A DNA stretch of 63,690 nt, counting the filler, from Rhabdomonas costata (taxonomy: Eukaryota), in assembly GCA_019059605.1 (NCBI GenBank). It is 41 parts of 41 records of this genome, joined end to end, with 100 filler letters (N's around TTAATTAATTAA, not from the genome) between each part and the next. Parts side by side here need not be neighbours in the genome. Positions count along the whole stretch, not along the records: positions 43,584 to 45,038 come from JAHMHO010015526.1; 40 more parts are not named here. The stretch is one strand, 5' to 3'. Below are positions 1-63,690 of the stretch, in pieces. The position numbers and the translations under genes were made by a program. How positions within the stretch are numbered: position 1 is the first letter of the stretch; every line of letters starts with the position of its first letter. Below the pieces are notes generated by a model. It worked only from the letters and a program-made list of their open reading frames with translations. It did not search any database and was not told where the DNA came from.

Positions 1-637
1 TTTTATACATAAGTTCTTCTTGAAAGGCATAAACTTCGTCTGCCGAGAAGCTGGATCGTTTATGTGCTTTTCATTCTCTCACAGTCTCGGCCTGCAACAT
101 TACAGTGATGACGGTCTCTGGATCATCAAAGACCTCTCGTCTGCCTCAAGGCGCGGCATGTGGCTCCAGCATTGGTGGCGTGCCCTGTTCTGCTGACTCT
201 GTCTTTCAGGCAAGACGTGTCTGGCTTTCTCCGGCTGTCCCGTCCCTTCGCTGTACCCCAACGTTTCTAAAACCTGCGCCCAGGACCCCTGCTCCGTTTC
301 CGAGTGCTGCGTGGCAAGTGTGTTTGTTTGCAGCTTGAACTCCCACCCCCGCCCTCACCACGGGTTTCTAGCCACAGTGGAAGTTCGTTTTGGTAATGGT
401 AGGCAACAGTCCCCACGTGTGACGGTGGAGCTCTTCTTGACACAGTAGTATTCCGTTCACATCCAAGCTGGTTTCTCTATCGCGCTTTCTTTTTTATGTT
501 TTATGTTTTAGGTTTTTTGTTTTGTGTTTTATGTTTTATGTTTGTGTTTTATGTTTTATACATAAGTTCTTCTTGAAAGGCATAAACTTCGTCTGCCGAG
601 AAGCTGGATCGTTTATGTGCTTTTCATTCTCTCACAG

Positions 638-934
638 TCTCGGCCTGCAACATTACAGTGATGACGGTCTCTGGATCATCGATGCTCTACGGTGGTGTGT
701 ACCTAGTGAGGGGGGTGTATCAGGGCCGGCCGTTTTACTTCCGTGCCGCAGATGCCCTGGTTTCCTGGGATGTATACTTGTTCTACCTTCCCGCGACTGG
801 GTGGTGCTTTTCCTCCATTCTTGGGACACCCTCGTACCCTCAAGTTTTGCAGGATGTCCTCACTCCTGACTTGATAACCCAGCCATGGAGCGTCTCGTAC
901 ACCGACCAAAACTCCATGCGGACGGTCTGTTCAG
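638..934 (+). CDS. Internal exon of an extracellular protein (Cys-flanked 'GxY...GRPxY...YLFY...W' beta module)
   Basis: Acceptor ttttcattctctcacAG and donor TCA G|GTGCGG give a 297-nt, phase 1-1 exon: [35 protein letters not shown]...[15 protein letters not shown]...[10 protein letters not shown]...TVCS. Confidence 0.65.
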
Positions 935-1235
935 GTGCGGTAGGATCCGCCTCTCCTTCTCGTGGCCTTCGCAGGGCTTTGAGTGACCGCAAGCAACCAC
1001 AAGCTAATTTCGGGGGGTCCATAGTTTTTTAATGGCTTTAAGTGCCGTGCTCGAAGACAGACACCATTCAATCCAACAAACTTCTGCTGGCGCTGGTCGG
1101 CCAGGGCATCTGTGATACAGCACCGTGAACTGCGGCACACCCTGAGACAAATACTGCCGAAATCCCCCCACCGAGTGCGTGTGGTCCGCCTCCAGTTTGG
1201 TGTTCTTGCACCAAAACAAAAATGGTGGTGGGCTG

Positions 1236-1303
1236 CCATCCATCCATCCATCCATCCATCCATCCATCCATCCATCCATCCATCTGTCCTTCCTTCCTTC
1301 CTT
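1236..1303. repeat. (CCAT)n followed by (CCTT)n microsatellite
   Basis: Directly visible tandem repeat; it generates the spurious MDGWMDGW ORFs. Confidence 0.97.
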
Positions 1304-1456
1304 CATATGGTTCGGGTGCCGTTAAATGTGACGCATTTTGATGCGAAAGGATGGGATTTGGAAACAGCCGGGAACTCGTTGGGTGTTTTTCACGTGTGCA
1401 CCCTGTTCTTATATGGATATCGGAGCAGTTGGCACACGTGAAAAACACCCAACAAC

Positions 1457-1556
1457 NNNNNNNNNNNNNNNNNNNNNNNNNNNNNNNNNNNNNNNNNNNN
1501 TTAATTAATTAANNNNNNNNNNNNNNNNNNNNNNNNNNNNNNNNNNNNNNNNNNNN
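1457..1556. other. Artificial contig spacer N44-TTAATTAATTAA-N44 (first of 40)
   Basis: The same 100-nt block, with stops in all six frames, recurs every ~1555 nt (3013-3112, 4569-4668, 6125-6224 ... 62137-62236). It separates 41 contigs of 1453-1473 nt. Confidence 0.99.
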
Positions 1557-4500
1557 TGTTGGGGGGGAGGGGCTACGTCTGCACAATTACCCCAAGCCAA
1601 AGCCCACGGGCCCCAACATCGACGGCACCGCAACTCTCTCCCTGGCAACAGCTTGGGGTAATTGTGCAGACGTAGCCCCTCCCCCTCTCTCTCTCAGACA
1701 CGTAGACACGGCATTGCAACCAAGCATTTCTTTTTGGTGGAACTGATCTTGGGGGGTCAGGTCAAACACAATCATCACTGTATCATTGTATTGTGGTGGT
1801 TGACCACTCAAGCAGTGTGAGCGTCATTCATCACCCCGTTTGTGCGGTGTATAGACAGAAAAGAAACACACACGCATACACACGTGAAGGAGAGCGACGA
1901 TGGAAAGAAAAGAAAAGCTGCCCCTAACCAAAGACGCCCGCAGCCTGGGTGCTCGCGCGGAGGGTCCTACAGCTCTGTTGTCAGACGTGGGGTGCCGGCT
2001 TACCAGACAACAGGCCAAGACCCTCCATCTCCCCACGTCAAGTGTCTGGGAGAGAGCGGTGCCGGGTGGAAAGTTGGGGCGTGTTGTTGCTGCCGGAGCG
2101 TATGCATTGCTCGGAGTGTGCCCGCCCCCTCCCTGCCTGAGTGCGTGGGTGATGTAGGTGCGGGGCTTTGGGTAGCCTCAACAGCGTCCCCCTCTTGCTC
2201 CCCGGACCAGGACCGTGAGAGTTCCAGCCGTCGTCCTCCCCGTTGCGTGTGTTTTGGGTGAGTTGCATGCCTGTCGGTGGTGGCTTGGTGTCCTCGCCAG
2301 CAACGCTCTGGGTTGAGGTGTGCTGGTTCTCATTGCCGCCCGAGTGGTGCACACTGGTGCACAGGGGTGAGTTGTGCGTGTGTCGCCGCAGCATGGGCGG
2401 TTCTTTGCACTTCTTCCCTGCATTTTGTGGTGGGAGTGGAGCGGGCGTGCCAAAAGCATGCACCACACTCCGACAAGTGTTTCTCGCCCCAGTGTTGGGC
2501 GCCGGTTGGGGAGGACACAGAGTTTGTTTCGCGCGTTTTGTACGTAAGCCTGGGACAGGGCCGAACACACGAAGCAGGAGAACCCAGAGCCTGCACCCCA
2601 ACGGCGAAAGAGAAGGCGACAGCAGTGGCGAACCCAAACGGGCACCAACCACAAATGGATGGCAAACGTACTCCGGCGTCACCTTCTCAATGAATTACCG
2701 CCCACATCACTCGTCCACAGACACCACTGGGCGTACAAGAAAGCGGGTGGGGTTGGTCCTGTCTCTTTTCCGCCCGCGCGCTCCGGTGTCTCAGAGGAGG
2801 TAACTGGCACCCTCAGTAATCACCATTACCGGCCTTGCGTGCTTTCCAGTCGTATTCGTTTCCTAAATCATTCGTCATCCAGGGGTGGCCGCCGTTTTCG
2901 CAACCTGGGCTATCCCGAAGAAGGCGTGTGTCTGGGGATTTTGCATACTAGGCGTCTGGGACCTCGTGATGAACCTTAAGTCGAGCGGAATCCTTCCCGG
3001 CACCACCACACCNNNNNNNNNNNNNNNNNNNNNNNNNNNNNNNNNNNNNNNNNNNNTTAATTAATTAANNNNNNNNNNNNNNNNNNNNNNNNNNNNNNNN
3101 NNNNNNNNNNNNGGTTTGGGGGCGCAGGATCCCGCCCCCTTGGAAGTGGGGTGAATGGGAGCGATCGAACACATCCGGGTCCTTTAAAAAAACCTACCTT
3201 TTCAACTCCAACCATCTCAACCCAACCAGTTTGTTTGTAGATTTTAGTCAAGGGCAGCTTTTCCTCGTTTTGTGGAGTCCTCCAAAACAGCAGCAGGCAA
3301 CTGCAAGCGGGAAACAAAAAGCAGCAAGATATATCAACTCTTCATCCTGCAAACCATCCATCCATCCATCCATCATCCATCCGTCCGTCCGTCAATCATT
3401 ACGTTCTCCTTGTCGCTTCATCACCTGCCTTTCAATCCGCCTCCACAATTTATCCATCAAACGATTAATAATATTCAACGCTTTTCCCGCGCCTTCCCAT
3501 TACTCCCAGAATCTGAACCTTCCTTTCACCTCCATTGCCCTTCCCAGAGAGAAAATGAGTTGTGATCATTACTGGCAAATTTATGATCTCTTTGCCGTCT
3601 CGCAAGGAGTTAGAGTGGATGCACGAGCCCCAGGTAAGAATTTTGATTCCGCCAAAAGTGCTGCAGCGATACAGCGTTCTTCGCTGATAGTCACACACTC
3701 CAACCTAATAATGCGGATTTTCCATTCAGAATTGCAAAATGCGGAAGAGAAGTGAATGAAGACCTGGACCCATTCCAACAATAAAAGGACACGGCACGGC
3801 CCTGCTCACTGCATTTCACGGGACATTACTGCAACTTTTGCAACTATTAAGGGATAATTCCGAACAAGAACGATAACCGCTGAAAACCAAACTAACTGCT
3901 ACAAACAAACTGGTTGGGTTGAGATGGTTGGAGTTGAAAAGGTAGGTTTTTTTAAAGGACCCGGATGTGTTCGATCGCTCCCATTCACCCCACTTCCAAG
4001 GGGGCGGGATCCTGCGCTCCCAAGTCCCCTAACCCCCTTGCGCTTGCTTACGAGTACCGATGGTAAACATGATTATCACACAATCTTGAAAACCAGCTAC
4101 ACTTCCGATCAAGTGACCTGCACTTGGTTCAAATATGAATTTTGGGTTCTTGTCACGATACTGCACCCCCTTTGCGAGGAGTCACAATACTGCACCCCTC
4201 CCCGCGAGGCGCACCGTAGCGCAATCCAAATAAGGAGGGGGACCAGGTTAGGTGGCGATGCACGTGCACCTGTCGTCACTCCTCGCCGGAGGGTGGGTCC
4301 AGTATCGCGACTCCTGGGGAGGGTGGCGCAGAATTGTGACAATTGCCTGATTTTGAATGCATGAAGCCGAGTCGGGCGTCGGTAGTATTATGCCCATAGT
4401 GCAGGTTCGTCCCATTAGGGGGGGGGGGCAATAGTGCAACCGTAAAATATTGCCCCCCATTAATATTTTACGGTTGCACTATTGTTGCTGTTGTGGATTT

Positions 4501-6224
4501 CTATAAATGTGTAAGTAGTTTTCTATAAATGTTCTAGCTTTGGTTCACTTTTCCTTTTCATGATGCGANNNNNNNNNNNNNNNNNNNNNNNNNNNNNNNN
4601 NNNNNNNNNNNNTTAATTAATTAANNNNNNNNNNNNNNNNNNNNNNNNNNNNNNNNNNNNNNNNNNNNTTTGTTGTGTTCTGTTGAACTTTTGTTCACAC
4701 CACGGAAACAAAACCTAGCCTGCAAGCTCTGCTTGCAAGGACTGGCAAGTGACGTGGAGTGAACAAAAGTTCAACAGAAGTCAACAAAACAAAAAAAAAG
4801 AGACAGTGCGCGCGAATGCACAACAAATGGCACGAATACTGCCGGGCGAGGGAGAAAAAAAACGCCTTTTCAGGAACTCAGGGGCCGAGTTGAAACTGCT
4901 GCCTTGGGCAAAGGGGTTTGAAACTCGACCATGGTGACCGCCGAGGAAAGCTTGGGTGCTATTTTACAGGGGACAGAAGCGAGCCGGGAGTTCATGGTTT
5001 CTTCGCCGGGGGCTTGCCTTGTGAGAGCAATCGGGACACTCAGCTTTCTGCTGGAGACAGAAGAGGACACCTCACGGCTCAGCCGAGGGAGAGCACATCG
5101 CTCGGGGACCTTTCCTGAAGCGCGGAGAAAAATCTGCTGCTGCACAATTCTACAGACACCAATGTCACCCTCCGATCTCATCTTGTGGCCTTGAGGTCTT
5201 CCAGTTCGGCGCACTCTCCAGATTCTGCAGAAGTAATCTGCTTAATTTTCCGATGAAGACATTCCTCGGTTGCAATATGCAGCAAGGAGAGAGAGGTGCG
5301 ACAATTGAGGAACTTACCCGGGATATCTGCAAGAGAATGGAAGGGCCCCCTCTTCACCGCAACTCCGCATTCAGGGGGCGCGACAGTCACTGGAGGCAAC
5401 AGGGTAGCTGGCGGAACCATCGGAGGTACCTGAAGCAGCGAAACACCGAAAGCGGTGAGCAGCGCTTGACTTGAATCACACCTGTTTAACAGGGTAGGCA
5501 GAAAGTATGCACCAAAGCTCGCGAAAAGGAAATAATTGTACACACTCACCCCAGGGCTCGGGAGAAACTTCTCGTCGCCCTCCTTCAGGTGTTGTGGGCG
5601 GAAACCGTCATGGCTTCGCAGCAAATCCTACACCCACCCGACAACCCGAAAGCGGTAAATTCCATTTTAAATGCTCACCAATCCACTTACTCAGTAAGCC
5701 AACTCGTCCTAGAAAGCTTTTTCCTTTTTAAAAAGCAAATCCTTACCAGCCGAAAAACGGGCTTCAGGGGCCGAAATTCAAATGCCTTCAAAGAAAAGAT
5801 GGCATACGTTCAGCAGTGAACCTTTTTCTAGGGGACACGTGCATCGCTTCCTAACTCCCGGCGAGATCAAATATTACAATATTCACTGGAAATGTCCATT
5901 GCGAATGTGCTCCATCAACGAAAGAAAGGGGTCCTTGCCATCCAAGTTTACTCTCCACTGCAACTCCTCCATATCAGGGTCACCTATCACTCTAGCACAC
6001 CAGGAAGCCTCATAGTTCATAACACATTGCCGAAACCGACCACTCCAGTCAGCAACAGTAGCGCGACCATGGCCCAGCATGTGCTCCGCCCTTAGCCCAG
6101 CACAGTCATGAGCCCACAAAAAACNNNNNNNNNNNNNNNNNNNNNNNNNNNNNNNNNNNNNNNNNNNNTTAATTAATTAANNNNNNNNNNNNNNNNNNNN
6201 NNNNNNNNNNNNNNNNNNNNNNNN

Positions 6225-6340
6225 TGTTTGTTTGTTTGTTTGTTTGTTTGTTTGTTTGTTTGTTTGTTTGTTTGTTTGTTTGTTTGTTTGTTTGTTTGTT
6301 TGTTTGTTTGTTTGTTTGTTTGTTTGTTTGTTTGTTTGTT
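6225..6340. repeat. (GTTT)n microsatellite at a contig start
   Basis: Perfect GTTT array of about 116 nt. Confidence 0.98.
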
Positions 6341-6691
6341 CGCGTTCGCATCATCTTCGAGCTCCACCGCGGTCCCTTCCCTTTTCCGCAGTCCTCGCGT
6401 ATTTTGTGTTTCTTGTGAGTCTTCTGTTAGCTAGCGGAATTAGTGAGCCTTGGCGGGTTCCCGCCTTCCGGCCTTTGGCATTTACCAAGCTCGCAGTGAT
6501 TAAGGGCCGGGGGTGCGACGACCCAAAGCGAGCTTTCAAAAAAAAATGAAAAAAAACAAGCCCCCACAAAAAATGTTGAAAATTGGTTTGCCATGCTGAA
6601 GAAACCGCAAATATAAGGAAAGTATTCATAGTTAGTTTTTCTTTAATTCTTTTGTTTCATCTGATTTTGAGTTTCTCGTTCACTGTTCTGA

Positions 6692-6749
6692 CATTTGAGG
6701 GCGAAGCCGAAGCAGGCCCGGGGTCTTTTGTTTTTACAGTGGGCCTCCC
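6692..6749 (-). repeat. Interspersed repeat, copy in contig 5
   Basis: Reverse complement aligns to 28491-28549 with about 10 differences in 58 nt, counted by eye. Confidence 0.8.
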
Positions 6750-6927
6750 TCTACTTTTTTTTTCTACCTTTACGGGTAGTACGCCAAGAAAAGGCGCATT
6801 CCGGCCAAAACGGCAACCTTAAGACGTAATCTTTCCTTGATCCTGCACGTTTTGCAATTGCACATTTTCCGGTGTGTTCTGCCGACGCATTGACTGTGTT
6901 GACTGTGTGTCCTCGTTTTTCTCACAG

Positions 6928-7004
6928 CGCAATTGCTCAGCTCATTCTGAGCCAAGGTGTTGACCGGATTGTGACAGTGGATCTTCACTGCGGACAGATT
7001 CAAG
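6928..7004 (+). CDS. PRS: Ribose-phosphate pyrophosphokinase (PRPP synthetase), single internal exon
   Basis: ctcacAG|C GCA ATT ... CAA G|GTGTGA translates to AIAQLILSQGVDRIVTVDLHCGQIQG, the PRPS signature D-L-H-x-x-Q-I-Q-G. Not in the ORF track because it is too short. Confidence 0.9.
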
Positions 7005-7795
7005 GTGTGAGTTATCGAGTGTGAAGGAAAGTGGATATCGAAGTTAACATCGAACTTGATTGGGTGTGCTTGCATGAATTGTCCACAGACAAGCGAATAC
7101 CTACCATTTTAGCTACCTACCCTACCTTTCCTATTCAACTCCTTTCCTAAAGGGCCCCTTTATGGCAACGGCTTCAGTATTTTTACAGCGGTGCTCTTCG
7201 ATTTCAAAAGTGAAAAGGGCTGGTTGCATGTTTAGTGCCGATCAGCCGTTGGAAACCCAGGTGCGCCACCGCGCCGTGCAGTTTAGGGTTTAGCATAAGG
7301 TTTGTTGTTCCAAGATACTTGTTCCCAAGGTCCCAGGTTCTAGTGCAGTGTAGTCTCCCAAAAAGCCTTCCCGAGGTGAATTTATTTGGTTTTCTTCGAA
7401 AACTTTTTTCCCATCCACCCCGTTGTGGGAAAGGCAGAAAAACTGTCCACATGACCTTCACTGGGAAACGACACCCTCAACATCATCCAACTTGGTGCCA
7501 GAAGCGTGGTATGACGGAGGCGTGTGCAGAAGGTCGGGTAAGCACGTCAAGGTGGGTTGAACGTAGAAAGAGAAGCGGGAGAGGGAGCTGGTGAACAAGT
7601 ATCTTGGAACAACAAACCTTATGCTAAACCCTAAACTGCACGGCGCGGTGGCGCACCTGGGTTTCCAACGGCTGATCGGCACTAAACATACAANNNNNNN
7701 NNNNNNNNNNNNNNNNNNNNNNNNNNNNNNNNNNNNNTTAATTAATTAANNNNNNNNNNNNNNNNNNNNNNNNNNNNNNNNNNNNNNNNNNNNGT

Positions 7796-8687
7796 GGGTG
7801 CGGGGTATTCACCGCGTTCAGCGACGTATGGCGGAGCTCCGACCCCTTGCGGGGCACGTGGAGCAAAGTGGTTGAGCGAGCGCCGTTTACGCCGCGGTGC
7901 GGAATGGGAATCACGACGTTCCAGGGCCGAATCTGGATCGCCGGTGGAACGGTGCAGTCGAACGTGCAGTCGCTCTCCGACGTGCGTGTTCACGCGTTTC
8001 CAACGGACCAACGGACACTCTTATTTGTTTTTTGTGGACCGCGTACGCTTTTTCTGATTCACCCCTTCTTCCTGCACACCGACGTACTTTTTGACTTTTT
8101 ATTCCCCCGGAACGCTTTTTTCGTACCTGGTTTGTTTTGTCTGATGGACCAGGTCTATGACGGTCCATTTTCTGGGGTGTATTCAACCCGCTGTTCAGCT
8201 TTCGGATCTCTGCAGGGGGTCACACTTTTGGTCTTCTTAGCATACTTAGTGCTGGTAGAGCCCAGGAGATGGGAGTAGAATGCTCTTGGGCATTTTTAGG
8301 CCGTCTTTCCGCATACTGAGCATGGTTTGCGATCCTCCTTGCCATCCTCCTTGCCCTTCAATGGCGCACCAATTCCTAGCCAGGACCACTCAATCACAGT
8401 ACCCAGCGTTTGGGCGGTGTCTCGGAGCGTGTGCTCTTACGCTTGTTTCACAAACCCCTTCTGGGGTGTTCACGGTACTCAAGTTCCACCTAACGGATGT
8501 GCTGTTCAGACAGAACCACTCCCGTCACATCCGCAACCGAAAGGTTTGGAGCACTGCGGATGGGCATCAGTGGAGCCTGACCGTGGCCGCAGCCCCTTTC
8601 TCCAGCCGCTCCGCGATGGCGCTGCAGCCGTTTCAGGGGCAGCTCTTTCTGCTGGGGGGGTTCACCGCCGAAGGGCCATCTGCGGAG
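7796..8687 (+). CDS. Kelch/beta-propeller repeat protein (DVWxSxDGxxW type), two exons
   Basis: Exons ~7796-7981 and 8544-8687 join in phase 0 across a GT-AG intron: SDVWRSSDPLRGTWSKVVERAPFTPRCGMGITTFQGRIWIAGG...SD|VWSTADGHQWSLTVAAAPFSSRSAMALQPFQGQLFLLGG. Confidence 0.85.
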
Positions 8688-9349
8688 GTCTTGACCGGTG
8701 TTGGATTTTGGCAAGTCGGCCTTGGCGCCCTTGTGCTGCAAAGGAAAAACAATGATTGTAAGGGCATATACAGAAGAAACAGCTTGGCTCCTTTTCTAGG
8801 CGTAACCACCCAGGTCTCCCTGTGTGTTAAGGCTAGCGACCATCGGTTCAATTGAAGTGGGCAATGCTGATGGCCAAACATGAACGTACACAATCCCCGG
8901 ACATCCAATATAACAGCAGTCGTTCACTCCTCAGTTAAAACCCCTGGGAAGAGACCCACTTTGTGCTGCGAAACTACCCAAAAACAACCTGCTCTTCCTC
9001 TTCATATCCAAATTTAAAACGATGATTTACTAAGAGCTGCATTTTTGTTTGCGTGGTACGTTCTCGTTAATGAGGGATCAGTTCCGAAGTGTGTGACCAT
9101 CAACTTGGACAAACGAAGCTTTGGAATGTCTGAAGAATGCTGAAGATGATTTATTCGAGCGAGAAACCTCAGCTGAAAAGGTGAAGGGGGAGCAAAAAAA
9201 AGGATTGCCTTTTGTCGCAGGTTAACACAACCCCCAAACACCCCAACACNNNNNNNNNNNNNNNNNNNNNNNNNNNNNNNNNNNNNNNNNNNNTTAATTA
9301 ATTAANNNNNNNNNNNNNNNNNNNNNNNNNNNNNNNNNNNNNNNNNNNN

Positions 9350-10500
9350 GTGTGGTGGGTCCTTGTTGCTAGTTTCGTGGGTACGTTGGTGTGGTCCATG
9401 GGTGGTTCTGCGTCTGTGTCGGTCTCCTGTTCGGGGTGTAGCATGGCTATGGGTTGCTGCGTTGTGTGTGCTTGTTGTGTACTGTTGTGTTCGTGCCTTG
9501 TGTGTCAGGATGTTGGGTTCGGGTGTCAGGGTCAGGCTGTTGGGGTTGGTGCGTAGGGTTACTGCTTGGTGTTACTGTGCTTGTGCTTGTTCTTGTTACG
9601 CGTAGGGTGTGTTGTTCCTGTTGTAGGGTGTGTTGTAGGGTCTGTCGTAGGGTGTGTCGTAGGGTGTGTCGTAGGGCTTATGTTGTGCTGTGGATGTCAA
9701 GGGCTAATGTTGTGCTGGGGTCAGGGTTCAGGGCTAATGTTGTGCTGGGGTCAGGTGCTTGGGCTAATCTCGTGCTGGGCTAATCTCATGTTGTTGTTCT
9801 TATGCTTAGTGTTACGCGTTACGTTAGTGTTACTGTTAGTGTTCCTGTTACTGTGCGTAGGTTTAGGCTTAACGTTCCTGTTACTGTGGTTGTTGGTTCT
9901 TACCGTTACCGTTACTGTTGTTGTTGTTGTGCGTAGGATGATGGCTTGTTGTGTTGAGGCGAAGGGTTAGCGTGGTGTCGTGTTGGTCGAAGCGTCGTTA
10001 CAGTTAGGTCCGAGGGGTTGTGTTGTCATGCCTTGTGTTAGTGCTTGTCCTGTGGTGTGTTTGTGTCAACGTATCGGTAAGGGCTGTGTGTGTTTCCGTC
10101 TCAGAGGGTGTGATGTCGGAGGGTGTGTGAGGAGTTGTGTGAGGATGTCTGGTGGTTCCAAGTGCTGTCTCAGTGGTTGTGTGTAAGGGGTGTTTCATGC
10201 TACGCTTAGTGAGTGCTTGTGTCTGTCAACGTGTGGTGAGAGGGGTGTTGGTGTGGTGTGAGGGATGCAAGGATGGTACCATGGCTGCTGATGTTCCTGT
10301 TTCTACGCGTATCTGTGACGGTTGGTGAGTTGGAGGGTGTCTGGAGGGGTGTAGGGTGATGTCTTTCTGTGTCCATGGCTGTAGTAGGGTGGTGTGTAAG
10401 GGGGTATTCCTAAGACGTATGAGTAAGGGTGTAGGGATGTGAGAGGGTTTAGAGGTGAGTTGAGGGGTTCTAGGGATGCTGAGGGGTTGAGGGTGTATTG
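9350..10500. repeat. Strongly G/T-skewed low-complexity tract with short tandem repeats
   Basis: A GTAGGGTGTGTY 12-mer repeats about 5 times at 9623-9676, and GGGCTAATGTTGTGCTGGGGTCAGG recurs with ~30-nt period at ~9701-9755. The + strand is depleted in A and C. Confidence 0.8.
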
Positions 10501-11190
10501 GAGTTGATGTTGCTACCTGCGGTGCCTTGACCTCTATTCCGGCATGATCCCCTACCTGACTCATACCTACTATCGTGCACCGCTCCACTGGGCCGCGGGC
10601 CAAGGCATCCAGAAAAAGACCTGTTGTGAGCATCCAAGAAAATACGAACTGATACCAAGGGTCCCCTGCATCGACTCCCGACCCCTTGCAAGGTTCCTAC
10701 TGGAATCCCTGGGAACATGTCAATCACCCTCTACTCCCTGGAAAACGTCCAAATGAAATCCCAGGGGTTACGTGCATTGCCACTTAACCCCCTGCAAAAC
10801 CCCACANNNNNNNNNNNNNNNNNNNNNNNNNNNNNNNNNNNNNNNNNNNNTTAATTAATTAANNNNNNNNNNNNNNNNNNNNNNNNNNNNNNNNNNNNNN
10901 NNNNNNGTGTGTGTGGTGGTTTGTTGGGTGTGTTAGGTGTTTTTTGTTCTTAAAATCCACGGAAAGTACGGTGACGAAGCATCATGCAGTCACTGCAATT
11001 TGAGGCGGAGAGAACGAGGGAGTTGCCTACAATATCCTCTTTAGTAACCTTTTATAGTAACCTTTGCTAACACTCCGCGCTCTTCTTGCTGTGCTGACGT
11101 TCTTCTGCCTCTGAGCTGGCTCTTGGACCTGTTTCTAAGCAATCGTAGGTGGCAGTGAGGCCAGGGAATGCCCTGCGCGGTGTCTTCCAG

Positions 11191-11406
11191 GAGAGGGTTC
11201 TGACCGCATGGAGCAGCTTTGGGTACTTCGCGGCTGGAGTGGCGGGGCGTCCGGCGATGCTCGTCACGGACCTCCCGGGGACCCCCGTGGTGGCGCCCGC
11301 AGGACAAGAGCAGCTTTACATGGGCGTCCCCCACAAGAGCGATCGCCGCCGGCAGTGCGTCAGGCTGCCCACCTCGCAGCCCTGCTTCCACAAATTCATG
11401 TCTTGG
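11191..11406 (+). CDS. GT37-like (xyloglucan fucosyltransferase family) C-terminal exon
   Basis: ERVLTAWSSFGYFAAGVAGRPAMLV...QCVRLPTSQPCFHKF matches the GT37 pattern LVTSxWSTFGYVAxGLxG...CxRxxSxEPCFH. The acceptor is at 11190 (alternatively 11148); the donor is TGG|GTCTG. Confidence 0.7.
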
Positions 11407-12545
11407 GTCTGCTTCTGTGTCTGTGCGGGTGCCCGCCGTTGCCTTTTTTACCGGACCAATCAGGTTGTGCAATTTGTCAGTGTCGTTTTTTGTAGACTCA
11501 ACTGGTCCAATTTATCTGCAACAGCTTTCAGCAAGCCTACAATACTCTCTTCTTGTCCGCGCGTGAGCACAACACGTGGATAGACTTGGTTAAGAGCAAA
11601 AGCTCTCACAAGCGCCAACTACCTCAAAAAAGCACGAGAGGAGCCGCCTAGCTTTTGAAATATCTCTCGAGGACGAAAGAGCGGGCGCTGCTCTGCTTAT
11701 GGGGGGCCTTCGTTACGCACAGACGGAGGCCGCGTGCTTGCATCCCTTCCTTTCTGTCTTTTCGCCTTTTTGACAAAAGGGTGCTGACAAGTCCTCGTGC
11801 TTCCGCACGGAATGGGTGGCGGCAGAAATGCTCAATGGGCGATATTGTTGAGCCACCCACCCACTGGTGGTGGGTGGTGGGGTCCCGATCCCATGAGGAA
11901 ATCTTTCGGCATGGGATCGGGACCCACACCTCCCCACACCTCCCGCTGTGGGTCCCTCAGCCCACCTCATTGGGTTTAACCAGGCGAGTGGGGAACAGGA
12001 ATATAGAAAAGTGAGGTGTGCATGCTGGACTCGTTCACACGCCATTACGAGACAAGATCCTGGAGTGTTCGAAATCCGCTGGAAGTGAGATCATTGTGCA
12101 GCCGACGTGGGTGGGCGCATGCGCATCTGATCTGTTTTTAGGAAGGAATGCGAGTCGCAAACAAGGTGGGATTGGGAACATACGCTTAGCATGCACACCA
12201 AGCGACTTTTGTATTGTATATATGATCGAAAATGAGGGTTCGGGAATGGGAAATTCTGAAGTGAAGTTTCTAATGGATGCTGACATGGAGGAATCTGTAA
12301 AAAAATGCGGTGCCATGTCTATTTTCCATTAGAAACTTCATTTCAGAATTTCCCACCCCCTCNNNNNNNNNNNNNNNNNNNNNNNNNNNNNNNNNNNNNN
12401 NNNNNNTTAATTAATTAANNNNNNNNNNNNNNNNNNNNNNNNNNNNNNNNNNNNNNNNNNNNGGGGGGGTGGGGAGCCCAGGGTTCGGGGCTCGGCTGGT
12501 GTTTCCCTTCACACGTTTGGCACGGACATGCGTGTGCTGTCGCAG

Positions 12546-13852
12546 GCGTTTGACGTCAACTGGACTGCCGTGGGTACAAGCGTGACCTGGCCGAACTTCA
12601 ATGGAATGCTTCGGTCTGTTCAGGGTAGCTCCGGGGTGGCGGTCTCCGTGCTGTGGGCGCCCTTCAGCCTTGGCTACGTAGGATATGACTCGGCACTGCA
12701 GTACCACCTTCCTTCGGCTCAGTTTCTCGACCCCGAAAGTGGCCAGGTCCAGGTCTTGAACGGCAACGCCACCGCCCTGGCCGCTTTGTCATTCCCACTA
12801 GATTCTGACTTTTCTGCGTCTATTGTAAATGCCCCGGCCCCGGCCTACCCCATCTCGGGATATGAGTATGCCTGTGCTAGTTCGCTTCCGGGCCTTCTCG
12901 TTTACGGTAGGGCTCGCACCTAGCGTTTTTCTTTCGTTGGGTTGCAGGTATGTCATCCTGCGAATGTCTTCGATGAACTGCGAGAAGGCGTACTGGCTGC
13001 AGCAGTACATCTTGTTCACGTTCCAATCGACATCTCAGGCTCTGGCCATCAGCCTTGGCTAAACACCCATCCAGAGCACTATCATGCAGCAGGTAACGGA
13101 GAAGCTAAGCGAGTTGAGATGCGCCGACGAAGACGGCTCCCTTCTTCTGGTGAACACCTTGAAAAACCGCTATAACCCGGATCCTGTTCTGGGTATGTCC
13201 TGAGTTTCGTTGCCGTGTGGTGGGCGAGAAGCACGATATTGTTTGTAATCTCTTTGGGTCCTTGCAGGGCATTCCGCAGTGGATCTCCTGCCGATCGTTC
13301 TGCCGTGTGTTGGGGGACTTCTCTTCATTGGCGCGGGGGCGCTTCTCATCAACCGGTGTGCTGACACTCCTCTTTCTCTAGGCAGCGCGTCTCGCTCTCC
13401 GATCTGGACTTCGGCGCCATCCTTGTTTTTTTCAGCCTTCTTTGGCTGAACGTTTTCCGCTGTTTACGTGTTGCGATGTACTGTGTGGTATTCATTGTTC
13501 TTTTCACTTAGGCAACTGAAGAAAAGGCTGTTTGAATCCAACAGGCGCTTGAACGACGTTAAGGTTCTGCGTTGCATGCCTTCTGATTTCGTCGTCTTGT
13601 TATTGGGCGGTTTTCAAATTTAACAGTAAGGATCGTCTTGTAGTGTGGATTCAGATTCGCGTTTCATTGAGTCCCAGCCGTGACCCACAGGAGTCATTCC
13701 TCGAAACTAAATCCACAACACAACCGAGCAGTGCCCAGCTGGAGGTGGTGGCGACCCCCGAGCTCACCCAATCCCAACTCCCTTCACTCAACATCGGCAT
13801 CAACATCAAGCACTGCTTCAGCATCTCGGAGTATTTCTCACAGCCACCGGAG
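12546..13852 (+). CDS. Single-pass receptor-like protein with a PstS-type periplasmic-binding ectodomain (five exons; in-frame TAA in exon 2)
   Basis: Exons 12546-12865, 12948-13192, 13268-13355, 13512-13563 and 13691-~13852 are all GT-AG and phase-compatible. Motifs WP...GSSGVAxxV...SLGYV...AYPISGYEY, a TM helix LLPIVLPCVGGLLFIGAGALLI and a basic juxtamembrane RQLKKR are present. TAA lies at 13060-13062. Confidence 0.8.
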
Positions 13853-16800
13853 GTAGAGGTGTTGATGATGTCGGTCTCGCGACCTAGTGGTAGTATACTT
13901 TGTTATACAAGCACAGCANNNNNNNNNNNNNNNNNNNNNNNNNNNNNNNNNNNNNNNNNNNNTTAATTAATTAANNNNNNNNNNNNNNNNNNNNNNNNNN
14001 NNNNNNNNNNNNNNNNNNTTTGTTGGGGGAGCAAAACTTGGGATCCATCTGACTGCACATAGTGGACATTTTTATAAAGAAGTGCGAGTGCGAGACCGCT
14101 GACGAGAAGAGAAAGAAAGAGTGAGAGATAAGGTGAGCACAGAGGTCATGGCGGTGTTTCTGAGGTGCTAAAAAAGTACTAAACATGCACAGAGCAACAG
14201 AGCATGTCCAGAAAAACGCAGTCGCTTTAACTTGCTCAACGGGCCTCGTCAGAGCATTATAATAATGGTAAAGTATTGTTCCGCCTTCGCAGTGTTATAT
14301 GGAGGGAGACTCCGTCCTCTACTTTCCATCATCTCATCCTGCCGCGGCTCTCTCACCCTAGGCCATCACCCGCACCCCCTTCCCCGCTCATCAACGCCTT
14401 TGTGTTGCTCCTCGCCAGTGATGGGGGCGCACCTCTGCGGAGGTGTTCAGCTGGATCGCCCTGCGGCGCTGGTCCTTGTCGTTGGCCATATTTATTCGGA
14501 GGGGACGACCGCCCAGAAAAGTCCCATCGAGATCGCAAGCCTAGAAAATAGGCGGCCAGGGGGAATAGAGTAAAAGTTCCTTTGTAATGCCAAACTCCAA
14601 GCGTCAACATTGGATCTGCGGCGCATCAGTACTTCAGAGCTTGCTGCCCAGAAGAGCTGGAGTTGTTCACCCCCCCCCCCCCCCACCTACCCATCCATTC
14701 TGTTGTGTGCAAAGCATTTGCTGGTGCGCCTTGCGCCTGCCTGGTTGGCATCGGGTTCAGGTTATGTAGTCTCCGCCTGCTGGTCACGGTGACTGTGTGT
14801 TTGGTATCCCCCGTTATCAGAATTAGGTAGGGGAGCGACTTTGTTTTGGCTATACAGGCGATATACCAGTTTTAGCGAAACTCAGTAGAATGAATCCTTC
14901 TGCTTGGTGTGGACTTAATTCTAATCTTGTTCCCTCACATTTGAATTCACATTAGCCAGCAACATGGTTTTTTTAACAAATGGTTGAAGTGGCGTAATGC
15001 CTTGTGTACTGGTCTGTAAGAGATACCGATAAATAGAATCATTGGGTCGCCCAGGGCCCCAGCAGTTTTTTGTTCCAAACTGCTGCCGCAGTGTAGGTGC
15101 GTTACGAATAATTCGTGTGTCAAATCTCATAATGGGGGCTGTGGAACTGGTTCCCTCTTTCTTGCCGTTCCGGAAGGTACGTGCAGTGTTTGGAGAGAAC
15201 GCTGCGCGTATTTGCGTCGTTTGAGCACGTATTCCCCTTTTCGCCCACCCTGATTGTCCCATTCTTTCGGATCCCATCAGTTTTTGAGATGACGGCTTTT
15301 TCGCGCGCTTTCGCATAGTGCGAGGTTGCGAGGCAATGGAGTTCTGTGGAGCGGCAGGTAGGTCATCCTATTTTTTTCATGCACTGCAAAGACCGGGAAC
15401 CCCCTCAACCACTGTCCTCAAGTAGCATAAAATCGCTACAAAAAGCCAAAACCTCACGCAAGAGCGGACAACCANNNNNNNNNNNNNNNNNNNNNNNNNN
15501 NNNNNNNNNNNNNNNNNNTTAATTAATTAANNNNNNNNNNNNNNNNNNNNNNNNNNNNNNNNNNNNNNNNNNNNGGGGGTGGTGGCAGGCTTGGCGAATG
15601 ACTTGGTTGAAGGCGTTTGTGGATCGACGGCCCATTTCCGAACCGCGTAGATCGCGGGTGTATCAGCGTGTCTGTGTCCTTCCCGATGAATGAGCTCGTC
15701 CCTTTTGGGGTAGAACAGTGCTCTGGATTCCGTCGAAGGTCTCTTTCTCGGGTGCAAAGCAATCCGCATCCACTACCCGGAAGGCCTTGGTTTGCGTGGC
15801 GGCTTCCTGCGTGACTACGGCCCATAAAGCGCTGATCGGGAGCGTTTCGCTGATCTCAGCAGGCAAGCCGGTGAGAGCATGGAGTGGACCTCGGACGTTC
15901 CAAGGTCATGGTTTCGGGGTGGGGTAGCGTTCCGCGGCATGCCCATGCATTGGCCATGTCCGCGGCGGAAGGTTGTGGACGTTCCCCGTTGCAGGGGGCG
16001 GGCCACACAAAAGGCAAAAACGGCGGCGCCACAGCTGGTACCAGAAGGAGGATCAGCCCAATAATTCCGGAACGGAAAACCCCAAGCAACCAGTTGGAAA
16101 TCGGCGGACCGAAAGAAAAGTGAAAAATGACTACACTTAGTAAATGGATAGATGGATGGCGGCAAGGGGGGTTAAGCGCGGGAGGTGGAGTAGATGGGCG
16201 CCAACGGGAGCCAATCCCAAAGGAAAATGCAGACAGGGGGCGGAAGGGGCGCACTACAAGCGCAGGGGCGCCTTTCCTTAGACGGCTTTCGCACTACCCA
16301 GGAAAAAAGCAGAAGAATCGGTAACCAAAAAAATGATTAAACACAGGCCAAAGGCGCGCACATGGCCTTCCAACGTTTCCGAGAGAGCCGGGATCAAAGA
16401 AGCAGATGTCAGAAGGTGCCGCGGCGTGTGCGAGACTCATCTTAGGGATTCGTTCTTTTTTTGGTCTTCGTTTTGTGGTCTTGGGGCAACATTTTAACCT
16501 AACTAAGGTCGTAGGTAGCATGGGAGCGATTCCTCTCCTCTCAACCGCGTGTATTGTGCGTTGCTTTCAAGTTCTGTGGTGCGGCGGAAAGATGAAAGAT
16601 AAGGCAAAAGTGCGCAGGACTTCTGTTCTGGACAAAAAGAGTGCCACAATATATTTTTGGGGGATGAATGGTGTTAAACAGCTTAAGTATTTATTCTACT
16701 GCCGCAACAGCCTTCATCCACCCACCCTGGCCACGCCAAGGACTATTTCCCGTTGCCTGGCCCCCTCCCCCCAATACATCGTCTCGAAAGAGCTATCATC

Positions 16801-18085
16801 CGAAAAGCCGCAATAATCCCTGACAGAGTCACCAAAACGAACTATCACCGATTGCAGGTACCTTCTACGTCACACAACCACTGTGCTCCACCAGTGAAGG
16901 GGAGAAGGGAGTGAACGGAGCGGCCCAAGCTCTGATCTTAGTAGAAGTAAGCTCGGGGAGCTCCTTTTCTCCCTACGGCTGTTGGACATACCCACTGTGC
17001 ACTGTAAAGGCTTGCCTCAAACCCAAAACANNNNNNNNNNNNNNNNNNNNNNNNNNNNNNNNNNNNNNNNNNNNTTAATTAATTAANNNNNNNNNNNNNN
17101 NNNNNNNNNNNNNNNNNNNNNNNNNNNNNNGTGTGTGGTTGGCTTAGGTGAGTCTTCGTGAGTGTGCTGTTCGACAGGAGTCCGCCTTACAATGGAAGTT
17201 TGCTTGAAATCGCTGACCTTCGGTCTGCATTGAAATCCCCACAAAATCCCTTTCGTGTTTTGCTTCTCTCAGGATCGCTTCCCATTTCCGGTTCCCATTA
17301 TTGACCTTTTGAGGTGTCTGTGGGAGCTGAAGCCTCTTTTCGGGAAGGGCTTGCGTCAATCGCCCGCTTCTGACTGCGGGTTCGGTGTTTTGTTTCGGGG
17401 TCAGCAGGGTTGGCCAGTTCTTTACGATCGTTAAGTAAAGATAAAGCCCATGAATCCCGAAAAATATCAATTATGAAAAAGAAATTTCAAGAATTTTTTT
17501 TGGAAAAGAATGATGCGATGTTTTCGTTTTCACTACTCTCCGCACATCTTGCTGGTCAAATTGCTGTTCGCACAAGAAGTTATGAGTTGGGTGACACCCC
17601 ATGTCTGAGAGAATCGGAGCGTATGAGTGAGTGAAGTTCTTCAGTTTGACCTCCTCCTCCTCCGGCTGGTGCTTTGTAAAATCGTCGAAGTGTAAAAGAA
17701 TAGCGCCAAAATTTGTGGAAACGCTTGAAAAAACGTTAGCACGTTTTTTATTATTAATTTTTGGTTTTCCTCCCCACCACACCTTCACTGTGATTTGATT
17801 TGCATAGGTGCATGTTTGTCATTCGCTCGTCTTGTGTGTTTTGTTTTCACTGTGATTTGTTTTGGCTTTATATGTTTCCCATAGTCATGATTCATGTCCT
17901 TCCTCGCTTTCTTCCTCGCGTATTTTTCCTTCTATTTCATTTTGCATTGTGCTGCTGAACACCAGGTGTTGGTTCAATCATAAAAGAAGAAGTCGTAAAA
18001 ATACTCTTTGCCAAACCACATTGAGAAAAAATTGGCCAACCCTGGGGGGTCAGGTGCCGCACAGAGAGAAGGAAACACGTGATAT

Positions 18086-18217
18086 ATGGCAGGGGCCGCA
18101 GCTGGAACAGGAGCGCTTGTGCGGCTGCTTCTGTGGGCTGCATGGGGACTTCTGGGCTGTCACGGGGACCGTCTGTATGTCACGCTGCATGGCGGGGCAT
18201 CCACGGCTCACTCCAAG
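18086..18217 (+). CDS. First exon of a probable secreted protein
   Basis: MAGAAAGTGALVRLLLWAAWGLLGCHG-DRLYVTLHGGASTAHSK: a signal-peptide-like N-terminus, ending at donor AAG|GTACG. Confidence 0.5.
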
Positions 18218-18838
18218 GTACGGCTTTGGCGTTGCATGGAGCTCTGCGCTCTGCGGGTGAAAGATCTCTGCACTGTTTTCTCCTTGCTGGGTAGGTTTTT
18301 TATGTGAATCGCGTTTCCTACATTCCGCGGAGTAGTGAACAATTGTTTGCTGCTGCTGCTGCCGCCGCAACCGTGAGCCCTCTTCCTGCAAAAAAAAATA
18401 TAAATCAGTTTGTGGCATCTGTTGAAGGCAGGTTAGGGTTTTTATGGTCCTTTATCTGATCTTTGCACCCCCTCCCCCTCCTCTTCCTTTTCCAGTGCAG
18501 CCCACACACATTCAACTCAACTCAAAGGTGAACAACATGGGTGTAGCGCCGTCATCCCTGAATGCTCCATTTATACACACACCACCNNNNNNNNNNNNNN
18601 NNNNNNNNNNNNNNNNNNNNNNNNNNNNNNTTAATTAATTAANNNNNNNNNNNNNNNNNNNNNNNNNNNNNNNNNNNNNNNNNNNNAGCCCACTGGGTGT
18701 GAAAAGAAAGAGTCCGCCAACACATGTGAAACTCAGCATTCGGGCACCTCCAACAAGCAATTGACAGATTCACTGTTTTGGATTTGAGGGGACAGAGAGG
18801 GCTGAATTTCTCGTTCTTTATTCTCGGCGCCCTCTCAG

Positions 18839-20142
18839 GAGATTGTGGGCCACCTGAAGATCTACCTCCCCTACCTCCCGGAGTCGCTTCTCGCACTGGT
18901 CCGCGGCGAAGGCGACGGCGAAGGCGAGGGAGGAGAGACTGAAGCGGAGTCAGAGATTCAGCTCCATGTCCTAAAGGAAAGGCCCTTGCACAGGTGCGGT
19001 GCGGTGTGGATGGCTTGAGCGCTGACGTTTCTGTTGCTGAACTTAGGTACCGTTCGCTTGCAACATGCAAGCTCTTAGAGGGGTGCGTTATCGCGTCCCA
19101 TGTATAGCAAGTTATACCGTAAACTCAGAACACATAGCCTCAGTAATATACAAGTATCGTATGCATACAAACCAGCCTAACGGCATTTTATAGCGTTCCC
19201 AGGACTCCCACCTCGGTTGTGATTCACACAGCCTGGATGTCGTGCACAAGCTGAATATTGACGATATGCTGGAGGGACCCCTCGGGTCAGAACGCGGAAT
19301 TCTCAAGGTATCAGCGCCCGAAGTGCTAACCTTCCCGCTCGCAGTGTTGGTGGAAGTATGACGTTTTCCCTTATGTCCTCCTTTCTTATCTTACTCTTGA
19401 TATTTGCTTTCTTTGATCGGATCACTTTTCTGGGTGCCTCTCTTGTAGTTCTCGAACTGCACGGCCGCTGCGTTGTAATCATCCAATTGGATGGGAAAAT
19501 TCGAGAGAGCCATCCTTTTCGTATCAATTTGCGTTCTTTGGTACTTTATGGGCCTTTGTTTTGAGTGACCGGATCATTTTATAAGTCTGTGCGCGAAAGA
19601 AAAAGACGGAGGAGAAGTGGGAAAACGGGAAAGAAAAGGGGAAGAAAAGAAAAGGTGTCCCAGCTAAGTTGCGCGCAGCCTGGGTACTCGCACAGGAGGC
19701 CCCATAGCACCGTCAGGTGCTGCGCCGTACCGGCTCACCACAAGATAGGCCAGGATGCCCCAGGTCCAGGATTGAAGTAAAACGGGAAGGGAAACAATCC
19801 TCACTGGTCGCTCTCCCTTCCTCCCATACCCCCACCACTGGGGCGCGAAAATTAAGCGTGGGGATTAGCACGCCGCCATGAGGCTCTCTGCCCCCGGAAA
19901 AAGTTAGCGAGGAAGACCTTTTTTCCTTCTTTTCTCTTTCATTCATGGCTGTGGTCAAGACGGAGGCTGGAGTGTCTTGTGTCATTTTCCCTCATTTGTA
20001 TTCCCTCATTTGGCCACGTGACCTCTCTGCTTCGTCTGCCAAATCCAGGTGGAGTCCTACTCTCAAGACGTCGGGATTTCCTCGCCGGATATCCCTGGGG
20101 TCCAAGCCGCCTGGGAAGAGCCCCGCACTTCCACCCCCAACA
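18839..20142 (+). CDS. Three exons of a probable receptor-cyclase-like protein (post-HAMP 'LKxYxPYLPxxLL' segment)
   Basis: Exons 18839-18993, 19232-19307 and 20049-contig end join in phase: EIVGHLKIYLPYLPESLLALVRG...PLHS|LDVVHKLNIDD...ILK|VESYSQ. The family assignment rests on a single short motif. Confidence 0.55.
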
Positions 20143-20411
20143 NNNNNNNNNNNNNNNNNNNNNNNNNNNNNNNNNNNNNNNNNNNNTTAATTAATTAANN
20201 NNNNNNNNNNNNNNNNNNNNNNNNNNNNNNNNNNNNNNNNNNGGTGTTTGGGTTGGTTTGGTTCTGTATTTTTAGTTAGTGATGGGCATGCTTTGTGTCG
20301 CTCTGCGAAAGTGTTCATTGGTGTTCGAAGCATACTTTGCCTGTGCATGGCGCTTTATTTGAGTTGTTAAGATTAGTATGACATGGTGGTCTGCATGCAT
20401 GCATTTTCTAG

Positions 20412-20615
20412 TGGACCCCTGACAATGGCATGGGCTTGGGAGGCTGCTACCGCGGCAGCCACAGCAATGAGGTCAAGCCAATTGTCATCTCCGTGGGTTC
20501 CAAACCGGGGCATGAGATCTCGAGGCTTTCCCCGGAACAGATACAGCACCTGTGGGACTTTCTGGACGAGGAGGCCGGTGATGGTCCCCCGTCCGAGCAG
20601 TTTGACCTGAGCTGA
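20412..20615 (+). CDS. Terminal exon of an unknown protein
   Basis: ttttctAG|TGG ACC ... reads WTPDNGMGLGGCYRGSHSNEVKPIVISVGSKPGHEISRLSPEQIQHLWDFLDEE...DLS-stop. Confidence 0.5.
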   Translation, partial: WTPDNGMGLGGCYRGSHSNEVKPIVISVGSKPGHEISRLSPEQIQHLWDFLDEEAGDGPPSEQFDLS

Positions 20616-21115
20616 TTTTCATAAGTGGGGCCGGCGGGAGGTGCCTTCGGCTGTTAGGACCATGTATTCACAAGGGATTACGTTTAGAACGAGTGTGTTT
20701 GCCTGCTGGGCTGTTCGGCCTTGCAGGGTGCTTGTAAGATATTCTATTTCCCACTTTCATCTTTTTCACAACAGTTCGTGTGGCGATTGTCCCTGACGTG
20801 TAAATGGATCGTGGCCACCATCTTCTCGGGGAGGGAAGTTTTTCTTGGGTTTCAGAAAGTCTGATGAAATCGCATGGACATGGTTAGATAGATGTGGACA
20901 AAGGACAGAATCTCGAACTGTTCCAAGTGAGAAGCTGCTGGTGCTAACCCCTTGGAAAAAGCGTTTGGGATCGCTCTTGCTGACGACCCTGATTTTCTGA
21001 AAATTGAATTGAAAAATGATGTAAAAGAAATGATGCTCTGCGTTGTCCGCTTCCTTTGCACCACTGGTGTAAACTTCTACAGGATGCTTTTTTGTGTCAA
21101 TAAATCCCCCACAAA

Positions 21116-21654
21116 ATGCGAAGGTGGCTGAGGTGGACCCTCGCACTCATTCTAGTTGCTGTTTTCTCTCTGGTGTGGCAGCTGTCCTCCTCGGACAGCC
21201 TGGTTTCCGCTCCCCGCAGGCAACCCTCGATTCAAGCGAACAGGACCAGAAGAGATGCGGCTCTCCCTTCGCCTCGGTTGACATTCCTCGATACTTCCTT
21301 GGGCGATGCGGACTTTTTGTCTGCGTTCCGCCAGCACTACCCTCTACCCCCTTCGCCCAACGTCTCGGCGCTTTTTCCCAATGGCGTGGGCCACGACGAT
21401 GACCCTGCCTTTCTACGTGCCATGAGAGCAGTCCAAGGCAATGAGACTGCGGACCCCTCTTGGGTGTACTGGGTGCCTCGGGAGGACGCTGGAACCGTGC
21501 CCCTGACCCGCGAGGCCCAAGCATTGATCTGGCTCAACCAGCACCCGCCGCGCTGCGACACAGCGCAGTTCCTGGTGTGGAAGATGTTTCAGAAGGGACT
21601 GGGAGCGGACCTGCACCATGTCAGCGGGGCCCTGGCCTCGGCGATCAACATGGG
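21116..21654 (+). CDS. Type II membrane glycosyltransferase, GT23 (alpha-1,6-fucosyltransferase)-like, 5' part
   Basis: N-terminal TM anchor, then TREAQALIWLNQHPPRCDTAQFLVW...GLGADLHHVSGALASAI, matching GT23 QxPxxCxxAKxL...GxGxxLH. The 3' end is replaced by a fold-back chimera. Confidence 0.75.
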
Positions 21655-22724
21655 GCAGGTCCGCTCCCAGTCCCTTCTGAAACATCTCCCACACCACNNN
21701 NNNNNNNNNNNNNNNNNNNNNNNNNNNNNNNNNNNNNNNNNTTAATTAATTAANNNNNNNNNNNNNNNNNNNNNNNNNNNNNNNNNNNNNNNNNNNNGGT
21801 GTGGGTTATTGGTTTGTGGCGAAGTGGAAAATGTGATATGAGTGAGGGGAAAACCTTCCCATGTTAAGCCCTGCAACCACAGCGGTTCCCGAGGAAGACA
21901 ACGAGGCAGAGGGCTGGGCGAGAACAAAGATGATCGGCTGCGTGGCAGCCTGCGCGACGGGCGGCGGCTTGGCTACTGCTGAGGAAGAATACAGTTCGCG
22001 CCCGTCGTGCCCCTGGGTCCTTGTGTGTGCAGGGGGCTCGGAGTGGAAGAGCTCTAGAGGGGACGGCTCTGAGCTTTGGGAAGCAGAAGAGCCAAGACCC
22101 TACAAAAAGTAACAAAGAGCGAGAGAGAAAGATACACGACCAAAATTGCGGGTGTGGGGAAATCTACTCACCTTCTCCACTTATTCGGGATTAACGAACA
22201 ACTTTGCTCCACTTGCACAGAAAACTTAACATCGAGGGAAAAGCCCGAGGCAAAATCACGAAGTCCGCCTTACTTCTCAACCTTGCACAGTTGACTCAGA
22301 AGCTTTCATTTTAACACAGGGCACACATCGACACGACCAAACGCACGCCGTTCTTTTTCGCGGTACTGCACGTGTCTCCGATTCCCCCGAAGCATACAAT
22401 CATACATGGTGAATACCTACTACACCACACATTCATCGCTCGCGCTGCATTTGTGCCTTGCTGGATCCAAACTGAACACCGTTCTCGTGTGCATGTGTGT
22501 GTTTTTGCAAAGCGCGCTGGCTGTTCCCTGACCAGCTGTTGGTGACCGCTATTGAATGAAGAGCGCAACGGGTTGTTGGCCACAGGAGCGTGGGAGGTGC
22601 TGCCTTGGGTCGTGGGGTACCAGCTCAAAGCCGTGCGTTCCGAATGCGGAAGCTTTTCTTATGCCCCACGGGTCCCGCGGTTTTGTCACCTACAGGATGC
22701 GACCTCCAAGATTCCTCTCCGGTA

Positions 22725-22725
<1 letters not shown>

Positions 22726-22764
<39 letters not shown>

Positions 22765-22774
22765 TGCTTGCTTG
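22726..22774. repeat. (GCTT)n microsatellite
   Basis: Directly visible, slightly imperfect. Confidence 0.95.
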
Positions 22775-24907
22775 CTACTTGCCTGGAGCTGTGTGTCCTC
22801 TGTCCGGTCCTGATTTCCGTACAAGAGGAACTTCTTGTTTACGTATCTTCACGGACCTCACAGTGTTCGCCGATAGCGATTTTGTATCCAGCTGCTTTTG
22901 TCCCACAGGTGTCTCCTTCGCTATGCCTTTGTCGGTTCTTCACACCTGCACTTAACAGTCTGGCATTGGGCATCGACCGCTCACAGCCGGGATTACCTCA
23001 AGTAGCTCTTAGGTCGTATATGTGTACCTTCCACCGCCCCTTCCCCTTCCCTTTCCACCGCACTCCACCATATCTCATCTTTCTCATACTATCCTTTTGG
23101 AATATATCCTTTTGCTGATGCAAAAGCACGTATTCCAAGCCAGTCCAAGCGCAGTGCAAGCTGTTTCTGTCTCCAGGGAAAGTTGTACTGAAGCTTGTTT
23201 GTTTATTTGCGTTTGTGGATGCTTGCGTGCTTGCATGCACGCACACACACACNNNNNNNNNNNNNNNNNNNNNNNNNNNNNNNNNNNNNNNNNNNNTTAA
23301 TTAATTAANNNNNNNNNNNNNNNNNNNNNNNNNNNNNNNNNNNNNNNNNNNNTTTTTTGTTTTCTTTGGTGGATACTGAAAATGAATGGTGGGTCTTGGC
23401 TGTATGGGACATTCACTACTTTTCGGCCAGCTCGGCCAGCGTGTGGCATAGCTTCTTTTCGCTGTGTTTGATAGTGATTGCAGTTTGTATGATTCAACGC
23501 TTGCTCTGAGTCACTGAGGTCGTTGGCGTCAGCAAGCGCTGTGACTCTGTGTTTGTTGGAAGAGTTTGAAGCCATGCGTTCACTCTCATGTTTCTGTCGC
23601 TTCTTCGTTAGGGATGGGGAATAAGGAGGATGGGAATCGTCCTGGGGTGGGACTGGAAGGCTTCGGAGAAGGGTTTTGAGGTTAGCTTGTATGATTTTGA
23701 TTATTAACCTCGCGATTCGCTATGACCTGTCATCGCCAATGATCAGATTCCATGCAATTCCATGCGAATATTGTGTTTTTTCTGTGTCGGACTCTCCCGG
23801 AGGATAATTGATTGATGCCAATCAATGTCACCCCAACCCCACCCCGGAAAAAATTCGAATTTTATGGTGTTCCGACTTCTGTTCCGACTTCTTCCGCCGC
23901 CTAGCAAAATTTTTGTCCGTAATCTGCAAATGCCGATTGCAGCTGCTCTTCTTTCGTGACTGGACATAAAGACGAAAGGCTTTCATCACGGGGGATCCAA
24001 ATCTCCCTTCAGCCTCCGACTCTCTCACCATGATTTCCTTGTCGCCAACAGTGGTGCGCCTCTGCTGCGGGAGAGAAGAGCGTAAGAAGAGGTAAGTGGA
24101 GCTTCTTTAGGAAAAGAGGCCACAGGGTCGTATTTTTAACAGGTGGACTCGGTTTCCAGCTGCCACCTCATCAAAATCTTTGCCTAATCTTAAGTCCGCC
24201 AAACTTTATGCCAAGAGACTTTCTTCAGCTATTGCAATGCCATGATGAGGCGATGTTAACTGTGCTGTGGTGATTGGCCAGCGCAACATGTGACCGCAGA
24301 TTACCTCCTGCTGCTTCTCTTCTGAGTGCTGCGCGGGATCAATTAGTGAACGGGGAACAATTAGGGAACGGTTGTGCTTCGGTTCGATCACTGCGCTACG
24401 GCCTCAGACATTCTTGTGACGGTGCCTTTGCAGATCAATTAGTTCTGTCGTGGGTTATGCTGCAACTCTGGAAGTGAGGTCACCTTTCGTGCGAATTAAT
24501 GGCGGTTAGGTCTCACTGTAACGTTGGACGGTCCGTTTAAGAAACCTCGACGCGCCTTCACAGCTAACAACTTAATCTGACAGCTGAAAACTGGAACTGT
24601 ACATTCCTTCCTGTTGAATAAGAATGACAGCGCGGGTAATCAAGGTTACCGAAAAGACGTTTGTGACGCAATTCACTGCATGCCATCTTTGACACCAAGG
24701 TCGGGGATGCTTCGGGGCAGCCGTCTTCCGCATCGCTAACCTCCGCTGAGTCCTCTTCAGGCAACTCTTTAGAGACAGGTTGCCGTACCCTTTCAATCCC
24801 ACCCAACNNNNNNNNNNNNNNNNNNNNNNNNNNNNNNNNNNNNNNNNNNNNTTAATTAATTAANNNNNNNNNNNNNNNNNNNNNNNNNNNNNNNNNNNNN
24901 NNNNNNN

Positions 24908-26297
24908 CCGGCTGAGCTTTGTGATGCGGGCGATTGACCTGGTGATCTTCAAGGGAAGGCCCAACAAGGTTGCTTTTCAGCGGCTTGCCCCTCTCACCTC
25001 CTGTCGACATCTTGTCCTTGTGGGATTGTTCTTGTACAGCTGTTTGGAGACTGCTGCGCCCCTTGCTCAAGGTTTGCCAGGTTTTGTGTCGCACTGGGAA
25101 AGGTAGACATTGGTATGCTTTTCTTGTACGAAGTCGTGGGAAGCTCCCTGCTTTGGTATACCCGGCGTGGTTATTTGAGGGTTATGTGCTGTGTGTTGTG
25201 TCCAAGGAGGGCTGACAACCTCTGCCGCTCCGAACGATCCCTTTCTGCGGAAGGTTGGGTGTAGCTTCAAACTCACAGCAGGGAGTGCTCTCAGGTCTGG
25301 CGTGACTCGTGACTCGTCGAAAACAGTGCAAGCTCGTCCAAAACTCGTCCAAAACAGTGCAAGCCATTCCCCTCAAATGAGTGTTTGTGTGGGCGTGTGG
25401 GCGCCAACGTTCCTTCTCTCAGGTGTACGAACTGCTGGACCGGGTTGACGCTCCCCCGTCAAACACGGAGTGGTGTGTTGGGAAAGCCTCTTCTCCATCT
25501 TCCTCTGCCATTCTTCCCACCCAGACCTCCTGGTTTTACTCGTAGCCGAGTGCGGGTAGGATCTCCCTTGAGTTCTTTTGGCTTTTGTGCCGCCCTTTCC
25601 TGCGTGTCTTTGTCTTTGTCTGGTTGTGGGTTGGATGTGTAGTGTTCATCTTCAGAACTGTCATTTTTGAGTCTATTGGCAATGGAGCCACAAGAATGCC
25701 AAAAGCGCTGCTTGCGGAAGTATCTCCTTCTCAGTGCTTTTTAAGTGCGCGTACTGTGTGAACGCTCTGTCGGACGGTGAGGGAGGGGGCAACTGCCATG
25801 TCTGCTGTATGGGTGTGGGCAGGATGTACGCCTTGGAGCAGTCTGACGCGAACAACCCCCCCCGTCAGCACGACGACGCCTTCCACGCATACGAGAAGTC
25901 TCACTTCTCCAGGGCGGGCCAGCTCTGGCAGGTGTGCGCCTTATTGTGGATGCGAGCTTGCGTGAGCGTGCGCGTGTGCATGCGAGTTGTGTGTTTGTGT
26001 GTGTGTGTGTGTGTTTGCGCGCGCGATAAGTATACTTGGCGCGAGCGCAGAGGGTTGAAGCTCCCCAGAACTGTGTTTTCATGCGCCAGTGAGCGCAGCT
26101 AAGGAGTGAGATCCACACCTCCGAGAAGTGGCCAGGCAGCAGGAGAAGATTTGAAAGCCCCGCTGAGGCTGCGAATTCTCCGTAATGAGGTTTATATGGA
26201 CCTTCCTGCAGAAAAATGGGTTGGCACCACCCCAATGAACGTCTCCTTCGTAGATGAACTGATTGAGCAAGACTTTTTAACCCATGAGCCCATGTAA
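24908..26297 (+). CDS. Class III adenylate/guanylate cyclase, 3' end (bacterial-type C-terminal tail)
   Basis: Exon 24908-24968 reads FVMRAIDLVIFKGRPNK, 25423-~25450 reads VYELLDR, 25869-25931 reads HDDAFHAYEKSHFSRAGQLWQ, and 26136-26297 reads ...YMDLPAEKWVGTTPM...stop. These match RxIDxVxxKG...VYEL and the Y...F..A / P...WxG tail. Internal junctions are uncertain. Confidence 0.7.
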
Positions 26298-26463
26298 AAG
26301 TGTGGGCGTGGGGCCGAGCTCCCCATCTTTTTAGTGCAACTTGGCGGGTTGGGTCACCCGGCANNNNNNNNNNNNNNNNNNNNNNNNNNNNNNNNNNNNN
26401 NNNNNNNTTAATTAATTAANNNNNNNNNNNNNNNNNNNNNNNNNNNNNNNNNNNNNNNNNNNN

Positions 26464-27300
26464 GTTGTGGGGTAATTCCAGAGGCCTCAATAGGATTAAC
26501 CGAGACATCCAGCGAGCGGAGATGGGGAAAGTGGTCGGACGCTGCTAGAGCGCCGATTCCGTTGGCATCGATTTGATTGGAGGATACCGACAAAGAGGTG
26601 AGCTTTGGGAGGCTCCTGGATTTCGCCAGAGCCACAAGACCCGAGTTTCGGAGCAAATTTTGGGACACGTTCAGGGCGGTTAGCTCAGGGAAGTTCGCTG
26701 ACTCTGCCAGTGAGACTGCACCTCCAGCCCGGATGCCGTTGCAGGAGATATCCAGATGGGTGAGACGAGAGAGACATCTGGTGGTGGCAAGGGCAGCCAT
26801 TCCCGAGGCTTCGGTGCCATTGAAGGAAAGATCCAAAGAGGTAAGGCTGGGGATGTGCTCACCCCTGAAGACTGCGGTCACTTCGGAATCCAGTAGATAC
26901 ACGCTCAGCTTCAGCGCCCGAAGCCGCATAAACTGCCCTGTTCTGAAAAGGCGGCATAGCTCCCTGACAAACGGGCGGCTATCCCCCATTGTGACTTCAG
27001 TGCTCCGCACCGAGAGAGCCGAAACGCGGCGGGAGTGACTTAGCATTGACAGTAGAAGCTCCAGGTCATCCACGCCATCAAAGGTAAGTCCCGAAACGAC
27101 CTGTAGAACGGACCGGGGGACAAACTCCCTCTTCCGAGAGTGAGAAAGGAAGGTGGGCACACTCGGATGCTCCACTCAGGAGCTATTTTTTGATTCACAA
27201 GAGATTCGAAGAGGGAACACAGCGAGCGTGCTTGCAGTTGGTCTCTTCTGTGTAGAAACTGGAGCACGACAAGCAGCACATCCTCAGGAGCTCGAAGCAT
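26464..27300 (-). CDS. F-box plus leucine-rich repeat protein (3' truncated)
   Basis: Exon 1 (27300-27163) carries the F-box-like LRAPEDVLLVVLQFLHRRDQLQARSLCSLF. A 62-nt GT-AG intron (27162-27101) joins it in phase 0 to exon 2 (27100-26464), which has ~28-aa LRRs of the form LxxLTSLDLSxNxIxxxGxxALAxS. Confidence 0.85.
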
Positions 27301-28462
27301 GGGCACAACGCCAGCTAAAAACCAAAAAAGGGAATAGTAAAAAATAACTCCTGGAGAGCAAGCGAAAGTAAAGAAAGGAGATGACGGCGGGTAATTAGCA
27401 GAGACTCAAAAGCGGTCAGCGCTTGCCACGAAATTATTTCTGACAACCGGGTCGCGAAGCAATGGTTGTACCAACAAAACAATCAAGCGCTAACAAAACG
27501 AAAAGAATCCATAAATAGAAGAGTGCGTCAACGCTGTCCCACACCCGATCAATGAATAAAGTGTCCACCAGAGAGTTCAATGCCCAATGTCATTGAGTAC
27601 GTGCACTAATCAGACACCCTTTGCTCAAGCAGGCAAGCGCGTACGTTAAAATTTGTTGAAGCAGAGCGTTCATCTCAATTTTGACTGACAGCTCGAGGCA
27701 CCGGTACACAGCCACCATCGACAAAAACCTTCGCTCTTGGCCAAAGGAAGACGCAGGCCTCAACTAAAGCTGAATTGGAGTCAGCCATCCTCGACCCACC
27801 TCAGATCTGAAAAACGAATGGACTCACCTGAAGTTACCATCACGCCGTCACAAATCATAAATACCATCACACGTGGCAATGCAATAAGCAAGGCGTCTGC
27901 ACAAAGCTTAACCCCAACNNNNNNNNNNNNNNNNNNNNNNNNNNNNNNNNNNNNNNNNNNNNTTAATTAATTAANNNNNNNNNNNNNNNNNNNNNNNNNN
28001 NNNNNNNNNNNNNNNNNNGGTTTGTGGTTCACTTACGGTTTGAAGCACTGAACCACTACTGCTGCAGACCCAAGCAAGGTGAGATTAGGGTGACGCCTGT
28101 CTCCGCTTTTGCCCCTTGTGGTTTTCCTCCGCCTTGTGGAAATGGAAAGTTGACGCAGATAATTGGACCCCACGCGAAATTTTGGCTCGAAATGCATTAC
28201 CGCACGGCTCCATCGTGTTGAGTGGGCTCGCCCGTGAACATGGGGTGCCAGTGATGCAGTGACGCGGTGATTTTTGTGGGCTGCAGGCGGCCACGTGCCA
28301 GTTGCCGAGCCCCTTTCGCCGTGGGTGGTTCGTTGTAAAGTACGTTGTGGGTGCTGTCGTAAACCCTCCGCTGCGTGGGGGAAGAAGCGGCGCAAAAGGG
28401 TTACGAAAGAGCGGCCCAGGGGCACCACCACCGGCCGAGGGTGAAAGGTCGGGACTCTCCTG

Positions 28463-28549
28463 ACCCCAAGGACCGGCCACGCAGCGTTTCAGGAGGCCTG
28501 CTGTATATACAAAAGATCCCAGGCCTGCTTCGGCTTTGCCCTCCCAATG
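28463..28549 (+). repeat. Interspersed repeat, longest copy (contig 19)
   Basis: Shares sequence with both 30277-30335 (-) and 6692-6749 (-). Confidence 0.85.
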
Positions 28550-28926
28550 CATCTTTTCGGGGAAAATTCATTACATTATTTTTTTTTGCATTTTATTTTC
28601 AACAGTTCGGTTCGCATCAGGATATACCCTTCGTACCCCCACGCCTGCTGCTAAATGGGCTGATCTTTGCGGACGGATGACCGTGATACTCCCTCGTTAA
28701 TTTTTCTTTGCACAAGCGCATTATGTAACCCTTCCCCAAGCAGTCGCCTGTTGAGGGGTTGTGAAAGATTTCTTGCTTTTTCCTCTTTTTTCAGCGGGGA
28801 GGAGGGCAACAGGTGATATTTGCCAGACATCAAGTTTAAAGCAGGAACTAACAGCAGACCGAGAGTCCAGAGGGTCTCTGCTTTTCTTTTCTTCCCCCCG
28901 CCCTCTGACGCGCTTTCTGCACACAG

Positions 28927-29037
28927 GACAACGGGGGCAGCATTGCCAGGCTGAGCTTCCTGTACAAGGACGGGCCGGTGTACGAGACGCTGTTCAGTGC
29001 CGGGGCCTCGCAGTTCATGAAACACGCGCTGAGCAAG
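28927..29037 (+). CDS. QCR2: Ubiquinol-cytochrome c reductase core protein 2 (M16 peptidase-like), internal exon
   Basis: cacAG|DNGGSIARLSFLYKDGPVYETLFSAGASQFMKHALSK|GT is a 111-nt, phase 0-0 exon. It is an M16 N-terminal segment with a degenerate HxxEH (QFMKH) and closely resembles the Euglena gracilis core 2 sequence as I recall it. Confidence 0.85.
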
Positions 29038-29411
29038 GTGGAAAACAGAAGGGGTCGGGCAATAGCTACTTGTTGCTTTCTTGTTACAAAGCCGTGGGAA
29101 AATGGCGGCTACAGTGGTTTTGCTCGCCGCTGAAGGCGGTGGGGGATTAAGTTTTCCCCTATTGGCTCTTTCCGGGATTCCATCTGAATCAGGACTACGA
29201 ATTTACACATGTATTTACCCAACACTCCTCTCCCAAGTTTGCTTCTCTCTTGCTCTCTCGCTCCCTCCTCAAGCAACATGACTTGTCTAATGCCTATTTA
29301 GGAAGCAGTTTATTATATGAAGGTTATGACTAAACTTTCTTTCATGAATTTTTCACAAGCAAACGGTTGTCTTTCCAGCTCACTTAGAAGTGAATGGAGT
29401 GAATGGCGGGA

Positions 29412-29413
<2 letters not shown>

Positions 29414-29453
<40 letters not shown>
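29414..29453. repeat. (GT)n microsatellite
   Basis: Directly visible; similar GT/CA tracts occur in many introns (e.g. 25990, 30717, 34899, 35462, 51760, 52145). Confidence 0.97.
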
Positions 29454-29456
<3 letters not shown>

Positions 29457-30033
29457 GAGGGGTTTGTGCTGCTGCTTCTGCTGCTGCTGCANNNNNNNNN
29501 NNNNNNNNNNNNNNNNNNNNNNNNNNNNNNNNNNNTTAATTAATTAANNNNNNNNNNNNNNNNNNNNNNNNNNNNNNNNNNNNNNNNNNNNTTTTTGGGT
29601 TTCCTCTGCCTAGGCGCATGAGGGTTTGCTGGGATGTATTTTTAGCACGTGTTCGACCATGTGGGAGGCTACAGCTCTTTTGGAGCCCTTGTGTGAGCTC
29701 TTACTACAGACTTTATACATTGTAGCACACTCCACCTTACTCCGTAAGGCTGGTGTACTCTGTCTTCTTGGGGTTCTGGGGTTGCCGTTTACACCCACAT
29801 TATATCTTGTGCAAGGAGTTGAGCGTGTGAAAAGGGGTGCAAACATTCTGGGAGGCTTTCTGGCGCTCCGAAAGCCCGATGTCTTCCAGTGGAATTTAGC
29901 ACGACGCAGTTGTGGAGGTCCCAGGGAGGTGTCAGTAAGCGAAGCATGCAAAGTTTGGCGGGCTGCTGGCGATGGTCATTTGACCGCTGCGCTGCGGAAA
30001 CCAGTTTCAAGTGCTTCTTTCGTTTTCATGCAG

Positions 30034-30875
30034 GAAGGCTTCAATTCTGGGAAGCAGCTCCTGGCTGCTGTGCAGCAGGAGTTTGAGCGCCTCTATGTTC
30101 CCTCGGCGTCCCCTGATGAGCAGCGAAAGCGGCAGGTGGAGGCCCGCCTGAAGGCGGCTGGGCTGCAGCCCTTCCCTGCCCGACCGCTGGTTTGTCCAAG
30201 AGTTCGTGGAGGGTACCCTTTTGGTACAACGCGGGTACTGGATGGTTGTGAAGAGCAACGAGGTTTCGACAGGGTCTTGGGTCTCTTGTATATACAGCAG
30301 GCGTCCCGAAACGCTGCTTGGCCGGTCCTTGGGGTGCAAAAGGTATGCGCTATGCCCTGCCAAACAAAGCCACAAGCGAAGCGGGAGGAATGTTTTTGTG
30401 ATATTATTCATGAGGGAGGTTTTAACTTGCATTCTATTATTCTAATACTCTTTTATTTGAGTATACATACATACACCTTGAGAGGAGGTGAGACCGTACG
30501 CTGTGCATCGCGCACCCAGATGATTCCTCAAAAGAGGCCGCTTGGGGGATTCGCCCAAAGCTTTACCTTCCAAGTACGCAGCGCACATGAAACACACACC
30601 CAGCAGTAGAGGAAGGTGTGGTCATTCCTCCCAAAGCAGCGGCCGCGGAGGTGGGAGAATCGATCAAAAGCCCGCCAGGAGGAAAACTCCAAACGAACTT
30701 TTGCCTTGTGCAAATAGTGTGTGTGTGTGTGTGCACCTCAGGAGAAAGCTTGGGTGCAGCACAGTAGGACGGTTCCGCTGAGCACAGCCCACGAGGCGCG
30801 GTTCAGCTTTGCTCCGTACACCATCGAGCAGCACGCGGCGGTGGGTGTGGGACCTTCCATGTTCGTCTTTGGAGG
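30034..30875 (+). CDS. Two exons of a kelch-repeat-containing protein
   Basis: Exon 30034-~30153 reads EGFNSGKQLLAAVQQEFERLY...VEARLK and exon 30742-30875 reads EKAW...IEQHAAVGVGPSMFVFGG (kelch H...hhFGG). The first donor position is ambiguous. Confidence 0.65.
30277..30335 (-). repeat. Interspersed repeat, intronic copy in contig 20
   Basis: Reverse complement matches 28463-28521 with about 6 mismatches in 59 nt. Confidence 0.88.
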
Positions 30876-31488
30876 GTGCGCTTGCCCTGTGTGTGTTCTC
30901 GACCGACACTTCATCAGCTCCTCTCGTCCCTTGGAACCCACTCTAAGCTTCGTTCACTGCTTACACACGGAATGATTTCTGAATTGGCGCGATGCATCGG
31001 GAAAATTCACCGGTGCAAATATATACAACCACAAATCCGTTTCCNNNNNNNNNNNNNNNNNNNNNNNNNNNNNNNNNNNNNNNNNNNNTTAATTAATTAA
31101 NNNNNNNNNNNNNNNNNNNNNNNNNNNNNNNNNNNNNNNNNNNNGTTGGTTTGGGTTGCAAAAAGGTGGATTTTGAGTGTGGCACTCTGAGGACGGGTCC
31201 TGGACCTTGGTTTTGGATTCAATCGGATTGCGTGGTTGTGTGGTTTCATCCACCAGAGGAAAGAAAGCGCTGTCATTGGCTTGCTCCTGATGCACCCTGT
31301 GGGAGGCGAAAGCGAGTTGATTCCAATCTGCCCTTGGACTGGTGCCTGATGTTTTCCTTGTTTTCCGCTGCCCTTTCCCAGGTTATGCTCCATGGGAAAC
31401 AACTTCTGTTCGCTTCTCAGGTTTTCTCCCGCTCTTGGCACATACACACATACCTTTTTTTCGTTCCGGGCCGCCCGGTCACTGTAAA

Positions 31489-32575
31489 ATGTTTGTCATT
31501 CCGCTCACTGTTCTCGGGTGTGCCGTGGCGGAAGGGGCATGGATGACTTTTGAATGGATTTCTTTGGAGTGGAACGGCCGAACGGGAGCCGTGGTTCCGT
31601 CAGATCTGGAGTTCGCCAGTCCGGCAGCTGTTGTGCCCGACGAAACCCTCGGAACAGGTGGTTTTCTCGTGCCCATCCCAGTTGCTGGTTCTGGACTCCA
31701 TGTCCAAAACAACTCCGCTTGGTCGACGTCCTCGCCCACGGAAAGCATGGGCAAGATCTCTTCTCCCTTGATAAGTCATTCCCTTGCCGTCCATCTGATC
31801 GTCTGTGTGGCGGTGTCCGCGTTCTACCTCTTCCGATGCGATGAGGCGGGGGCCTTGCTGGGGGCCGCCTCGGTGGGCTTTGGGCTCTGTGCCGGGGATG
31901 CGGTTGCGCTTGGGCTGTACCTTGGTCTGGGAAGGTCTCGGGGGTGCAGGTTGGGGCCTTGGATTCCTGCCATCGCTCGAGGGTGGATGGCGTCCTCCGC
32001 GCTGGCATGGCCGCTGGCTTTTTTGTGGCTGGACAGCAACAGCAGTGCTGTGGCTCAAGTCCACCTCGCAGGAGTGGCGCTCTGGGGATTGGTTGGGGTG
32101 TATGTGGCTCTAAGTCCGCTGGACGTTTTGGCCAACACTGAGCTTCAGACCATTTCATCCAGAGTCTTTGCTGGTGACAGGGTGCGCCCTTGCACAACCG
32201 TTTTTGTGCTGTTGATGTACAGTGTGACTTTGGGGGCAGCCGCTATTTTCGCGAATGTTCCCGCGACGGCAGAAAGGTTCGTCTTTTCACCCTAATTCTC
32301 GTTTTTTGTGCTTCGTTTGCTTCTGTTGAGTAGTTGTGTTTCTTACTTTTTCAGGTCGCTTACATTCGAAGTAGTGGTGCCCGCCTATCTACTACTGCAC
32401 CTGTTGTTTCTTCGGGCACCTCCAAGCCGACCAAGCGGTTCCCTTCGCCAACACCTACCAAACATTGCGGAAACCAGTCAGTCAGCACAGCGGGCTTCCG
32501 GCTCGGAAATAGATGATGAGCTTAGGGGCCGAATCGCGCAGCTCGAGCATGACGCAACCACCATGAGGGCAAAGG
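31489..32575 (+). CDS. Multi-pass membrane protein (~6 TM) with a signal-like N-terminus and a cytosolic coiled coil
   Basis: Exon 31489-32276 and exon 32355-~32575 are joined by a 78-nt GT-AG intron (AG|G = Arg). Several hydrophobic segments are followed by DDELRGRIAQLEHDATTMRAK. Confidence 0.65.
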
Positions 32576-33386
32576 CAGGCTGTGTATCCACTTTGGCCCN
32601 NNNNNNNNNNNNNNNNNNNNNNNNNNNNNNNNNNNNNNNNNNNTTAATTAATTAANNNNNNNNNNNNNNNNNNNNNNNNNNNNNNNNNNNNNNNNNNNNG
32701 CACATTATGCTAAAAGACCATAGGCGCATTTTTTTTTTTTGCGTTTTTGCTTCATTGGCATATGTTATGGTAACACCCTCCAACCATTTAGCGTCTTTCT
32801 TTTGATTTTGCGACCCCTTGAATCATTTGAATCAGAGCGTAGGCAGGTAGGCAGACTCTACAACATGAAGGATCTCGGTGACGCAAAGTTGGTGTTCTGT
32901 GCACACGAGTGACACGGAAAGGAGGAAACAATTGCAAAAGAGGGAGGAAGGAGGCAGAGGGAAACCAGGACAAGAGAAGAGAAAGGAGAGAGAACAATGG
33001 GAAGAAATCAGGAGCACGCCACATACGACTGGTCAATGGGTGGGGTAAGGCAAAGCAATGCGAGGCGAGGAGGGCGTGTATGGTGCGCATGAAATGAAAC
33101 ACGGTGCGTTGGGTAAGGATTGATCCCCTCCCCCGGGAATAAGACAATGGATAGATAAGACAATCCGAGGATGGGGGAGGGGGGCAAACTCCCACTAAGT
33201 AAGGGGAAACCCCCTCAAGGAAACCAACAGCTGCTTTTCTCTCTTTGCAGTGCGTTCCGCCAGGCAGGCTCCCAAAAGTTGTCTCTCATCCCATTCATCT
33301 CCTGAAGTTTTTCTCACGGCATGCACGCAGATGCACACATTATTTAAAGGAAATGCACGCAGATGCACACACACAGGCACACAGGC

Positions 33387-33810
33387 CTGCAGGTTGAGGG
33401 TGCCCCGGATGGGCTCGCGCAGCGCCTCGGCAGCCAGGGCGTCGGCCTGCAGGAACTGCCGGCGAGCAAAGTGGTGGCGCATAAGCGCCACCCGCACCGC
33501 GATGTCCTCGCGGAACCCTCGCTCTTCCACCTCTAACACCACCTTCCGGACGTAGTCGTCGCGCCCAATCTGACGAAGCAGAAGTGACATTCCAGAGCCT
33601 GCACTTTTTCACTTTATTACAACTGAGTTGTGGGGTGTTTTGGACCGGGAAGGAGGGAAAGGTGGAAACAAACCATATCCCCAACTCCACTGCCTCTCAA
33701 ACCATCCGACCCCTCACACACGAAAGACGCACCGCAGTGTACGAGACAATCAAGCGCCCCAGGAACTCCGCAGTGATTGGGACGTTCTCCTCGGCGATGA
33801 TCTTTCGCAG
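33387..33810 (-). CDS. Pentatricopeptide-repeat (PPR)-like protein, two exons
   Basis: Exons 33810-33733 and 33569-~33387 give two consecutive 35-aa units: AEFLGRLIVSYTAIGRDDYVRKVVLEVEERGFRED and IAVRVALMRHHFARRQFLQADALAAEALREPIRGT. Confidence 0.7.
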
Positions 33811-34699
33811 CTGAAAAAGCACAGACAGTTTGACAGACATTAGCATGGGGCGCGTTCCTGAAAACCATGAACCACAACCCCCACAATCCAAACAAGCTCG
33901 AGAATCGAATAATGAAGCCTGAGCCAGTTGTCGATGCGTGGCGGCTGAAGTTAACTGATCTCCCGATGTGGAATATCAGCAACATTTTCTATGGAGCGTA
34001 TTTTATCGTTAAAGGCCACCCAGGTCACGTCCTCCGCCCCGCTCGCTGCGGTCGCGTCGCCGACTGACCTTCGCGCTGTCCTACTCGTCCGTCCATATCC
34101 CAGCCATTGGCAAAGTTAGCAGAAAAAGAAGGACTTGCCAGCTGCAAAACCAACNNNNNNNNNNNNNNNNNNNNNNNNNNNNNNNNNNNNNNNNNNNNTT
34201 AATTAATTAANNNNNNNNNNNNNNNNNNNNNNNNNNNNNNNNNNNNNNNNNNNNGGTTTTGTGGACGATATGTGTATAATGATAACGTTTCGGTAATTGT
34301 AGCCTGCTACTCTCTTCAGGTAGCTTGTTCGATAGGGTACTGGGGAGGAGGGCGGCGGTGTCAATGGGCACCCCAAAGACAGGCTACACGGTTAGCAAAG
34401 TACAAGTAACCAGAAGAAATCATTTGCGCGAGCCAGCCAGGCGGTGGAAACAATATAAAGAGACCGAATAAGGGGTTATTGCATTCAAATCTGCCTACGT
34501 GGTGATCTCTTGGGGGCTTCTTCAATATCTTACCCTGCATCCTTCCCTCAGAGCATTATCAGCTGGGAACGGAAGAAATCACAAGAGAAAGGCCTAAGAA
34601 AAACCCGCGCCACTGTTACCCATCAAAACTTTACAACCTCAACGGTAACAAACCGCTCGATCGCTCAAACTCTCCGCACACACACACCACATAACACAC

Positions 34700-35629
34700 C
34701 ACTGTGTACGGGTACGACATCAGGTGGCCGAAAGGCAACTTCTGGGGCACAGGGGCGAGGTAAGCCTCCCAGTTGGCCAGCGCCATTAGCCTCACCTTGC
34801 CCACACAGGCCAGGTCCTCTGGGGCTTGGAAAGCAGGGTCCAGTCCACCCAGATGCTCAGCCCACAGCGACTGCCGGTAGGCATAAACCTTGGTGAACGT
34901 GTGTGTGTGTGTGTGTGTGTGTAAGATAAATTGCGAGGAGACCGCAAAATTCGTGCTAACCATGTTTCATGGTTTGGGTACCCAGCGCACAATCCCAATG
35001 GCGAGACATGGGCGGAGGAAACCGAGTCATATGTCACGACCAGAAGATGACTTTGGCTCACATCAAGCTCAGTCTCTATGTACTGGAAACTCTCTGAATC
35101 GTTTCGAAGATATGACATCCATTCCAACCACACATGCACGACGGTGTGCAAACATGCCATTAGAAAAGGATGCCTGTCCCCGAGGCCTCGGGTTCTCTGG
35201 CATAAGGTACCCGTTTTGCGCCGCTCCAACCGCGAGCTCCGTGTCGCGGTTGCCTCCCATCGACCCTAACCAAAAACCAAACCGAACGAGCGGCACTTGC
35301 AATTACGGAGAACAGAAGCAAGTAGTTCCTGGCTCATGCATCACACAACTTATACGCCGCCCAGAGAAGGCATCCATTCACTTAATTTGCGCAAAGCTCC
35401 TTCACCCTGCTGACATCAGAATCCTCGTGCGCCGGCAGGAATCACAGAACCCGATCTCCTCGTGTGTGTGTGTGTGTGTGTGTTTTTGCGGAGAGAAACA
35501 CGGCACTTTCGTTGATGTTCGCCGAGCCCACCAGCAGATACTCGTCATCGACAACCATGATCTTGCTGTGGACATAGATGGGATGCCGGCGGAGCAGGCA
35601 GACATGCTGCTGCGCGGGACTCTCCGGTG
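34700..35629 (-). CDS. PLD: Phospholipase D, C-terminal region (plant C2-PLD-like), three exons
   Basis: Exons 35629-35507, 35265-35174 and 34888-~34700 read [38 protein letters not shown]...[18 protein letters not shown]...GHLMSYPY, including the second HxKxxxxD motif. Confidence 0.93.
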
Positions 35630-35942
35630 CTGCAAATGCCCCATGCAAACACACATTGCCAAAAGGATTCCCCGCGCCAAGATTAAAGAAAAAAAATCAA
35701 AAAAAATTANNNNNNNNNNNNNNNNNNNNNNNNNNNNNNNNNNNNNNNNNNNNTTAATTAATTAANNNNNNNNNNNNNNNNNNNNNNNNNNNNNNNNNNN
35801 NNNNNNNNNTGTTTGTGTTGGTTGATTGGGTAGTGGTAGTTTGCGTTGCATTCGTTTCGTGAAGCTTCATCACGATTCTTTGCGTTCTCGATCCCCGTTT
35901 CCAAACTAAGGTTCGCTTGCAGCGTTTTGTCACAGAATAACA

Positions 35943-37162
35943 ATGGATGACCTTGCGAACAGTGCTCGTGGCCTTTGCTACTTGGTCCTTGCAGTACTCA
36001 CCTCTGTGGCATTCTGCCATACCGCTGAAGTAACGCACGTCAATGTCTGGAACCGCGAGGGTGCCCCGCTGAGCCCTACGATGTTTGGGGCCTTCTTTGA
36101 AGAGATTAACTTTGCTGGAGATGGCGGGCTGTATGCAGAGCTGCTCTCCAACAGGGACTTCGAAGCCTTGGGCCGGGGAATCATCCCGTACTCATCCAAC
36201 GCAAACTACCACTACCCAATCAACCAGCACAAACCCAATTTCACCGTAGTGAAAGGCATCCCGGCACCTGACTGGTGGGACTTTCGGCCGTGGAGGTTGG
36301 ATCCCCGGGGTGAGGCAGCTGCCATTCTGGAGAATGGAACGCATCCTTTCCCTGAAAACCCGATGGCCCTTCACCTCATGGTGCTTTCTGAGTTTCATCC
36401 CTTTGCTAGGCTAATCAACCCGGGGTACTGGGGGATACACGCTGTGCTAGGCAAGTCCTACAAAGTATCCTTTTACGCACGGAACCATGCAAGCGAGGGA
36501 CCCAAGCAAGTTGAGGTTGGAATGGAATCCAGCCGAGGTTTGTCGTCGTGTTAGTGTGAACACCTTTTCGGCGTTTCAGCGTCGTTTTTGCTGCATTCGA
36601 TAAATTTGTCTCGTTCGGTCGAGGTTCTTTCTTTTTCCGCCACTCTATTGCTTTGCTAGGTCGTTAAAAAATTGCCATTTGTCTTTTAACATTGCTCCAA
36701 CAACAGTCAGGTTTCACATTCCAAATAGAATTCCGATCATCACAACTCTTCCGATTATCTGTTATACATCTGTGATCCTGTACTTTGCTCGTTGAATTGG
36801 AATATTCTCAGGTAGTGTGATCTTCCTTACGCTTGGATTCTCTTCAGGATGTAATTTCAAGGTTACATCATCGTCCTGGGAGCACTACACTTGCACATAC
36901 ATCCACACCGGGGACACCACCGCCCAAGGGGTGTTCTATGTGCAAGTCCGGTCCGCGGGCTCTGTGTGGTTTGATGGGTTCAGTGTCATCCCTGGAGATG
37001 CCGAGGCGGGGCTCTTCCGACGAGACCTTTTTGACGCCCTGAAGGCCCTTAGGCCGGCCTTCCTGCGGTTTCCCGGAGGGAACTATTTGGAGGGGTACAC
37101 CTTGGAAACGCGCTGGGACTGGAAGAGAACGGTGGGTGTTGGCCCAGCAGTCTCCCGGCCAG
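35943..37162 (+). CDS. Alpha-L-arabinofuranosidase, glycoside hydrolase family 51, secreted; first two exons
   Basis: Signal peptide, then FFEEINFAGDGGLYAELLSNRDFE and NPGYWGI in exon 35943-36537. Exon ~36812/36848-37162 has RRDLFDALKALRPAFLRFPGGNYLEG...RWDWKRTVG. Confidence 0.93.
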
Positions 37163-37892
37163 GTGTTCTAGAGGACGGTTATGGCGCTTCTGCTTTTTTT
37201 CTTTACTGCTGCATTGTTGGCACTACGTCCCATCTGCCACATTAGAGGATCCACCAACCCCACCNNNNNNNNNNNNNNNNNNNNNNNNNNNNNNNNNNNN
37301 NNNNNNNNTTAATTAATTAANNNNNNNNNNNNNNNNNNNNNNNNNNNNNNNNNNNNNNNNNNNNGGTTTTTGGTGAAAAATGCCCTAAAATGGGGCAAAC
37401 CCAAGCAAAATGGGTCAGAAATGGGCCAAAAACAGGCGAAAAACGAGCCTAAAATGTGGCCCAGGCGCCATTGTCGGCGGAATCGGATTATTTTCAAAGC
37501 GCTTCATGGTAACTAATCATTATCGGGAGGGAACAGGACCTGAGAAGCGTTTGCACGCGAGAAGGTGAATTATTTGTCCATTTTTTCCATAGTGATGGCC
37601 CCTTTTTAAATTGAGTTTTGTCACTTTTTCCCAACTCTTATGTCACATATTGTGCCACAGCGTGTCGTGACAACTGACTTTACCAGTTATCAGTTTTCTC
37701 TTTCCGAAATGTGAGTTTTAAAACAGAGCTGAACTTCAGCCCATTTCAGAACAAGTGACGCAGTGAGAAACACGTTGTACGTGCGTGGGACCCAGAACTT
37801 GGCGGAATTTCGATGTTTTTGTTCCTCACAATCTTGATTGGTTATTGGTGCTCCCACTCACCGCTGACCTTCGACGTTATGTGTGCTTGCAG

Positions 37893-38819
37893 GAGGATTC
37901 TTTCGGCTCGCCAGGACCCCTCCACCACTGCACCCTCTTCCGAACGCGGTCGGGCTGATGGCACACCCAAGGCCCTGAACGGGGCGCAGCCTGAACTCTC
38001 CAGGAACACCTCTCTGCTGTCTCCATTGGAGGGTGGCCGAGTGTCCCCACGGAGGATTGACATGTCCTCGGTTCCGCCATCGGGGAATGCTACTCCCACG
38101 GCCAAGCAAACTGCACACAGCCCCGTTCCCGGTTCAGAGCAGAGTGCCCCCTCCCCTGCTGGGCGTCGCTTCCCAATTCCGCCGCCCTGCCATGGCCACG
38201 CGGTGATTCCGGTGGCACCCGGTCAAGACCCTGGCTCCGATACCCCCCGATACCATTCGCAGCCTTCTTCGGAGGCGGCAGGCTCACCGGACAGCCATGG
38301 ACTGACCCCAGTCTCAGGGGTCGGGAGCGATAGCCCCGGGGCCTACCCCTCCCGGTACAGCCCCAGGCCCAGGCCCGTGCCCGAGAAAGGCGCTCCTCTT
38401 TCCGCTGCTCTTCCCTTCCGACCTCCGGGGTTCGGTCCCGAACGGCTCTCCTCTTCGCCAGAAATGGATTTGGGCCTTTCCCTATTCGGGTCGACAACCT
38501 CTGCAGCTGACGGGGCCGACGTAGCCCCAGCCAAGCACGGTCTTGTCCCCGATGCAAGCACTGCCCCTCTCAGCGCTCGGCATCTTTCACTTCCGTTTCC
38601 CTTGTTGGGTCACGCTCTGGCCCCCGCCGTCTCCGACCGAGACTCCGCCGCATCCCCTCCTCACTTCTTTGCACCACCTCTGCTTGAGATCATCCCGCCT
38701 GAGGAAGATGTGCAGAAGCCTGGACAGATCACAGGCCTGGATAGCGCTGCCCTTCCCCTAGCAAATGTTACCAACCTGCCACCCGGCCCTCCTTCTGCCA
38801 CCGGGACCTCCCCACAAAC
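37893..38819 (+). CDS. Long exon encoding a Pro/Ser-rich, probably disordered region
   Basis: More than 300 open codons follow acceptor gcttgcAG; no recognisable domain. Confidence 0.65.
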
Positions 38820-40069
38820 NNNNNNNNNNNNNNNNNNNNNNNNNNNNNNNNNNNNNNNNNNNNTTAATTAATTAANNNNNNNNNNNNNNNNNNNNNNNNN
38901 NNNNNNNNNNNNNNNNNNNTGTGGTGGGTGTGGTTGGGGTGTTTTGGAACGTTTTTACCTCTCCGTTTTGAGGTGAAACGGGCAATATATCTGTCTCAAA
39001 GGATGTCGGCCTGTTGACGTTGTCCTTTTCGTAAACTTTCTTTGTGAGTTGGCAACTTCCTTCTCGTAGCAACCTAAAAGTGGTGTATCTGGCTAAATAC
39101 ATCTGACCGTTTCCTGAGCCGTGATGTCCTCCTCACCCTCCCTTTTGACAAAAGGTGGGAAGGACGCATGTGGCACTGAAGGAGGCTAGCCGCTAAATTT
39201 AAGGTGATATCGCAGGCCGTACGGTGACCTGAGAGCCTCATCACGGGAACATTACAGGATGCTGCGAAGGACCGTTGGAAATGTCACATTCTATTCTCTT
39301 AATCGGAGTGTCGGAGTGTCAGAAAGCCTGTTATCGGTTTGCGTAAAAGTTAGAGCTCTTCATGAAAAACCTCTCAAGAGCCATGGTTAATCGTTTCACT
39401 TCTTTTTGGATTGGATGCCAAAAAGTCATATCTGATGAAGAGAGAACGACAACTCCAAAGATCCAACGTGTGAGAAACGCGGGAGCAAAGAAAGAGACAC
39501 CTGAGTGCGAGAAAATTCAGGTACTGCCGTTGTGCGCACAGTCAATCTGGACGAAGATACGTGAACTTGAGAGCACGAGGGAAGCAAGGGAAGCAAGCCA
39601 TGGAGAGAGATGAGCGAGGCTGTGTGCGCGCGTCAGAAAGTGCCGATCATACAGCGGCTGGGGGAATTCAGCGGGGCATGACCCAGCTCGTTGTCATAGA
39701 ACAGCAGCGCAGAGGCGTCGCCCGAAGTCGCCGCGAGCACCGAAGGGAGCAGGAAGCGATGCAGCGACTGAAGTGTCTGCAAAAGCCCGTACCGCCACAA
39801 ACAAATTATCATCGACCTACACCTGCAAAACGGATGCTGTGACCGCACACTATAGCTGGTCGAGAGCCAGCAGAAGAATACCGGAATGGCCACTAACCGC
39901 TGGACAATACATCACAGAACGCTGCTTTTGATTGGAGATACTTTCTGAAGTGTTCATCTGCACATCGACCTTTTGGGCACATTTGACAAAAGTCATTTCA
40001 CAGGAATCGCCTCGAGAGCTGCATAGACTTAACATAACCGTCAATCACATGTGCAGACCAAATCGTGAC

Positions 40070-40359
40070 TCTTGAAGAACTTCCCCTCCACAGCCTCCTT
40101 CAACATCTTCGCGAAGAGACCCACGGCAGGACCAGAGGCCGGAGAGCTGTCCGCGGGCGTAGCCGCGGCGGCGTCCCGCAGGCCTCCGCACAGTAGGACG
40201 TGGACATGAGGGCGCTGCTTCAGGGCGGCACGGAGGGTCTTCAGAAGGCTGGCCGGGGTGCAGCCCTCGACGAGCTTCAGGTCCAGCACGAGATACAGCG
40301 GAACCTCCAGCTGGAACAACCACGATGCCAGCACAGGCAGGCTCAGCCACTGCAGCGCT
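40070..40359 (-). CDS. Exon of an unknown protein (weak STAS-like beta/alpha pattern)
   Basis: GC3-rich open frame LQWLSLPVLASWLFQLEVPLYLVLDLKLVEGCTPASLLKTLRAALKQRPHVHVLLCGG between AG and GT; a further probable exon lies at ~39683-39776. Confidence 0.6.
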
Positions 40360-41491
40360 GTGGGAACAACCAACNNNNNNNNNNNNNNNNNNNNNNNNNN
40401 NNNNNNNNNNNNNNNNNNTTAATTAATTAANNNNNNNNNNNNNNNNNNNNNNNNNNNNNNNNNNNNNNNNNNNNGGGTGGGGTGAAGCGGTTCGTGCTTT
40501 CTCCATTGACACAATGCACACCACGAACCGCTTCCTCCCTCCCCCAGTAATGTGCCCTGGTGGTAACCCCGGCAACCACTGCCCTTCGGCTGTGCTTTGC
40601 ACATTCGTAATTGCGGCTATTTCTTCGTTGTCCGTTCTCCTGGGGTAAAATGCCGATATTGTTTTCTCTCTCTCTCTCTCTCTCGAAAAGACAAGATTCT
40701 CACCGTTTGCATCTCACCGATTGATCATATGAACATGGGCGTGGAGGCATGCTGGTCTTGCAGAACATAGAATAAAGAAATGTGCTTATTCCAGGTAGCG
40801 AGGCGTCGGGCACGAAGGTTGGAAACAACTGCTTTTTTCCTGGATTGTTCTACACTCTTTCTATATATATGGGCCCATAAGGCGAAACGCTTCCGTTTGA
40901 CAACATTTCTAAAATTCTCACTTTGAGGTGGGGCGGGCAATATATTTCCCCACTGATTTGTAGAGGTTTTTTTTACTCTCCCGGTAAATCCACTTTGATT
41001 ATCAAACACTGCGAAACGTTAAACGCCCCCGAATTGAAATGAAATATTCCCAGATGGATTCTCCAGTAATCCTGATTGGCGCAGGGTACATGTAAAATAT
41101 CCCATTTGCAGAGTGCTGAGGTTCAACTGAAAATTAAAGTCTGAACATACTGGACGAAATGAGAGCGGGCCCAAAGGCCATGTTCGGTTGCCCCCACTAC
41201 CACCGCACTTTCACATGGTATGGCCCGATTTTTCGGACTTGTGGTTCGGTTGTTAATAGTTTGACCGTCATTCCACGTCACATGAGAGTTTTTATCCGAA
41301 CGCTATTCTTATCCAAGGTTTTTGTTGTACGTGCGTCAGCAGATGATAGCGGTGCTTATAAGGTGTGTTTGCGTAAATCTTATTGTTTCTGATCTTCGCC
41401 TTCGCTGGGTTGTCCCGGGTGCTCGTCCCATCCCAGTCACTATTTCTTTTTCTTCTCGTTCCTGCCTTTGGCCATCCAGCTGATTTAGTCT

Positions 41492-41692
41492 ATGTCTGCG
41501 GAAGCGCTCGCTCGAGTCCTTGCGGACTTTCTGCAACAGCAGCAGCAGCAGCATCTCGACGGGGTGTATCCCACCCAAAACTACGACCCTGCCATGGGGT
41601 ACACGTTCGCTGACTTTGTGGGTTCGATTGACTGCGACCATACTGACACCATCGCGGTGTGCAACCATCGCGCTGTCTGGCAACGAGAACTG
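41492..41692 (+). CDS. Probable first exon of an unknown protein with a short polyQ
   Basis: ATG lies just after a pyrimidine tract and AG; the exon ends at a strong donor CTG|GTAAGT. Confidence 0.55.
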
Positions 41693-42385
41693 GTAAGTTA
41701 AGATCGGTTCTGATGAGCCGTTGCAGCACATCGACCGTGAATGGATGCCGAGGAAGGTGGAAGGTGGGAAGAGGTGCGGCTGAGGAGACCCAGCGCAAAA
41801 AGGGGGAGAAAAAAGTGGGCAGCGGGTAAAGCCTGGACATCAATCTTTCATTAGGAGACAAAGTCAAAAGCCAACACTGAGGGATCAGGTTCGGTGCAAC
41901 CGGCATGGGGCTCGCCCCCCAACCCCACNNNNNNNNNNNNNNNNNNNNNNNNNNNNNNNNNNNNNNNNNNNNTTAATTAATTAANNNNNNNNNNNNNNNN
42001 NNNNNNNNNNNNNNNNNNNNNNNNNNNNTGTTTGTGGGCGGGCCGTGGGTCTGCTGTTTCTTGTGTTTAGTGCCCGCTCATCATTCCGGGGTGGTCCTCT
42101 CAATCTTGCGGCAGACGCACCGGTGCATCCCTGTGATTCCGCTGCGATATATCCTTGTGTTATCCACTTTCTCGTCACTTGACGGAGCGCGGGAGAGAGG
42201 GGGAGGTGACAGGGAGCAGGAGAACGAGAAGGATCCATGGAGAAGGCACTCCGGTGTGGTGGCAGCTCTTGTGGCAGCTTCTTTGTTCTGCTTTTTGCCC
42301 CTTCTTCCATTTGCAGTACAGCACACTTTTCACGGCATGCTTGTATCTGTGTGAACCAGCGCATTCAAATGCGGGGATACTGCAG

Positions 42386-43108
42386 GGGCAGTCAGCAAAG
42401 GAAGGAAGCGGTACCCCACGTGAGCAGCAGCAGCAGCAGCAGCAGCAAGCGAAGCGCCGCAGACTCGAGGGGGACGAAGGGGAGGAGCTCCCCAACGGCT
42501 GCCCATCCGGCGCTGCGGAGGTCTCCCCCACTTTTTTTATTGCATTGATATTGTTTGGAGACAACGTAACTGGACCGAACCATGTCGCTTCTTCTTGACC
42601 TCATTGTGGCGTGGTGATTTATTTGGCATTCTGTTCACCGGCGCTTCAGTGGCCATCTGCAACACAAGCGGGTTTCATCGTAAAGTAAGAGCTTATGGTG
42701 ACAGGGAAAATAGTCCAGAAAAAGCGAGCGCGTGAAGTCACCATGAGAAAACTCCATATCGGAATTCGCTGCGAACTAATTGGGTGTGTGCTTTAGCAAA
42801 ATGTTGTGTCGTTCTGACGAATCTTGAGATGCGACGGAATGAATCTTGAAAATCTTTAAATAAATATTTCCACCGGAAAGGAATTGTTTTGCATTGAAGT
42901 GCGGGACGGCCGCATATACTCTACCCATCACACATTCACGGGTACCCTCCCATTTTTCACTTCGTGTTCTCTGGTTTTGAAGCAACCCCTCCCCCCTCCC
43001 GCTTTGCCTTTGGACTTGAAACAGAGCTCGCAGCCTGCTTCGGATACCATGCTGGTGGATGCACCCTTGACCAGTTGCTGCCCGGTCGACGCTTCAGATG
43101 AGCCCAAG
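42386..43108 (+). CDS. Two exons of a low-complexity protein with polyQ and an NLS-like KRRR
   Basis: Exons 42386-42520 and 43025-43108 are both phase 0 and GT-AG; a (CAG)n run encodes the polyQ. Confidence 0.5.
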
Positions 43109-43583
43109 GTGGGAAGCTCCTCCCTTGTGTTTGTGTTATGAAGGGAACCAGGGCTGATTCTGATTTTGGTTCTTTTTCTGAACCCGCGCACGCTGTTGAT
43201 GCACATGCAGTGTAGCGTAGGGCACGGGCACTTCAGCTTTCTCCACGAAAGTTACAATCTGCTTCCCAATCCTCTAGTCTATGATGGCATGATGACTGCG
43301 TCTTAAAAGTGTCCTTTCACTGTAGAAAATGGTCATTGTGCTAGGAAATGGGAGATGAGTACGGTCTCGCTATCAGATCGTCTTCGGATCTAATGATAGC
43401 GCATCATCTTCTTACCGCATAGATGGATTGCATTCGTAATGAGCATTTCCCCCTCAATCACGAAAATTTTGCAAGAGCACCAANNNNNNNNNNNNNNNNN
43501 NNNNNNNNNNNNNNNNNNNNNNNNNNNTTAATTAATTAANNNNNNNNNNNNNNNNNNNNNNNNNNNNNNNNNNNNNNNNNNNN

Positions 43584-44363
43584 GTTTTTGGGGTCCCTCT
43601 TCTGCTCGAGGACCTGGAGCTCTGGGAGAATCTTGCGCAGGCAACTCTCTCGGTCGCCGAGAGCATGAACGCCCAGGACGTGGCGAACTGCGCGAACGGG
43701 TTTTCCAAACTTCCCCTGCTGCGGAAAGAGCAGCCCCTGTGGGATGCCTTGGCTCGCACGGCAGTCTCCGTCGCTCAAGAGCTGACTCCACAGGGGGCCG
43801 CCAACTGCGTCATCGGGTTCAGCAAGGTGGGGTCCAAGCTAGGGGACGAGGGCCTCTGGCACGCCCTGGGCGGCGCAGCAGCAGGGCTGGCTCCGATGAT
43901 GACCCCAGAGAACCTCGCAAGCTGCGTTGGAGGGTTCTCTGAGGTTCAACTTCTTCTGCGCGACCGGAAGCTCTGGGGTGTTCTGAGCAGGGCTGTTTTT
44001 GGATGGGTGAAGCACCTGAGCACGCGGCACATGGTGGGCTGCGTCACCGGGTTTTCCAGAGTTGAGCTTTTGAGCGATGACCGAGTCGTTTGGAGAGCTT
44101 TGGCGAAGGCTACCGTGAACTTGGCGAAGGACATGAAGCCTCATCAACTCGTCAGTTGTGTCACTGGGTTTGGCACGGTGAGCTTTCTGCTCTCTGAGGA
44201 GCAGCCGTGGAAGGCCCTTGCCTCTGCTGTGGTGGTCGTGGCTCCGGAGGTGTCCCCGGAGGGTCTTGCAAGCTGTCAGAGTGTGTTTTCGAAGGTTAGC
44301 CTTCTTGGGAAGGACGCTGCCCTTTGGGAGGCTCTGCGGGGAGCTGCCTGCGGGAAGTCGTAG
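43584..44363 (+). CDS. Helical tandem-repeat protein with exact 39-aa period (OPR/HPR/SKWP-like), 5' truncated, intronless here
   Basis: The frame is open from the contig start to TAG at 44361-44363. It holds one partial unit, five complete 39-aa units and a 37-aa terminal unit, with consensus hxPxxhxxCxxGFSKhxhLxxDxxLWxALAxAxxxhAxx. Confidence 0.88.
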   Translation, partial: VFGVPLLLEDLELWENLAQATLSVAESMNAQDVANCANGFSKLPLLRKEQPLWDALARTAVSVAQELTPQGAANCVIGFSKVGSKLGDEGLWHALGGAAAGLAPMMTPENLASCVGGFSEVQLLLRDRKLWGVLSRAVFGWVKHLSTRHMVGCVTGFSRVELLSDDRVVWRALAKATVNLAKDMKPHQLVSCVTGFGTVSFLLSEEQPWKALASAVVVVAPEVSPEGLASCQSVFSKVSLLGKDAALWEALRGAACGKS

Positions 44364-47300
44364 TGCTTTGCACTTCCCTGCTTGCTTTTCGCTTACTTCT
44401 ATTCGTGGAGGGTGTGCAGTGTGCAGTGTGCTATGTACTTTGATACTGTGGGGTTGGCTGTCCAGGGGTGCGTCGTGCCCTTTGCCCGACAAACACAGTG
44501 GCGGCGTGTGTTTTGCAATGATTGGATTTTTAAAAAAATAGGCCGAGGTTTCCTCCCGTCTCTCTCATCGCAAACGGGGTGCTCTTATTTGGTGGATTTT
44601 GTCCGCGATTTTATTGCTGCAATATTTTGATGTGCTTTTAGTGTTTCAGCTGATGCGTTGAATATGCGAAGCGTTTTATGGCGGGAAACTGTCAAACGGA
44701 GTTTAAAGGGGCGAAGGGAAGATCCCCACTGCTGAAGGTTTAGCGATGTGTCCAAGCCTCCACGTAACTTTGCTTTGTAGGTGAAGTGTCCCGCGCCTGG
44801 TTTCCAAATCTCGGTGCCCAAACTTGTGCTCTTTTCATGGCTCTTCTTGGCTCCGGGAGGCTACAGGGGTGTCCAAGGAACTTCGATTTCGACCTTATTC
44901 TCCCCATCCGATGTTGTGGCGTGTGGCTTAGTGCTTCGTTGCTGGTGCGGGTCGAAGACGCCGCCCCAATACAAAGCGCAAGTGCAGGAGTATTTCGACG
45001 CACACTGCCGAACTCACTCCATTTCGTCCCCACCACACNNNNNNNNNNNNNNNNNNNNNNNNNNNNNNNNNNNNNNNNNNNNTTAATTAATTAANNNNNN
45101 NNNNNNNNNNNNNNNNNNNNNNNNNNNNNNNNNNNNNNGGGGGGGTGTGCGAATTCACAGAAAGTGTCAGCGACATTCCGCCCGTCAACCCGCCCATCCA
45201 CCAAACCCCTGGCCTCACATAGCAATCTGAAAAGTAACCGCCCTTCATTCTCTTGCATCCGATATCGTGATGAGAAGCTCCCCAAGTTGGCGGGAGAGTC
45301 AAATAAATTCAAACCCCTGCCTATCCATAGCAGCCAGCGCGCAAGCCCATTTTCTCGCTCTGCTCTTCATCTTCCCCGTCAACAAAAAAATGATCGCCTT
45401 TTGCATTGCGAGCGGAGGTGCCATTATTGTTGTAGCCACACTGTTTGGGAGGAGAATTACCCCCAGTCCTTGACTGTTTAATTGTGTGGGTGAATGAGTC
45501 ATGCGTGAGTAAGGGACTGAGAGAGAAACAGAGAATGATGCAATGGAACTTGAAAACAACCCCCGGCATGGACGATTCCAGCATTCCAGTGTTCCCTTGG
45601 ACAGAAACTTTCAGCGGAAGGGCACCCAATGCAATCTATCACGGCGTCCAAGCGCAGGAACGGGCCCCTAAGGTTGCGTGGAAAGCTCGGCAGCTTCACC
45701 CACGGCTGAGCAAACTGTGTGCAGTGCCGCGGCTGATGTTTCCTTGCCCAAGAGTGCTGCAACAGACCGCGTGGATGTGACGGACTTTAGAATTTCGATG
45801 TTCGATCCAACAACACATACATCCAGAGCGGGATTACGTACCGAGGGTGTCTCGGGGCACCTCCACTGAAAGAACGAGCCCAGCGGACGGCTTCCGTTGG
45901 AGCACACCGAGACAGGTGTCAGTGCTTGCGCGGGCAGCACCTCAAAACCACGAAAATGAAATGCCAAAAGGAATCCACACACAGTCAGAAGACAAGTAAT
46001 AAACTGCGCACTTCGGTGTATCATGTGGCGCAGTGCTCACATACATAAGCATGGAAAAAAGCGCTCAGCAATGTTCACTGTACAAAGGGTATGACATTGG
46101 GGGAAAAAATGAAGGAAGGAGATGAATGAAAAAAATGGCAAGTTAGGAGGATGGATGTGTGGGTGTGCAGGGACCCGCACAGTGTGTTTCCGGGTGGGGG
46201 TGGGGTCAACTTCCAAACGAGGGTTTGAACGAATTGGACATTAAGGGTCTCGTGCTCACAAAACACAAATTGGGTCCAACTGGCACAATGCGAAGCATAC
46301 TGTGTCCTGAGTAATGGTGGTGGTGACCATGCTGCTAGGTACAGTCATGACCACTGTGTTATTCTCGGCCACGGTGAACCCGGCATGTGCAGAAGAGCAC
46401 TGCCGGATGTAAGGGTGCCCCCGCGGACAAACCGTAACCTGTACACGTGCGTCCGGCGGCGTGCGCCGGGGATACATATTTGTTGAAAAATGAGTGGAAT
46501 CAATGGAAGGAAAATCCTCGCGGCTAGGAAGTCACATCATCCCGCAGGACGGGATGATGTGCCGGATTGAATGTCGAATAACCCCACAAACCNNNNNNNN
46601 NNNNNNNNNNNNNNNNNNNNNNNNNNNNNNNNNNNNTTAATTAATTAANNNNNNNNNNNNNNNNNNNNNNNNNNNNNNNNNNNNNNNNNNNNGGGAGTTT
46701 TTTTTTTAAGGATGATAACTCACCAACCTCTTCACCTCATCGATACATAGATAAGATCATGGCAGAAAATTGGAACCCTCGCTATGCAGTTTTATTGCAA
46801 TTTTCTTTTAATCTGTAAGAAAAAAAGCGCTGGCGCTGCGAGGGAAATACAAGTGTTTGTTGAAGATCGCAGGGCCATTCTTAGTAGTCAGCAGCAAACC
46901 ATCGACATGGCAGGTGCTCAGAATTTCTTTTTGTACATACCGAGTTTTGTGGTGATTCGTTCACAGCCCATCCTCTCCATCCATTTGTTCCTGGGCAAAA
47001 ATGTCTGCGAAATGCGAAATTACACAAACGACCGAAGGAAAACGAGTGACACAGTCCAGAGAAACATGGCGCAGTCGGTGAAGGAGAACGCCATTCTAGG
47101 AGGACCGGCAAGGGAGAAGGGGGAGGGGGGGCCAAACAATGTCATGGTGCCCGAAGTAAAGCTGGGAAGCCTCGCCGGACGACAATGGAAGGGCAGGGCG
47201 CGGAGTTGACGAGCGAACAGAAGACAACAACAGAAGACAATAGCACAGGAATAGGTACAGGAATAAGCGCAGCACAGAGTCGCTGCAAGGTGCGTGAAAG

Positions 47301-47768
47301 AGCCACCAAGAAGGCATGCTCACGGTGGGCCAGTGGTAGAAAACCCTGAAAACGTCGCAGTTATGGTTATCGGGATACCGAGAGCTCGATTGAACCGCGA
47401 GGCGGAAGCCGCCGTGATGGGATAAAAACAACCCAGACCTGAGCATCGTAGTAAAAAGGAACTGAAACCCCAAGTAAGATGGAGCTGGCCCATTATGGAG
47501 GGCTCATTATGTTCGGATCGCAGGGGGACTCTCTTTCATGGCAGGGGTGCTCGTGTCACTGGATTCCAATGAACGATTGCAGGGGGTTACATAGCGATGC
47601 TCATGTGCCTGAGATACCCTGAGATGTCCCTGGGTGCATTCTGCTTGCCATGCAAACGCCTCTACGATGACCTCAGCGGTGTTTTGCGCAACAGAAAAAA
47701 GGTCCCAAGGACCTCCAGCTTTCTCCGGTTCAAAGGATCGGCTTGGGTGCATCCACACCGGAAGGCCT

Positions 47769-47871
47769 TCAGTGGCCGTGGTGGTGGTGGCCATGTTTGC
47801 CGTGGTGGTGATGGTCGTCGTGGTGGTGATGGCCACCGCCGCCACCGCCGCCGAAGTGTGGGCCAGGGCCC
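47769..47871 (-). CDS. Terminal exon encoding a Gly/His-rich tail
   Basis: A (CT)n tract and ttcaaAG are followed by GPGPHFGGGGGGGHHHHDDHHHHGKHGHHHHGH-TGA. Confidence 0.6.
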
Positions 47872-50800
47872 CTTTGAAAAGAGAGAGAGAGAGAGAGAGG
47901 CGAGAGAGAGGAAACCTGTGCTCTGTGCTGTCAACTTTCTTCGAGCAAAACACTAGCCATCAAAACATACCTTGCAACGGTTCTATTCCAGCGAGAATGC
48001 TTCATTGCTTGCATACTACTATGTGCACTGCAACAGTTTTTTTTTTGCTTTTTCGCGTAACCTGGCCTGAATGCCCATGATCGGCTCGTTCATATGATCG
48101 GCTGATCCCCGAGGCAATCCTTTTTGCAACACGTCTCCACACACCCCNNNNNNNNNNNNNNNNNNNNNNNNNNNNNNNNNNNNNNNNNNNNTTAATTAAT
48201 TAANNNNNNNNNNNNNNNNNNNNNNNNNNNNNNNNNNNNNNNNNNNNTTGTTGTGGGGGTATGGAAAGCGCACAACAAAGCAACCTTTTCACACCACTTA
48301 TTTCAGCAGATATGCAATGAAAATTTTAAGTGGGAATGGGTTCACACAGTTGTCTAACGGTTTCCTACACTACAAGTGCACTCATGCGTGATAACCTACA
48401 GCGCGCTCTTAGCAGCTCATTCTTCATTGTCATCCCCCACTTAATCCAGACCGTACTCTCGTGCCCCACGATGCAAAAAGGAGGCACCCACTGGAATGCC
48501 TGCAAAATAGTTCAGGGTTCTCGCAACGGCTGGGGAGGGGGGGGGTGCGTTACAATGTTGAACATTGGAAGGGACGAAACTGAAACTGGGCTTCTTCGTG
48601 CCCACTTCGGCTGAATTTCCTCTACCTTGGCCCATAGCGCATGACAAATGCCAATGGTGGCATTCGGTGTCGCTTTGCATCGCGCAAACTGGCTATTTGG
48701 AAGAGAAAAAAAAGACGTGCACGAGAATAAGACTCCTCTTTTGGGAAGCGCAAAGTTCCAGCGGGAAGAATTTCGTGCGCCACTTCTTCCAACGAATCAA
48801 AATACCGCAAACGAGACGTTCGGACGCATTGACAGCTGCGGCCAACAAAGCACAGCCCTTTCCTCAAACCCTCACCAACACTCACGAAAGAGAGGCAGAG
48901 ACACACACTCATTCAGTTTGTTTCCAAAAGTAAGCCGATGCAGTGGAAAGGGCACACTCAACACTTCCAACACTCCTCAGGTAAATCCATCCAAAAGACA
49001 AACAGAGAGAAAGGCGGTTTCCTCTGTGGTCCTATACTCACTGCACCAAAGAACAAATGGGATCAATGAAAAAAGTGAAAGCAGAAGCGCCACTGAAACA
49101 TTCAATATTAAAACAGCAACTTGAGAAGCAATCATCAGAAAATTCACAAAAAACTCTCGGGCACAAAAAGAAGAAGAACTGACCTTGACCTCGCTTGCTT
49201 GCAGCGACCTGGTTCTCTTCCGCTGATGTCCCCCCTTTGGCTCAGCACATGCTTTTAAAAAAAATTAAGCGCTGCAGCGAAATTGGAATCGTAAGCCATA
49301 GAAGCTCAGCTTGAAGAAAATCGATCCTATCCGGAGGATTCCGTGTCAATTCCGTCTTTGAGTGCTTTGCAATTTGCCTATTAGGTAGCTGACGGCCTCT
49401 AAGAAAACCCCCGCCCCTGCACAAAAAACTTGTTTTTGTATTAAAGCTGATCTTCGCAATAACATCTCGTCCTTCAATTCCACCAAACCAGAAATACCAA
49501 GCAAAGTGCAGCCCAGTGGACTTCCTCCTTCCTCCACCGCTGGACCATGGTCTGAAATTCACAGCAAAGGCTAAAAAAGGCCAAAAACCAACATGCAAAA
49601 CACAACCCCAGACCTCAGTACGGTACTTGACCGAAAAGAAAACAACACCGGCTCACCGGCCAAGACCACGCACACGGGCGCTTGAGGAACCGCGGCTTTC
49701 ATNNNNNNNNNNNNNNNNNNNNNNNNNNNNNNNNNNNNNNNNNNNNTTAATTAATTAANNNNNNNNNNNNNNNNNNNNNNNNNNNNNNNNNNNNNNNNNN
49801 NNGTTGTGGGGGTGGCCACAGATCAGCCGTCCCTTTGAGCCCCAGTGAGGCGTAGAAGGAAAAGAATGGGTTGTGGTGAGTTTAAGATAAAGCCAAAACT
49901 CACCGTTTTAAAACGTCTTGGAGCACCTTCCCTAAATGCACGTTCGGAGAGGTCTGGGGTGGCCTTTCCTCCCCAAAGGAATACTGACCAGCAACATGGT
50001 ATCGATACCCGCACGGTTCCTGACTGTGAAGGTTCTTTGTAGTGGTGGCGCATCCCTTCACAAATCCAGGCATCCGTATCACCAGAAAAAAACAGATAAA
50101 AACAAAAAAACCGAAGAGAATGTCAACCTCGAGAAACGTCAGTATTGACTTTGGCGATGCCCCGAGGAGTAAGCTGTGAAATGAGATGAAGCTCGTGATT
50201 TGTCAAGCTCCGGTCAAGCTCTGATTCGAAAAAATCTACAACAGCTTTCGTCATTACTGCAAAAAAAAGAAAATGTCGGGAAGCCGGAAACAATCAGAAC
50301 ACAAAAGTTGCGCAGGTCAAATATCTGCAGCATAAATGACAAACCGTTGCAAAAGAAAAAAGAGGTACCTCCCTCAGCGGAAACGAGGAAAATATACGGA
50401 TGGAAGAACATCTGGTTTCTGGGCGCCAGTCCTTAATACAGTCGTTTGCAGAGGACACCCACCATCACCATAGCAAAAAATTCATAGGACTCATTTTTTC
50501 ATGGGCATTCTGAGATCTGAGATGATTCTAATGAATGAACTGCACCTGCACCATAAACAGCAGCCCATGAAAACAAAGTAAACCACTGCGCATGCAAATC
50601 TCTAAACAATGCGCAGTCGTTTTTTGCTTCAAAAATGCTGAAAATCGGCCAGGGTTTTTGAGGGCAGTGCGCAGGTAGTGCGCAAATACGGCCGCACGCC
50701 TACAGGACCCACCGGCCGACACTCAATGCCATAAAGCCCATAAAGCACACTATGCCGCATTCCTAAGGTCAGCGTGCAGCAACTGATCGTCACGTCAGAA

Positions 50801-51794
50801 TACGGATACCACCAACCAGTGCACCAGGTCATCATACAAGCGCTAGAAGGTACAGCACTTCCTGAGAAGGTGTTCTTTCAGGGGGATTCAGTCGAGTGGC
50901 CTCTCCGGAGCCCAGCATTTCTTCCTTGGCCAAGGTGTTCCTCCCTGTGCATGCTGAAGCACCGCTTCAGGTCCACAGTACGTCAGGAGCCTTCGTGAAG
51001 CTGACTGGAACTTTCTTTCTGAAAATTACCCTTGTCCGTCCGGGTTCTCAGTATTCTTCGGCACTCGCCGTGCTCAACAATACGCCATGTGTGTGTGCAA
51101 TGGCAGGGCGGGAAAAATAACAGTCCTTGCAGATAACCTCCGCTTTCCGAAAGCCGCGATGTCGTGAATGATTTTGCTCAAAATCACATTGATTGCCTGG
51201 TAAAAAGCGATTCGCAAGGCTGTTATTTTTCCCCCCCAACCCCAAACCACCCAACACNNNNNNNNNNNNNNNNNNNNNNNNNNNNNNNNNNNNNNNNNNN
51301 NTTAATTAATTAANNNNNNNNNNNNNNNNNNNNNNNNNNNNNNNNNNNNNNNNNNNNGTGGTGGGTGTTTTTGGGCAGCTCCACCTCCCTTTCCACCGGT
51401 TCAGTTCAGTAACCCTCTTCTTCATCTTGTTGTTTTTGTCCAAGTGTCTACTTTCAGCTCCGCTTCAGCCCACTGTTATTATCGCTTGCAGGTGATTTTT
51501 CTGCTTATTTTCAGGGTGAGTCTGATTCGCTTTTTACGCCTTTCGTGCCTGCGTTGCTTTGTGCCTTGCGCGTGCTCCCTGGCTCAACAATACGTGAACA
51601 CTGTTGTGGAAGACTTTCACTTCATGAATCTGGGAAAGACTAAAAACCAGCACCTTTCTTTTTGGCAAGGACGATCAGTGTCGCTGCAGGACGATTGCCA
51701 TAAACAAAGCTGGGTCAGTTATCTGCTTCTCAGCGTCACTTCGAAATTGCATTCTCTTTGTGTGTGTTTGTGTGTGTGTGTGTGTGCCTGCGCT

Positions 51795-51829
51795 CGTCTC
51801 GTCTCGTCTCGTTTCGTCTCGTCTCGTCT
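51795..51829. repeat. (CGTCT)n pentanucleotide microsatellite
   Basis: Directly visible, next to a GT tract. Confidence 0.92.
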
Positions 51830-54003
51830 CTCTCTGTGCGTGCCTCTGCGTGGCTCGCTTTCTGTTATTGCTTGTCCACGCAGGATGCAATATTCTGCGA
51901 CATCGGGACTCTGTCCTGTCGTGTCCCTCTTTCCACGTTGTGGGTTGTGGTTGTGATGGGAGAGAGGGGTTTATGGGCTCAAGCTTTTCTTTCTGAGCCA
52001 GTAAATGATTTTCACGCCTGATTTGAGTCTTTGTGCGTTTTGCCATCAGTGGGGGCACAAGACGAGCCTGTTGTCCTTCCTTCGCAGTGACCCACCGAAA
52101 CCATCAGACAGCTCACCGCACTGCACACCGCTAAACAAAAAAGCCACACACACACACACACACACACAAGCGCGCGCGACCTGCTCCAGCTGGCTCATCA
52201 TCATCATCATCATCCAGTGTACCTCCACTCACACCCATTTCAAAGAAGCTGGCCACACCGTTACCACAGACGATGCCACCAGAAATCCGCGCCGCACTGT
52301 GTAGGTTAACGCGACCACAACGCGGTACCTCCGATGGAAGAACTGCTTCCTTCTATCTATCTCCTCGCCAAAAATGACGCCATCACGCATTAATTCTCTT
52401 CTCTACCTTCAAATACTGCCTCATCAGCGATTACTCAACCACCTTTACCTGCACGGCCAACGGACAACGTATACATCAAACATCGCACCCAATACTATCA
52501 TGTTAACCAAACCGAATGCAACCAGTACCCAACTACTCCACCTACCACAGCAATGCTGACCGACACATAACCAGAGAACTCCATTGAAAACGACGCCAGT
52601 TCTGGTGAATTTTGGACAGATGTTCAACCTCGTTTCGGAGGAAAATACCACCGACAATCACTATAGCCGACCAGCCTCATGCAACCCATCAAGACATTAA
52701 CGCACCTCATCATGTGGGTGGACAAGGAAAGTCACTTTGCTTTCTGGGATACTAGACAGGCAGTGCCATGATGGAAACACTCTTTTGCTGATGGAAAAAC
52801 AGTGGCATACCANNNNNNNNNNNNNNNNNNNNNNNNNNNNNNNNNNNNNNNNNNNNTTAATTAATTAANNNNNNNNNNNNNNNNNNNNNNNNNNNNNNNN
52901 NNNNNNNNNNNNTTTTTTTGGTAAAAGGTGTGTAACAACCTCTTTTGTTTTATTCTTATTCGCTTTTGCTTATCTCAGCCATTCTTTTCTTTTCTTTTTC
53001 GATTTTTGCTTATTTGTTCACAATCTCTGCAACGCGCCAGCAACAAACATTCTTTCTTGTTTTTCGGAGCCGTGTCCCCTTGAAGAAATCCTGGTCATGG
53101 CACGGCCAGTTGGGCTGGTGTTGGTCTTAACACTGAGTTTCGCTGCGGAAACCCGTGGTAAGAGTCCGCACGCTCTTCCGCTCTCAATTGTGCTCACTGA
53201 TTGACCTGATGCACGTGTGAGTGAGAAATTGTGACCAATGAAGCCAAGTACCCCATGTAATTGTGCAAGGGTCACCAACTTGACCTTCGTTTTCATGTGA
53301 AACAACATTATCCAAGACCGATACATGCCTTCCTTTTTCCGCAGTTAGACTTTTGGAAAACTTGGGATGCTCTGCTGTTCGAAGCTATACAACGCCATCG
53401 AGGATAAGACGATTGTGGGAACGTGAAGCAATGCCATGGTTTGCTGTCCAAGAGAAAAAGGAACCGTAAAGGCTGGATTCAATATTACAATTGGAATGGG
53501 AGAGCCTGGGTGGTTATAAAGGATGCGGAAAGGATGCGGAAAAGTTGGGAACGCCCCAGAACACTATTCAAATGAAAATGGTTTCCTTGTGTCATGTCTC
53601 TAACCCAGAAAGCAAACTGCCAAAGTTTTTGGTGTCCAGTTTTTAGAGGCAATAAGCTGCATTTACGTTTCACAGACGTGTGGAATTCTGGTTTCGTATG
53701 CGAAGCCTCTATTCTACAAACGATCTGGCAAGTTGCTGTTGCAAGTTGCACTTTTTGTTCATAAAAGCTCTTTCTGGATTCCGAAAATGAAGAACAGGAA
53801 AGTGTCTTGTCCACACTCGCGCACACACACATTTAGCACGACGCACACGCGTGAAATGCGTGAAATGAGAAATGTCTGTCTCCTTTGTCCTTTGTGACTT
53901 TCGGCCGACGCCAGCGGTTCCGCATCGAGGTAGTTTTGCTGGTTGCGTGCATCCTTCCTTCTCATAGCGAATGCACATTCTTACCAACCACCCCCACACA
54001 CAG

Positions 54004-54186
54004 CGTTAGTATGCTCCCTGCCCTGGCCGCTGCCTGTGGGGTGTTCCTACTCGGGCAGCGGGTGTTACCCGGGGTACCTGAATGCCTCCAGCTGCACGGG
54101 GCTGAGCTGCGCCTCTGGCTACTCCGGCACCGTAAGCGTGAGCTGCGACTCTCCGTACTGGAGCAACCCGAGAGGGTGAAAGTCCA
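54004..54186 (+). CDS. Cys-rich extracellular module (sushi/CCP-like), single exon
   Basis: LVCSLPWPLPVGCSYSGSGCYPGYLNASSCTGLSCASGYSGTVSVSCDSPYWSNPRG; the donor is either after 54175 or after 54186. Confidence 0.65.
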
Positions 54187-56104
54187 GTACGTGCGTGCGT
54201 GAGTGCATGTGTGTGTGCTTGGGTGTTTGTTGATTTTTAGTGGGAGTCGCACAATTTGGGCTCTAGAAACACGGTTTCCTGCACTTGCCTTTATTTAGGG
54301 CACTGTGTTGTGGCCCGATTCGTGGTCCAATGCTTTTTTGATGCTGCCAAGGGTCCGGTGAAGCATNNNNNNNNNNNNNNNNNNNNNNNNNNNNNNNNNN
54401 NNNNNNNNNNTTAATTAATTAANNNNNNNNNNNNNNNNNNNNNNNNNNNNNNNNNNNNNNNNNNNNGGTGGGTTATCTAGAGCCAGGCGAAACACGCGCT
54501 ATTTTAAGACGGCGAAATGGTTTGGATTCATCCTTGTCGCTTTTCTGCCGTTTTTTTTTTTGCAGAGTCTAACAATTCCCGGGCGATGTGGATCACTGTT
54601 GCCAACGTGGCCATTTTCGTTCTCTTTGCCTCGTGGCAAGTCCTTCACCTCAAAAAGTTCTTCATCTCAAAGAAGCTCATCAACTGAGGGCAGAAAGTGG
54701 GCATCCCCACTTTGTGGCCTCCACCTCGTTTCTCCCTTTCCGCCTCTTTGTTGTACTGTGTTTCGACCTGCGCCATTGACACTTGGGACCTGCTTTTTGA
54801 TGGGCTGTAGAGGGTGTCTGCCTGGTTCTGACGGAAATAGTTTCATGAGAGGGCGCGGCATTTTAAACTTTCAAAGATTTCTCGAAAGACTATGTAGTTT
54901 GCTTTCCCCAAACTCTTTATGCTTCCAGCAAAAGATCTGGTTTGCATTTCCTTTAATGTCGACTTAAACACTTTGTCATGCTCGGTCGATTCTCGTCATG
55001 GGACCTTACTTGGGAACTTCAGGGATATTTTCTTGCCGTTGTGAAAAACTGGGTTGTGAAAAACTCCCGTTTGTTTCCTTCTCTGCCTGTGCTGCGTGGG
55101 GAGGGGGGCTTGTAAGGTGCAACTTTTCGCTTTTGACTTTGGGTTCATTTTGCGACCGCCACGTTTTCCATGTATGTCGTGAGCTGAGTTTTGAGTTGTG
55201 CTGAGAGCAAGATGAAGGTGTCGCGCTGGCAGCGGCTTCGGAACGCGCTGCTTGGTCCCGAAGTGCCCTACCACCAGATCCGTGTGCTGGGCGAGGATGG
55301 GGGTCGGGACTGGGGCATGGCCTGCCAGAAGATCGACCAGGTGTAAGATCGACCAGGCCTTTATTTCCTGTGACTGTGAACGTCAGGAAAGCTTGGCTTC
55401 CGCTGATCGCTGGGAAATGTCCCCGAAGGTTTGGTCGAGTCCAAAAACTTGTCATGATGACCCCAAAAAGTCCGCGGGAAATGAGCCGAATTAGAAACGT
55501 CCGACACGATATTACATGGAGCCATAGCCCGGTTTTTCTTTAAGTCTTTTTTTTTCCAGTGCGTGTCACGGCACTTCTCACGGCGGCTGGGGTTCACCAA
55601 AGATTTTCAAGATGGAACAAGACCTCATGCGCAAAAGACAAAGTTAGATGGAAAGGAAAATGGAAATGGGGAGTGGGATGACGCCAAGAAGCCCCCCCAG
55701 GGGGGGGGGCTGAGAAAAATATATTTGTATTGGTGGAAAACGTCAATCGGGCGTGCGAGCACACTAGGGGAAGACCGAAAGAAATGCAGATTCCACACAG
55801 ATAGACGAATCTAAGGCTTTTGGGTTCGCTTGCTGCCCTTTTGGCGGTTGCAGGCGCTGACCCTTCGGGACAAGTACCAGGGTCTCCTTCGCCGCAAGCG
55901 GGGCGGCGTGGAGGAGAGCGNNNNNNNNNNNNNNNNNNNNNNNNNNNNNNNNNNNNNNNNNNNNTTAATTAATTAANNNNNNNNNNNNNNNNNNNNNNNN
56001 NNNNNNNNNNNNNNNNNNNNGGGGGTGTGTGCTGTTGATGCTGTGCGGTGGGCACGAACAGTCCTCCCTGGTAGAAGAACCCCAGCGATGACGAGTCATC
56101 CCAC

Positions 56105-56433
56105 CTGAGGAGAAGACCCCGGCGGCTGCATCCGAGGCGGTGCCTGCTGTTGATGCTGTGCGGTGGGCACGAACAGTCCTCCCTGGTAGAAGAACCCCAG
56201 CGATGACGACTCCGCGGCCGACGCGGGCTGGTGGCGCGTAGGCTGCGGCTGCTGCGGCTGCTGCATTGCGGAGGACGAGGCAGGCGTCATGAAGAGGGGC
56301 GCCCCAGAGCCCCCGAAGTAGTCCGGGGAGGAGGAGGACTGGTAGGCGCCCGGCCGGGGGTGGGCAGGTGCAGACACTGAGCTCAGATCCGCCGCAAAAA
56401 GCGGTGAGAGCCCCGTGGTGTCCAACGAGGAGT
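56105..56433 (-). CDS. Exon encoding a Gln/Pro/Ser-rich region
   Basis: ttttcctcaaAG ... CAG|GTGGG brackets an open frame (AYQSSSSPDYFGG...MQQPQQPQP...GSSPQ). Confidence 0.55.
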
Positions 56434-57659
56434 CTTTGAGGAAAAAAGGCGAGGAAGTCGAGCCCAAAACACGAGTAAAACACGAGGATAAGGGAAAAAG
56501 GGATACGACACATGGTGGTTCTTTGCTTCGTTGGAGAAAACCCTTCTGTCTTTGACAAGTCACTGCGGGCGCGATATAAGTGTGCTAGGAAGAAGAACTT
56601 ATCCATGGAGAACCCCCCCTCACAACACACACACACACACAATAAGACACGAGGACGAGGTTGAAACTTCCACAAAAGGTTCGCCACTTCCCCCACAAAA
56701 AAAAAGTCCATATGCAGACATGTTGCTGGAAAGCGCATTCGCCAACAGTGGCCGGTTGAACAAAACATCAGCGCCTGAAGGGGGGCGGGGGCAGGGGAGA
56801 GGGCGAACCGCCAGGTCGGGAAAAGGCGGAGCTTTTCATCGGAGAGGAAGACGCGGTGAAATCCCAAACCGGAGGTCGACGAAGAGGCCGGAGAGTGCAG
56901 CGGCCAACGGTTGCTTGCTTTTTCCCGACGGGAATATATAAAAAGCAAAACTACAGAGAAGCTGCAATCGAGGGGCAGCATTTACTTTTTATGCATATGG
57001 GTGAGTGTGAGTGGGGCACCGGCGATCCTCCTATCCCTCTGATGCTGTCAATGCTCGGTCTTTGTGCGTTCGTGCGTGCGTGCGTGCTTGCGTGCGTGGA
57101 TGTGTGCGACCGTGCGTGTGGTGTGTATGTGTGTGTTGGGCGAATTGCGCGATGGCAGTTGCCTGGTTGACTGGTTGTTGGTGACCACTGTGGACTGACT
57201 GGCGAACGCGCTGTTGGCGACGGGGTGCCGTTGGAGCGAACGGTGCCGTGGGGAACCGGAACCGGCTCACCGCGGAACGTTCCCCATGTGGTAACCTCCC
57301 AGCCTTTGTCACGCAGCTGCTCTTTTCCAGCGGCAACCTGCATTGCGGCTCAGGTCTCTGCGATTCCACACCCCTTCCTTGGGGGGCTGAGCGACCTCCC
57401 CTCAGTGAAGGTTTTGCCCCTTCTGCGAGAACCAGCTCCCCCGACCAGCCAACACCAACGCCCACACACCCAACANNNNNNNNNNNNNNNNNNNNNNNNN
57501 NNNNNNNNNNNNNNNNNNNTTAATTAATTAANNNNNNNNNNNNNNNNNNNNNNNNNNNNNNNNNNNNNNNNNNNNACCAAGGTGTTACAAGGGTTGCAGC
57601 AACGTCAGGGTCCGATAACCCTCTGTTCGTTGTGCTTAGGAGGAATGTGGGCGACGCAC

Positions 57660-58579
57660 CGAAATGATAGCACGTATGTCGAGCCCCTGACGCCGTAGGT
57701 CATGGTCAGCGCGGCGAAGACCACGCTATTGGTCTGGAAGAACCCCACGGAGTTCTCCAGGGAACCCTGCGCGCCGGTCTCCACCTCCACCGCGACGGCG
57801 ACGACCTGGAAGCTCGTGGCGGTGACCCGGTTGCCCGCCCGGTCCAGCACGGCGAGCTCGGGCTGGATCGGGAAGGGCTTGCTCAGCGTGACATAGCTCA
57901 CCGAGGACAGCACCTGCAGGCTTGCGGGATCACCTGAGAAAGGGTTTGGTGGTGAACTCAGTGAGTTTTCTCGAAATGAAGCGACGAGAAGAGCTCTGGT
58001 TGAAACACAAAAGCACGAAAAGCAAGTGAAAAGTAGGACGACACACAGTGTTCGGTTCTCGCCGGTGTCTGCTGCCTTTGTGCGTCTGTGTACGTGTAAT
58101 GGAAGGACTAACTGAAGAGAGAAACCAAAGGAGCACATTTCAGGACCGGTTCATACACGTTCACTACCAACGCAGAGGCTCATAACATCTGGCGTTCCAA
58201 ACAATTTCACAACAGATGCCTCAAAGCGCCAGCAGATGGTATTTCGCATCCACATCGCGAACTCACCCCGCAGCGTTTGGGAAAGAATCGGCGTTCGTTT
58301 GAGAGGAGGCGTGCACCTGTCAGCCTCATCTCCCCCCCCCCCACACACACGAGCGATAAACTTAAGGTGCAAAGCTGAGGGATGCTCCCATACCAACAGC
58401 GAGTGTGTGTGTGTATGGGTGGTTGTGTGAGGCAAATTAAGAAGGAAACCTCCGACAATGGTTATGAGGTACGACACGGTGAAGGTCACCGTGCGGGACA
58501 CCGTGGTGGAAAATTGAACAACAGTCTGTCCCACGGGAGGAGCAAGCAGCGTAATCCCACTGAAGATGGCCACTCCGTT
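57660..58579 (-). CDS. Surface protein with tandem bacterial-type Ig-like (invasin/Big-like) domains, two exons
   Basis: Exons 58579-58450 and 57933-57660 join in phase 1: NGVAIFSGITL...ITIVGG|DPASLQV...PFPIQPELAVLDRAGNRV...VVFAALTM...YVLSF. Confidence 0.75.
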
Positions 58580-61500
58580 CTGCAAAGAAAGAAGAAACAG
58601 AGGCCCCGCGCGGGTTTGAGTGGGAACTCGAGAGTAACCATCATTCTAAGAAGCTGACCAGAAAAGAGAAATGAAAAGGCTGATACAGCGACTATAGGGG
58701 GCTGATTCTGAACAAAGAAAGCAAGGAAGGCATTCGTGCAACCAACCTGAGCCCTAAGCCATCTCATGGATGATATCAAAGATGAGTCGCTGCTCGACGG
58801 GTTCGGCGAGTCCAGATGGACCGTGGTGCGTGTTGCATTTGGGATGGGGGGCACAGAAGGGTTCATTTATCTCACCTTGTGACGGGACGCTTTGTAGGTA
58901 TTGTAAAATGATTTCCACGGTTATCGACGAGATACGCAAGGATCTGCACCAAAAAGAAACGTACCCGGTACTCGAGAGACCTCGTTTTGAATTGCAAATA
59001 ATCACCCAAAACGTCATCCAACACAACCCNNNNNNNNNNNNNNNNNNNNNNNNNNNNNNNNNNNNNNNNNNNNTTAATTAATTAANNNNNNNNNNNNNNN
59101 NNNNNNNNNNNNNNNNNNNNNNNNNNNNNAGCACCTTGGCAAAGGACCATTTCGAGAAGACTGCCCGTTTCACCTCAAAAGTGGGAGGTGGGACGTCGAG
59201 AACCCACCAGTTTTCCGCAAAAGAATGGCAATGTCTGGGAAGGTTCCCAACGCTTGGTAATAAATTTGTAAATTCGCCGGATGGTGACTGAAGGACAATG
59301 CGCACACAGCGTGTAGCTTTCTTCCTAGTTTTGCTTCTTGTTTTTGCTGTTTTTGAAAAGAATTATGCTGTCAATCCAGGGAGGGGATATCGCTGCTCCC
59401 GACCCCACGCTCAAATAAAGTACCGAAATGCGGGCCCTTCCCATCGCCAAGGAAGTCATTCAAAGAAGCATCCTTGCAAACTGATGGTTTGGTGAGAACT
59501 AGACATCGTCCCCCCTCCAGAGAACTGGACACATTGCCCCCCTTCCCCATTAACCCTTAAACATCAATGTCGAAAAAGGCCTTTAGCTTATGAGACTTCC
59601 GCATTGATTTTGCAGGGGAAACGGGGACGTGTTCAAAGGAATTTCAAAAATCGTTGATTTAGCTTCTTAATCTTCCCCATTTTCCGCTCAGGACTTGCGG
59701 CCGCCAACTCGCGGCGGTCCTGATCGGAAGGGTCGGATGATGCATCACCAACTGGCGAAACCAACGGATCCTCAACAAGCGGGTCGTTACTCCGTGCAAC
59801 TGATATATTCCCGCTGGGGGCGATGTAGAGAAGGTCTCTGACATCAGAACCACGTGCAACTGGCAGAGATGCTGCAGCTGCAGTTAAAATATCTGAGTGC
59901 GCCGCAACGGGCGGGCAAGCTCGGGCTCTACTTCATGCAAAGGATTGTGCTCGAGTGATGGGGGATTTTGCTCTGAGCTGCTACGGGCACCTGTGCCTGA
60001 CTAGTACTCAGCCTGAGGGAAACAGTGCGTCTCCTCCAACCAATGACGGGATTTGACTTTGGAGGAGGGGTAAAACGTAGCACGATGGGAAGGGGCGTGA
60101 AATTGACCCGCAGGAACAGCCTTGCGGGTAATTCACCCAGTTTCCCATGAAGGCGGACGTTTTGCAACACCCTCAGAATGTGATCATGAGCCACTTTCAC
60201 ATGGATCCAGGACTTGAAAGGAAACATCTTATAGCCTGCCGCACGCACTAAGTCTGCACTTGTCCTGCCCAGGCAGTACCAGCCTGACCCTGTTTTGGCC
60301 TGTAACTCCTTTCCAGGCCCTCACAAAAAGATAAAACAGAATGGCGTCGTCGACGTCCCCCTCAACAGATTTACCCCAGTAATGATTTGCAGGTGGTAAA
60401 ACCAGAAATTCTCACGTACCATTTTCAACTGCTCCAAACGCCACACAACACTGTAATCCCATATCTGTGATCACAAGCGTTGCTTTAGCAGTCAACGAAC
60501 GCTGCCCAATCAGCGAACTGCCTCTGGCAAAAGAACCAAGCGCTGCAGTGGCGTGCAAAATTGCCACTTAGTACAACACCACNNNNNNNNNNNNNNNNNN
60601 NNNNNNNNNNNNNNNNNNNNNNNNNNTTAATTAATTAANNNNNNNNNNNNNNNNNNNNNNNNNNNNNNNNNNNNNNNNNNNNAAAAGATCGACCAAGCGC
60701 TATACACATAAGCATCAAAAGATTGAAGCGGGGTGGGTAGATGTTGCGATGCGATACAGTGACGACCCAAAATCGGGCATGTGAGCAGAAGTTCAATGTG
60801 CCAGCTCACAGTCTTTTGTCTTATCTGCATGTCTGAGTGCTTGAGTATCTGAGTGTTTGAGTGTATCTGAGTGTTTGAGTTCGACCAGTACTGGTTGAAA
60901 GTACAGGCTCAGGGTCTAAAAATGCTCTGAAAACTTTGTTATGAAAAGGCCCTTAAGAATATCATTTTTGGTTATATCTCAGCATAGAGGAGTTCGAGGC
61001 GGAGAAGCGGCCAACCGATCCATCTATTTCAGTAGTAGAACAGCGCGTACCTGCAGTGTTGCTTTAAACCGAGTATCACTGTTAGACGTAACCCACGTCA
61101 CTACTCCCTATTCTCTGTCCTTTGCACCCTGTCCTTTTCACCGCGCATATATCTTGGTTACCACTGCTGCGGACTGTCGGAAGTGTCGGAAGTGTCGCAT
61201 CTTATAACGTTGTTTTGGGAATAGAGAACACTGGGGATTCGTCGTAAACTCTCCCTCCCACTTCTTTCTTTTTGCTGCAGAGCTGCCCACTATAGGGCTT
61301 ATCGCCGCTGCAGGGGCTAAGCGCCTAGGCTCTATTCCGCTCTCACCTGGTGATACCTGTTGGCCCGTCAGCACCCTCCCTCCATCGACCTTTCCCGCTG
61401 ATTTGAGGTCCACGCTGGAAACCGTGAGGCCGGGGGAGGGTCGGAGTTTGTTTGTGCTTTTGTTGTGTCTTTTTGTGCCCGCTTCGTGCCTTTGTGTCTT

Positions 61501-62236
61501 GTGTATTGTGTGGATTTCGGGATGCTGGTGTGTTTGTGGGTGTGGAGGCTGGGGCGGTTGGGGTGGTCTGTGGCGTTGTCAGTGTCGGAGCGCCGTGTAC
61601 AACAGCTGGGCAGGAGGCATTGGGGCAGGTTGTGGGTGAGGGGGAGTTGGATGCACGACACAGCCCTTCCCTCAGCGCTCTTCTTCGTTCGGCCCTGGGG
61701 GTTGTGGGTGTTTTTTCTTTTTCACCCCACCCCCCTTCCTTCTTGATATACGAGAGCGCATACTTTGGGTGACCGGGCATCGCCCGTCGACTCTATGTTG
61801 GTACGTTGTTGTTGCTGCGCTCAGCGTGCCTCTGCTTTGGCCGGCTGCGTTCAGAAGTACGAGCACTGCAGCAGTACGCTTTGTGCCCGACATGGTGGAG
61901 TTATCAAACCTCCTAAACGTCACCTCGGACCACATGGCTTCAAACTAAAACAGCTGGACTGGCGCGGTGTGGACGGGAAATGCGAAAGATGAATAACAGC
62001 TGATGACAGCTGAATCCTTTCCAGTAGATCGGCTGCGACTCGCCGGATATTACGGCACTGGAATCAGCGGACAGTGTTCAAGCAAATCAATGTTGATAGA
62101 TTTTTGGAAAGGAAAAAACAGCAAAAAAAAAAAAACNNNNNNNNNNNNNNNNNNNNNNNNNNNNNNNNNNNNNNNNNNNNTTAATTAATTAANNNNNNNN
62201 NNNNNNNNNNNNNNNNNNNNNNNNNNNNNNNNNNNN

Positions 62237-63592
62237 GGGGTGGGGGGCGAAAGCACATCCTTGTGCTCGAACAGCAGCTCGTAAACGGTGACCACCTCGG
62301 CTTTGCCGGGAACGATTACCCGGCCCAGCTTCCGGAACAGAAGCCCGGCCGGCGCCCGGTCGACGATACTCTCCGAGACCATCACAGCGGTCCCAAAGGC
62401 CTATGTGCACAAGCGGGGGAACGACCTTCCTCTTCTTTTTTCATGAGTTACGTCCACACGCTCCTGGTTTCTGATGGAAAGAAGGAGGGGGGCTCGATGA
62501 GCCTACCCCTCCCCAGCTCACACTTACCCATTCGTGCGCATTGACCTAATTTTCATTATGTTGCTATCGCGAACCTCATTGACAACTACACAAATCTCTC
62601 AGCTTCCAGAAAATAAAGAATGAAAGTGGGAGGGGTTCAGAAAAGGATGCAAAGCCACCCGAAGAGGCACGTCCCATCCCATACGCCGAACCGAATTATT
62701 GATTCCAAGCGGTATTTTCCGATTCCTCGAGGATATTGCATCGAGGATATGGAATAACAAAAAATCAAAAGTGTGAAGGGTGCACTCCCGCCCAACCTTG
62801 TTCGAGGCCTCCAACCGGCTGGCCAGGTTCACTCCATCACCTGGGCAGAAAGTGAGCAAGACTAACCTAAACCTCATCACAATCTCCTCAGGTCAGCAAA
62901 TACCAGGAGTCATCTGGGTGGAAGTGGGGGAAGTACACACTTGGGCACCCCTTGCGATGAACATATGGCCCTTGGGAAACACTGCTCCCGAATCTCAACT
63001 GGAATCCGTCCTCCCTTCTCTGCAGGTCAATGGCAGCGGAAACGGCTAAGAGCTGAGGGTGTGGCACGCCCCAGAGCATTCTTTCAGCCTGGTGTCGTGA
63101 GAAGCCCGATGGCAAACCTTTGGGTCATTTGCAACAGCAGAATGGTGGTGCTCGAGCAAATCATCATGCTTGTCACCAGGGGTCGGCTAGTCACCAGATA
63201 CCGCAATAAGTACACTCCCGGGTTCGGCCTACTGCTTGCTGCTAACCTTCAGCTTCAGAGGATCCTTGGGTAGAGAATAAGCTTCACCCCCTGACACACG
63301 CGCCCAACACAAGCGGGACAATTGCATTCTTTTCTGGTGGTGGTGGTGGTGAACGTTGGGACGAGTTTGCGACCAATTGAGACCTTGTCTTACATCAGGT
63401 CGAGACAACATGAAGATACACATGTCCCGTTTCTGTTGTGCAAACAACCGTGACGAAGAGCTGGAGACATTGAGCAAAGACGAGAGAGAGAGGTACACAC
63501 ACAAACACATACCCAGGGCGGTGTAGTTGATGCGGTAGTCGCAGCCGTAGTTCCCCACCAGAACCCGGGCTGTGTTTATCCCACTGCGGAAT
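62237..63592 (-). CDS. Class III adenylate/guanylate cyclase catalytic domain, three exons
   Basis: Exons 63592-63513, 62840-62797 and 62400-contig end are GT-AG and in phase: FRSGINTARVLVGNYGCDYRINYTALGDGVNLASRLEASNKAFGTAVMVSE...GRVIVPGKAEVVTVYELL. Confidence 0.93.
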
Positions 63593-63690
63593 CTGAAATC
63601 AACAAAGGTAAGAGCATTTGAGAGCACCGTTCTGCTGCTCCCCAAATGTCAATTAATGTTAATGTCAACGTCCTCAATACCCCGGAACTT

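Follow-up and report, generated by a model that had tools for sequence, protein, structure and literature searches.

The open reading frame at positions 43584-44363 (+ strand) of the window, i.e. of the whole 63,690-nucleotide stretch of Rhabdomonas costata DNA that was analysed, is probably the 3' part of a nuclear gene of the HPR/OPR type, which encodes at least seven tandem units of a RAP-less subfamily and whose product may bind RNA, or hold a ribonucleoprotein together, in an organelle. The protein is an ordinary new family member with a slightly longer repeat of 39 residues, and not a new repeat class. The value of this finding is mainly one of annotation: the large HPR/OPR/FASTK-like family of solenoids that handle organellar RNA gains an unannotated, truncated member. 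Of minor, specialist interest are the small RAP-less subfamily with a core cysteine in each repeat, and the statistically clear similarity between the eukaryotic HPR-type repeats and the rhizobial XopAD/SKWP repeats.

The open reading frame and its contig

The window consists of 41 unrelated contigs of ~1,453-1,473 bp apiece, which have been joined by 100-base linkers, and therefore the sequence that neighbours the reading frame in the window is not its genomic context. One such linker (positions 43484-43583: 44 N, TTAATTAATTAA, 44 N) marks the boundary between two unrelated contigs and cuts the gene: the open frame, 259 codons long and followed by a TAG stop codon at 44361-44363, starts on the first base of its contig (43584-45038) and in the middle of a repeat, so that the 5' end of the gene is missing. 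On the basis of sequence, profile and fold matches, we describe the feature as the 5'-truncated coding sequence of an HPR/OPR-type (FASTK-like, RESC6-like) alpha-solenoid protein.

The G+C content of the contig (0.564) lies inside the range that is seen across the window (0.459-0.590), and the G+C content (0.61) and GC3 (0.71) of the reading frame are as expected of coding sequence. The remainder of the contig, located 3' of the stop codon (44364-45038, + strand), is lower in G+C (0.51, versus 0.61 in the reading frame), carries no RAP domain or convincing family match, and is presumably a 3' untranslated region or intergenic sequence.

It had been claimed that the gene lacks introns and that it ends without a C-terminal RAP domain: the first statement stands for these 777 coding bases and is limited to them, while the second stands for this contig, where neither the protein nor any of the three reading frames tested downstream has a RAP match, and is limited to the contig. 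In a window of chained, unrelated, short contigs, it is unsafe to argue from what lies nearby, from how dense the introns are or from domains that are missing. A second copy of the gene was not found in the window by tblastn of the protein (best non-self E-value 0.11), and Rfam, applied to the window at gathering thresholds, returned no RNA family. Separately, a Pfam search of 20 other reading frames in the window gave matches to F-box, LRR and PLD_C only.

A regular array of 39-residue units

The 259 residues are divided into a partial unit of 27 residues that is in register with the rest, five units of 39 residues and a last unit of 37 residues, all on the + strand. The partial unit (unit 0, 43584-43664) corresponds to the last 27 of 39 residues and retains W26 and L29. 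Unit 1 (43665-43781, 39 residues, MNAQDVANCANGFSK...) is the nearest to the family consensus; its score is 41.7 bits with the HPR-37 unit model, as against 27.2 bits with that of SKWP. It is followed by four more units of 39 residues, delimited by the unit division and the unit-model scores: unit 2 (43782-43898), unit 3 (43899-44015), unit 4 (44016-44132) and unit 5 (44133-44249). The array is completed by the 37-residue unit 6 (44250-44360), directly after which the stop codon occurs.

The seven units follow one another at a constant spacing of 39 residues (six spacings), and C9, F13, W26 and L29 are present in 6/6 of the units that span those positions; the five exact 39-residue units with invariant residues at positions 9, 13, 26 and 29, as described in the original prediction, are thus borne out by the translation and the unit division, and the residues that it quoted at the variable positions 4, 5, 7 and 8 are correct. 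At a lag of 39 residues, 81/220 positions are identical (36.8%), compared with a mean of 16.9 and a maximum of 35 in 10,000 shuffles (z 16.5), and with 6-29 identities at the other lags between 30 and 49. The identity between units is low, i.e. 31-41% at the protein level and 45-56% at the DNA level, and therefore the repeats are old and diverged rather than the result of recent duplication. Units 1 and 2 score 42 and 28 bits on the HPR-37 unit model and units 3-6 score 11-17 bits; across the six units, the scores range from 10.7 to 41.7 bits on the HPR-37 model and from 0.1 to 27.2 bits on the SKWP model.

Homology in sequence and profile searches

Our search for related proteins has revealed clear kinship to the HPR/OPR/FASTK/DUF1601 group that the original prediction had named for comparison, a kinship that is seen in sequence, profile and fold matches alike. 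Among PDB sequences, phmmer aligns residues 23-247 of the query with residues 214-428 of the RESC6 chain of T. brucei (E 7.3e-11), with two-residue gaps in each loop, and places human FASTKD4 at E 0.043. Run exhaustively over 1.84 billion representative proteins, phmmer returned 247 matches at E <= 1e-3, with 49 of them at E <= 1e-10; the best match, at 39% identity, possesses a start codon of its own and an N-terminal extension.

The Pfam scan of the relatives took 40 of the top 44 phmmer matches (the four that were omitted are 92-216 residues long). FAST_1, DUF1601 or RAP was found at E <= 0.01 in 36/40 of the scanned proteins, with none of the three in the other four: FAST_1 in 33/40 (28 above the Pfam cut-off), DUF1601 in 19/40 (11 above the cut-off) and RAP in 12/40 (9 above the cut-off). 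The closest relatives, designated P0002, P0007, P0008 and P0170, carry the Pfam family PF26188 (RESC6), which appeared solely as a precomputed label on relatives and in clusters of a protein atlas, and not in the local Pfam scans. In this atlas, clusters of DUF1601, RESC6 and FAST_1 are found at a score of 0.95, and the two top clusters are mainly bacterial. The alignment by hhalign of the subfamily profile with a profile of nine proteins that have both RAP and FAST_1 reached a probability of 99.84% (E 3.6e-30, 278 columns).

The query itself matches no repeat model of Pfam at E <= 10, including FAST_1 (PF06743), DUF1601 (PF07671) and PPR, and two word-index protein searches with the query (against longer proteins and against proteins of similar length) returned no relatives; these were recovered solely by the exhaustive HMMER search and the profile search. 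As no curated model matches the query, its family membership rests on the HMMER, profile and fold evidence.

Two chance matches were set aside. Phage_glycop_gL (19.9 bits) and ATG29_N (16.4 bits) matched the query below their cut-offs, and a degenerate DNA pattern of the subfamily motif, searched in metagenome contigs, gave one match, inside a bacterial reading frame that resembles leucyl-tRNA synthetase.

The predicted fold

The helical-hairpin solenoid that had been proposed for this protein is borne out by the AlphaFold model, which is entirely helical and very confident (pLDDT 95.6, pTM 0.90). Each modelled unit consists of helix A (positions 3-14), a short extra turn (positions 17-21) and helix B (positions 23-38); helix A probably contributes V6, C9, V10 and F13 to the core, and helix B L25, W26, L29 and A32.

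The Foldseek search with the model returned 37 PDB matches at E <= 1e-3, with RESC6 in first place. In the VIA-align comparison, the first 11 rows (Z 18.2-22.1, rmsd 2.5-4.6, 221-250 residues aligned) are all RESC6/RESC8, mitoribosome proteins (from T. gondii, Polytomella and Chlamydomonas) or a Polytomella ATP-synthase stalk subunit, and generic ARM, HEAT and importin proteins are found at Z 11-13.

The proposed role of the protein

The gene, of which the 5' side is cut off by the edge of the 1,455-bp unplaced contig, is proposed to encode a member of the repeat family that is shared with the helical tracts of FASTK/RAP proteins, FAST_1, DUF1601, RESC6 and the HPR/OPR-like proteins of mitoribosomes, with units that would stack into an alpha-solenoid. 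The full-length protein would be taken up by an organelle, with the mitochondrion as the most likely one, and there the solenoid may bind RNA or hold an RNA-protein complex together; its relatives suggest as patterns the capping of rRNA fragment ends and the cradling of the 3' end of a guide RNA. The contact would be made through a surface that is common to several repeats, rather than through a simple code of one base per repeat.

What is described for the relatives points in this direction: HPR proteins are mitochondrial and bind RNA in vitro, according to passages of PMC6212722; the mitoribosome of T. gondii bears HPR and RAP proteins that are described as RNA binders in part of the text of PMC11652630; and a charged crevice between RESC5 and RESC6 holds the 3' end of the guide RNA, as stated in a portion of PMC12936278. 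Judged from these relatives, a role in organellar RNA binding or ribonucleoprotein scaffolding is likely.

The fragment is nearly neutral, with 23 residues of K+R against 24 of D+E and a pI of 6.5, and does not obviously present a basic RNA-binding surface. Moreover, a structural protein, the Polytomella ATP-synthase stalk subunit, is found among the top fold matches, and therefore the fold is no proof of RNA binding. Both observations bear on an alternative within the same family, which we regard as rather unlikely but as the strongest of those considered: that the protein works as a protein-protein scaffold inside some mitochondrial complex, for instance a RESC-like one, a ribosome, an ATP-synthase stalk or an assembly factor, and makes no specific contact with RNA of its own. 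In addition to the near-neutral pI, this alternative is favoured by the presence among the top fold matches of the stalk subunit, which is peripheral (6rd5_3; 221 residues aligned at Z 19.7 and rmsd 4.5), and of RESC subunits that act as scaffolds, as a portion of PMC12936278 has it, and by helix A of units 3-6, which has decayed from the polar Q/N/N/K consensus. Against it, most of the characterised relatives are RNA-associated in the passages concerned of PMC6212722, PMC11652630 and PMC12936278, and the closest full-length relatives are basic, with a pI of 9.36 in P0002, 9.12 in P0008 and 8.56 in P0007.

The repeat period and the subfamily

The period of 39 residues arises from two extra residues in the interhelix loop, relative to the usual unit of 37 residues: in the alignment to a 39-column unit model, columns 19-20 are gapped in 80-89% of the 908 units that come from proteins with a 37-residue period. 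Of the relatives, 139 have three or more adjacent unit spacings, and their modal period is 37 in 96 proteins, 38 in 32, 39 in four, 40 in two, 41 in one, 42 in three and 45 in one. Repeat length is thus plastic in the HPR/OPR/FASTK-like family, with modal periods of 37-45 among the relatives, and therefore an exact period of 39 residues is no ground for a new class.

The signature 'ANCVNGFSK...LW..L' places the protein in a small subfamily, the members of which have no RAP domain: none was found in P0002, P0007, P0008 or P0170, and P0002, a protein of 493 residues with its own start codon, ends ten residues past its last repeat. P0170 and P0008 share the signature and have units of 37 residues, so that close relatives mix units of 37 and 39 residues. 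Less probable than the scaffold, and in our opinion doubtful, is the reading that the proteins with the signature (this reading frame, P0002, P0007, P0008, P0170 and a few fragments) constitute a distinct, undescribed, RAP-less HPR/OPR clade, where the two-residue insertion would have produced a regular, three-element, ARM-like unit of 39 residues with a core cysteine stacked in every repeat, and which could mark the branch that donated the SKWP repeat to bacteria, or received it from them. As part of this reading, no other eukaryotic HPR group was noted to have a helix A as close to the repeat of the bacterial SKWP effectors as that of the clade.

The original prediction had gone further, to a new class of 39-residue repeats, specific to the lineage, in which each repeat would read one base of nucleic acid; with positions 4, 5, 7 and 8 as the reading residues, this we consider very improbable. 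It had in its favour the strict regularity of the array, with a spacing of 39 throughout, the scarcity of this modal period among the relatives (4/139), the variability of positions 4, 5, 7 and 8 within this protein, and the literature: 39-residue tricopeptide repeats are 'apparently missing' in the words of part of a 2025 review (PMC12691811), and the term 'nonatricopeptide' is absent from the literature searched. The claim to a new class is essentially overturned by strong matches to a described repeat family, i.e. by the RESC6 alignment, the 247 phmmer matches, the hhalign result and the fold, which together establish clear homology to HPR/OPR/FAST_1/DUF1601/RESC6. The difference in period is the two-residue loop insertion, units of 37 residues occur within the same subfamily, and the length of the OPR motif is quoted as 38-40 residues in passages of PMC6212722.

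As for the reading of one base per repeat, positions 4, 7 and 8 of P0002, the closest relative, are Q, A and N in 5/6 of its regular 39-residue units; since these positions are nearly fixed there, in the present protein they seem to vary through decay from the consensus. The low scores of units 3-6 on the HPR-37 unit model, set against those of units 1 and 2, also speak against the new class. Across 50 units of the subfamily, positions 4, 5, 7 and 8 are only moderately variable, with more variation in the loop and at positions 27 and 31. A base-per-repeat code is shown for no relative in the portions of PMC6212722, PMC11652630 and PMC12936278 that bear on them.

Equally improbable is the suggestion that the frame is not a working host gene, being a pseudogene, a piece of a gene or a bacterial contaminant contig that carries a DUF1601/SKWP-type effector: the unplaced contig of 1.45 kb, the missing start, the degenerate units 3-6, the significant matches to bacterial DUF1601 and XopAD/SKWP proteins and the two mainly bacterial top atlas clusters are outweighed by 259 open codons with every repeat in register, the core residues kept and a very confident fold, by a GC3 of 0.71 in the frame with G+C that falls to 0.51 past the stop codon, on a contig inside the G+C range of the window, by 675 gene-free bases after the stop codon that are unlike bacterial DNA, by the better score of every unit on the eukaryote-dominated 37- and 38-residue unit models than on the SKWP model, and by a best match of 39% identity that has its own start codon and N-terminal extension.

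Comparison with known systems

The PPR (35 residues), TALE and PUF proteins are helical repeat solenoids in which each repeat can contact one base. The protein examined here is likewise a helical repeat solenoid; it differs in its period (39 and not 35 residues), in having no Pfam match to PPR or any other such family at E <= 10, and in that its units and those of the subfamily give no evidence of a code of variable residues.

The resemblance to SKWP repeats that had been pointed out for the first full unit is real at the sequence level, with matches at E 4.5e-20 (P0010), 7.9e-8 (P0089) and 2.7e-7 (P0099) to rhizobial members of the XopAD/SKWP (RipS-family) type III effectors, which are those of Ralstonia, Xanthomonas and rhizobia, and the helix A motif N-G-F-S-K is common to both. 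The matched proteins are bacterial and 2,300-6,000 residues long, and three of them have a C-terminal shikimate-kinase domain. OPR-type and SKWP repeats have been linked in print before, in part of the text of PMC7729196. The SKWP units are ~42 residues long with an S-K-W-P motif, in our unit comparison as in that paper; here the units have 39 residues and unit 1 alone has S-K-L-P, and the HPR models give each of the six units tested a higher score than the SKWP unit model does.

With the FASTK/RAP proteins (human FASTK and FASTKD1-5, and the RAP proteins of apicomplexans, dinoflagellates and algae), the protein shares the homologous helical tract that is located upstream of RAP; it differs from them in the absence of FAST_2 and RAP, the stop codon occurring directly after the last repeat. 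With respect to the strict OPR repeat, which is described in passages of PMC6212722 as a Chlamydomonas-type repeat of 38-40 residues with a conserved PPPEW motif, the length of 39 residues fits, while a PPPEW-like motif occurs in none of the units.

Another counterpart is the RESC6 protein of T. brucei, also named MRB3010 or GRBC6 (chain 6 of PDB 8fn4 and 8fni). The units of RESC6 are of ~37 residues, as is evident from the two-residue gap per repeat in the alignment, the identity is 17-22% only, and nothing marks our protein as a RESC6 orthologue, or the organism as one that edits RNA. RESC6 is the best sequence match among solved structures (E 7.3e-11), PF26188 is labelled on the nearest relatives, and the fold is among the best (Z 21.7, rmsd 2.6, 247 residues aligned). 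In kinetoplastids, it forms a heterodimer with RESC5 in U-insertion/deletion editing, according to a portion of PMC12936278.

There is also a likeness to the HPR repeats. From the strict HPR repeat, the protein differs in its period (39 and not 37 residues), owing to two extra residues at unit positions 19-20 and a short extra turn, in the sequence of helix A (C-V-N-G-F-S, versus T-A-W-A-F-A in HPR), and in position 26, which is W here and F in HPR; the query also remains below all of the local Pfam models. The HPR repeats are a subset of the OPR family (Hillebrand et al. 2018, PMC6212722) and are covered by the Pfam families DUF1601 and FAST_1. Many HPR proteins have no other domain, as stated in passages of PMC6212722, and the same is true of the fragment described here. 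In both, tandem two-helix units form an alpha-solenoid, with significant matches in sequence, profile and fold, and with a common consensus that reads P-Q-x-[VL]-A-N...[FA]-[SA]-K for helix A and L-[WF]-x-A-L for helix B.

Truncated repeat ORF at a contig edge

The repeat ORF, located at 43584-44363 (+), runs uninterrupted for 259 codons and closes with a TAG stop codon at 44361-44363, the remaining two forward frames being rich in stops. Its protein starts with a partial unit of 27 residues that is in register, followed by five full units of exactly 39 residues each, located at 43665-44249 (+), and a final unit of 37 residues; residues C9, F13, W26 and L29 are kept in all units that span those positions. 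This division into units confirms the exact 39-residue repeats with four invariant residues described in the original prediction, whose listing of the residues at variable positions 4, 5, 7 and 8 is also correct. The 39-residue periodicity is far above chance: 81 of 220 positions are identical at lag 39, compared with a mean of 16.9 and a maximum of 35 in shuffled sequences (n = 10,000), and every other lag between 30 and 49 gives at most 29 identities. The units are 31-41% identical to each other in protein and about 50% in DNA, and thus the repeat array is old.

The window is composed of 41 contigs of about 1,453-1,473 bp, ordered roughly by size and joined by identical linkers of 100 bases (44 N, TTAATTAATTAA, 44 N), and is not one genomic stretch. 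The contig that carries the repeat ORF (43584-45038) starts in the middle of a repeat, with the ORF already open at the first base, and the gene is therefore truncated at its 5' end; the original prediction, which had read the ORF as an intron-less gene within an intron-dense genome, misread this context. The sequence that adjoins this contig in the window is uninformative about the repeat ORF, and, as the contigs are joined by linkers, arguments from neighbouring genes or synteny are unsafe throughout the window. The G+C content of the repeat ORF is 0.61 (GC3 = 0.71) versus 0.51 in the 675 bases that follow it on the contig, where neither a RAP nor any other credible domain was found; the contig as a whole has a G+C content of 0.564, the other contigs of the window span 0.459-0.590, and no related sequence was found on them. 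Antisense to the repeat ORF, a stop-free frame of 241 codons at 43839-44564 (-) most likely arises as a by-product of the high G+C content of the coding strand. Elsewhere in the window, two ORFs of one contig at 26465-27405 (-) match the Pfam models F-box (21.8 bits) and LRR_6 (75.2 bits), and are probably parts of an F-box/LRR protein gene, judging by these matches, in keeping with a eukaryotic genome; an ORF at 34634-34966 (-) matches PLD_C, the phospholipase D C-terminal domain (E 3.9e-10, 39.9 bits).

Family membership and fold

The repeat ORF adds a new, truncated member to a known HPR/OPR-type family. Searched alone, its protein matched none of the Pfam repeat models, and two word-index searches found no relatives. 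Phmmer against the PDB sequences matched residues 23-247 with T. brucei RESC6 (8fn4 chain 6, E 7.3e-11), with a two-residue gap in every inter-helix loop, and human FASTKD4 at E 0.043; exhaustive phmmer against 1.84 billion representative proteins returned 247 relatives at E <= 1e-3, 49 of them at E <= 1e-10. We scanned 40 of the best 44 relatives with Pfam (E <= 0.01), omitting four short ones (92-216 aa): FAST_1 occurs in 33 (28 above the Pfam cut-off), DUF1601 in 19 (11 above) and RAP in 12 (9 above), while four carry none of the three. A profile search built on the nearest relatives yielded nine proteins. P0002, P0007, P0008 and P0170, relatives from the same subfamily, carry a precomputed PF26188 (RESC6) label, and hhalign aligned the subfamily profile with nine RAP and FAST_1 proteins over 278 columns (probability 99.84%, E 3.6e-30), with the same two-residue loop gaps as with RESC6. 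In the protein atlas, the clusters nearest to the repeat ORF are labelled DUF1601, RESC6 and FAST_1 (score 0.95).

Among the relatives, HPR-type repeat tracts are fused to an RNA pseudouridine synthase domain (P0044) or to a CCCH zinc finger with RAP (P0011), twelve DUF1601 repeats occur with a ResIII/DEAD helicase (P0031), and Peptidase_U32 is fused with FAST_1 and RAP (P0048). The DNA motif pattern of the subfamily had only one match in metagenome contigs (L001), within an 861-aa bacterial ORF (25-2610, -) that resembles leucyl-tRNA synthetase by eye; we rejected it as a chance match without kinship to the repeat family.

The AlphaFold2 model, built with a 50-sequence alignment, is all helical (pLDDT 95.6, pTM 0.90), which bears out the helical repeats that had been predicted; each unit is formed by helix A (positions 3-14), a short turn or one-turn helix (17-21) and helix B (23-38). 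Foldseek matched the model with 37 PDB chains at E <= 1e-3, RESC6 being the first, and the first eleven rows of VIA-align (Z 18.2-22.1, rmsd 2.5-4.6, 221-250 residues aligned) contain only RESC6/RESC8, solenoid proteins from the mitoribosomes of T. gondii, Polytomella and Chlamydomonas, and an ATP-synthase stalk subunit from Polytomella; the next matches, at Z 11-13, are importins, catenins and designed armadillo proteins. The predicted structure thus shows an alpha-solenoid of the HPR/OPR/RESC6 type. Kinship with the HPR and OPR repeats that the original prediction named for comparison is supported, while the claim of a new repeat class is not, given the sequence, profile and fold matches to described HPR/OPR/RESC6 repeats. 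From the helical pattern, the conserved residues V6, C9, V10 and F13, together with L25, W26, L29 and A32, look like the core, and one face of helix A would carry Q4, N8, N11 and K15.

On its contig, the last repeat is followed by the stop codon, and RAP is absent from P0002, P0007, P0008 and P0170; the subfamily is therefore likely RAP-less, barring a downstream exon on another contig. P0002 (493 aa), which has a start codon of its own, ends 10 residues past the last repeat, and its N-terminal extension is presequence-like by eye.

Origin of the 39-residue period

The HEAT repeats of the PP2A A subunit are a well-known case of 39-residue helical repeats. We iterated the unit model over 153 proteins and counted the spacings of adjacent units in the 139 with at least three: the modal period is 37 aa in 96 proteins, 38 in 32, 39 in four (the repeat ORF, P0002, P0146 and, weakly, P0131), 40 in two, 41 in one, 42 in three and 45 in one. 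Model columns 19-20 are gapped in 80-89% of 908 units from proteins with the 37-aa period, and the 39-aa unit is therefore an HPR unit with two additional residues in the inter-helix loop. The signature ANCVNGFSK...LW..L is common to the nearest relatives, and occurs both in P0002, with 39-aa units, and in P0170 and P0008, with mostly 37-aa units. HPR repeats are described as 37 aa and OPR motifs as 38-40 aa long (PMC6212722), and HPR has been placed within the OPR family (PMC13126933). As tricopeptide repeats of 39 aa are "apparently missing" according to a 2025 review (PMC12691811), and the word "nonatricopeptide" is absent from the literature searched, an exact 39-aa period may be unreported for the HPR/OPR family, yet it is a small variation.

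Putative function

HPR proteins are described as mitochondrial and RNA-binding (PMC6212722), the T. gondii mitoribosome, with its fragmented rRNA, is decorated by HPR and RAP proteins (PMC11652630), and a charged crevice between RESC5 and RESC6 holds the guide-RNA 3' end (PMC12936278). Because of these functions of its relatives, we favour an organellar role, in which the solenoid surface would hold RNA or an RNA-protein complex across several repeats. A purely scaffolding role stays a real rival, since the fragment has a near-neutral pI of 6.5 and a structural ATP-synthase subunit is among the best fold matches, although the full-length relatives are basic (pI 8.6-9.4). The further proposal that each repeat reads one base is unsupported: positions 4, 7 and 8 are almost fixed in P0002, the most variable positions over 50 subfamily units are the loop (17-24), 27 and 31, and units 3-6 of the repeat ORF look, in their sequences, like decay from the consensus. 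Of the predicted RNA-binding function, a link with RNA is still probable, by analogy with the relatives.

Comparison with SKWP effectors

Those relatives whose period is 42 aa are genuine rhizobial type III effectors of the XopAD/SKWP family (Bradyrhizobium, Mesorhizobium and Sinorhizobium), which matched the repeat-ORF protein at E 4.5e-20 to 2.7e-7 in the exhaustive search; three of them (P0010, P0089 and P0099; 2,352-2,935 aa) carry a shikimate-kinase domain (SKI, E 8e-37 to 5e-45) at the C-terminus. Kinship among OPR-type repeats, FAST-kinase-like/RAP proteins and SKWP effectors has already been published (PMC7729196). The likeness to SKWP repeats noted in the original prediction holds in these significant matches and in the N-G-F-S-K residues that the XopAD/SKWP unit consensus shares with the repeat-ORF subfamily, but the units themselves are closer to the shorter repeats: for each of the six units tested, the 37- and 38-aa unit models outscore the SKWP one, as in unit 1, with 41.7, 37.6 and 27.2 bits, respectively.
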